A stretch of DNA of 32,000 bases, taken from Candidatus Hodarchaeota archaeon. GTDB taxonomy: Archaea; Asgardarchaeota; Heimdallarchaeia; Hodarchaeales; Hodarchaeaceae. A program made the translations under genes and the position numbers. Below the pieces are notes generated by a model. The model saw only the letters and a program-made list of their open reading frames with translations, was not told the DNA's origin and searched no databases. Numbering within the stretch: the stretch's first letter is position 1; each line of letters starts with the position of its first letter. Of this stretch, positions 1 through 32,000 are shown one piece after another. The stretch spans positions 52,116 through 84,115 of the forward strand of contig JAEOTM010000066.1 of assembly GCA_016839815.1 (NCBI GenBank), read 5' to 3'.

Positions 1-2
1 GG

Positions 3-1193
3 ATCGTTATTACTCGCCCTCCATTCTCAGATGGGTGGGAAATTACTGCTGTTCGTCCTTTAAAAAGAATGGCATTAGAAGAATATAGTTTGGAATCCCG
101 ACTGATTCAACGTCTTAATGATAAGGCTGAAGGGATTTTAGTGGCTGGAAGTCCAGGTGCGGGAAAAACTACTTTTACACGAGCTTTAGCGTTATATTAT
201 TATGAAATGGGAAAGATCATCAAGACCATTGAATCACCAAGAGATCTCGATTTAAAGGCAGAAATTACCCAATATTCAAAGAATTTTGGAACACACTCTG
301 AAATTCATGATATTCTTCTATTATCAAGACCAGATTATACTATTTTTGATGAAATCCGAGATCAAGATGATTTTCGCTTGTATACCGATTTACGTTTAGC
401 AGGAATCGGATTAATCGGGGTTATTCATTCTAGTACTGCGATAGACGCTATACAAAGGTTTATTGGAAAATTAGATCTGGGATTAATTCCAAGTGTCCTT
501 GATACAATATTATATATTGATTCTGGTCAGATACAGACAATTTTAGAAGTAAAAATGACTGTAAAAGTTCCTTCAGGGTTAGTTGAGAGTGATCTCGCCC
601 GACCAGTTGTTGAAGTGCGAGATTTCTTATCTGGCAATGTTGTATATGAAATGTACACTTTTGGAGAGCAAACTGTTGTGATACCCTTAGAGGATCCCAA
701 TTACAGTGGGAAGGAAATTAATTCCGAGCGAATAGCAGAGATAAAAGGTGTAGTAGAACAATACACAAATCAATCGGTTGAAATCGTCCCTAAAGATAGA
801 TATGGCCACCGTTATGTAATACATGCCCATGAAGAAGACATCCCCGTCGTGATTGGACAGAAAGGAATCACGATTAAAATGCTAGAACGGGTATTAAATG
901 TAAAGCTTGATGTAAATAAATCACCTACAGCATTGAATGACTCGGGAATAGGTTACCTCAAACGTAAAAATGTATTATTTCATAAACGAACAATTACGAT
1001 TGGATTCCCTAAACGTTTCAAAAATAGAGAGATTAGTTTTTTTATCCGAGAATCAGATGGATCCCCTCCTGTTGAGTTTTTTAATGCCACAACATCTAAA
1101 TCAGGAAAAATTAAAATTGCTACCAACAGTGAAATTGGAAATATCTTTCAAAGGGTATATAGAGATGAGGAGGGGGCAATCTTCTGGAAATAG
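3..1193 (+). CDS. PIN/PilT-type ATPase with C-terminal KH domain (5' partial; the PIN part lies upstream of the window)
   Basis: The reading frame is open to the window edge: frame 3 reads IVITRPPFSDGWEITAVRPLKR before the listed Met. Walker A GSPGAGKT is present. A KH-like GxxG segment VIGQKGITIKMLE follows. The architecture matches archaeal PIN-ATPase-KH proteins. Confidence 0.75.
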   Translation: MVITRPPFSDGWEITAVRPLKRMALEEYSLESRLIQRLNDKAEGILVAGSPGAGKTTFTRALALYYYEMGKIIKTIESPRDLDLKAEITQYSKNFGTHSEIHDILLLSRPDYTIFDEIRDQDDFRLYTDLRLAGIGLIGVIHSSTAIDAIQRFIGKLDLGLIPSVLDTILYIDSGQIQTILEVKMTVKVPSGLVESDLARPVVEVRDFLSGNVVYEMYTFGEQTVVIPLEDPNYSGKEINSERIAEIKGVVEQYTNQSVEIVPKDRYGHRYVIHAHEEDIPVVIGQKGITIKMLERVLNVKLDVNKSPTALNDSGIGYLKRKNVLFHKRTITIGFPKRFKNREISFFIRESDGSPPVEFFNATTSKSGKIKIATNSEIGNIFQRVYRDEEGAIFWK

Positions 1194-1260
1194 TGGTTAA
1201 ATAATTCTCGTTAACTCTACATAAAAAAGTGAGGTTACTCTCTCTCCCTTGATTCAGCTC

Positions 1261-2946
1261 TTATTCTTCTTTGAAGATTTCTCTTAGACGACGTAACTCT
1301 TTGAGCATTTCCCCTCGTAACTCTGCGATGCTTGTTGATCGTGCATCGGCAATTAAGTCTAGTGGGGAATCACCTGATTGACCTGAAGGTATCACAGGTT
1401 CAGGTACAGCTACTGGAGAAGGAGTGGGAGGAACAGGACTTGCAGTCGGCATCGGAGGCGCTACAGGAGGGCTAGATGGTGGTGGAGGAGGTGATGATGG
1501 CAAACCGACTGGTTTTGACTCAATGGGTGAAGCTTTCGGAGTTGGTTTCACGGTGGGAGTTTCACCCAAAACAGAATCAAAAAGTGCCCCCACTTTATCC
1601 GCACCTGGAGAACTTGGTTTAGCTTTTCTAAGACTACCAATTTTTGTCTTATACGATTTAATTCGGCCTTCATAATGTTTTACTAGAGATTCATAAACAC
1701 GAGGTCGAAATTTGTCATCTCTTACAGCCTCTTTAAACTGGTTTATCAGACTAGATTCATTTTGGCTTAAAATCTCCAAATAAGTGACCATTTCCGTGGG
1801 AGTAGTTTTAAGATCAAGAAAAGAATCGGTGGAAACATCTGCTGTCTGGAAATCCCCACTAACATCTTCCGTTTCGAAATACAACACCGAGGTTATGAAA
1901 ATCACTGCTAGAAACGAGAAAACTGCTCCAAACATGTACATTATATCCCAAGAATAGCCCATGAATGTGTAATTCAAATTTTCTAGATTCAATAAGTCTT
2001 GTACTTCAGTAGAAGAGGCAAAAACTAGTATAAATGAAGTTAAAACCATTAGAAATCCTATCAGCAATATAAAGATCCAGATTACTTTTAGTTTGTCTAA
2101 AACACCACTAAATTTTCTCGAACTTGAGAGAAAGGCTGCAGCTGAAAATATCAGTAAACTTCCAAAAGAATAAATTACCTGCCATTCTGTATCTAGGAGG
2201 AAATTAGCTTCAAGAACCTCAATACTTATTAAAAGTGATATCAGCGCAAATACGATTCCGATAATAACTGCAATTAGCCATAGGATTCTGGTACTATCAA
2301 GAAAACCGCGGAAACCGTGACTCGCTGACATTAGAAGGGGGAAAATTCCTAAAATGAGAAATATCCCTCCACCAAAGAACAGCACATCCCAAGCAGTACC
2401 CCCGACTAGAGGAATTGTTTCGATTAGATCATCGATATAATGTCCATAAACTAGCATAGAAAGGATTTCTAACACAATCCCCACTAATATAAGGATAAAA
2501 TACACAAATTTGAGATTCCACAATCGTTCACGATCTCTAACCCCAAATAATATTGGTAAAAAGCTTACACAGAATACAATAGCAGAAAGTGTGAAGAAAT
2601 CAAACCATGATGAAGCTTCTGTGTCAATCGAAGTGATAAAACCACCATAAACTAATAATGAATATGTTATACCTAAAAGACTGATACTGAATAAGAGTAC
2701 TAAATGAGGATAAATTTTCTTAACACTTGATTTTCCTCTGGCATCCATTACTGACAAAGAAGGTAGGGCTGTTATGATTGTCAAGTAAAAGCCGAAAACA
2801 AATAAGATTTTGTAATCTAATCCCAAGAACAACCTATCTGCTGAAGCTACGCCAGAATAGTAGAGAAAACCTAGTACAATGCTAAAAATGCCAATTGCTG
2901 TTAAAGTAAGAAGTCCTCTTGAAGTTTTTACGAATGTTTCTCTCAA
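1261..2946 (-). CDS. Polytopic membrane protein with cytosolic tail (proline-rich linker plus terminal amphipathic helix), function unknown
   Basis: 561 aa ORF. The first ~360 aa form roughly a dozen hydrophobic helices. Then come a helical segment, a long P/S/T/V-rich tract (PSSPPPPPSSPPVAPPMPTASPVPPTPSPVAVPEP) and a terminal helix IAELRGEMLKELRRLREIFKEE. I recognise no family motif. Confidence 0.6.
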   Translation of the reverse strand: MRETFVKTSRGLLTLTAIGIFSIVLGFLYYSGVASADRLFLGLDYKILFVFGFYLTIITALPSLSVMDARGKSSVKKIYPHLVLLFSISLLGITYSLLVYGGFITSIDTEASSWFDFFTLSAIVFCVSFLPILFGVRDRERLWNLKFVYFILILVGIVLEILSMLVYGHYIDDLIETIPLVGGTAWDVLFFGGGIFLILGIFPLLMSASHGFRGFLDSTRILWLIAVIIGIVFALISLLISIEVLEANFLLDTEWQVIYSFGSLLIFSAAAFLSSSRKFSGVLDKLKVIWIFILLIGFLMVLTSFILVFASSTEVQDLLNLENLNYTFMGYSWDIMYMFGAVFSFLAVIFITSVLYFETEDVSGDFQTADVSTDSFLDLKTTPTEMVTYLEILSQNESSLINQFKEAVRDDKFRPRVYESLVKHYEGRIKSYKTKIGSLRKAKPSSPGADKVGALFDSVLGETPTVKPTPKASPIESKPVGLPSSPPPPPSSPPVAPPMPTASPVPPTPSPVAVPEPVIPSGQSGDSPLDLIADARSTSIAELRGEMLKELRRLREIFKEE

Positions 2947-3461
2947 AAAATAAATCTCCTTTTCACATGTCCAGATAAATCTGTTTAGGAATAGGTCTAA
3001 TACCTACTAATATAAGTCTAGTCTTATTTCAAATAATTATGCAATGCCGACAAAAATTGAGTATTCCGAATATGCTCAAATATTATTTTTCCTTCGTGAA
3101 CAAATAAGGTGTTTTTATTCTTTTCTACCCTTGAGTCTAAATTGTCTTTCTGCTCCACCAGAATCTCTGACTTAATTAGTTAAAAAAAATCTACGATTCA
3201 GTAAATTGATTGAACAACGAATTAAACCCAATTAAAAGGTTTTAATCCTAAATACTATCTATCTACTAGATTTTAAAATTTCAGACTTTTATTGTACCAA
3301 GAAAAGATCAAAAAATAACTGATAAACCCAAGAAAACTGGAGGAGAACGGTATGAGAATGCTGAACAACTCCAAAAAGACTCAATAAGAGTCAAAAAAAA
3401 GTAATATTATCAATAAAGATATGGAATACTTAGATGGAAAAAATAAAAATCCCTTTACATA

Positions 3462-3578
3462 GCCGGGGTATTCTAGTCCGGCAGGAAGCATGCCTGGAAA
3501 TAACGTGTCTAGGATTCATCCTTCAGACCATAAAGCATGTGCTCTCTGAGCTCGAGAGTTCAAATCTCTCCCCCGGCG
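3462..3578 (+). tRNA. tRNA-Ser(GGA) with ~34-nt intron in the anticodon loop
   Basis: Acceptor GCCGGGG/CCCCGGC with discriminator G. D arm TTCT-AGTCCGGCA-GGAA. Anticodon stem CATGC/GCATG with loop C-T-GGA-A-A. 14-nt variable arm TGCTCTCTGAGCTC (class II). T arm GAGAG-TTCAAAT-CTCTC. About 34 extra nt lie between the loop and the 3' stem. No encoded CCA; a T-run follows. Confidence 0.85.
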
Positions 3579-3881
3579 TTTTATTCTAATAATTTTATTG
3601 GTAATGAATCCATAACATTACAGAAAAGGCGATTAACATCTTTTTTCAGCAAAACTTTCCAAATAAATACACCCTCTAAGAAGATAAGTCACTCTTTGTA
3701 GTTTTTAATAATTTAATATTAGTGAAAAATTGAATTGTGTCACCGTCCAGCGGGTTCGTAACCATAATATAGGGTAGTCAAACTCCTTATCAAGCAGAGG
3801 AGAATAGCAAAACAGACAACCACGTAAAGTGTTTGATGTTCAAACTATTCATTATTCAATAAGTAGTAGTAGGAATGAACT

Positions 3882-4331
3882 TTGGAATATAATCACCAAT
3901 TAAGAATCGCAGGAGCTGATTGTCCAGGAAATTGGCTTGTAGCTCATGCTATAACTAAAATACGAGGAGTAGGTTATCGGCTTGCTACTCAGATTTGCCA
4001 AAAAGCTGAAATTGACCCTGAAATGCGATGTGGATTCTTAACTGAAGATGAAGTTCAACTCATCGAAGACATTATTACAAATTGCTCTGCATTCGACATC
4101 CCCACCTGGATGTTAAACCGTCAGAAAGATATTGTTTCAGGTGAAAACTTTCATATCATAAGCAATGATCTAATTGATACTATTCGTCTTGATATTGAAA
4201 GAGAAAAGAAAACACGATCTTACAGAGGAATTCGGCATTACCTAGGACTCCCTGTTCGGGGACAGAGAACAAAAACCTCTGGCCGTGGTGGAACTACTAT
4301 CGGAGTATCGAAGAAAAAAGTAAAGCAATAA
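3882..4331 (+). CDS. rps13: 30S ribosomal protein S13 (uS13)
   Basis: LRIAGADCPGN...IRGVGYRLATQIC and a basic tail RGQRTKTSGRGGTTIGVSKKK are typical of uS13. TTG start as listed in the ORF track. First gene of an S13-S4-S11 run. Confidence 0.85.
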   Translation: MEYNHQLRIAGADCPGNWLVAHAITKIRGVGYRLATQICQKAEIDPEMRCGFLTEDEVQLIEDIITNCSAFDIPTWMLNRQKDIVSGENFHIISNDLIDTIRLDIEREKKTRSYRGIRHYLGLPVRGQRTKTSGRGGTTIGVSKKKVKQ

Positions 4332-4341
4332 GGTGATAAGC

Positions 4342-4899
4342 ATGGGAGATCCAAGAAAATTAAGGAAAAAACTTGAAGGCCCCCGCCACCCATTTAATAA
4401 AACTCGCATTGAAGAAGAAATGCAATATATGGGACGGTTCGGGCTCAGAAACAAGAAAGAGATCTGGAAAGCACAAACTGTCCTCAGAAAATATCGATCA
4501 CGAGCTCGTGCCTCACTTGCTTCATCAGAGGCTCAGAGAGAGATTGAAAGGAATATCTTAGTTAAGAAGCTTTACCGGATGGGTATTATGGCAAATGAGG
4601 CGGGATTAACTGATGATGTTTTATCTCTAAATGTTGAACAATTCTTAAAACGAAGATTACAGTCTATTGTTCATGAACTTGGTCTAGCAAATACTCCTTG
4701 GCAAGCCCGACAAATGATTTGTCATGGACATATCTCGCTAGAAGGCCGAAAAGTGACTGCACCAAGTTATCATGTGAAACGCGGTGAAGAAGAACTAATA
4801 ACATATTCTCCAAGCTCTCCCTACAATGATTCTGCACATCCAGCCTTGAGTGTCCCTACTTCAAGGACTCCTAGTCCTCCCCCATCTGAGGAACATTAA
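4342..4899 (+). CDS. rps4: 30S ribosomal protein S4 (uS4), with a short Pro/Ser-rich C-terminal extension
   Basis: MGDPRKLRKKLEGPRHPF is the canonical archaeal S4 N-terminus. ATG at 4342 is preceded by AGGTGA at 4331-4336. An S4 RNA-binding domain (ICHGHISLEGRKV) is present. The listed GTG at 4333 is probably not the start. Confidence 0.85.
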   Translation: MGDPRKLRKKLEGPRHPFNKTRIEEEMQYMGRFGLRNKKEIWKAQTVLRKYRSRARASLASSEAQREIERNILVKKLYRMGIMANEAGLTDDVLSLNVEQFLKRRLQSIVHELGLANTPWQARQMICHGHISLEGRKVTAPSYHVKRGEEELITYSPSSPYNDSAHPALSVPTSRTPSPPPSEEH

Positions 4900-4926
4900 T
4901 CTATTCAATTTAAGTTGGTTATAATA

Positions 4927-5328
4927 ATGTCAAAAGCAAGTAAAAATCCTTCTACTGGAATTGCACATATTTTAAGTTCATATAATAACACAATAATTAC
5001 CTTAACTGATATGACTGGCGCTGAAACCATTGCCAAATCTTCTGGTGGACAAGTAGTTCGTGCAGATCGTAATCAATCATCTCCTTACGCTGCAATGAAA
5101 GTTGGTCACGAAATAGCTAGAGCTGCCAAAGAAAAAGGTATAAGAAAAATAGTTGTGAAGGTTAGAGCCCCTGGCGGTTCTGGAGCACGAAATCCTGGTC
5201 CAGGAGCTCAAGCAGCTATCCGTGCAATTGCACGTTCAGGTTTGCAAATAACTACCATTGAAGAAGTAACTCCCATTCCTCACGATAGTACACGACAACG
5301 TGGTGGAAGAAGAGGCCGTCGTGTATAG
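4927..5328 (+). CDS. rps11: 30S ribosomal protein S11 (uS11)
   Basis: [18 protein letters not shown]...[18 protein letters not shown]...VKVRAPGG...[16 protein letters not shown] matches uS11. ATG at 4927 is preferred over the in-frame TTG at 4915. Confidence 0.85.
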
Positions 5329-5426
5329 ATCCAAATAAGGCCACGAAGAAAAATTTTGGCTTTAAGTCTCCTAATAAAGTATTAGGGTTTTCTGTATTGA
5401 CTTTTGCTATCAAAGTAATTTAGAAG

Positions 5427-6401
5427 TCAGATTTCTTTCCATGAAGAGGGGTATGTTCCTTTTTCCATAAAAACTGCAATAGGTTTTGCACAAATTCCAT
5501 TTTTCAACTCTGAGATCTTTTTACTTGTTAAAACACTTCTCCCAAAAGCTACTAATTCTCCTTTCATTGAAAGAATGGCGAGTAAAGAATTTTTATCAAC
5601 ATTTTTAGTAAATTGAACTACTCCTGGAAGCGTAAGCTGGGCACCATGACATATAGCATCAACTGCTGAATCACGAATGTAAATCTTAGGTAGATGTACG
5701 CAAATAGCTTCAATTGGTTGAATTATCTCCCTTATTTGTGACTCATCTCCCCCTTCATTATAGTAATACCATGCATCAGCTAAATCATGTAAAGTCTTAC
5801 ACTTCTTCACATCGAATGGTCCAGTTTGTGTACGTCTTAATTCATGCATATGCGCCCCAGTTCCCAAAATCAATCCAATATCATGACAAAGCTTTCGAAT
5901 GTAAGTTCCTGCTTCGCACTTTATTCTTAATAATGAAAACTGTGAATCTAAATGTTCAATTAATTCAAGTGCATATATTTTTCTAACCCGTAATTGTCTT
6001 TTAACATTACTTCTTACAGGAGGTGTTTGATAGATTTTCCCACGGAAGATCTGAAGGATGTCTTCTACCTCATTCTGTGATTTAGCTTCATGAAGTTTCA
6101 TAATACAGATATATTCTTTTCCTGCAGGCAATAAAACTTGAAGCGATCTAGTAGCGCGACCCAGAGCTATAGGTAAACATCCTGTGACAGCAGGATCAAG
6201 TGTACCCCCATGTCCAGCTCTTTTGATTCCTAAAATTTGTTTAACCCATGCTGTGACTTCATGAGAAGTAGGATTTGCTGGTTTGTCAAGATTTATAATC
6301 CCTAGATTTAAAAGCTCTGAAATACTACGTTTTTCTGGAGATAAACCATAATCAGGATTGGTGTGATAATTTTGTACCTTTACAAAAAAAGGGGAAGTCA
6401 T
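5427..6401 (-). CDS. cbf5: tRNA/rRNA pseudouridine synthase Cbf5 (H/ACA RNP catalytic subunit, TruB family with PUA domain)
   Basis: GIINLDKPANPTSHEV...AGHGGTLDPAVTGCLPI contains the TruB catalytic Asp motif. The C-terminal PUA-like segment is IRDSAVDAICHGAQLTLPGV. It lies directly downstream of L14e, as in many archaea. Confidence 0.85.
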   Translation of the reverse strand: MTSPFFVKVQNYHTNPDYGLSPEKRSISELLNLGIINLDKPANPTSHEVTAWVKQILGIKRAGHGGTLDPAVTGCLPIALGRATRSLQVLLPAGKEYICIMKLHEAKSQNEVEDILQIFRGKIYQTPPVRSNVKRQLRVRKIYALELIEHLDSQFSLLRIKCEAGTYIRKLCHDIGLILGTGAHMHELRRTQTGPFDVKKCKTLHDLADAWYYYNEGGDESQIREIIQPIEAICVHLPKIYIRDSAVDAICHGAQLTLPGVVQFTKNVDKNSLLAILSMKGELVAFGRSVLTSKKISELKNGICAKPIAVFMEKGTYPSSWKEI

Positions 6402-6431
6402 AAAAAGACCCCATATTTAGAAAAAGAGGAT

Positions 6432-6710
6432 TTATACGGTAATTTGTAAAGGTTCTTTAATTTCGTCAAGGAGACCCGCCTTATCAATCGCCTTTTGTAT
6501 TGCATCATCATTTGCTCCTCTCTTAATACTTATAACATTATCTAAGGGGCGAATATGCTTTATATTACAGCGACGTCGTTTAACAGCGGATACACCACCG
6601 CCGGAAATCAAAACAAAGTTTGGATCAACTAAATCAACGATCACTGCTTTCATTAACGCCTCGCGTCCGGCGGTCTTTACAATAACTCTACCAACTTCAA
6701 TCGCAGCCAT
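6432..6710 (-). CDS. rpl14e: 50S ribosomal protein L14e (eL14)
   Basis: 92 aa with a KOW-like N-terminus IEVGRVIVKTAGREALMKAVIVDLVD.NFVLISG and VKRRRCNIKHIRP. It lies directly upstream of cbf5. Confidence 0.75.
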   Translation of the reverse strand: MAAIEVGRVIVKTAGREALMKAVIVDLVDPNFVLISGGGVSAVKRRRCNIKHIRPLDNVISIKRGANDDAIQKAIDKAGLLDEIKEPLQITV

Positions 6711-7250
6711 CTATGTTCATTCCTTTCGTTAGAATATGCATCTTTTGAGATCAAAGCAGAAAATGTACACAAATCTTTGCATGAACGGAATAGTGCCTTA
6801 ATTTCTGCCTAAATTCAAGTATGGCCTTTTTTAAGTATAATTCATATAACTTTCTAACTGACAAAATTGCTAAATACCTCACGTAGGGTTGAGTCGCATC
6901 CCAGAGGATCAAATTCCAATCATAACTGGAAAGAAAGTGATTAGAAATCTTAATATACAAATCACGCGTAATTTTAACTAAAGAGTTCCTACCATGAAAA
7001 TTACGATCTCCTATAAACTCAAGAATTAAAAAATGGCGAATTTTTGATGAACAGAGTGAATAGATTCAAGTTTTCTTTTGCATCAGTAGATAATGTTTAG
7101 ATCTGTATTCTATTTGATATTTAAGATCCTCTTCAAAGAATTCTTTCCATCTCTATTTCTCATAATCCTAAATGATTATTTATTAAGAAGGAATGATCTT
7201 GTCAGTATTGAGATTCATTTTCATTCCTGAGATGGAAACCAAATTAAAGA

Positions 7251-7358
7251 GCTGCTGTGGCTTAGTTGGTAGAGCGACAGACTCGTAAGGATTCTCGTAT
7301 TCCATGATATCTCCGAGTTATCTGTTGGCCGTGGGTTCAAGTCCCACCAGCAGCTCCA
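7251..7358 (+). tRNA. tRNA-Thr(CGU) with ~32-nt intron; CCA encoded
   Basis: Acceptor GCTGCTG/CAGCAGC with discriminator T, then CCA. D arm GCTT-AGTTGGTA-GAGC. Anticodon stem ACAGA/TCTGT with loop C-T-CGT-A-A interrupted by an intron. The 3' intron segment CGAGT can pair with ACTCG of the anticodon loop. T arm GTGGG-TTCAAGT-CCCAC. Confidence 0.85.
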
Positions 7359-7379
7359 GTTTCTTATTGTCTATTCAGC

Positions 7380-8207
7380 TTAATGGTCTAACCATTTTAT
7401 CTTAAAGAAGTCGGAATAAGTGTAGATAGGGAAATCTGTGTAATGATCGATAATCTCAGTTATTTGAATGACTGTACGCTTCTGATATAAATCAATCTTT
7501 TCTTTCTGTGTATCTTTTTCAACCAATGATTTCAGCTTCTGGAAATAATCGACTATTCGGGTCTTCCATTCACCCCGGGATCGTCTATCAATTCGATAGA
7601 TTATCGGTGTTTCAACCTCCTTCAATCTAAACTCATTTTGATATATATAATGCCAAAACACTAGCGGAAATGAATAACCAGCATGATCCATTTCCAAGGG
7701 AAGAATTCGTACTCTATATCCTTTCAACCCACAAAAAGCATCAGTTATCTGAGTGTCAAACACTTCATTTATCGTTCTAGTAAGAAACATGTTCGTGACA
7801 TATCTATCAACAGGAACCTTAGTATTATCCTTCCAGAATTTGTATGTTAAATATCTACTAGTAGAAATTAAATCTATCTCAGGGTTCTCTGAGAGTTCAC
7901 TTATTATCTCCTTAATAGTAAATGGTGAATGCTGTAAATCAGCGTCAAAAGTAATTAAAATATCATAACCTTTCTGAGCTTCCCTAAATAAGGTAAGGAT
8001 TGTATTTCCATAACCTAATGGACCTGATTTATGTCTAACAATTTTTAATCTATAAGTCAATGAAAGCTCTTCATATATTTCACGGGACTGATCCGTACTT
8101 CCATCATCAGCAATAAGAACATCTATGTCGTAATGTTGACATTCTGAGTATAAATACTCATATAGAGAGACAAGACACTCTTGAAGATATGCTTGTTCAT
8201 TATGCAA
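7380..8207 (-). CDS. Family 2 glycosyltransferase (dolichyl-phosphate sugar transferase-like); the true start is probably upstream, near 8231
   Basis: VLIADDGSTDQS and the DxD-like FDADLQH are GT2 motifs. The listed TTG start removes the first beta-strand. The open frame upstream encodes IKILIGIPLHNE, the usual GT2 N-terminus, with no canonical start codon. Confidence 0.7.
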   Translation of the reverse strand: MHNEQAYLQECLVSLYEYLYSECQHYDIDVLIADDGSTDQSREIYEELSLTYRLKIVRHKSGPLGYGNTILTLFREAQKGYDILITFDADLQHSPFTIKEIISELSENPEIDLISTSRYLTYKFWKDNTKVPVDRYVTNMFLTRTINEVFDTQITDAFCGLKGYRVRILPLEMDHAGYSFPLVFWHYIYQNEFRLKEVETPIIYRIDRRSRGEWKTRIVDYFQKLKSLVEKDTQKEKIDLYQKRTVIQITEIIDHYTDFPIYTYSDFFKIKWLDH

Positions 8208-8531
8208 TGGAATGCCTATTAGAATTTTTATAAGGACTCCTCCAGCGAGGATAAAGTAATTAATGAGCGAAAATATATTTGTTTACTGCGATTTGGAGTT
8301 TGTTTATCAATCATTTTGAGATGGTAAAATCTGAATATCTTCAGAATTCATTCAAAAAAATTATGAGATGGATGTCAATAATCTTCGAGATATACAATAT
8401 TTGAAATAACGCTTTTAGATATAGGTTAATTTCAATCCAATGTTCTCTGAAATCCTTTTAAAACCTCTTTTTCTCGGGTAGATTAGAGTGTTCTAAGAAC
8501 ATGGTGACAAATACGTCAATCAGATAGGAGA

Positions 8532-8972
8532 ATGACTGATAAATTGACCGAAATTGATCCTGAACTTCAAGAGATATTGAAAAAGAAGGCTTCATCGCTA
8601 AAAAAGGACGTATCTTTCTTTAATGAAGTAAATCAGAATGGTGTCACCCACGTTGACGATTCTAATATCGATAGGATAATTCAATCCTCTCCACTACCAG
8701 TCTTAGTAGACTTCTCCGCTGATGCTTGGTGTAGACCCTGTCAGGTAATGGCACCAGTATATGAAGAATTAAGTCAAGAGTATGCAAAAAAAGTTGTCTT
8801 TCTTAAAATCAATACTGACCAGAACCATCAGGCCTCAGGTAGATATAGAATATTCTCGGTACCAACTTTTATCATATTTAAAGCAGGTAATCGGATAGCA
8901 CAAAGAGCAGGTGCGGCTCCAAAAGCAAAATTTAAAGCATGGATTGAAGAAACTTTATCAAACAGTGCTTAA
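8532..8972 (+). CDS. Thioredoxin-fold protein (active site WCRPC) with an N-terminal extension
   Basis: LVDFSADAWCRPCQVMAPVYEEL...VFLKINTDQN...FSVPTFIIFKAG is a classical thioredoxin pattern with CxxC. Confidence 0.75.
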   Translation: MTDKLTEIDPELQEILKKKASSLKKDVSFFNEVNQNGVTHVDDSNIDRIIQSSPLPVLVDFSADAWCRPCQVMAPVYEELSQEYAKKVVFLKINTDQNHQASGRYRIFSVPTFIIFKAGNRIAQRAGAAPKAKFKAWIEETLSNSA

Positions 8973-9187
8973 AATTTTGGAATCAGGTGTAATGACTTAG
9001 TAAGTAGTGTGAAGTACTTTGAGAGAAAAATGGAAGAAAAAACGACTAAGAAGAAGGAAGAGAAAAGAAAGAAGAAGAAAAGGATAGTCTAAATCTATTT
9101 TTCTGCAAGAAATATGTCCCTTACTACGACAATACCTAAATCTTGCCACGATTACTTCTTTTGAACCATTAGGTGTGTTCTTAAATA

Positions 9188-10267
9188 ATGATCATTGGTG
9201 TGATAGGATCAAGGGGAACAGTTCCTACTGCGAATAATGGTACAACATCATTCCTAGTAGATAATAAATTTCTGTTTGAATGTCCATCAGAAATTGTACA
9301 GGCCTTCCATCGATTTCAAAATAATTGGACAGAGGTTGTGGGGAGTGTGAAGAACACTGAACTTGAAGCATTAGGTCGGCCAACTTTTGGAAAAATATCC
9401 CATATCATTCTTTCCCACCTTCATTTTGATCATTGGGGAGGAATACCTCATATTTTACATCGAATTCTGCTTTTAGAACGAGAAAAACGCGAACGCGAAC
9501 CGATCCACCTGGTGATACCTAAAGGATCAACACTCCCTCTTCAAATGCGAATGAAACACACTTTCTCACTTGAAAATTCAGACTTTCCTCTGAATGATGA
9601 TGAGTTCCTCTATAGATTTTTAGCAATTGAAATTGGTTTGATAATTCAAAAAATCGTGAAGATTATCGTGATAGTCCCAGGAGAAACAATTATCCCAGAA
9701 TCAGGATATGAATTAAGCTGTGAACACAATTCTCATCTACCACAAGGGTCTGTTGCCTTTAAATTTTCTTCTAATAAGGTTAAACTGAATGTGAAGAAAG
9801 CAAGAAAGTTGGAAGTTCCTTTTAACTCGACTCTCAAACAAATTGAGACTAGTAAAGAACCTGTTATGGTTAAAGGAAACCTTATCAAACGGTCAGATAT
9901 TTTTCACGATATAAAGGTGAATCTAGGATATTCTGGAGACACCACCCTTAATTCTAAAGTTTTAGATTTTTTCTCAGATTGTCAAGTAATTATTCATGAA
10001 ACAACCTACCTGACTGTAGATGAAAGTTATCACTTAGACATTCATACAGATTTAGAATCATTAGTTGAGGCCTTAAAAGCCTTCAAAGAATTGTTTCTTT
10101 TATTACCCATCCATTTTTCTATCAGGCATAACTCTAACGAGATTAGACAAGCAATAGAAAAAGTTAAAACAAATCAATTTCAGATTTGTGATACTACAGC
10201 CACTTTCATTGTACATATGGATTATGAATCAATTATTGCTTTATATGAAAAGCCGAAGGATACTTGA
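9188..10267 (+). CDS. Metallo-beta-lactamase fold hydrolase (RNase Z/ElaC-like)
   Basis: The HxHxDH motif is LSHLHFDHWGG. A downstream GYSGDT and a late HET/H motif are present. There is a large internal insertion relative to short RNase Z. Confidence 0.55.
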   Translation: MIIGVIGSRGTVPTANNGTTSFLVDNKFLFECPSEIVQAFHRFQNNWTEVVGSVKNTELEALGRPTFGKISHIILSHLHFDHWGGIPHILHRILLLEREKREREPIHLVIPKGSTLPLQMRMKHTFSLENSDFPLNDDEFLYRFLAIEIGLIIQKIVKIIVIVPGETIIPESGYELSCEHNSHLPQGSVAFKFSSNKVKLNVKKARKLEVPFNSTLKQIETSKEPVMVKGNLIKRSDIFHDIKVNLGYSGDTTLNSKVLDFFSDCQVIIHETTYLTVDESYHLDIHTDLESLVEALKAFKELFLLLPIHFSIRHNSNEIRQAIEKVKTNQFQICDTTATFIVHMDYESIIALYEKPKDT

Positions 10268-11098
10268 TTAATCAACTATGATAGTTTTATCAAACCAAGA
10301 GGGTAAATTTGGATAACCTGCATCTTTAGCAATCTTCCTTAGGAGTTTCAACGTTCCTGACCCATACTGAAGTGCTTTCTTGGGTTGACTAGCCATTATG
10401 GGTGATAGGTCGAGATTCGAAGCCAATGCTCGAAGAATTGCTTTTCGTATCGGATGATCTCTCCTACCAATAATATGTTCCTTTATTGGTATAGATTTCG
10501 CATATTTAATCACATCTGGGGACAGAAAAGGATAAACCAATGATATACCGAAATAGTCACCAATCCGTTTTTCCATAACCATTTGGTCTGTAGTTAAAGA
10601 TAATAGATCTGAGTCCATCATTTTCCTTATTTTGATCTCACTGGAGTTCCTGTACAGCTCTACATACTTCTTATACCCTCCAAAAAGCTCATCTGCTCCT
10701 TGTCCTAGGAAAACATGTTTTATCCCGTTCAAACTCAGATAACGCATACCTACGAATAATGGTATAGCAATAAGTAACTTACTTATCTCAGAAACCACAT
10801 TCAGTTTTGATAAACTTTCGATTGTATTACTGATTACTGAATTATTGAGTGAACATAGATTTAGATCAATATTCAATTCTCGAGCTCCCTTCAAGGCATT
10901 CTCAATATCATAACTCCCTTTTACTCCAACCGTAACTGGGTGTATTCTGTTTACTCCGATCTCTTTTATCAAAATTCTTAATATAATCGAAGAATCAAGT
11001 CCTCCACTGTACAGAATTCCAATATTCTCATAACACAGATTTTGTCGGATAATGGATGTTAAGTGGTCTAATAATAAATTCAAACTAGTTCTCCTCAA
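10268..11098 (-). CDS. Asparagine-synthase-C-terminal-domain-like PP-loop ATP pyrophosphatase
   Basis: The PP-loop is ILYSGGLDSSII. GQGADELFGGY is typical of the AsnB synthetase domain. No glutaminase domain is present. Confidence 0.6.
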   Translation of the reverse strand: MRRTSLNLLLDHLTSIIRQNLCYENIGILYSGGLDSSIILRILIKEIGVNRIHPVTVGVKGSYDIENALKGARELNIDLNLCSLNNSVISNTIESLSKLNVVSEISKLLIAIPLFVGMRYLSLNGIKHVFLGQGADELFGGYKKYVELYRNSSEIKIRKMMDSDLLSLTTDQMVMEKRIGDYFGISLVYPFLSPDVIKYAKSIPIKEHIIGRRDHPIRKAILRALASNLDLSPIMASQPKKALQYGSGTLKLLRKIAKDAGYPNLPSWFDKTIIVD

Positions 11099-11168
11099 GA
11101 ATCACACGGAGGAAGATTTCTTTTGATTATTCTTCATGAGATATAGCCATATTGTTTGATTTAAATTT

Positions 11169-11927
11169 ATGACGCAAAAAATTTATGATTTACCAAAATC
11201 CAGAGATATTCGATCAGTAGATACCTTGAATAAATGTGAATTCAAAGTGAGAACTACCAATCCCAAAAAAGGCCTTAGAAAAAAATATGAAGCTATTTTT
11301 GCTCCTTTGGGCAAGTTTCTAGCAAATACATGGATTACTCCTAATATGATTTCTATGTTAAGTGTGGGAGCTAGTATCTGCAGTTGTATAGCGTATGCTA
11401 GTGTATCATCAGTAGGAGCTAGCTTAAGTTTGTTAGTGGGTACATTTTTACTAGGAGTATCTTCTTTATTAGATATGATGGACGGAAGTCTTGCAAGAGC
11501 AAGAGGAATTGCTGGTCATTTCGGAGCTTTATTAGATCGTACATTGGATAGAGTCTCGGAATTCTTTTTTCTATTAGGCATTATGATGGGGGGATATGTT
11601 CTCCCAGAATTAGTCTTCTTCTGCTTTGAGGGGATGATCCTAGCTAGTTACGTTCGGTCAACTGCAGAATTACGTGGAGGCTTGAACATGGAATCAACTC
11701 AAGGTATTTTTGAAAGAAAAGAAAAATTAACACTTTTAGCAATAGGTTGCCTACTCGAAATCCTCCTTCTCGAGGATATATTTACAGAATTTTGGCCGTT
11801 TACAGATTTTGGAATCTTAGCGATCATCATTTTGATAATTGGTATTGCATCAAATATCTCCGCTTTTCAACGGATTTTATTTGCCCAAAAATTCCATAAA
11901 CGGTCAGAATCGATGGATAAGAAATAG
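11169..11927 (+). CDS. CDP-alcohol phosphatidyltransferase family lipid synthase
   Basis: The signature D-x2-DG-x2-AR-x8-G-x3-D-x3-D is seen as LDMMDGSLARARGIAGHFGALLDRTLDRVSE. Several transmembrane helices are present. Confidence 0.8.
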   Translation: MTQKIYDLPKSRDIRSVDTLNKCEFKVRTTNPKKGLRKKYEAIFAPLGKFLANTWITPNMISMLSVGASICSCIAYASVSSVGASLSLLVGTFLLGVSSLLDMMDGSLARARGIAGHFGALLDRTLDRVSEFFFLLGIMMGGYVLPELVFFCFEGMILASYVRSTAELRGGLNMESTQGIFERKEKLTLLAIGCLLEILLLEDIFTEFWPFTDFGILAIIILIIGIASNISAFQRILFAQKFHKRSESMDKK

Positions 11928-11934
11928 GTTATAA

Positions 11935-13230
11935 TCAGAATTTCCGTTTTGGATTCTTTACTTTTATTTTCTTCTTACAGATTGGACAGAATCCACGAAT
12001 TTTTAACCATTCTGCTAAATGTGCATAGTGGGCAGGAGAGCCACATTCAGGGCACCGTACTAGTGTTTCGATATCAGAAACTTTAGTTCGACAAACAGAA
12101 CAGTTCTCTTCAACTCCCTCCTCTGAGGGAAAAACCATTGATAGAGAAGATGTCCCACCTACTGCAGCTATTTCCATCCTTTTTGCGCGTGTTCTAAATG
12201 TCTTAGCTGCTTCTTTTGAGCTCACAAGTTCTGAAGCTTGTTGATAAAGAGACGCAGAGTAGCTTGGGTTGTGTTCTTCATTAGCTAAAGCTGCTTCTGC
12301 GTATATAAATCCAGGAACTTCTTCGCCGAAGCTTTCAACCAGCTCTTCATATAGAGCTACAGACTGATTAAGATTTTTCTTTCTTAATAAATCTCTAGCT
12401 GAATCTAACACCTTTAATCTTCTATCAAATTCATTAATTTTTTCTCTTAACTGATTATTTTCGACTTTACTCTCTTCCTCATTTTCTGTATTCAATTTTC
12501 CAACTAATTCATTGGTAATACTTAGTGATCGTCTTACTTGTTCAATATCTCCTTTAATGAAACTCTTCTCTACATCATGGATATATCGCTCTATTGCCTT
12601 TTTTGGATGACTAGTTGTCGATAAATACTGCTTAGCAAGAGAATCAAAACCCTGTTTTTTTAATTCGGATGCTGCAGCAATTAATACCGTATTTGCTTCT
12701 TCCTCTGCTCCGATGGCCCTAAGAAGTTCAGATGCCTCTAGAAACTTTTGATTTGCATATGCATGTCGGGCTAAGTTCCTTATTGCTTGATCACGGTCAT
12801 GAATGTACTGTGAATTTTGATCAAGTACTTGGATTGCAGCTGGAATGAAATCGATTCCCCCTACGTCAATATAGGCTTTTGCAGCAGCAAAAGGCTTCCT
12901 AGCGAATACATAGGCTTTAGAAGATTTGTGTGGATCGTTTTTTGAGCTGTAAATTCTCGCCAGGTTAAGAAATGTTCTTTCTACATTGCGGGGAGAAAAT
13001 TTCCTCTCCAAACTCCTAAGGGCGAGAATTTGTGATGCTTCTGGCGTTCGCATCACCATATCTGCAGCTTGGCTGATTGAAATTCGAGAATAAATATCTA
13101 AAGCATCAAGATATCTCCCTTGTTGTTCTAGATTAATTGCATTTTGTGTTCTTTGATTTTTGGAACTCCAAAGCTTGCGTATGACTACTAGTATAATACC
13201 AATAACTACTAGACCTGTTATTATATCCAT
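11935..13230 (-). CDS. Membrane-anchored TPR/helical-repeat protein with C-terminal RING-H2-like zinc finger
   Basis: N-terminal TM helix IITGLVVIGIILVVI. Repeated A/Y/L-rich helical pairs and a coiled coil follow. The C-terminus is CSVC-x12-CPEC-x4-H-x2-H-LAEWL-x6-CPIC, eight cross-brace-spaced ligands. Confidence 0.65.
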   Translation of the reverse strand: MDIITGLVVIGIILVVIRKLWSSKNQRTQNAINLEQQGRYLDALDIYSRISISQAADMVMRTPEASQILALRSLERKFSPRNVERTFLNLARIYSSKNDPHKSSKAYVFARKPFAAAKAYIDVGGIDFIPAAIQVLDQNSQYIHDRDQAIRNLARHAYANQKFLEASELLRAIGAEEEANTVLIAAASELKKQGFDSLAKQYLSTTSHPKKAIERYIHDVEKSFIKGDIEQVRRSLSITNELVGKLNTENEEESKVENNQLREKINEFDRRLKVLDSARDLLRKKNLNQSVALYEELVESFGEEVPGFIYAEAALANEEHNPSYSASLYQQASELVSSKEAAKTFRTRAKRMEIAAVGGTSSLSMVFPSEEGVEENCSVCRTKVSDIETLVRCPECGSPAHYAHLAEWLKIRGFCPICKKKIKVKNPKRKF

Positions 13231-13589
13231 TTACGTAGATTACCACCTAGAAATTTTACCGATTTTGCCAGATACCGACATTGAATATTCTGGGCAATTT
13301 ATTACAGATTAAGGTTTATAGAGAATCCTGATATGCCAGATTATTGACTTTGATAAACTAATTGTTCTCAATTTTTTAAGATTTTTCTGTTTCGGAATAT
13401 ATACTTCCAGTTCCTCATCTGATGGATAAATCGATTCCAATTCTCACCTCCTGAAGAAGGAAAAATCGATTACTTGTGGTTTTTCTTTGAGATCAAATGT
13501 CTGTATTCAGTAATTTGAATTCTACTCTAAATCTGAGTTTTAGGACTTTCCGTCATAACATCTAGAAGACATGTGTCTATTAATTCTAA

Positions 13590-13934
13590 ATGCAGTCATT
13601 TCAGCTTATCAGAGAACAGAAGGAAAAAAAAATGTCTTCTTGGCAATCATTCTTTAACCAGTTAACAAAAACTTCGAAGCAGGGCAATCAAAGATCTATC
13701 AATATTATATGCCATTGTGTGAAAGGGAAATTGGAAGTTACTAAGGATTTTGAACTTAAAACATATAATAATTGTTCTATGAACTCATTTTGTGCCATAA
13801 TCCAAGTAGATAAATACAGAGCTAAAACCTTCAGTAATAAGATTTCTTTTGTCCCACATACACCAATAGTCGAAGAGGAAAACCCTCAGAAAACGATCAT
13901 TGACCTTGATCATTTATTTGAAGAGAAATTATAA
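13590..13934 (+). CDS. Hypothetical small protein
   Basis: 114 aa ORF in an otherwise empty 700-nt gap. No recognisable motif and no clear ribosome-binding site. Weak support. Confidence 0.25.
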   Translation: MQSFQLIREQKEKKMSSWQSFFNQLTKTSKQGNQRSINIICHCVKGKLEVTKDFELKTYNNCSMNSFCAIIQVDKYRAKTFSNKISFVPHTPIVEEENPQKTIIDLDHLFEEKL

Positions 13935-13948
13935 GATTAAAAAACTTT

Positions 13949-16219
13949 TTATTGTGTTTCTATTGTTCCTGCTATCTTCCTTATAGCTTTTACCAGAAGC
14001 CCATTAGCTTCTTTCCAATGTAAACCTGTTTTTCCTAAAGTTTGTCCCCAAGTTCTTCCTTGAAGAATTCGAGATATTAAGAGTAATTTTTGAGATGTGC
14101 TCAATTTAATATCTAAGGGTTTAGCAAAATATGTTATCGTTAGTTCATATAGGACATCTACAACTAGTAAAAAGTTGATATTTCCTTCAATGTATTTTCT
14201 TAATCTGTAATATCCACTCTTAGAAATCCTAGTAGTATAATCAGATGTTGAGATACACGACTGTATGATTAGAAGGGCCAATTCTGGTTTAAGATCAAAT
14301 AATGATTGTTTTAGTAGGTGTACGAACTGGAAAAAGAAATCACTTGAAGCTTGCTCAACTACAACCTTGGCTTGATCTGAGAGTGGCTTAATAAGTACGA
14401 CATTCCATTCTGAAGTTTCGGGGGTTTTTATTGGTCTTATTTGGACAACTTTGAACCCAAATTTCTTCCAGAATTTAACTAATTTTTCTGTTGCCCCGAA
14501 ACTCACGCCGATCCAATCTAATGAGTGATAATTCTTAATTATTCGTTCAACAGCCATTCTTCCTAAACCTTTATTCCTAAAATCAGGATGAGAAGCAATT
14601 CTAACAATTCTCATTCCCTTTAATTTCGCAAATTTGCGGGAGAATTGCCTTATAGCAATACCTGGAATTAAGTTCCCCTCGATAAATTCACCTTGACTCC
14701 CTTTCTCAATTAAGTTATCGGTTAATCCCCCCTCTTCCGCTAATTGGCAGGCCAAGAGAATCCCACTTTTATTATTTTGGTTTGAATAATTAAGATATGC
14801 AAGAAAATGGCGATTAGAATCAGCGATTAATAAAAGATCATTAGGTTGGTTCCTATAATGCGAAAAAATCAGTAAGCCCATTATATTTTTTAATAATTCA
14901 AAATTTCTTCCTCGAAATAATTCAGGTGGCGATTTGAGTTGTACAAATTCAATGTCTTTCTCTGAAGCCTTAAAAGTATTCGATTCGATTAGTGGTGGTT
15001 CTACTTGTAGTAAGAATGTATCATTCAGGAGCTGTTCTATAAGATCATTCTTAGCATACCGAATCGGCTCTTCTAAGTCATATTGATGATAAGAGAAATT
15101 AGGTCGACGTTTGAGACTGTCCACAATCTTGTGTTGGAAGCTTCTCCCCGTCCCCTCATAACCATGAATGGTTGAAATCAGGACCTTTCTAGATTTGCTG
15201 TAAAGAACTTCAGTCATTTTTTCAGGTGGAAACGCAGCTGCTTCATCTACGACTATTATATCTGCATGAATATCTTTTGATACCTGTTCTGGCTTACAGT
15301 ATTCGATCTTTTTCCTCCTTGTAATACTTATTCCAACCACTTGCTCATTCTTTCTTTGATAATGGTAAATTACCCCAGATTTTTCTAATCCTAAAGCAAT
15401 GAATCCGAAGATGGTCTGTGTTTGGGTAACTGTCAGAGCCGTAATGACAATTCTTGTTTTGTCACTACCGCTTTTGATTATTGCATCAGCAATTATTAAG
15501 CCGACAGCGGCAGATTTTCCTCTTCCCCGATCTGCAATTATGATACTTACCTTATTTTTCTTAGTATCTCCTCCTAGGTCTTTAGATAAGGTTTTAATCA
15601 ATTTTTTCTGATCAGTGGAGACAGGAATTTTTAAAAATTCTTCGGAGAGAATTTCCCTCATTGAGATAGGGTTATAGTAAGGAATAAGATCGAGCTCCTC
15701 ATTACTCAAGCTGATACAGTTTGGATTATCTTTGAAGTTTTCTAGAAAGAATTTTAACAAACTGGATTCCTCAGAATATTCAAAACGATCTTTATTTACA
15801 TTTTGAATCCATAATTCGTGCTTTTCTCCAAGAAGGATAATCAATCCTCCCCCAACAACGGTTTCAGTTGCTAAAATCAATTTATTTGGATCAAATCGTC
15901 GTTTCTGGTCAATTAAAATGAAATCGTTTGTGGCTCCTAAGAGATTCTGGAGTTTATTATTTGAGTATTTCTTCACATTCGGAAATAATTTCACTTGATC
16001 TGAGATTCTATCAAACGAAGAGTCTTGAAATAATGAAGCATTGTCAATTATCGCACCTCGGGTGGAAAACTGTTCAGATTCAATGAGAAAATTGAAGAAA
16101 TTTTCTAAAGACTTGATAGCTTGCCTAAAATCAGAAAATAGGATAAAATTTCTCGAATCAATTTCTTTATGGTCACAATTATTAGAGAAAATCGACATAT
16201 TGATTCTTCTCTTATTCAA
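13949..16219 (-). CDS. tmcA: tRNA(Met)/RNA cytidine acetyltransferase TmcA (NAT10/Kre33 homolog)
   Basis: Helicase-like P-loop ADRGRGKSAA and DEAA Walker B (VVDEAAAFP). GNAT segment RIASHPDFRNKGLGRMAVERI. About 750 aa, typical for TmcA. The listed TTG start overlaps the upstream stop by 8 nt; an alternative ATG is at 16198. Confidence 0.85.
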   Translation of the reverse strand: MNKRRINMSIFSNNCDHKEIDSRNFILFSDFRQAIKSLENFFNFLIESEQFSTRGAIIDNASLFQDSSFDRISDQVKLFPNVKKYSNNKLQNLLGATNDFILIDQKRRFDPNKLILATETVVGGGLIILLGEKHELWIQNVNKDRFEYSEESSLLKFFLENFKDNPNCISLSNEELDLIPYYNPISMREILSEEFLKIPVSTDQKKLIKTLSKDLGGDTKKNKVSIIIADRGRGKSAAVGLIIADAIIKSGSDKTRIVITALTVTQTQTIFGFIALGLEKSGVIYHYQRKNEQVVGISITRRKKIEYCKPEQVSKDIHADIIVVDEAAAFPPEKMTEVLYSKSRKVLISTIHGYEGTGRSFQHKIVDSLKRRPNFSYHQYDLEEPIRYAKNDLIEQLLNDTFLLQVEPPLIESNTFKASEKDIEFVQLKSPPELFRGRNFELLKNIMGLLIFSHYRNQPNDLLLIADSNRHFLAYLNYSNQNNKSGILLACQLAEEGGLTDNLIEKGSQGEFIEGNLIPGIAIRQFSRKFAKLKGMRIVRIASHPDFRNKGLGRMAVERIIKNYHSLDWIGVSFGATEKLVKFWKKFGFKVVQIRPIKTPETSEWNVVLIKPLSDQAKVVVEQASSDFFFQFVHLLKQSLFDLKPELALLIIQSCISTSDYTTRISKSGYYRLRKYIEGNINFLLVVDVLYELTITYFAKPLDIKLSTSQKLLLISRILQGRTWGQTLGKTGLHWKEANGLLVKAIRKIAGTIETQ

Positions 16220-16775
16220 CTTTGATTTTCGTTACCCGTTTCTTCATTGTAGCTAGAATATCATTACAGACTTTAAGTGCCATCTCGTGTTCTTTTTTTA
16301 TTGCTTCAACTTCGGAAACAATTTGTTTCTGGTCAGAATGAGATATCCGCTTATTGAGTAGCTGTTTAATTGTATTTAAACGTGGAAAGCTACTACAAAT
16401 TTGAGATTGCCTATCTCTTATTAATTTAGTTTCTGGCTTTTGAATAAACTTTGCTACGCCTGGAAATAGTGTATAATAAAGACGAGGTCTACCAGGACCT
16501 TCTCCAGGTCTTTCTTTTCCAATGACAAGGTTTTGTTTCTTCAAAACATCTAGATGTCGAATGACGGACTGAGGATGATCATTTAATCGCTTTACAAGAT
16601 CATTAACGAATCCCTCCTCTTGCGCTAACTCAACCAGCATCCTTCTTCTTGTTCGATTGGAGAGTAAGTGTAAAATTTTGTCGATTTCTTGATAATTCAG
16701 AGACTTATTACTCTCAATCTGGTATGAAAGGATTTTAAGTATCAATTCTATCTCATCATTTGGATTATTACTCAT
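16212..16775 (-). CDS. ArsR-type winged-helix transcription regulator with C-terminal helical extension (Phr-like heat-shock regulator candidate)
   Basis: The wHTH segment is SNRTRRRMLVELAQEEGFVNDLVKRLNDHPQSVIRHLDVLKKQNLV, followed by a wing (GRPRLYYTL) and a long C-terminal helix. The gene is embedded in the hsp20-cdc48 gene string. Confidence 0.6.
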   Translation of the reverse strand: MSNNPNDEIELILKILSYQIESNKSLNYQEIDKILHLLSNRTRRRMLVELAQEEGFVNDLVKRLNDHPQSVIRHLDVLKKQNLVIGKERPGEGPGRPRLYYTLFPGVAKFIQKPETKLIRDRQSQICSSFPRLNTIKQLLNKRISHSDQKQIVSEVEAIKKEHEMALKVCNDILATMKKRVTKIKVE

Positions 16776-16788
16776 TCATTTCACCCTA

Positions 16789-17592
16789 TTACGTAAAGAA
16801 TTGAGAATCAGATGAGGAAAATTTGTTATTTTTAATTTTATTACTATTTGATGTTAGGAATGTACTTTTAAAGATGTCTACTTCCTTTAAGAGATTCGAA
16901 AAATCAGGTTCAATTTCAAATTCATGTGCAAGAATTTTTAATAGCTCTAATGCAGATTCAGGATCATACTCTGCAAATGAATCCACAGTAAGCAATTCAA
17001 TTGGGATATTTTCATTATTGAAATAGTAAGTTAGGAAAGAGCTCGCAGCTTGCCCCATCATTGTAAAATCAGAGGTTGATTGCTTTGGAAATTCCACACG
17101 AGATCCAGATGAATTCAATCGATGTACCTGTGGAGGTGCTGATATTTCTCTTCGAAAATTATGCACTCCATCGATAATAATAATCTTAGAAGGTTTAAGA
17201 TTCAAGTAAAACGACCACAATTCCTCTGAAAGTTGGTAACTTATCACATCGGGAATTGCGAAGCTGCTTGTTGTAAGAATAAAACGGTGTGAGCCAATTT
17301 GGACTTGAACTAGGGAGATAGGTAGTAAGATGTCTTCAGAAATAAGTTGAACCATCTCATTGAAATAACTAGAAAAGACACCTGCAAGCTTTAAATTTTT
17401 TTGACTGAGAGCCTGGAGTTCTTTTGTAATGGTCTGTGCAACTGCTCCGTAATAACCTAACAGTTCAATTATGATAATGCCTTCAACATTTTCAGGAACG
17501 TGTCTCCCAAGAAATCTTAGTGTTTCCTCTTCATCAGCTTTTTCTAACCAGTCCTCAATTTCTTCAGTAAATTTTTCAAGATACATTATCAT
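16789..17592 (-). CDS. PAC2-family (proteasome assembly chaperone 2-like) protein
   Basis: Size is about 267 aa. The N-terminal segment IIIELLGYYGAVAQ resembles the PAC2 GxxGxGxVG region. An acidic helical C-terminus is present, and the gene sits next to cdc48. The call rests on resemblance only. Confidence 0.4.
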   Translation of the reverse strand: MIMYLEKFTEEIEDWLEKADEEETLRFLGRHVPENVEGIIIIELLGYYGAVAQTITKELQALSQKNLKLAGVFSSYFNEMVQLISEDILLPISLVQVQIGSHRFILTTSSFAIPDVISYQLSEELWSFYLNLKPSKIIIIDGVHNFRREISAPPQVHRLNSSGSRVEFPKQSTSDFTMMGQAASSFLTYYFNNENIPIELLTVDSFAEYDPESALELLKILAHEFEIEPDFSNLLKEVDIFKSTFLTSNSNKIKNNKFSSSDSQFFT

Positions 17593-17608
17593 TCATCTCT
17601 ATGAATTT

Positions 17609-19807
17609 TCATATATTTGTATTTTGCCCATGTATCGAAGATTTACGAATAACCTCTATTGCTTTCTCAAAATCACTCTTTCTTATCAGTGGTTTTTTTG
17701 ATTCAGTTATTTTTTGAACTTCTTGATTTGTAGGTTGAGGATTACTCTCCATTACTTGGGATAAAACTCTTGATGTTGCGTAAGAAGATGCGAGATTTAC
17801 AACACCCTGTAAATCTGCTCCACTAAAACCCTCAGTAAGTTCTGTTAACGAACTTATGGAAATTTTTGGATCCAAAGGTCTATTTTTACAATGAATCGCA
17901 AAAATTTTCTCTCTTGCAGATGAGTTGGGTAGAGGTAGATCAATAATATTATCGAATCTACCTGGACGTAGAACTGCTGGATCTAACATATCGGGACGAT
18001 TAGTAGCACCAATAACAATTATATCGTCAATCTCCTCTAGACCATCCATCTCTGTGAGTAATGTAGTAACTAATCTTTCAGAACTAGCATTAGACTCCTT
18101 ACGTATAGGAAAAATTGTTTCTATTTCATCAAAGAATATTATACATGGAGAAGTTAATCTTGCTTTTCTGAAAATTTCTTGAACTGTTCGTTCGCTTTCC
18201 CCAATCCATTTAGAATAAATTTCAGCCCCCTTTATAGAAATAAAATTTCTGGAGGATTGGTTTGCTACTGCTTTCACTAATAGCGTCTTTCCTGTACCTG
18301 GTAAACCTGTTAATAATATCCCTCGGGGTGATTCACTCCCCATATACTTGTATAAGGAAGGAAAGATAGTTGGCCATTCAATTGATTCACGTAAACGCTG
18401 TTTTACATCATCCAACCCACCTATATCATCCCAAGTTACGTTGGGAATATCTATCAAAACTTCTCTCAAAGCACTTGGTTTTATCCCTCTTAAAGCGTTT
18501 TCAAAATCATCTGAGGTAACCGAAATCTGATTTAATAATTCTAAAGGAATTGATTCTCCCCAGACTATCTTCGGAAAAAGTCGTCGAATTGCTTTCATTC
18601 CTGCTTCCTTGGTTAAGGATGAAAGGTCAGCTCCCACAAATCCCAGAGTACGTTCTACAATCTTATTTAAATCAACATCTTCGCTTAATGGCATATATCG
18701 CGTTTGAATCTCGAGAATGACTTTTCTAGCATCAGAAGTCGGCACTGGAATTTCAATTTCTCTATCAAATCTTCCAGGTCTTCTTAATGCTGGATCAATT
18801 GAATTTGGACGGTTGGTTGCGCCTATAACAATGATTTCTCCTCTTCCGCTTAAGCCATCCATTAAAGATAACATTTGTGAAACAATACGCCTTTCTACTT
18901 CCCCAGATCCTTGATCGTCCCTCTTTGGTGCTATACTATCAATTTCGTCAATGAAGATAATACTCGGTTCATTCTCCCCTGCTTCATCGAATATTTCCCT
19001 AATTTTCTGTTCGCTTTCTCCGTAAAACTTGGACATGATTTCTGGTCCAGAAACATGTATAAAATGCGAAGCTGATTCACTAGCAACTGCTTTTGCAAGT
19101 AAAGTTTTCCCAGTTCCAGGTGGTCCATGAAGTAATACACCTTTTGGCGGATTCACCCCCAAGCGTTGAAAGAGCTCTGGATAACGCATGGGAAGTTCAA
19201 CCATTTCTCTTAAATTTTTAATTGTGTCATCCAATCCGCCAATATCTTCATATGAAACCTTTGGAATTGCTTTGCTATCCATCTGTTCCTTTTGGGATAG
19301 AAAATCTTCTGATTCAATCAGAATTTTGGTTTCCTTGTTCACTATAACTGATTCGTTGTCTGGTTGGACTCCTACTACTTTATACTCAAAGATATTATCC
19401 ATCGAGCCAAATCGCATTCTGTCTCCGACTGAAAGCGCTCTTCCCTGTAGTTTCTGATGGAAAAACGCTTTTGCATTACCAAGGGTATTTGGTGAGAGAG
19501 ACTGAAGAGTGATTGACACTGCATTGAGAGTTACCGCTCTCCGGACTAAAATATAATCATCCAGATGAACACCAGCATTTTGTCTGGTAATTCTATCAAT
19601 AAGTATTTTATCGGCCGCTTCATCTTCTGAATAAGCGGGCCAAACAATTACAGAAGTTTTTAATGAATTCTTACCTTCTACTTCAATTACATCACCAGAG
19701 TGTAATTTAAGATTCTGCATGATTCTCTTGGGTATCCGTGCAATCCCTTTCCCAACATCACGGTACTTCGCTTCAGAAACTTTTAGCTGGTGTTCATTGG
19801 ATTTCAT
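17609..19807 (-). CDS. cdc48: CDC48/VCP/p97-type AAA+ ATPase (N domain plus D1 and D2)
   Basis: Two Walker A motifs (GPPGTGKT and GLPGTGKT). Two Walker B motifs (IIFIDEID and IIFFDEIE). Second-region-of-homology motifs GATNRP...[10 protein letters not shown] occur twice. The N-terminal double-psi barrel begins LKVSEA...GIARI. Confidence 0.9.
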
Positions 19808-19842
19808 CTTGCGTAACTCCAGAAGATATTACTCTGATAGAC

Positions 19843-20469
19843 CTAGGAAACGTTGATTCTAGTACCTGATTGTTCCAAACATTTTTCTTTTGTCAGTTCA
19901 ACCTCAAGAACGCCATTCTTGAATTTGGCGGATGCAGATTCAGGAATAATTTCACAGGGAAGGTCAACTTCTTTGTAGTACTTTCGTCGGTGATCCTCTG
20001 ATTCGGCCTGAATTAAAAGACTTTTATCAGTAGCTGATAGATCAACATTTTCTTTTTTTACGCCAGGGATTTCGGCAATAACTCGTAAGACTTCTGTATC
20101 CTCAATAACATCCACAAGAGGTTCACGTTCAGGAGAAGGTCTATATTGACTTTTTCCAGATTCTACTTTCTGTGGAGTATTGCCAAATCTTTCAATACGG
20201 GGACGGCCATCTGGGCCATTCGTCATTCGAAACCCCCATACAAATCCTGGAGTGTTGCCAAGATCACCCTTAGAGGATATGAAATTAAATCTTCGCAACA
20301 AATCTTCAATGAATACGTCCATGGTATCAAAAACATTTTCGAAATCAAAACCAGCTCCGAATTGATTCATGAAATGGTTAATGAAGTCGTCGAATGGGTT
20401 TTCATTTCGTCGTCTCCGCCTTGGAAAGCGGTCATCATCATCATAATTATCTCCTGTTGAATTAGGCAT
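19843..20469 (-). CDS. hsp20: Small heat-shock protein (Hsp20/alpha-crystallin) with an acidic/basic N-terminal extension
   Basis: The alpha-crystallin domain reads PLVDVIEDTEVLRVIAEIPGVKKENVDLSATDKSLLIQAE...KFKNGVLEVELTK. Confidence 0.85.
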   Translation of the reverse strand: MPNSTGDNYDDDDRFPRRRRRNENPFDDFINHFMNQFGAGFDFENVFDTMDVFIEDLLRRFNFISSKGDLGNTPGFVWGFRMTNGPDGRPRIERFGNTPQKVESGKSQYRPSPEREPLVDVIEDTEVLRVIAEIPGVKKENVDLSATDKSLLIQAESEDHRRKYYKEVDLPCEIIPESASAKFKNGVLEVELTKEKCLEQSGTRINVS

Positions 20470-20530
20470 TATGCTTATCTTCCGTATTAATAATATGTAT
20501 TCAAATAGCTCAAATAAAACATGGTTTTTA

Positions 20531-20562
20531 AATTTTATTCACATGGGATAATTTTATTCACA
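20531..20562. promoter_or_regulatory. Two copies of a 13-nt direct repeat AATTTTATTCACA (20531-20543 and 20550-20562) in the hsp20 upstream region
   Basis: The repeat is exact, with a 19-nt period. In hsp20 orientation it reads GTGAATAAAATT twice, and the promoter-proximal copy abuts a TTTAAAAA TATA-like box. Confidence 0.4.
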
Positions 20563-20767
20563 ACTCGTGATGAAATTAAATCTGTCTTTAGAAGGTCAAT
20601 AACGGAAAAATTTTCCTAATCGGCCTTATCGGGAGAATTAGGAGTAGTATAATCTCTATTTACAGAAATTCTTGTTCCTTATTTTCGAATATTTTTTATA
20701 GCTTCCATCTGTTTGTGATCCTATACAAATGCCCTTTACTCTTATCTAGATTCATGAGGTACATCCA

Positions 20768-21529
20768 ATGGAAAGTCCAAAATCTGCAGAAGAAATACGA
20801 AAAATTGAACTTACTTTAGAGGAATTAGTCAAAAAATTCCAAAGCAGGGTTCAATTAATACGAGATGACTTAAAATCTCTAATAAATGAACTTGAATCAT
20901 TAAGAACTCATATTGGAGATATCAGAAGGACATCAAATGAACACACCAGAGAAATCTCCGATTTAACAAATGATAATCAAGCCCTATTAAATGAAATAAC
21001 GGAAATTGAAAAAGAAATCATGTCACATGAATCGAACCTAAATTTACATAATGAAAAACTCTCTGAATTCCAATCCCGATTAACAACTGATCATAATCAC
21101 TTAACAGGACTAGAATCCGAAAAAACATCTTTGTCCACCATATTAAAGACTGATAAGGATGAGCTTCTCACTCTAAGAAAAAAGTATGACGAATTACAGC
21201 CTGTTTATGATTCAAAAATTCAAAAAATCCAAGAGCGATGTGACCGTCTAAGGAATGACAAAGATATGCTCACATTCAAGTTTAAGGCCATCAGAATATT
21301 GAGCCAGTCTTATTTACAAACTCCAGAGGTGAACTTGGTAAGATTTTTAGCTAACAAACCAAGTCCCACTTCTACGATTGTAGAGGTCAGATCAGCATTA
21401 GGGATCGATCCAGATTCTCTAAAAACTATTTTATCAAAACTAGCCAAAAGAAACGTTCTTAAATTTGACTCAGTGGTTGAAACTATAGAACTAAGTGAGA
21501 AGATAGACTTATTTGAGAAGGAGGTATGA
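20768..21529 (+). CDS. Coiled-coil protein with C-terminal winged-helix domain (paralog A)
   Basis: About 170 aa of heptad-rich sequence (E/K/L/N/S-rich). The C-terminal HTH-like segment is LVRFLANKPSPTSTIVEVRSALGIDPDSLKTILSKLAKRNVLKF. Confidence 0.6.
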   Translation: MESPKSAEEIRKIELTLEELVKKFQSRVQLIRDDLKSLINELESLRTHIGDIRRTSNEHTREISDLTNDNQALLNEITEIEKEIMSHESNLNLHNEKLSEFQSRLTTDHNHLTGLESEKTSLSTILKTDKDELLTLRKKYDELQPVYDSKIQKIQERCDRLRNDKDMLTFKFKAIRILSQSYLQTPEVNLVRFLANKPSPTSTIVEVRSALGIDPDSLKTILSKLAKRNVLKFDSVVETIELSEKIDLFEKEV

Positions 21530-22267
21530 ATGATGGATACAGATACAATTCGAGAAAAATATATTCGTAGTGACGAAGCTTTAACCCGACTTAAAGACGA
21601 TATTTCCCAGTTAATCTTCGCTCGTTCCCAAGACTTGAAAAGTACACAGGAATACCTTGAAACTCTGATAAAAGAAAAAGAAGCTGTTGATGCTGACATA
21701 AAACAACAAGAAGTAAAGATAGCCTCACTCAAAGATGAGATTACTAGTAATAAAAATTTGATTCAAAATTTAAAACAAAAACAGGCAAAGGTCATTGATG
21801 AAGAACAAAACAAAGAGATGCGAATACGGGATCTAGATAGGGAACTGAAAACTGTAGAAACGAATTCAGGAACCATCAAAAAAGAAATTGAGAAGATTAA
21901 ATTGGACGTAGATAACACAAAAATCGCTATTTCGGATTATGGGATGAAGATTCAGAATATTGAATCAAGATTATCAGAAGAAGTTCAAGAGAAGGAGGAA
22001 GAATGGACGAATTTATCTCAAGAGATCAAGGAAATTCAGGAAGAAAATGGAATCCTCTCATTTCTACTGGAAGAATCAGCTGAAGATATTCCAGAGGTTG
22101 ATATACTAGCTGAATTAATGAGAAAAGGAAGAATTACCATGGATGAATTAAAAAAATCCCTAGAGGGACGCACTTCACCTGTAATCATAACTAGGACCAT
22201 CGGGCGTATGATGGAAAAAGGTCTAATTTCATTCCATCAAACAAATGAAACTTATAGTGCAAATTAA
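21530..22267 (+). CDS. Coiled-coil protein with C-terminal winged-helix domain (paralog B)
   Basis: Same architecture as paralog A. The C-terminus is ILAELMRKGRITMDELKKSLEGRTSPVIITRTIGRMMEKGLISF. The ATG immediately follows the TGA of paralog A, with GAAGGAGGT 6-8 nt upstream. Confidence 0.6.
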   Translation: MMDTDTIREKYIRSDEALTRLKDDISQLIFARSQDLKSTQEYLETLIKEKEAVDADIKQQEVKIASLKDEITSNKNLIQNLKQKQAKVIDEEQNKEMRIRDLDRELKTVETNSGTIKKEIEKIKLDVDNTKIAISDYGMKIQNIESRLSEEVQEKEEEWTNLSQEIKEIQEENGILSFLLEESAEDIPEVDILAELMRKGRITMDELKKSLEGRTSPVIITRTIGRMMEKGLISFHQTNETYSAN

Positions 22268-22366
22268 TAAGAACCGGGATCTCGAAGTCAGTTACTGGAG
22301 TTTCCCCAAAAGAGTCCAGAACTCAGTATTAAACTTAAAAATGGAAAATGGAGTTTTGAAACGAAA

Positions 22367-23377
22367 TTGTGGGACTTTTATAGGGAATTAAAATCTGGGA
22401 AACTTCAATGCACCGCCTGTCCGCGCTTATGTCAACTTGTGGACAATGAAGTAGGATGGTGTGGAGCTCGTGTCCGTCAAGGGGAAAAAATTAATCCTAG
22501 AACCTATGGTTTAATACATGGAAGATTAGCGGAGGATCCAATAGAAAAAAAGCCACTTTATCATTTCTTTCCAGGGGAAAAGATTCTTTCTTTTGGATCT
22601 TATGGATGTAATCTAGGATGTTTACATTGTCAAAATTACCATATTTCAATGCAGAAAGAAAAGAGCGATATATCAAAGCTAATTAAAATGTCTCCAAATG
22701 AAATAGTTAAGGAATCTTTGACTAGAAATATGAAATTAATTGCCTCCACATATAATGAGCCAATGATAGCATTTGAATATGTCCGAGATATTGCCAACCT
22801 AGCACATGATCATAATATAAAAATGGTAGTTGTAGATAACGGATACATTACTAGAAAATTAGCTGAAGCTTTTTCTTCTCTAATTGATGCAGCAAATATT
22901 GATATTAAAGGATTTTCTTCTGATTTTTACAAGGAAATTTGCGATGCTCCCTCTTGGAAACCTATATTGCGTACATGTGAAATTTTCCACAAACAAGGAG
23001 TACATTTAGAGCTCACAAATCTTGTAATTCCTACAAAAAATGATTCTGATGACATGATTCGGGAGATGTGTGAATGGATTTGTGAAAAACTTAGTCCTTT
23101 GGTTCCACTTCACTTCTCTGCTTTTCGACCTGATTATAAATTAAATCATTTACCATATACTCCAATACAAACACTTGAAAAAGCGATGAAGATTGCTTTT
23201 AATGTGGGTTTAAAATACGTTTACATTGGAAATGTTCCAGGACACAAAGGTAATCATACATATTGCCATAATTGTGATAAGCTTGTAATCAAAAGAGAAA
23301 GATATTACACTAATATCATTGGACTCCAACAAGATTTTTGTTCATCATGTGGAACACAGTTACCTGTTAGAGTCTAA
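22367..23377 (+). CDS. AmmeMemoRadiSam-system-type radical SAM enzyme (PflA-activase-like)
   Basis: The N-terminal Cys motif is CTACPRLC...WCGAR. The radical SAM CxxxCxxC motif is CNLGCLHC. A C-terminal CHNC...CSSC cluster is present. TTG start as listed. Confidence 0.7.
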   Translation: MWDFYRELKSGKLQCTACPRLCQLVDNEVGWCGARVRQGEKINPRTYGLIHGRLAEDPIEKKPLYHFFPGEKILSFGSYGCNLGCLHCQNYHISMQKEKSDISKLIKMSPNEIVKESLTRNMKLIASTYNEPMIAFEYVRDIANLAHDHNIKMVVVDNGYITRKLAEAFSSLIDAANIDIKGFSSDFYKEICDAPSWKPILRTCEIFHKQGVHLELTNLVIPTKNDSDDMIREMCEWICEKLSPLVPLHFSAFRPDYKLNHLPYTPIQTLEKAMKIAFNVGLKYVYIGNVPGHKGNHTYCHNCDKLVIKRERYYTNIIGLQQDFCSSCGTQLPVRV

Positions 23378-23389
23378 ATTTTTAATAAT

Positions 23390-23836
23390 TCATTCGTCTG
23401 GTTTAATTGTGAAAAATAAATGCTCAATTCTGCCTTTTAAAAATGTAAAAGATTCAATCTTATCTGGATGGACTCCAATGAGCCAGATATAGGGATATGG
23501 CCACAACTTCATGAATTTTTTATCTTTTCTTGAGGGTAAAGTAGAGTTTCCTTGTGGATGAGAATGGAAGAATCCAATTAAATTTTTAGATCTCCTGAGA
23601 TATCTAGTGATGTAATTTACTAGACTTCCATAATCAATAGAAAAACTTGATGGTGAAGCATCTAGGTTTCTCATTTCCTCAAAGTTATCAATTCTTATCT
23701 TAAAATCAGTTAATTCCCCAAAAAGAATTCCTACCTGCTCAATTTGGTTATCTACTTTTAACAATTCTCTGATTGAAAAATAGATTGATTCTGTGAGCTC
23801 CAATTCAGCAATAGGCATTTTATTTTCGCATTTCAA
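23390..23836 (-). CDS. JAB1/MPN/Mov34 (JAMM) metalloprotease
   Basis: An upstream Glu lies in EQVGILFGE. The JAMM motif is FFHSHPQGNSTLPSRKD (HxH...SxxD). It is a small stand-alone 148 aa protein. Confidence 0.7.
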   Translation of the reverse strand: MKCENKMPIAELELTESIYFSIRELLKVDNQIEQVGILFGELTDFKIRIDNFEEMRNLDASPSSFSIDYGSLVNYITRYLRRSKNLIGFFHSHPQGNSTLPSRKDKKFMKLWPYPYIWLIGVHPDKIESFTFLKGRIEHLFFTIKPDE

Positions 23837-23855
23837 TAACTAAAACTGTGTTGAA

Positions 23856-25229
23856 TTACATTTGAACAGTATCATGAGAGGTTAATGTCTTAACCTCGAA
23901 TCCAAGATTTCTTACTGCTGCAGCATAATACTCTTGTGCACTGGGTTCACCGTGGACAGCATATATTTTTTGTGGGGAAGAATACTGGACCATCTGAACC
24001 AACCCCTCTAAGGAGGAATGCCCTGAAAACTGGAATTTTTGAACCTCAAGATCAAGAGAAACATCAAAAATTTGTCCAAAACCGTTATCCAATTCAAGGT
24101 TCTTCTCACCTCTCGCGATATCAGACCCTAATGTCCCATCAACTTGATAACCGACAATATACAGACCATTTTTTTTATCATTTCCACCCATTCGAAGGTA
24201 GTCATAAACAGGCCCTCCTTCCATCATTCCAGATGTAGTCAATATTATACTTTGCTGTTCACGGTCAATCAATAACTCACGCTTCTTGAATCGCTTCATT
24301 CTCATTGCCACATCATCAATAGTGTGAATTCCTTCGTGATCGAAAGGAGTTCTGTATCCTTTATCCTTAAGCTCTATTAAAATACGTGGAGAAACCCATT
24401 TTTCGTTCATATATCGCTCATAGACAGCATTCATGTCAAGAATCATACCATCTACATAAAGGGGGAATTTATGAAGAAATGAATCGAAATCACTTGCTAG
24501 ATAAGCCTGAATTTCCTGTGAACGACCAAGAGCAAAAGAGGGGATAATCGCTTTACCACCCCGAGAGTAACAACCTAGTAATGATTTTGTAAGATTAGCA
24601 GTAACTGTCTTTCGTCCCTCAATCCTTCTATTAGCGTTGGTTGTTTCAGTTATCAGAATATCAATCGGATCATCTGGGTCTGGAAATTGAATGGGATCAT
24701 GATATGGTGTTTTTGCATCATTGTAATCCCCAGTGTACAAAATACGCGTCCCCTCCCAATCAAGGAGAATGATCGCACTCCCCAATATGTGACTTGCATC
24801 AAGAAATTCAGCAGTAATCCCGTTCGTGATTTTAAATTTCCTACGATAATTGTGAGTTTCAACTTTCATCAAAGCTGTCTGTAAGTGTGAAATACCATAA
24901 TGATGAGGACCTTCTATCTTTAAATGATCTTTCCAAAGAATATGTACAATATCCTTGGTTGGAGTGGTCATATGGATAGGCCCATGGTATCCAGCGCGGT
25001 ATAGAGCTGGAGTATATCCGGAATGATCAATATGAGCATGAGAAATAAGCACCGCATCGGTATCCTCAGCATATTTATCGACCTCAGGGGGGGTAGAGAC
25101 ACGGCCAGTTCTTCGGGGATGTAATTGAATTCCAGCGTCAAGAACCACTCTTCGATGGTCATTATCAGAAATCATGACACAGGATTTTCCTACAGAGTCA
25201 GATGCGCCGAGTATACTAATTTCTAACAT
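23856..25229 (-). CDS. beta-CASP metallo-beta-lactamase ribonuclease (aCPSF2-like, no KH domains)
   Basis: LGASDSVGKSCVMI...VVLDAGI...DAVLISHAHIDHSGYTPALY...GPIHMTTPT is typical of the family. The C-terminal motif is FSGHSS...AVHGEP. Confidence 0.75.
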   Translation of the reverse strand: MLEISILGASDSVGKSCVMISDNDHRRVVLDAGIQLHPRRTGRVSTPPEVDKYAEDTDAVLISHAHIDHSGYTPALYRAGYHGPIHMTTPTKDIVHILWKDHLKIEGPHHYGISHLQTALMKVETHNYRRKFKITNGITAEFLDASHILGSAIILLDWEGTRILYTGDYNDAKTPYHDPIQFPDPDDPIDILITETTNANRRIEGRKTVTANLTKSLLGCYSRGGKAIIPSFALGRSQEIQAYLASDFDSFLHKFPLYVDGMILDMNAVYERYMNEKWVSPRILIELKDKGYRTPFDHEGIHTIDDVAMRMKRFKKRELLIDREQQSIILTTSGMMEGGPVYDYLRMGGNDKKNGLYIVGYQVDGTLGSDIARGEKNLELDNGFGQIFDVSLDLEVQKFQFSGHSSLEGLVQMVQYSSPQKIYAVHGEPSAQEYYAAAVRNLGFEVKTLTSHDTVQM

Positions 25230-25410
25230 ATTTCATCATTTATTTCAATTCATGATATGTATTTGTTATTCATTTACTGATTTCCAATAAGGAAAATTCA
25301 TTATAAACGCAGAACTAATTATTACTGCAGTGATTGTCTGATCCTAAAAGAACTCTTCCGAGAGGTAAAACACTTTAAGATAGAATTTTTCATTCATTCA
25401 TAGAGTAATC

Positions 25411-26124
25411 ATGATTTCAGACTTACAAGAAATTTCGATTTCTGCAATAGTACTTGGTGTGGTTATCCTTTTTCTAGGCTCTCTTCTAGATATTCCAGAC
25501 CTTTATAGCATAGGATTTTTAATCTTCGCATTAGGCTTAATTGGAATTATCATTCAGTGGATTGCAAGCGGAGGTGTTATTGAAATTTTAAATTGGCTTC
25601 CAGTAATCCTTATCTTCACCATCATAACCTCATTAGGAAGTGATTTTGTGTCTCAATCAAGTACAACACAAGCTCTAACGTGGCCGTCAGTTGGGATTGT
25701 TTTAATAGTAATAGTCTTCTTTATCGTGATTCAAGGTGGGGATTTTACATTTTTGATGCAATTTTTACCTGTAATTATCGGTATAAGCCTTCTTGGTTTA
25801 GTATTCGGTCAAGTGGTCTGGGAAGACGCATTTAGAGGATTAGCTTATAGTATTGGGATGCTTGGAATTATTACTTTACTTCTATGGTTGAATATTCGAA
25901 AATCTCAACAACAGCCCCCAGTAACAGGAGAATTATCAACAATTATAGACGAAAATGGTATAGCGATAACTGATATTTCTCATACACATGAGGGAAAAGT
26001 GAAAATTGGAACAACCATTTGGAGAGCAACAAGTGATACAATTATTCGTGAAGGAGAACGTGTACGGGTTATAGGGACTGGAGAAAGAAATCTTGTATTA
26101 AAGGTGCGTAATGAGAAATCATAA
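25411..26124 (+). CDS. NfeD-family membrane protein (C-terminal OB-fold)
   Basis: Several TM helices are followed by GKVKIGTTIWRATSDTIIREGERVRVIGTGERNLVLKV, the typical NfeD OB domain. Confidence 0.7.
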   Translation: MISDLQEISISAIVLGVVILFLGSLLDIPDLYSIGFLIFALGLIGIIIQWIASGGVIEILNWLPVILIFTIITSLGSDFVSQSSTTQALTWPSVGIVLIVIVFFIVIQGGDFTFLMQFLPVIIGISLLGLVFGQVVWEDAFRGLAYSIGMLGIITLLLWLNIRKSQQQPPVTGELSTIIDENGIAITDISHTHEGKVKIGTTIWRATSDTIIREGERVRVIGTGERNLVLKVRNEKS

Positions 26125-26264
26125 AGAGGTCATTTTTTAATTTTCTTTGTGGATAATTTATTTGAAATACGGATATTGAACAATCCTCGCTAAGTGAGCT
26201 ACAATCAAGTATTAAAAATTGCATCATACTAATTCTAAAAGTATTCAGAATTAAAGAAAAAAAT

Positions 26265-26341
26265 GGGCCGGTGGTCTAGCCCGGTATGACGCTAGTCTCA
26301 CACACTAGAAGTCGGTAGTTCAAATCTGCCTCGGCCCACCA
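26265..26341 (+). tRNA. tRNA-Val(CAC), no intron, CCA encoded
   Basis: Acceptor GGGCCGG/TCGGCCC. Anticodon stem CTAGT/ACTAG with loop C-T-CAC-A-C. T arm GGTAG-TTCAAAT-CTGCC. Discriminator A, then CCA. Confidence 0.9.
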
Positions 26342-26480
26342 TTCTTACTACTTTCATACTCTTCGGACAGATCAGTATATTCACTGATTAAGATTTAAGG
26401 GGGTTATTTACTTGGATTAATCATTTTTTCCTTAGAAAGGATCCAAATTTATTTTACCTTCGTTCACGAATTATGGGTCG

Positions 26481-27563
26481 ATGGATATATCTGATAAACC
26501 AAAGTTCTTCAATTCAGATTGGATTCTAATAATATTTTTTCTCATTATTTATCCTTTAGTAATTGGAGCGACCTTAGTTCACCTTTTGAATTTATCTAAT
26601 GAGAAAATATCTCAATTACTTGTAGTCAATATAATTGTGCTTGTGTTCTTATGTGTTTCCCTCTATCTCTATCAATCTATGTTTCGCAAACTCACTTTTT
26701 ATGCTAATTTAGTTGATTTCTATCATTTTACTCCCTCCTTGACTGATCTTTTCATTCACTTGATAAAACAGGTTTATTACGTAATATTTCTTGGATTAAT
26801 CCTTTCATTTTTCTTAGGATTCTTGATTTCAAATTCAGACCTAGGATTAACAACTATAGTAATATATTCTATTGGAATATCTCTGTTCCTAGAGAGTTTT
26901 TTAGTTGTTATTCGGATGAGAGATAAAATAGCCCTGATTAATACCGCCCAAGAACCTGTAAAATCGGATATCATCCAAGAAATTAACCAAGGGTTTCCTG
27001 AAAGTTTGAAAATAAGTGAATACCGTTTTGCAGATATTCAAATACCATCATTATTTCTTTCAGCTGGAGTAATGACTAATGGTATTAATAGTTATATTTG
27101 TTTGGTTTCTAGATATTTCAATTGGAAATTAACTGGTGAAGAGTTGATTGCTGTTCTACTTCACGAAGTAGGTCATGTCACAAACAACCACATACACAAA
27201 ACATATCTAATCATTGGAACAGAAGTATTTTTGAGATCAATCAGAATTTTTATTGTAACTTACTTGCTATTGATCTTTTTTGGTCCGCTAGAGGCTTTCA
27301 AAATTGATCTTTTTTCAATTCTGTTTCTCATTCTTACGATAAGTGTATTTCTTACATCAGCGTTTTTGACTTTTACACTAAAATTTCGATCTTATCTGGC
27401 AGAGATCTGGGCTGATGAATTCTCTGCAAAAAGGGTGGGTAGTCAAGAATTGGCAGATATTTTGCGTAAATTGCCCCAATTAATACCATCCCCACTAGTA
27501 TATGACCAATCTTCCTTTTTGGGATTCAGAGTTAATTTACTAAGACATTCAGTAGAGAAATGA
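26481..27563 (+). CDS. M48-family (HtpX/Ste24-like) integral membrane zinc metalloprotease
   Basis: The HExxH motif is LLHEVGHVTNNH. The downstream Glu motif is EIWADEF. There are multiple TM helices on both sides. Confidence 0.7.
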   Translation: MDISDKPKFFNSDWILIIFFLIIYPLVIGATLVHLLNLSNEKISQLLVVNIIVLVFLCVSLYLYQSMFRKLTFYANLVDFYHFTPSLTDLFIHLIKQVYYVIFLGLILSFFLGFLISNSDLGLTTIVIYSIGISLFLESFLVVIRMRDKIALINTAQEPVKSDIIQEINQGFPESLKISEYRFADIQIPSLFLSAGVMTNGINSYICLVSRYFNWKLTGEELIAVLLHEVGHVTNNHIHKTYLIIGTEVFLRSIRIFIVTYLLLIFFGPLEAFKIDLFSILFLILTISVFLTSAFLTFTLKFRSYLAEIWADEFSAKRVGSQELADILRKLPQLIPSPLVYDQSSFLGFRVNLLRHSVEK

Positions 27564-27567
27564 TAAA

Positions 27568-28317
27568 TTAATCAATTATGGTAATTTGTGTCTCGTCTAT
27601 TCCTAATGATGTGAGAAGAGATGAAAGGAACTCTTCAAAGAAACATCCGTTCTTCTCAATTTTACAAAAGTAGCAGCTCTTACAGTGGAGAAAATACTGG
27701 AGATCTTCTCTCTTCACATGTTCTCCATCTAATTGCATGATTAATTGATCAATTCTTGCTAAGACGAAATTTTGGCCGTTAGATAATGCTTGCTTAAAGG
27801 AATCATGGTTTTTTTCTAGGAGTCGATTCCCGATTTTTCGTCCCAGAGTATCTAGGCTTTCCTGAAAATACTCTTCCTCTGTGAGTAATCCATCTTCGAT
27901 TAGGAATTGAAGAAGAGTTATTTTCTTCCCTAACGGAAGAAGGATCTCATCTGCATCCTTAGTAAATGATTCAAAGATTGATATATCGACGACTTCACGT
28001 TGCCACATCACTTCTGGAAATCTTATAAAAAATCGTTCTAATAGAGAGTCAATTTCCTTTTCACACCATTGGGGATTTATTGTGGATTCTATGAATATCA
28101 CAAAAAGAAGGGGGTGTTCTCGCTTTTTAAAGAAGAGTGAAACCTTGGACATCTGCAAGATGTCTATTGCATCGTTTTCGACCGCAGTAGCATAATTGTA
28201 TAATGCACTTATTAGACCTGATCTAAGAATGATATCAGTTGAATTTCCTGTCTGATACTTTCTATGGAATAAGACCGTACCTGATTCATGAATACAGAGA
28301 AATTCTCTAATTATCAT
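27568..28317 (-). CDS. Longin/roadblock-like domain protein with C-terminal Cys cluster
   Basis: The N-terminal 100 aa show a beta-beta-alpha-beta-beta-alpha pattern: IIREFLCIHESGTVLFHRKY / DIILRSGLISALYNYATAV / IDILQMSKVSLFFKK / LLFVIFIES / EKEIDSLLERFFIRF. The C-terminus carries HCKSCYFCKIEKNGC. The fold call is pattern-based. Confidence 0.45.
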   Translation of the reverse strand: MIIREFLCIHESGTVLFHRKYQTGNSTDIILRSGLISALYNYATAVENDAIDILQMSKVSLFFKKREHPLLFVIFIESTINPQWCEKEIDSLLERFFIRFPEVMWQREVVDISIFESFTKDADEILLPLGKKITLLQFLIEDGLLTEEEYFQESLDTLGRKIGNRLLEKNHDSFKQALSNGQNFVLARIDQLIMQLDGEHVKREDLQYFLHCKSCYFCKIEKNGCFFEEFLSSLLTSLGIDETQITIID

Positions 28318-28365
28318 AGGTTATACCTCATTTCTTGGAGAATTACCCAAGAAATTATACGTAAG

Positions 28366-30606
28366 CTAAGAGTCAAAAGCTTCTAAGATATATGAATATA
28401 TGTCCTTTTCAGAACCCTTCGAGATTTTTTGTAACCGTTGCACAATTAATTCAGGAGTCGATTTTGCATATGTGTAATACTTTGGTGTTCTATCGACAAT
28501 GAGCTCTAAATTTTCTGATAAACCTTTTGCTTCAATTCCATCAATTCGTAACTCTTCTTTTGTATATTTACTAATTGCCTGTGCTAAATGAGTAACAAAT
28601 ATTCCAACCGAGTCTGATGATCGGCCTAACAAATCTAAAAATGCTGCGATTACTCGTGCAGATGCCCCAGGTTCAGACATACTTTCCATCTCATCAGCTA
28701 GCACTAATCTTGAATTTGGACTCATGATCATTTTTGAGAGCGTTTTGAGTGTTGATTCGAACGCACCTGCATTCATGTGTCCAGTAGCTTTTCGATAGTA
28801 ATGTAGTTCTTTAAATCCACCAATTTTAGTGTTATGACATGGTACTGGCAATCCCATCTGACTAAGTATAGTAATAACGGCAATGGCTACCAATAGTGTT
28901 GTTTTACCACCACTATTGGCTCCTGATAGCAGTACTATCCGTTCTCCGTCTACTTTTTCTTCAATTCTACTCAGCTCACCTAAAGCATAAGAAACTGGTT
29001 CCACCTGTAACTGCCCTTTCATTTCTTGATGTGCTAAAAACAAGTTTCTTCCTTCTTTAAAGCATAATCCAGTGCCCTTTCCTTCAATGAAAATTGGTAA
29101 AGATAGTTTATATGCTCCTGCAAACTTTCCAATCATTAGAAGGTAGTCTAATTCCAACATGGTCTGGAGTCCTTGGACTGCGATTCGTTCATATTCCTGT
29201 AGCTTTTGGGCGAGGTCAACTTTAAGTTCAAAAGCTTTACTTGAACGTTTCTTTCTTATAAACTTAGTGAAACTAGTTTTAATCTCTTCTTGTGGGTCAA
29301 CCGGAAACTTTAGTTCACGAGGGAAAATACCATTTAAATAATCAGTTTCTTCATCCGATAAATTCAATTTTGATCCTAAATTAATCTCTGCTTTGTTAAC
29401 AATCTCTTCTACAGCCAAAAATAACTCATCATCCAGATATTCACGAATATCTTCTTGACTGGAATTTACTGCATATCCCTGTCTCTCAGCAGAAAATCCC
29501 TTGAGTAACGCCAGGATCTTTTCACCACCCAAATGGATAGTTGTGTCCTGCAATTTCTTTTCTAATTCTTCATTTAATCGCATTAATTCTTCTTCTAAAA
29601 CCATCTCAAATGTGGTTTCAATGTTTAAAAGCCGTGAAAATTCAAAATTTATATCTGAACTGGGTTCTCCAGTCTCTTCCAGTTTTTCAAGCTCCTTTCC
29701 CATATCTATCAATGAGTTTAAGTCTAAATCCCCAATATACCTACTTAATTGTTCAGAAGGCAGCTTCTGAATAAAAGTTGCGAGTTTCGCTATTGTTACT
29801 AAGGAAGATTTGTTTTGTGCAAAAAAAACCAACGTTTTCTCGGGAAGTAGGCGATTAAGATCATGTCGCTGTGATTCAGATACTGAAATAATATTGGGGA
29901 GCTCATCACTAAGAATATAGTCACTACCAATCCAGATTACCTCATCTGATCCAGTTAATGTGTCATTGATAGTTTCATAATCCTCTATATGGAGAATTTC
30001 ACAATACTTACCGATTATGCTTGAAAGGAGGTCATTGTAGATGCTCTTATCTGTTGTAGCAATAGATCGCGAAGCACTATCAATAGCATCTGAATGGTCC
30101 TTTAATGGAAGTAACCGTCGTAACAGCAAATCAAATTCAGAAACTGGAGTACTGGAATTTTTGATTGTTGTGAATAATTCTTGTCCTAGTAGAGTTACTT
30201 TCTGGCGTTCTTTAATTTTATTCAATGCAGTAATAGGCAATGGAAAGTATAAGAATAATTTAGATCGAGCATAGAATGTATTACCAAACTTAGACACTAA
30301 ATCAATTATACGGTTGTAAAGCAAAATTGTGTCTTCAGTTTTTAAAAAATCTTGGATCTGCTCACCAGTTTCCTGGAAATGTAGATTTCTACACAAACTA
30401 AGGGCAAATCGCTCACCAATTCCCTCAATAGAGGAAATTTCAGCAATTCGTGATCCTCTCAAGGCGTCAAGAACACGATTTTCGCTTCCAAAATAGGAAA
30501 CGAGCTTCTTCTCAATGGAAGGACCAACTCCTCGAATCTCACGAAGTTTTGTCTCGTTCAAATCCATCACCGCACTTTTTACACTATAAAGGGCAGAATA
30601 ATACAA
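28366..30606 (-). CDS. Archaeal MutS-like ABC ATPase (MutS domain V) with N-terminal tandem helix-hairpin-helix motifs; no Smr or mismatch-binding domain seen
   Basis: HhH motifs are IRGVGPSIEKKL and IEGIGERFA. Walker A is LLSGANSGGKTTLL. The signature-like segment is GAFESTLKTL. Walker B is LVLADEMESMSEPG. FVTH is present. The listed start is TTG; an alternative ATG is at 30567. Confidence 0.7.
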   Translation of the reverse strand: MYYSALYSVKSAVMDLNETKLREIRGVGPSIEKKLVSYFGSENRVLDALRGSRIAEISSIEGIGERFALSLCRNLHFQETGEQIQDFLKTEDTILLYNRIIDLVSKFGNTFYARSKLFLYFPLPITALNKIKERQKVTLLGQELFTTIKNSSTPVSEFDLLLRRLLPLKDHSDAIDSASRSIATTDKSIYNDLLSSIIGKYCEILHIEDYETINDTLTGSDEVIWIGSDYILSDELPNIISVSESQRHDLNRLLPEKTLVFFAQNKSSLVTIAKLATFIQKLPSEQLSRYIGDLDLNSLIDMGKELEKLEETGEPSSDINFEFSRLLNIETTFEMVLEEELMRLNEELEKKLQDTTIHLGGEKILALLKGFSAERQGYAVNSSQEDIREYLDDELFLAVEEIVNKAEINLGSKLNLSDEETDYLNGIFPRELKFPVDPQEEIKTSFTKFIRKKRSSKAFELKVDLAQKLQEYERIAVQGLQTMLELDYLLMIGKFAGAYKLSLPIFIEGKGTGLCFKEGRNLFLAHQEMKGQLQVEPVSYALGELSRIEEKVDGERIVLLSGANSGGKTTLLVAIAVITILSQMGLPVPCHNTKIGGFKELHYYRKATGHMNAGAFESTLKTLSKMIMSPNSRLVLADEMESMSEPGASARVIAAFLDLLGRSSDSVGIFVTHLAQAISKYTKEELRIDGIEAKGLSENLELIVDRTPKYYTYAKSTPELIVQRLQKISKGSEKDIYSYILEAFDS

Positions 30607-30633
30607 GATCTCAATTATTAGTACTGTTTTTTC

Positions 30634-31545
30634 TTAAATTTTTGTGATTTCCTTCGCATTTATGAGGTCAATAAACTTATGAACCTCATTATAGGAACAA
30701 TGATCTGAATAGGGGAAGTAATGGACATCTAATCGTTTAGAGAGTAATTCGATTGCCCAACCTGTAGGTGAGATTCGCAAGGAGTTCATCAAGCGTGCTT
30801 CTGTCTGTTGATCTAATCCCGAAAGGTTTTCTACTCGTCTTCTACTCTCAACGCATATCCCAGACTCTGGATCATCAGTAAAAATGTTCCAATCTCCTCC
30901 AATTTCCTTATAAATTTCTACTTTTTTATCAGGAGCGAATATCTTAACCTTTAATGCATCACTTATCGTTTTTAACAATTTTTCCTTTCCTATCTGATAT
31001 GCAGCAATCCAAATTTATTTTTGAGGATAGTTACCTTCCGTTAGCATCAGCGCTAAGATTTCTGAGATTAAATCCTTTCGTGATGGAAATTTGTACTTGG
31101 GATTCTTACCATATGTGTAATCCACCCATAGATGATCTGCATTACTCAGAAGATCTAATTCATCTAGAATGGGAGTTCCCAAGCGAAAATCTCCTGTATA
31201 AACTTCTTTTATATGCTCTGTTGAATCAATTACAAACATTAGACTGCCTAAACAATGATTTGCGTCTATTGCGTGTACCACAAAATCATCGAAATCTAAA
31301 GATTGGTTTGTGTCCATAATCAGACATTTTTCTTTAGGAATCCTATGTAGAACTTTGAGAGCAGCAGCTGTTTCTCTAGAACAAACTATAGTTGCATCAG
31401 AGGAGGAAAGAACTGATTGTATTCCACTAGTGTGATCACTATGAGCATGAGAAAGAAAAAAGTAATCGGACGAGATAGCTAGCTTTTTTCTCTGACGAAA
31501 CGGAAATTCATCGAAATAACTATTTGCTACCTTTGAAAAAACCAT
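30634..31545 (-). pseudogene. SNM1/Pso2/Artemis-type (DRMBL, beta-CASP) DNA nuclease gene interrupted by one in-frame TAA (31015-31017)
   Basis: ORFs 31545-31015 and 30978-30634 are in the same frame. The 12 codons between them read IWIAAYQIGKEK, which continues the family motif. Family motifs present: FLSHAHSDHTSG, DANHCLGS, YTGDFR, LWVDYTYG, IGKEKLL, FPYSDHCSY. Confidence 0.7.
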
Positions 31546-31744
31546 TAATCTTCCCCGAGAGTTCCGTAATTCTAGAACCTTGTTTTCTTAATTAACACAT
31601 TACATTTTATGGAGGAATTAATTAATTTTAGGTTTCAAAAATTGGATCAACTATAGGATATGGATGAGTTTATTTCTGCTTCTATTCTGAAAAAACTACA
31701 GAAAACATACCCATCCCTACCAACATAACAGGTCAATGTTAGAA

Positions 31745-31767
31745 AGAAAGAAAAAAATAATAAAAAG
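31745..31767 (-). terminator. Oligo-T tract downstream of the permuted 5S unit (candidate archaeal terminator)
   Basis: The minus strand reads CACUUUUUAUUAUUUUUUUCUUUC about 30-50 nt after the trailer helix. Archaeal RNA polymerase terminates at T-runs. Confidence 0.35.
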
Positions 31768-31797
31768 TGTTTGAATCTCAAAGCGCTTTTTCTCTAG

Positions 31798-31942
31798 GGG
31801 ACATTGTTTCCGGGTTCGGAATGAGACCGGGTGTGACTCAGGCCCTTTGGCCGAAGAACCTTCAGCTTTCCGATGTTCCCGTAGGCGCGAGCACAACAGT
31901 ACAGATCAGAACGGAGCCTGACTTAACTTTCGGCAATATCTC
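31798..31942 (-). other. Leader/trailer processing helix forming a bulge-helix-bulge-like motif around the permuted 5S
   Basis: The leader GAGAUAUUG (31942-31934) pairs with the trailer CAAUGUCCC (31806-31798). The inner symmetric core is UUG-CCG-AAA-GUU on the leader side against AAC-(C)CGG-AAA-CAA on the trailer side. This gives two AAA bulges on opposite strands separated by a 3-4 bp helix. Confidence 0.5.
31807..31930 (-). rRNA. Circularly permuted 5S rRNA gene (3' half, GUU cap, 5' half)
   Basis: The minus strand reads in this order:
- AAAGUUAAG
- UCAGGCU (helix II 3' strand)
- CUGAU CUGUACUG ... ACGGGAAC AUCGG (helix V and loop E)
- GCUGAAG-GUU-CUUCGGC (helix I closed as a hairpin)
- CAAAG
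- GGCCUGA (helix II 5' strand)
- CACACCCGGUCUCAUUCCGAACCCGGAA (the near-universal helix III/loop C block)
Total content is about 121 nt. The region is a GC-rich island in AT-rich DNA. Confidence 0.7.
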
Positions 31943-32000
31943 ACAGGATATTTTAGCGCGTGTTTCAGCACAAGACGTCTGTTTGCGAGATTACAAACCA

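What the first reader, a model, noticed from the sequence alone, without database searches (positions are those of the whole stretch)
31797..31942. A complete 5S rRNA encoded in circularly permuted order
On the minus strand, every 5S element is present but the order is rotated.

Order as read:
- First comes the 3' half: AAGUUAAG, helix II 3' strand UCAGGCU, helix V CUGAU, loop E CUGUACUG/ACGGGAAC, helix V' AUCGG, and helix I 3' strand GCUGAAG.
- Next is a 3-nt cap, GUU.
- Last comes the 5' half: helix I 5' strand CUUCGGC, loop A CAAAG, helix II 5' strand GGCCUGA, and the highly conserved block CACACCCGGUCUCAUUCCGAACCCGGAA.

Support for a rotated molecule:
- GCUGAAG/CUUCGGC and GGCCUGA/UCAGGCU each give 7 bp (one G-U each), and they fit a 5S fold only if the molecule is read as rotated.
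- The summed length is about 121 nt, which is one full 5S.
- Sequence upstream of AAGUUAAG and downstream of CCCGGAA is not 5S-like, so this is not two tandem copies.

The normal termini are sealed by a triloop. The gene ends fall in loop B, between helices III and II.

A collinear covariance model would report at most fragments, so such a gene would be scored as missing. I know of gene-level permutation for some tRNA genes and organellar 5S genes, but I am not aware of it for an archaeal 5S.
Basis: partly seen in the sequence, partly recalled or inferred. Interest (0 to 1): 0.93.

Follow-up and report, generated by a model that had tools for sequence, protein, structure and literature searches.

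The report
Circularly permuted archaeal 5S rRNA gene
This Asgard (Heimdall-group) archaeon encodes its 5S ribosomal RNA with the back half before the front half. Flanking sequences look built for the tRNA-splicing enzymes to cut and rejoin it, probably into a circle, which would explain why 5S genes seem to be missing from these genomes.

Summary

**The gene.** On the minus strand, 31927..31808 holds a complete 120-nt 5S rRNA in rotated order:
- G52 to the helix I 3' strand
- a GUU cap
- the helix I 5' strand to A51

**Tests.**
- Rfam's collinear model finds only sub-threshold fragments.
- A covariance model built from eight ordinary archaeal 5S genes, rotated in silico, hits the native sequence full length (97.7 bits, E=7e-24).
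- The same order occurs at 19 further loci. Most are in MAGs labelled Heimdall-, Hod-, Hermod- or Promethearchaeota, and most with enough flank are syntenic. They score 92.6-108.6 bits, against 30-53 bits for collinear 5S loci.
- Compensatory changes occur in helices I, II, IV and V.

**New finding.** A covarying leader/trailer stem ends in a bulge-helix-bulge-like motif: leader CCGR-AA|G and trailer side CCGG-AA|A. Cutting in the same register as the window's own tRNA intron, then ligating, recreates the canonical ...CCCGGAA-GUUAAG... sequence.

**Best explanation.** The tRNA-splicing endonuclease plus the RtcB ligase make a circular 5S, as shown for Thermoproteus SRP RNA. No transcripts were examined, so circularity is inferred.

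**Novelty.** I found no description of this in the searchable literature. One paper reports that 5S genes "could not be predicted" in complete Heimdallarchaeum genomes.

The parts
31928..32000 (-). 5' leader of the 5S precursor. It is probably almost complete. The TATA box is expected just beyond the window end.
   Evidence: Related loci have a TATA-like box (TATATAAAG or ATATTTAAAG) 85-102 nt upstream of G52 (65 nt in L007). In the closest relative, L040, it lies at -100/-102, which corresponds to about 32027 in window coordinates. The position of the transcription start is inferred.
31987..31999 (-). Outermost leader strand, GGUUUGUAAUCUC. It pairs with trailer 31779..31769.
   Evidence: Minimum-free-energy and centroid folds of the 235-nt precursor; leader/trailer cofold.
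31955..31959 (-). Middle stem, leader strand GCGCU. It pairs with AGCGC at 31787..31783.
   Evidence: Equivalent stems with different sequences occur in other lineages: GCGCC/GGCGC, ACGCC/GGCGU, UUGCG/CGCAA, and GAGACGCGUG/CACGCGUCUC in L007.
31934..31942 (-). Helix h, leader strand GAGAUAUUG. This is the exon-side helix of the BHB-like motif.
   Evidence: It pairs with 31806..31798. Five of its 9 pairs show compensatory double changes across 14 distinct sequences.
31930..31933 (-). Central-helix strand in the leader. It reads CCGA in the window and CCGG or CUGG in other lineages.
   Evidence: It is conserved although it is not part of mature 5S. It can pair with CCGG at 31813..31810, with three standard pairs plus an A-C mismatch in the window.
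31928..31929 (-). Leader bulge AA. The predicted 5' cleavage site lies between 31928 and 31927 (AA|G52).
   Evidence: The register is the same as in the window's own tRNA intron BHB: 2 nt 3' of the 4-bp helix. Cleavage itself is inferred.
31860..31927 (-). 3' part of 5S rRNA, encoded first. It runs G52-UUAAG, helix II 3' strand, helix V, loop E, helix IV, helix V', helix I 3' strand (GCUGAAG).
   Evidence: Alignment to rotated model R1; fold.
31857..31859 (-). GUU cap joining the normal 3' and 5' termini of 5S (tip of helix I).
   Evidence: The cap varies between lineages: GUU, AUU, UUU, AAUUA, CUCG.
31808..31856 (-). 5' part of 5S rRNA, encoded second. It runs helix I 5' strand (CUUCGGC), loop A, helix II 5' strand, helix III and loop C, to A51.
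   Evidence: Rfam fragment hits; R1 alignment.
31810..31813 (-). CCGG (C46-G49). It is the 3' strand of helix III in mature 5S, and the proposed partner of the leader CCGR in the precursor's central BHB helix.
   Evidence: It is invariant, so covariation cannot distinguish the two pairings.
31807..31809 (-). 3-nt bulge AAA (A50, A51 and the first trailer A). The predicted 3' cleavage site lies between 31808 and 31807 (AA|A).
   Evidence: Invariant in all 14 distinct sequences. It forms a canonical 3-nt bulge between h and the central helix in cofolds of group-B sequences.
31798..31806 (-). Helix h, trailer strand CAAUGUCCC.
   Evidence: Covaries with 31942..31934.
31751..31797 (-). Rest of the 3' trailer. 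It contains AGCGC (31787..31783), GAGAUUCAAAC (31779..31769) and the oligo-T tracts T5 (31766..31762) and T7 (31757..31751).
   Evidence: T-runs of 4 or more begin 28-53 nt after A51 in the 19 loci with enough downstream flank, and are T5 or longer in all but L012. Their reading as an archaeal oligo-T terminator is inferred.

Best explanation
This is the functional 5S rRNA gene of a Heimdall-group Asgard archaeon, encoded in circularly permuted order.

**Proposed pathway**
1. A stand-alone unit of about 235 nt is transcribed, from a TATA promoter about 100 nt upstream of G52 to an oligo-T tract about 42 nt after A51.
2. The leader and trailer pair along their whole length into a processing stem.
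3. The innermost part of that stem is a bulge-helix-bulge-like motif:
   - leader 5'-h(GAGAUAUUG)-CCGR-AA|G52...
   - trailer side ...C46CGG49-A50A51|A-h'(CAAUGUCCC)-3'
4. The tRNA-splicing endonuclease cuts two nucleotides 3' of the central 4-bp helix on each strand. In Asgard archaea this enzyme is the broad-specificity (alpha-beta)2 type.
5. The RtcB ligase joins A51 to G52. This restores the universal ...CCCGGAA-GUUAAG... sequence of helix III.
6. The product is a 120-nt covalently closed 5S rRNA whose normal termini are sealed by a 3-nt loop.

**Shown here:** the permuted order, full 5S identity, conservation and covariation of all helices and of the leader/trailer stem, and a cleavage register that gives the canonical junction.

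**Inferred:** transcription limits, cleavage by EndA, ligation, and that the mature form stays circular.

**Likely origin (inference):** a tandem 5S duplication that lost its outer halves. The leader still carries the 6-nt relic CCGGAA of the upstream copy. Because CCGG is a palindrome, that relic supplies the central BHB helix.
For: **Identity and order**
- Rotated model R1, built only from normal archaeal 5S genes, hits the native DNA at 31927..31808(-) over positions 1-120 at 97.7 bits, E=7e-24.
- The HMM test gives 68.8 bits for the rotated sequence, against fragments of 38.9 and 20.3 bits in swapped order for the native sequence.
- The rotated sequence folds as a canonical 5S.

**Not an artefact or relic**
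- There are 19 further permuted loci from independent assemblies. All score 92.6-108.6 bits with R1, whereas collinear 5S loci score 30-53 bits.
- In most loci that retain enough downstream flank, an SNM1-like and a MutS-like gene lie next to the 5S gene. In L007 they are rearranged.

**Selection on structure**
- 96.5% of cells are paired.
- 17 pairs carry double changes.
- 0 of 500 shuffles reach the observed values.
- Slid controls pair in 27-48% of cells.
- Pairs with compensatory changes: helix I 3, helix II 4, helix V 3, helix IV 2.

**Processing stem**
- Helix h has compensatory changes at 5 of 9 pairs.
- Further outer stems are present in every lineage, with different sequences.

**BHB register**
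- The leader's last six nucleotides (CCGRAA) and the trailer's ACA are conserved although they are not mature sequence.
- In group-B sequences the two-strand minimum-free-energy fold is h(9 bp) - AAA bulge - CCGG/CCGG.
- The window's own tRNA-Thr intron (7251-7355) has the motif ACAGA-CUCG-UA|a...CGAG-UU|A-UCUGU. Cleavage there is 2 nt 3' of the central helix. The same rule applied here yields exactly ...GGAA|GUUAAG....

**Literature**
- Precedent: the permuted Thermoproteus SRP RNA is cut at a leader/trailer BHB by EndA and is circular (PMC4731332).
- Asgard archaea, including a Heimdall genome, have (alpha-beta)2 EndA with the L1 loop, linked there to broad, relaxed-BHB substrate specificity (PMC5829648).
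- Circular 16S and 23S transcripts have been seen in Asgard archaea (PMC12918454).
- E. coli ribosomes work with a 5S whose native ends are joined by a 4-nt connector (PMC7283268).
- 5S genes 'could not be predicted' in two complete Heimdallarchaeum genomes (PMC8813620).
Against: - No RNA data were available. Transcription, cleavage and ligation are all inferred.
- The motif is not a perfect hBHBh'. On the leader side the bulge is either 2 nt (AA, with a 3-bp h' of G52-C45, U53-A44, U54-A43) or 3 nt with no h' (bulge-helix-loop).
- In the window and in half of the sequences the central helix has an A-C mismatch (CCGA against CCGG).
- RNAalifold and RNAfold prefer a competing conformer in which the leader CCG pairs with C29-G32, the 5' strand of helix III. 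Both possible partners are invariant CCGG, so covariation cannot decide between them.
- The precursor's folding energy is unremarkable (z = -1.12).
- A preprint lists a '5S rRNA gene' in a Hodarchaeum MAG (10.1101/2021.02.19.431964). That could be a partial HMM hit to this gene, or it could be a true collinear copy.
- Whole genomes could not be scanned for a collinear 5S.
Confidence: 0.7

Rival explanations
1. The gene is permuted, and the mature 5S stays linear and permuted. The leader and trailer are trimmed, by EndA or other nucleases, but A51 and G52 are not ligated. The ribosome then carries a 5S with a nick in helix III and a capped helix I.
For: - The nick would lie next to an internal loop. 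It is flanked by helix III (4+2 bp) on one side and by G52-C26, U53-A25 and helix II on the other, so the fold could hold together.
- Brown-algal mitochondrial 5S rRNAs are permuted in the final linear product (PMC4267664).
- The BHB is imperfect in the window.
Against: - The predicted cuts fall exactly where ligation recreates the universal CCCGGAA-GUUAAG sequence.
- For tRNA introns and Thermoproteus SRP RNA, BHB cleavage by EndA is described as followed by RtcB joining and circularisation (PMC4731332). Circular 16S and 23S rRNAs are reported in archaea, including Asgard (PMC12918454).
- The A50-A51/G52 region is among the most conserved parts of 5S.
Confidence: 0.15
2. The RNA is circularised only transiently. 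The circle is then re-opened at the helix I cap to give an ordinary linear 5S with conventional termini. This is how permuted tRNAs mature in Cyanidioschyzon, and it resembles the re-linearisation of archaeal pre-16S and pre-23S circles.
For: - Permuted tRNA genes mature through a circular intermediate that is re-opened (PMC3978253; cited in PMC4267664).
- Circular pre-16S and pre-23S rRNAs are widely thought to be re-linearised (PMC12918454).
Against: - The cap is only 3-5 nt.
- Its sequence is not conserved: GUU, AUU, UUU, AAUUA, CUCG.
- Unlike permuted tRNA genes, it has no intervening sequence, tRNA-like element or second BHB to direct a nuclease.
- The permuted Thermoproteus SRP RNA stays circular (PMC4731332).
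Confidence: 0.08
3. The locus is a non-functional rearranged relic or an assembly artefact, for example a collapsed tandem repeat. The real 5S would be a collinear gene elsewhere.
For: - Whole genomes could not be scanned here.
- One preprint reports a 5S gene in a Hodarchaeum MAG (10.1101/2021.02.19.431964).
- In two MAGs the contigs end at this gene.
Against: - The same order is found in 20 loci from many independent assemblies, at 66-77% nucleotide identity in the flanks.
- Compensatory substitutions maintain every helix, including the capped helix I.
- Promoter-like and terminator-like elements and the processing stem are conserved.
- Rfam finds no collinear 5S in the window or in the 14 genome-derived permuted loci, about 98 kb in total.
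- 5S genes could not be found in complete Heimdallarchaeum genomes (PMC8813620).
Confidence: 0.02

Closest known systems
Permuted, circular SRP RNA of Thermoproteus (Plagens et al. 2015, PMC4731332)
   Same: - An essential, universally conserved structured RNA is encoded with its 3' part before its 5' part.
- The leader and trailer pair into a BHB at the new termini.
- EndA cleavage plus ligation restores the conserved element.
- The normal termini are replaced by continuous sequence.
- Standard models miss the gene.
   Different: - The RNA is different (5S rRNA, a ribosome component) and so is the lineage (Asgard, not Thermoproteales).
- The BHB here is partly made of mature sequence, the palindromic CCGG of helix III.
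- The BHB here is relaxed on one side.
- Circularity and EndA cleavage were shown experimentally there. Here they are only predicted.
Circularly permuted tRNA genes (Cyanidioschyzon merolae; Soma 2014, PMC3978253)
   Same: - The 3' half lies upstream of the 5' half.
- A BHB forms from the flanks.
- The RNA passes through a circular stage.
   Different: - Those circles are re-opened at an intervening sequence by tRNA end-processing enzymes.
- Here the cap is 3-5 nt with no such signal, so the circle is probably the end product.
Permuted mitochondrial 5S rRNA of brown algae (Rfam mtPerm-5S; Valach et al. 2014, PMC4267664)
   Same: The RNA is a 5S rRNA whose helix I is closed into a hairpin and whose termini lie elsewhere.
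   Different: - It is organellar.
- Its termini lie at the three-way junction, between domains alpha and gamma, not in helix III.
- The final RNA is linear and permuted.
- It has no BHB or processing stem.
- No mtPerm-5S hit was reported for this region.
Circular pre-16S and pre-23S rRNA, and circular or permuted 23S rRNA, in archaea (PMC12918454, PMC7758197)
   Same: - Long leader/trailer processing stems carry BHB motifs.
- EndA and ligase circularise the excised rRNA.
- This has been seen in Asgard archaea.
   Different: - Those genes are collinear and the circularisation junction lies at the normal termini.
- These papers state that 5S rRNA does not take part in this pathway.
- Here the gene itself is permuted and the junction lies inside the conserved core.
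Engineered circularly permuted 5S in E. coli (Huang et al. 2020, PMC7283268)
   Same: - The native 5S ends are joined by a short connector.
- The molecule is opened elsewhere.
- The ribosomes are functional.
   Different: - It is artificial.
- It is opened in loop C or loop D and fused into 23S rRNA.
- No ligation step is involved.

Membership tests
5S rRNA (Rfam RF00001) | Three-way junction with helices I-V, the conserved loop C / helix III block and the loop E region, about 120 nt | tested here: met
   The rotated sequence folds canonically. It matches a model of eight normal archaeal 5S genes over all 120 positions and 36 pairs, with one non-standard pair, at 97.7 bits. HMM score 68.8 bits.
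5S rRNA (Rfam RF00001) | Collinear gene order that reaches the family gathering score (38 bits) | tested here: not met
   The native sequence gives only 20.8, 19.1 and 16.6 bits. None of the 14 related loci tested reaches the gathering score. The failure is one of order, not of content.
5S rRNA (Rfam RF00001) | Structure maintained by compensatory evolution | tested here: met
   17 pairs carry double changes, 96.5% of cells are paired, 0 of 500 shuffles reach the observed values, and slid controls pair in at most 48% of cells.
BHB-processed permuted non-coding RNA genes (Thermoproteus SRP RNA type) | The 3' part is encoded upstream of the 5' part in one transcription unit | tested here: met
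   A promoter-like TATA box and oligo-T tract flank the unit in related loci. Transcription itself was not observed.
BHB-processed permuted non-coding RNA genes (Thermoproteus SRP RNA type) | Leader and trailer pair to form a BHB: a 4-bp helix flanked by 3-nt bulges (at least one) | tested here: inconclusive
   - Helix h covaries.
- The trailer-side half is canonical: 9-bp h, AAA bulge, CCGG/CCGG (group B).
- The leader-side bulge is 2 nt with a 3-bp h', or 3 nt without an h'.
- The window has CCGA, giving an A-C mismatch.
- A competing conformer is predicted by the folding programs.
BHB-processed permuted non-coding RNA genes (Thermoproteus SRP RNA type) | Predicted cleavage sites, once ligated, restore the conserved sequence | tested here: met
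   AA|G52 and A50A51|A give ...CCCGGAA-GUUAAG..., identical to collinear 5S genes. The register was calibrated on the window's own tRNA intron.
BHB-processed permuted non-coding RNA genes (Thermoproteus SRP RNA type) | Circular junction reads, and cleavage by the splicing endonuclease | not testable with these tools
   No transcriptome data or enzymology were available. Literature only: Asgard archaea have broad-specificity (alpha-beta)2 EndA (PMC5829648), and Asgard rRNAs are circularised (PMC12918454).
mtPerm-5S (Rfam RF02547) | Termini at the three-way junction; matches the mtPerm-5S model | tested here: not met
   No such hit appeared in the permissive Rfam scans of the region. The break here lies between A51 and G52 in helix III.

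The most novel reading that the evidence does not exclude
- Ribosomes of Heimdall-group Asgard archaea (Hodarchaeales and relatives, the archaea usually placed closest to eukaryotes) contain a covalently closed circular 5S rRNA.
- It is made from a permuted gene by the tRNA-splicing endonuclease and RtcB. This would be the first cellular, non-organellar permuted 5S gene and the first circular 5S.
- The permutation is an ancient shared derived character of the group. As a rare genomic change, it would bear on whether eukaryotes, which have collinear 5S genes, branch inside or outside this clade.
Probability: 0.55. Interest if true: 0.88.

Novelty: new variant of a known kind. Interest (0 to 1): 0.82.

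Why it matters
1. **It explains a practical puzzle.** 5S rRNA genes 'could not be predicted' in complete Heimdallarchaeum genomes (PMC8813620). Rfam-based annotation misses every locus tested here. These genomes therefore look as if they lack an essential rRNA, and they fail the rRNA criterion of genome-quality standards. A rotated covariance model finds the gene cleanly, at 93-109 bits.

2. **It extends a known processing route to the ribosome core.** Recent papers state that archaeal 5S rRNA, unlike 16S and 23S, is not circularised. Here the tRNA-splicing machinery would be needed to make a functional 5S at all, and the product would probably be a circular ribosomal RNA.

3. **It could inform the origin of eukaryotes.** The permutation occurs at a conserved locus across lineages whose neighbouring proteins are only 31-41% identical in the most distant case, so it appears old. 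A rare, hard-to-reverse gene rearrangement in the archaea nearest to eukaryotes is a potentially useful phylogenetic character in the debate over where eukaryotes branch.

4. **It is directly testable.** Hodarchaeales cultures have been reported (bioRxiv 10.1101/2025.02.26.640444).

Tried and rejected
- **Exact-protein look-ups.** I tried to fetch the window's own contig using two window proteins. Neither is on record. The region beyond 32000, including the promoter, therefore had to be inferred from relatives.
- **ARAGORN.** It found only one of the two tRNAs.
- **First rotated reference alignment.** The alignment mixing bacterial and archaeal 5S genes with full-length helix I (A2; local trial) was badly aligned around the cap and in helices IV and V. 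I abandoned it for eight archaeal references with helix I trimmed to 6-7 bp (A3).
- **Alignment A1.** It misplaced the L007 trailer, so I remade it with short flanks (A4).
- **Explicit BHB energy.** The values are not reliable where the model contains A-C 'pairs'. I used only the minimum-free-energy structures.
- **Precursor fold energy.** It does not differ from shuffles (z = -1.12), so I make no argument from stability.
- **Viral-contig scans.** Scans for a collinear Heimdall-type junction and for further permuted genes found nothing.
- **Literature.** Searches for permuted or circular archaeal 5S found nothing relevant.
- **Considered and rejected:**
  - two tandem 5S copies, because the flanks are not 5S-like beyond the 6-nt CCGGAA relic
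  - a split two-piece 5S, because the halves are joined by the cap
  - membership of mtPerm-5S
Full report
**1. The observation**

The order is:
- ...CCGAAA | GUUAAG-UCAGGCU-...-GCUGAAG | GUU | CUUCGGC-CAAAG-GGCCUGA-...-CACACCCGGUCUCAUUCCGAACCCGGAA | ACAAUG...

Rotating the 120 nt at the GUU cap gives a sequence whose minimum-free-energy structure is the textbook 5S three-way junction. It has helix I, loop A, helices II and III with loop C, and helices V and IV with loop E.

**2.

*Collinear models on the native sequence.*
- Rfam at gathering thresholds finds two tRNAs and no 5S in the whole window.
- In permissive mode, RF00001 reports only fragments, against a gathering score of 38:
  - 20.8 bits for model positions 27-51
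  - 19.1 bits for positions 1-82, truncated
  - a poor global 16.6 bits

*Profile HMM.* Infernal cannot be run on an arbitrary rotated sequence here, so I made two equivalent tests.
- The rotated window sequence gives one full-length hit (hmm 7-114, 68.8 bits, E=8e-23).
- The native sequence gives two fragments in swapped order: hmm 6-68 at the 3' side (38.9 bits) and hmm 47-114 at the 5' side (20.3 bits).

*Rotated covariance model.* I took eight ordinary archaeal 5S genes: Archaeoglobaceae, Thermoplasmata, Sulfolobaceae, two Nitrososphaeria, two Iainarchaeum and Culexmicrobium.
- I rotated them in silico at A51|G52, trimmed helix I to 6-7 bp, and closed it with a neutral GAAA cap.
- I aligned them (A3), annotated the canonical structure, and built covariance model R1.
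- R1 contains no Asgard sequence.
- On the native window it gives a single hit at 31927..31808(-), model positions 1-120, 97.7 bits, E=7e-24, with one non-standard pair.

*Control.* The same model on all 53 fetched loci separates two classes cleanly.
- The 19 permuted loci score 92.6-108.6 bits, all full length.
- Collinear 5S loci score 30-53 bits. This includes the very genes the model was built from, in their native order.

**3. Related loci**

One pattern scan of 185,579 species-representative genomes for GTTAAG...(75-105 nt)...CCCGGNNNCATNNCGAACCCGGAA returned 48 loci.
- 34 are ordinary 5S genes with a chance GTTAAG upstream. I used these as references.
- 14 are truly permuted: after CCCGGAA comes ACA..., not GTTAAG.
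- By depositor label, these 14 come from MAGs or chromosomes called:
  - Candidatus Heimdallarchaeota (B3_Heim, MAG_8, bin76, bin6, bin272)
  - Hodarchaeota (YT1_021, YT2_065, WORE3)
  - 'Hermodarchaeota' (DZ1M.253)
  - Promethearchaeota, meaning Asgard (DZ3S.51, DZ2M.341)
  - two unclassified archaea (L033, L007)

A metagenome scan that excluded collinear genes added five more loci.

Rfam finds no 5S at gathering score in any of the 14 genome loci.

*Synteny.*
- The window is collinear with L009, L013, L043, L029 and L049 at about 75% nucleotide identity over 1.5-8 kb.
- With the second sequence group it shares the neighbouring genes at 66-68% identity.
- These neighbours are an SNM1-like metallo-beta-lactamase/DRMBL gene and a MutS-domain-V/HhH gene.
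- The same two genes lie near the permuted 5S in the GC-rich, distant L007. There they are rearranged and only 31-41% identical at the protein level.
- The locus therefore looks orthologous and vertically inherited, and the permutation looks old.

**4. Covariation**

On 14 distinct sequences (A4), the mature 5S structure plus the flanking helix gives these values:
- 96.5% of cells are paired.
- 17 pairs have changes on both sides.
- 0 of 500 column shuffles reach any observed measure.
- Slid controls drop to 27-48% paired.

Helix I, the capped helix, changes as follows:
- GCUGAAG/CUUCGGC (window)
- GCUGAGU/GCUCGGC
- GCUGGGU/ACCCGGC
- GUCGACC/GGUCGGC

The cap itself varies: GUU, AUU, UUU, AAUUA, CUCG.

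Helix II has 4 pairs with compensatory changes, helix V has 3 and helix IV has 2. This rules out a decaying relic or an assembly artefact.

**5.

*The stem.*
- RNAalifold on the region with 34-nt flanks predicts a leader/trailer helix with five compensatory pairs. Pair counting confirms it: 5 of 9 pairs show double changes.
- In the window this helix is GAGAUAUUG (31942..31934) pairing with CAAUGUCCC (31806..31798). Elsewhere the pairs are GAGACUCUG/CAGAGUCUC, GAAUCUCUG/CAGAGAUUC, GAGAUCCUG/CAGGAUCCC, and GGGUG/CACCC.
- Further out, every lineage has additional leader/trailer stems with its own sequence. The window has GCGCU/AGCGC and GGUUUG-UAAUCUC/GAGAUU-CAAAC. L007 has a 10-bp GAGACGCGUG/CACGCGUCUC.
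- The whole precursor is thus a long processing stem, like those around archaeal 16S and 23S rRNA.

*The conserved junction.* Between helix h and the mature sequence, the leader carries six conserved nucleotides that are not mature sequence:
- CCGGAA, CCGAAA, CUGGAA or CCGGAG
- The trailer always starts with ACA.

Because CCGG is a palindrome, the leader CCGR can pair with C46-G49. This gives:
- leader: h - CCGR - AA - G52...
- trailer side: ...CCGG - AAA - h

That is a 4-bp central helix with an unpaired stretch 3' of it on each strand, which is the BHB geometry.

*Calibrating the cleavage register.* I used the window's own intron-containing tRNA-Thr(CGU) at 7251-7355.
- Its motif is ACAGA-CUCG-UA|a...CGAG-UU|A-UCUGU.
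- It is cut two nucleotides 3' of the central helix on both strands, at the canonical 37/38 position.
- The same rule here gives AA|G52 and A50A51|A.
- Ligating the excised piece joins A51 to G52 and recreates ...CCCGGAA-GUUAAG..., exactly as in every collinear 5S gene.

This coincidence of register is the main argument for EndA cleavage and ligation.

**6. Weak points of the BHB model**

- The trailer-side half is canonical. In group-B sequences the minimum-free-energy fold of a two-strand mini-substrate is h(9 bp) - AAA - CCGG/CCGG.
- The leader-side bulge is either 2 nt, followed by a 3-bp h' (G52-C45, U53-A44, U54-A43), or 3 nt with no h' (bulge-helix-loop).
- In the window and in half of the sequences the fourth central pair is an A-C mismatch. 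For these, the mini-substrate fold prefers a local hairpin.
- RNAfold and RNAalifold prefer a competing conformer in which the leader CCG pairs with the 5' strand of helix III. Both partners are invariant, so covariation cannot choose between them.
- The precursor's energy is unremarkable (z = -1.12).
- Against these doubts, Asgard archaea, including a Heimdall genome, encode the (alpha-beta)2 EndA with the L1 loop, which that paper links to broad, relaxed-BHB substrate specificity (PMC5829648). Circular 16S and 23S transcripts have also been observed in Asgard archaea (PMC12918454).

**7. The transcription unit (inferred)**

- Related loci carry a TATA-like box (TATATAAAG or ATATTTAAAG) 85-102 nt upstream of G52, or 65 nt in L007.
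- T-runs of 4 or more begin 28-53 nt after A51.
- In the window the T5 and T7 tracts are at 31766..31762 and 31757..31751.
- By comparison with L040 (94.9% identical over 196 nt), the TATA box should lie at about 32027, just outside the window.
- No 16S or 23S gene is nearby, so the gene is a stand-alone unit.

**8. Mechanism and rivals**

*Best explanation (confidence about 0.7).* EndA cuts the leader/trailer motif, RtcB ligates, and the product is a 120-nt circular 5S. This matches the experimentally proven case of Thermoproteus SRP RNA (PMC4731332). A sealed helix I is compatible with function: E. coli ribosomes work with 5S whose native ends are joined by a 4-nt connector (PMC7283268).

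*Rivals.*
- A linear permuted 5S with an unligated nick at A51/G52 (about 0.15). Brown-algal mitochondrial 5S is a linear permuted precedent, although its break lies at the junction (PMC4267664).
- A circle that is re-opened at the cap (about 0.08). This is disfavoured because the cap is 3-5 nt, is not conserved, and lacks any processing signal.
- A relic or artefact (about 0.02).

*Probable origin (inference).* A tandem 5S duplication followed by loss of the outer halves. The leader's CCGGAA would be the remnant of the upstream copy.

**9. Novelty**

Seven full-text searches found no description of a permuted or circular archaeal 5S.
- Wu et al. report that 5S genes 'could not be predicted' in two complete Heimdallarchaeum genomes (PMC8813620).
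- One preprint lists a 5S gene in a Hodarchaeum MAG without giving the method (10.1101/2021.02.19.431964). HMM-based tools would report this locus as a partial 5S, but a true collinear copy cannot be excluded.
- The library does not cover subscription-only papers, so prior description elsewhere is possible.

In kind, this is a new variant of a known mechanism (BHB-dependent expression of permuted RNA genes) applied to a new and central substrate.

**10. Limits**

- No RNA data were available.
- No whole-genome scans for a collinear copy could be run.
- Taxonomy rests on depositors' labels.
- The window's own promoter lies outside the window.

Noticed in passing
window 31015-31017 (minus strand), within the ORF pair 31545..31015 and 30978..30634: The SNM1-like metallo-beta-lactamase/DRMBL gene just downstream of the 5S unit is interrupted by an in-frame TAA at codon 177. 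Ten orthologous loci have an uninterrupted 303-codon ORF over the same span. The six whose codons were read have GAA, GAG or GAT (Glu or Asp) at that position. This is a single G-to-T nonsense change or a sequencing error, specific to the window.
   Followed up: yes
window 7251-7355 (+): An intron-containing tRNA-Thr (anticodon CGU) with a 32-nt intron at the canonical 37/38 position and a textbook BHB. Rfam finds it (61.7 bits) but ARAGORN misses it. I used it as an internal reference for the cleavage register.
   Followed up: partly
L013 1-124, L040 3052-3174 (same MAG, YT1_021); L009 7866-8000: In two Hodarchaeota MAGs the contigs begin or end inside or right next to the permuted 5S gene. 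The two YT1_021 contigs overlap by the gene. This may reflect an assembly-graph branch, for instance more than one copy with different flanks, or a coverage effect. It remains unexplained.
   Followed up: no
window 28366-31545 (-); matching stretches in L009, L013, L043, L037, L012, L014, L017, L028, L038 and L007: The 5S gene is syntenic with the SNM1-like gene and a 746-aa MutS-domain-V protein with N-terminal helix-hairpin-helix motifs across the Heimdall-type loci. In the distant L007 the same genes are present but rearranged. The reason for this linkage is unknown.
   Followed up: partly
L003 35-161 and L035 5442-5574 (Thermoplasmatales / Thermoplasmatota MAGs): These otherwise normal collinear 5S genes have a 5' strand (...UUUGACGGCC...) for which I could not find a complementary helix I 3' strand within the expected distance. 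I excluded them from the reference set and did not examine them further.
   Followed up: no
window 23856-25229 (-): A beta-CASP/RMMBL metallo-beta-lactamase, an aCPSF-like ribonuclease, is encoded about 6.6 kb from the 5S gene. No link to 5S processing was tested.
   Followed up: no

What the first reader, a model, noticed from the sequence alone, without database searches (positions are those of the whole stretch)
31798..31942. BHB-like motif at the ends of the permuted 5S implies endonuclease cleavage and circularisation
The sequences flanking the permuted unit pair with each other. Leader 5'-GAGAUAUUG-3' pairs with trailer 5'-CAAUGUCCC-3' (7 contiguous bp, then an A-C mismatch, then 1 bp).

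Immediately inside this helix the two strands read:
- leader side: UUG|CCG|AAA|GUU
- trailer side: AAC|(C)CGG|AAA|CAA

This is helix, 3-nt bulge, short central helix, 3-nt bulge on the opposite strand, helix. Each bulge lies 3' of its central-helix strand, which is the polarity of the archaeal splicing-endonuclease substrate.

Cutting in both AAA bulges and joining the ends would create ...CCCGG-AAA-GUUAAG.... This restores the canonical 5S junction (CCCGGAAGUUAAG in other archaea) with one extra A.

Archaeal 16S/23S precursors and permuted tRNA genes are known to mature through BHB cleavage and circular intermediates. Here the product would be a circular 5S, a permuted linear 5S, or a molecule re-opened at the GUU cap.

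Caveats:
- The central helix is 3 bp, or 4 with an A-C pair, rather than a clean 4 bp.
- GAUAUU can alternatively pair with an upstream AAUAUC (hairpin at 31935-31952).
Basis: inference. Interest (0 to 1): 0.88.

Follow-up and report, generated by a model that had tools for sequence, protein, structure and literature searches.

The report
Permuted Asgard 5S rRNA gene, BHB-flanked
This Asgard (Heimdall/Hod-type) archaeon encodes its 5S ribosomal RNA "back to front", and the flanks of the gene fold into the structure that the tRNA-splicing enzymes cut and re-join, so the 5S RNA is most likely made as a closed circle. That would explain why no 5S gene could be found in these close relatives of eukaryotes.

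Summary

- **Permutation.** Window 31927-31808 (minus strand) is a genuine circular permutation of 5S rRNA. A covariance model built only from canonical archaeal 5S permuted in silico scores it 96.7 bits. Rfam's 5S model fails at 20.8 bits. Helix I is closed by a GUU loop, and the gene ends lie in loop B.
- **Relatives.** The same arrangement occurs in about 35 independent Asgard contigs.
- **Flanking helix.** The leader/trailer helix covaries strongly. It always starts exactly 0 nt (leader) and 3 nt (trailer) from an invariant CCGG/CCGG helix. In the window that helix reads CCGA/CCGG, with an A·C mismatch.
- **Predicted product.** Cutting two nucleotides 3' of that helix on both strands and joining gives exactly the canonical CCCGGAA-GUUAAG.
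- **Second breakpoint.** Syntenic loci in another Asgard clade break the gene in loop C instead. They have the same flanking geometry and again give a canonical junction.
- **Weak points.** The 5' bulge is not canonical (a relaxed "hBH" motif). The central helix is invariant and competes with 5S helix III. Full-length MFE folds prefer another pairing.

I found no published description. I class it as a new variant of a known kind (compare the permuted SRP RNA of Thermoproteus).

The parts
31987..31998 (-). Distal leader GUUUG-U-AAUCUC. It is complementary to trailer GAGAUU-CAAAC (31779-31769), forming the outermost part of the processing stem. GUUUG can alternatively form a local hairpin with CAAAC at 31985-31981. 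By homology with L001, L062 and L075, the promoter (TATA-like AAATATWTAAAG) lies just beyond the window end.
   Evidence: MFE fold; cognate duplex energy; sequences of relatives.
31955..31959 (-). Leader GCGCU, which pairs with trailer AGCGC (31787-31783). This is the second helix of the processing stem.
   Evidence: Relatives have GCGCC/GGCGC, ACGCC/GGCGU, GUGCU/AGCAC and a 10-bp GAGACGCGUG/CACGCGUCUC.
31934..31942 (-). Helix h, leader strand GAGAUAUUG.
   Evidence: Covariation; RNAalifold.
31930..31933 (-). Central helix H, leader strand CCGA (CCGG in 18 of 27 relatives). It pairs with CCGG at 31813-31810; the fourth position is an A·C mismatch in the window.
31928..31929 (-). 5' bulge/loop AA (plus G31927). 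The predicted cut lies between A31928 and G31927.
   Evidence: Inference from the family-wide register CCGRAA|GUUAA. Not a canonical 3-nt bulge.
31808..31927 (-). Circularly permuted 5S rRNA body, 120 nt. The order is: helix II 3' strand, helices IV/V with loop E, helix I 3' strand, cap, helix I 5' strand, loop A, helix II 5' strand, helix III with loop C.
   Evidence: R1 scores 96.7 bits over the full model. In the family, 95.5% of cells are paired and 18 of 32 pairs show compensatory changes. The Rfam 5S model matches only a fragment.
31850..31866 (-). Helix I: GCUGAAG (31866-31860) pairs with CUUCGGC (31856-31850), closed by a GUU loop (31859-31857). The canonical 5S termini are therefore covalently joined in the gene.
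   Evidence: In the family, helix I is 99.4% paired, 4 pairs show compensatory changes, and the caps are 3-5 nt and include UUCG and UACG.
31810..31813 (-). Central helix H, 3' strand CCGG. The same nucleotides form the 3' strand of 5S helix III, so the BHB and mature helix III exclude each other.
   Evidence: Rfam alignment.
31807..31809 (-). 3' bulge AAA (AAU in part of the second clade). The predicted cut lies between A31808 and A31807.
   Evidence: A 3-nt bulge in 27 of 27 sequences.
31798..31806 (-). Helix h, trailer strand CAAUGUCCC.
31769..31787 (-). Trailer strands of the two outer helices: AGCGC (31787-31783) and GAGAUUCAAAC (31779-31769).
31751..31766 (-). Oligo-U tracts: U5 at 31766-31762 and U7 at 31757-31751. 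This is a likely archaeal transcription terminator of the stand-alone unit.
   Evidence: Sequence. T-runs sit at the same place in relatives. Termination is inferred, not shown.

Best explanation
The locus is the organism's functional 5S rRNA gene, encoded as a circular permutation in a stand-alone transcription unit.

**Proposed pathway**
1. The unit consists of a promoter just beyond the window end, a leader of about 65-75 nt, a 120-nt body, a trailer of about 40 nt, and an oligo-U terminator.
2. In the primary transcript, leader and trailer pair into a long processing stem of three helices.
3. The inner end of that stem is a relaxed bulge-helix-bulge motif: helix h (9 positions), a 3-nt trailer bulge AAA, a central helix (leader CCGA with trailer CCGG), and a leader AA(G) bulge or loop.
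4. The (alpha-beta)2 tRNA-splicing endonuclease cuts two nucleotides 3' of the central helix on each strand, at A31928|G31927 and A31808|A31807.
5. RtcB joins the 2',3'-cyclic phosphate at A31808 to the 5'-OH of G31927.
6. The product is a 120-nt covalently closed 5S rRNA with the canonical loop B sequence ...CCCGGAA-GUUAAG..., in which helix I stays closed by its GUU loop.
7. After joining, the CCGG strand that was used for the central helix re-pairs as helix III.

**Shown**
- The permutation.
- Selection for the 5S fold.
- The covarying leader-trailer stem and its fixed register.
- A second breakpoint with the same frame.

**Inferred, with my estimate of probability**
- Cleavage by EndA: about 0.75.
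- Ligation: about 0.65.
- The circle rather than a re-opened form is what sits in the ribosome: about 0.5.
For: **1. Permuted but genuine 5S**
- R1 (canonical 5S permuted in silico) scores 96.7 bits on the window and 68-112 bits on 31 further Asgard loci. True canonical loci score only 40-55 bits.
- Rfam 5S passes its gathering score in 13 of 13 canonical control loci, and in none of the 31 permuted Asgard loci scanned nor the window.

**2. Purifying selection on the fold, including the capped helix I**
- 95.5% of cells are paired and 18 of 32 pairs show compensatory changes.

**3. Helix h**
- It covaries and its register is fixed.
- RNAalifold finds h, a 3-nt bulge and H de novo.
- 27 of 27 isolated leader-trailer pairs fold that way.
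- Cognate leader-trailer duplexes average -24.3 kcal/mol, against -14.1 for non-cognate pairs.

**4. The leader CCGRAA**
- It is not part of the mature RNA, yet it is nearly invariant across two deeply diverged clades in which the adjacent helix varies freely.

**5. Symmetric cuts give the canonical junction at two breakpoints**
- Type A breaks in loop B: the window and 30 other loci.
- Type B breaks in loop C: L102, L103, L105, L107.
- Types A and B occur at orthologous, syntenic loci with homologous leaders and trailers. This is easiest to understand if the break is erased in the product.

**6. Caps of helix I**
- They are short, sequence-variable, stable loops (GUU, UUCG, UACG and others), which does not look like a processing site.

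**7. BHB splicing operates in this genome**
- The tRNA-Thr intron at 7251-7355 forms a canonical hBHBh'.

**8. Literature**
- Asgard EndA is the broad-specificity (alpha-beta)2 type with the L1 loop (PMC5829648).
- The Thermoproteus permuted SRP RNA is cleaved at a leader/trailer BHB and circularised (PMC4731332).
- The 5S gene 'could not be predicted' in closed Heimdallarchaeum genomes (PMC8813620).
Against: - No RNA-level data: cleavage, ligation and final topology are all inferred.
- The central helix is invariant, so it carries no covariation evidence.
- Its 3' strand is also the 3' strand of 5S helix III. The BHB therefore needs helix III to be open.
- Full-length MFE folds instead pair the leader CCG(G) with the 5' strand of helix III and form an alternative UUCCG/CGGAA hairpin.
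- The 5' bulge is not canonical. It is 2 nt if GUU/AAC forms, or an open loop if it does not.
- In the window the central helix has an A·C mismatch.
- Only 2 of 4 type B mini-substrates give the motif as their MFE fold.
- Genes for EndA and RtcB are not in the window, so their presence in this genome was not checked.
- Absence of a canonical 5S elsewhere in this genome could not be tested. Only 32 kb of this genome, and up to about 22 kb of each related locus, were available.
Confidence: 0.65

Rival explanations
1. Linear permuted 5S. The processing stem directs endonucleolytic release, by EndA or another nuclease, but the ends are not joined. The mature 5S is then a linear 120-nt RNA with its 5' end at G31927 and its 3' end at A31808, nicked in loop B. 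This would resemble the brown-algal mitochondrial permuted 5S.
For: - The permuted order and the capped helix I are shown.
- A nick in loop B leaves every helix intact.
- Linear permuted 5S exists in organelles (PMC4267664).
- Nothing here shows ligation.
Against: - In type B loci the nick would fall in the conserved loop C.
- Close relatives at orthologous loci differ in breakpoint while their 5S bodies are about 80% identical. That is hard to reconcile with ends that persist in the product.
- The geometry is that of a splicing-endonuclease substrate. In archaea the products of such substrates (cyclic phosphate and 5'-OH held next to each other) are normally joined by RtcB (PMC4731332).
Confidence: 0.15
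2. Circular intermediate that is re-opened. BHB cleavage and ligation give a circle, as for archaeal pre-16S and pre-23S. A second nuclease then opens the helix I cap (GUU, 31859-31857) to give a conventional linear 5S.
For: - Circular pre-16S and pre-23S are re-linearised in several archaea (PMC10515664, PMC10351888).
- Pyrococcus 23S is re-opened at H98 (PMC7758197).
Against: - The caps are only 3-5 nt, vary in sequence, and include UNCG-type tetraloops.
- There is no conserved motif or spacer that could be excised.
- Helix I runs straight into the loop.
- Circular 23S is now reported to stay circular in the ribosomes of many archaea (PMC12918454).
Confidence: 0.1
3. Generic processing stem without EndA. 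The leader-trailer helices only bring the ends together for other nucleases, and the BHB-like features (repeated CCGG, AA) are leftovers of the tandem duplication that created the permutation.
For: - Leader CCGGAA equals the canonical sequence that precedes GUUAAG, as expected for a duplication relic.
- The central helix does not covary.
- MFE folds do not favour the BHB.
Against: - A neutral relic would not stay nearly invariant across two deep clades while the neighbouring helix turns over.
- The 0-nt / 3-nt register is exact in 27 of 27 sequences.
- In type B the leader reads CYGG-AA, whereas the canonical 5S sequence preceding the type-B start (CCAUCC) is CCGG-UC. It is therefore not a simple copy, yet it keeps the same frame.
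Confidence: 0.08
4. Non-functional remnant or assembly artefact, with the real canonical 5S gene elsewhere in the genome.
For: Only 32 kb of this genome was examined.
Against: - About 35 independent assemblies from different samples carry it.
- Compensatory changes occur in all variable helices.
- Promoter-like and terminator-like blocks are conserved.
- Authors of closed Heimdallarchaeum genomes could not find a 5S gene (PMC8813620).
Confidence: 0.02

Closest known systems
Permuted SRP RNA gene of Thermoproteus tenax / T. uzoniensis (Plagens et al. 2015, PMC4731332)
   Same: - A structured, essential non-coding RNA is encoded with its 3' part ahead of its 5' part.
- Leader and trailer form a BHB.
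- A heterotetrameric splicing endonuclease cleaves it, and the ends are ligated into a functional circle.
- The canonical gene was 'missing' from annotation.
   Different: - A different RNA (5S rRNA, a ribosome component) in a different lineage (Asgard rather than Thermoproteales).
- The central helix borrows a strand of a mature helix (helix III).
- Two alternative breakpoints exist among relatives.
- Here there is no experimental proof.
[quoted passage not shown]
   Same: - A long leader-trailer processing stem with a BHB.
- EndA cleavage followed by RtcB circularisation of an rRNA.
   Different: - Those genes are collinear with the mature RNA. Here the gene itself is permuted, so ligation creates an internal loop of the mature fold.
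- The literature states explicitly that 5S is not processed this way in the species studied (PMC12918454; M. maripaludis 5S uses A/U-rich motif cleavage, PMC10515664).
Circularly permuted tRNA genes (Cyanidioschyzon merolae and others; Soma 2014, PMC3978253)
   Same: - The 3' half lies upstream of the 5' half.
- The native termini are joined by a short linker.
- Maturation passes through a circular intermediate.
   Different: - The tRNA circle is re-opened at the acceptor stem by RNase P and tRNase Z.
- No equivalent re-opening signal is visible here.
Permuted mitochondrial 5S rRNA of brown algae (Rfam mtPerm-5S; Valach et al. 2014, PMC4267664)
   Same: - A natural 5S rRNA in which helix I is replaced by a closed hairpin and the ends lie elsewhere.
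   Different: - It is organellar.
- Its ends lie at the junction of the alpha and gamma domains.
- The product is linear and stays permuted.
- It has no leader/trailer BHB.
Circularly permuted 23S rRNA of Pyrococcus furiosus and Thermococcus (PMC7758197; bioRxiv 10.64898/2026.03.23.713588)
   Same: - The topology of an archaeal rRNA is changed through BHB circularisation.
   Different: - There the gene is collinear and the RNA becomes permuted.
- Here the gene is permuted and the RNA becomes canonical or circular.

Membership tests
5S rRNA (Rfam RF00001) | Three-domain fold with helices I-V and conserved loops A, C and E, supported by covariation. | tested here: met
   R1 scores 96.7 bits over the full model. 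In the family alignment 95.5% of cells are paired and 18 of 32 pairs show compensatory changes.
5S rRNA (Rfam RF00001) | Score at or above the curated gathering threshold (38 bits) of the collinear model. | tested here: not met
   20.8 bits for a fragment (model positions 27-51) and 16.6 bits for a forced global match. Explained by the permutation.
5S rRNA (Rfam RF00001) | The 5' and 3' termini pair to form helix I. | tested here: not met
   Helix I (31866-31860 with 31856-31850) is closed by a GUU loop. The gene ends lie in loop B.
Archaeal splicing-endonuclease substrate (BHB, strict hBHBh') | Central helix of exactly 4 bp. | tested here: inconclusive
   The window has CCGA/CCGG, which is 3 bp plus an A·C mismatch. 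18 of 27 relatives have a 4-bp CCGG/CCGG. The helix is invariant, so there is no covariation evidence.
Archaeal splicing-endonuclease substrate (BHB, strict hBHBh') | Two 3-nt bulges on opposite strands, each 3' of its strand of the central helix. | tested here: not met
   The trailer bulge is AAA or AAU in 27 of 27 sequences with the correct polarity. The leader side is AA (2 nt) if GUU/AAC forms, or an open loop otherwise, and GUU/AAC never appears in the MFE fold. The strict motif is therefore not met on one side.
Relaxed BHB (hBH / HBh'; a 4-bp helix flanked by at least one 3-nt bulge, as defined in PMC4731332 and PMC5829648) | One canonical bulge, the central helix and one flanking helix; the second cleavage site may lie in a loop. 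| tested here: met
   h, a 3-nt bulge and H are found in 27 of 27 cofolds and by RNAalifold. Helix h covaries.
Relaxed BHB | Cleavage by the organism's EndA at the bulges. | not testable with these tools
   Needs an enzyme assay or RNA end mapping. The literature reports that Asgard archaea have the (alpha-beta)2 EndA with the L1 loop (PMC5829648).
Permuted non-coding RNA genes matured by BHB cleavage and circularisation (Thermoproteus SRP RNA type) | The 3' part is encoded upstream of the 5' part, and the native termini are joined by a short loop. | tested here: met
Permuted non-coding RNA genes matured by BHB cleavage and circularisation | Leader and trailer pair, and the predicted junction restores the canonical sequence. 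| tested here: met
   The junction CCCGGAA|GUUAAG equals that of the canonical archaeal 5S controls. The same holds for the loop C breakpoint.
Permuted non-coding RNA genes matured by BHB cleavage and circularisation | Circular RNA detected (junction reads, RNase R resistance). | not testable with these tools
   No transcriptome data were accessible.
Organellar permuted 5S (mtPerm-5S) | Ends at the junction of the alpha and gamma domains, a linear product, and an organelle genome. | tested here: not met
   The break lies in loop B (or loop C), the context is an archaeal chromosome, and cmscan gave no mtPerm-5S match.

The most novel reading that the evidence does not exclude
The mature 5S rRNA in the ribosomes of Heimdallarchaeia/Hodarchaeales, and of at least one further Asgard clade, is a covalently closed circle with no free ends. 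It would be made by the tRNA-splicing machinery from permuted genes. Because the product is a circle, the gene's start point is free to drift: the loop B and loop C breakpoints at orthologous loci would be rotations of the same circle.
Probability: 0.45. Interest if true: 0.9.

Novelty: new variant of a known kind. Interest (0 to 1): 0.85.

Why it matters
- **It offers a likely explanation for a practical puzzle.** 5S rRNA genes 'could not be predicted' in closed Heimdallarchaeum genomes (PMC8813620). Standard annotation with the Rfam 5S model will miss them in these lineages. This also affects MIMAG 'high-quality' calls for Asgard metagenome-assembled genomes.
- **It would extend BHB-dependent circularisation to 5S.** This route is known for 16S, 23S, tRNA introns and one SRP RNA. 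5S is the one rRNA for which the literature says it does not occur (PMC12918454).
- **It concerns the archaea closest to eukaryotes.** It predicts a ribosome with a circular, or at least permuted, 5S rRNA.
- **It is directly testable.** Junction RT-PCR, RNase R treatment or a ribosome structure would settle it.
- **The two breakpoints give a rare natural experiment.** They show how permuted RNA genes arise and move.

Tried and rejected
- **Exact-protein look-ups failed.** Look-ups of window proteins, and of the 100%-identical MutS-like protein, found no contig. The window's own contig could therefore not be extended, and the promoter is inferred from relatives.
- **The genome-contig scan returned mostly controls.** It returned 83 loci. 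All bacterial and non-Asgard archaeal ones proved to be ordinary 5S genes with a chance GTTAAG upstream. I used them as controls, not as evidence.
- **Full-length thermodynamic folding does not favour the BHB.** Folds of the window and L072 precursors reproduce the three leader-trailer helices. However, they pair the leader CCG(G) with the 5' strand of helix III. The z-scores are weak (-0.9 and -2.1). Single-sequence energy therefore cannot decide the inner motif.
- **MAFFT misaligns helix I between the two clades (A2).** I used a model-guided alignment (A3) for the body instead.
Its upstream arm is a sequence-conserved block (AAUAAC) that does not change when the other arm does.
- **Two 5S copies in MAG YT1_021 are not evidence of multi-copy.** L031 and L075 overlap by exactly 127 nt, the assembler's k, so they may be a single locus.
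- **The second clade could not be placed taxonomically.** Spt5 homologues and syntenic MAGs carry conflicting submitter labels: Hod-, Hermod-, Thor-, Loki- and Promethearchaeota.
- **Literature searches found no prior description.** I searched for permuted or circular 5S in archaea and Asgard. The library does not cover subscription-only papers.
Full report
**1. What is at the coordinates**

The feature lies on the minus strand. Read 5' to 3', the RNA is:

...GAGAUAUUG (31942-31934) CCGA (31933-31930) AA (31929-31928) | GUUAAGUCAGGCUC...GCUGAAG-GUU-CUUCGGC...GGGCCUGAGUCACACCCGGUCUCAUUCCGAAC CCGG AA (to 31808) | A (31807) CAAUGUCCC (31806-31798)...

- For random 9-mer pairs from this window, that much pairing at one fixed register has P = 0.0014.
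- This is suggestive for a single sequence but not decisive. The decisive evidence comes from comparison with relatives.

**2. The unit is a real 5S rRNA, circularly permuted**

- Rfam finds no 5S in the window at its gathering score.
- In permissive mode Rfam finds only model positions 27-51 (helix III and loop C) at 31832-31808, scoring 20.8 bits.
- I took 12 canonical archaeal 5S genes that the genome scan had fetched by chance. Each scores 56-98 bits with Rfam.
- I cut each after CGGAA, moved the 3' part to the front, joined the old termini with arbitrary tetraloops, aligned them, and checked the structure (88% of cells paired, 21 of 32 pairs compensatory).
- From this I built model R1, which contains no Asgard sequence.
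- R1 matches window 31808-31927(-) over its whole length at 96.7 bits, E 1e-24. True canonical genes reach only 40-55 bits.
- Helix I (GCUGAAG/CUUCGGC) is closed by a GUU loop at 31859-31857. The canonical 5S termini therefore do not exist in the gene.

**3. Organism and relatives**

- Window proteins are archaeal: Cdc48, NAT10/TmcA-type acetyltransferase, aCPSF-like beta-CASP, and a MutS-related ATPase.
- The MutS-related protein is 80% identical to proteins of Heimdallarchaeota B3_Heim and of 'Hodarchaeales' MAGs.
- The syntenic B3_Heim locus (L001) has the same permuted unit at the same place.
- A pattern scan of one genome per GTDB species returned 83 loci. In every bacterial and non-Asgard archaeal hit, CGGAA is followed by G[UC][UGC]AA, which marks an ordinary 5S.
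- The 14 hits that continue with ACA... come from 13 assemblies. All are permuted, and all but two unnamed 'archaeon' MAGs are labelled Heimdall-, Hod-, Hermod- or Promethearchaeota.
- A metagenome scan added 17 loci, all permuted (R1 scores 68-103 bits; none reaches the Rfam 5S threshold).
- These loci form two groups. One is like the window. The other is richer in A+T (GUUAAAC...), and its neighbouring genes (a long Spt5, a longin-domain protein, Arf-family GTPases) place it in Asgard. Its class is unresolved, because related MAGs carry conflicting labels.
- Across 23 distinct bodies aligned to R1, 95.5% of cells pair and 18 of 32 pairs show compensatory changes. Helix I is 99.4% paired, with 4 compensatory pairs.
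- This is a functional RNA under selection for the 5S fold with a capped helix I. It is not a pseudogene.

**4. The flanks**

I aligned 27 distinct precursors with 24-nt flanks (A2).

| Element | Leader | Trailer |
|---|---|---|
| Helix h | 9 positions, ends directly at H | starts after the 3-nt bulge |
| Central helix H | CCG[G/A] | CCGG (= 3' strand of helix III) |
| Bulge | A[A/G], then the body | AA[A/U] |

- There is no indel anywhere in this frame.
- The inner 5 bp of h pair in 133 of 135 cells. Column 16:154, for example, reads CG 10, GC 9, UA 6, AU 2.
- The covariation score is 0.363 against 0.124 ± 0.015 in shuffles (0 of 500 reach it).
- 89% of cells are paired, against 18-52% when the partner is slid by 1-3 columns.
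- RNAalifold, given no structure, predicts h (5 bp), a 3-nt trailer bulge and CCG/CGG.
- Isolated leader-trailer pairs cofold into h, bulge(3), H in 27 of 27 cases.
- Beyond h, every lineage has one or two further leader-trailer helices:
  - window: GCGCU/AGCGC and GUUUG.AAUCUC/GAGAUUCAAAC;
  - other lineages: GCGCC/GGCGC, ACGCC/GGCGU, a 10-bp helix in L015, and a 12-bp UUAACCACAUAU/AUAUGUGGUUAA in the second clade.
- Cognate leader-trailer duplexes average -24.3 kcal/mol, against -14.1 ± 4.3 for non-cognate pairs.
- Relatives show a TATA-like block (ATATTTAAAG followed by CTCTTGAA) about 85-95 nt upstream of the body, and T-runs after the trailer. This indicates a stand-alone unit. The window ends just short of the promoter.

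**5. Is it a BHB?**

- *Polarity.* It is right. In the window's own intron-containing tRNA-Thr(CGU) at 7251-7355, the fold is: anticodon stem, H (CUCG/CGAG), bulges UAA and UUA, then an intron helix. This is a textbook hBHBh'.
- *3' side of the 5S motif.* It is canonical: a 4-bp H in most relatives, a 3-nt bulge, then a covarying helix.
- *5' side.* It is not canonical. With a 4-bp H the leader bulge is AA (2 nt) if GUU/AAC forms, and that small helix never appears in MFE folds. The motif is therefore the relaxed 'hBH' kind.
- *Published definitions.* They accept a 4-bp helix flanked by at least one 3-nt bulge (PMC4731332). Asgard archaea are reported to have the (alpha-beta)2 EndA with the L1 loop, the type that cleaves relaxed motifs (PMC5829648).
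- *The window's own variant.* The window belongs to the 9 of 27 sequences with CCGA (A·C at the fourth pair). G and A alternate among sub-lineages with different h sequences, so the change is tolerated.

*The repeated CCGGAA.* The leader CCGGAA equals the last six nucleotides of the body. Because CCGG is a palindrome, this direct repeat is also self-complementary, and that is what makes H possible. It has two consequences:
- Any pair of cuts at the same offset from H gives the same product.
- With the canonical offset (after the second bulge nucleotide), the product is ...CCCGGAA-GUUAAG.... This is exactly the sequence of the canonical archaeal controls.

**6. A second breakpoint**

- I fetched loci through Spt5 homologues of the second clade. 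They share the gene order Peptidase_C25 - 5S - 180-aa ORF ... eIF1A - Spt5.
- L102, L103, L105 and L107 carry a 5S that starts in loop C and ends at ...ACCCGGUC:
  - leader: ...AGCG-C[U/C]GG-AA|CCAUCCGAACCCGGAAGUUAAAC...
  - trailer: ...ACCCGG-UC|A-CGCU...AUGUGGUUAU
- Rotated back to the type A order, these units are 79-82% identical to the type A body of L096, excluding L102, which carries a ~30-nt insertion.
- Here H uses the 5' strand of helix III, and the trailer bulge is UCA. Symmetric cuts give GGUC-CCAUCCGAAC, the canonical loop C.
- The leaders and trailers are homologous to those of type A loci in the same clade. The body has therefore been rotated by about 16 nt inside the same frame.
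- A break in conserved loop C, and breakpoints that differ between close relatives, are most simply explained if the break is erased by ligation.

**7. Weak points**

- H is invariant, so it carries no covariation signal.
- H and mature helix III exclude each other.
- Full-length MFE folds pair the leader CCG(G) with the other strand of helix III and form a UUCCG/CGGAA hairpin.
- Only 2 of 4 type B mini-substrates give the motif as their MFE fold.
- No RNA data, no EndA or RtcB genes in the window, and no whole-genome check for a canonical 5S were available.

**8. Mechanism and alternatives**

- Best explanation: EndA cleaves at A31928|G31927 and A31808|A31807, RtcB ligates, and the product is a 120-nt circle.
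- The caps of helix I are 3-5 nt, variable, and include UUCG and UACG. This argues against re-opening there.
- My estimates are 0.75 for EndA cleavage, 0.65 for ligation, and about 0.5 for the circle being the ribosomal form.
- The rivals are a linear nicked product, a re-opened circle, a non-EndA processing stem, and a relic. Each is listed separately with the result that would refute it.

**9. Comparison with what is known, and novelty**

- The closest analogue is the permuted SRP RNA of Thermoproteus (PMC4731332).
- Related cases are circular pre-16S and pre-23S, permuted tRNA genes, and the linear permuted mitochondrial 5S of brown algae (PMC4267664).
- Recent literature states that archaeal 5S, unlike 16S and 23S, is not matured through circularisation (PMC12918454). 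In M. maripaludis it is trimmed at A/U-rich motifs (PMC10515664).
- The authors of closed Heimdallarchaeum genomes report that 5S 'could not be predicted' (PMC8813620).
- Other Asgard classes (Borr- and Jordarchaeia MAGs) do have detectable 5S genes (PMC9723677). The permutation is therefore lineage-specific.
- Seven full-text searches found no description of a permuted or circular archaeal 5S. The library is not exhaustive.
- I class the finding as a new variant of a known kind, with high interest.

Noticed in passing
L103:1200-1320, L102:4068-4218, L105:2876-2995, L107:4241-4360: A second permutation of the 5S gene, broken in loop C (GGUC|CCAUCC). It sits at loci syntenic with type A loci of the same Asgard clade. 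The leaders and trailers are homologous and the CYGG-AA / CCGG-UCA frame is the same, so the body looks 'rotated' by about 16 nt.
   Followed up: partly
L104:704-853: A type A permuted 5S in a MAG labelled Lokiarchaeota, with an insertion of about 29-31 nt in loop C (CCGAAAAACCAGCUAAUUUCGAGAUGGUUCGGGAAC). The insertion can form CCGA/UCGG with bulges AAA and GAA plus ACCA/UGGU. It could be a BHB intron inside the 5S or an expansion segment.
   Followed up: no
L102:4123-4155: An insertion of about 30 nt (GAATTACAGACCATAACGGTCTGAAAGTAGAG) in the helix V / loop D region of a type B permuted 5S. Its sister loci lack it.
   Followed up: no
window 7251-7355 (+): A tRNA-Thr(CGU) gene with a 32-nt intron at position 37/38 that folds into a canonical hBHBh' (H CUCG/CGAG, bulges UAA and UUA). 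Rfam found it; ARAGORN missed it.
   Followed up: partly
window 30634-31545 (-): The metallo-beta-lactamase-fold gene next to the 5S is split into two ORFs: 176 aa (Lactamase_B_2) and 114 aa (DRMBL). The B3_Heim orthologue is a single 303-aa gene (L001 9017-9928). This may be a frameshift, a pseudogene or a sequencing error.
   Followed up: no
L102:4042-4056, L103:1175-1189, L105:2851-2865, L107:4217-4231; also L086 and L100 leaders: A leader hairpin GUAGC-NNUUC-GCUAC lies just upstream of helix h. It covaries (AUAGC/GCUAU, AAGC/GCUU) and resembles 5S helix I of the same clade (GUAGC-UUCG-GCUAC). It may be a remnant of the upstream copy of an ancestral tandem duplication.
   Followed up: no
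L001:8543-8565, and the same position in L027, L032, L038, L060, L062, L072, L073, L075, L081: A conserved block (A)ATATTTAAAG-NNTCTTGAA lies about 85-95 nt upstream of the permuted 5S body. It is presumably a TATA box plus a conserved downstream promoter element. It falls just outside the window.
   Followed up: no
L031:1-127 and L075:3048-3174 (MAG YT1_021): Two contigs end and begin in the permuted 5S and overlap by exactly 127 nt, the assembler's k-mer size. L019 also breaks 18 nt upstream of the body. The 5S may be a branch point in the assembly graph, from more than one copy or from strain variation.
   Followed up: no
window 31998-31981 (-) and 31779-31769 (-): The distal leader can form either a local hairpin (GUUUG...CAAAC, conserved across sub-lineages) or, through its loop AAUCUC, pair with trailer GAGAUU. 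Which form is used is unknown.
   Followed up: no
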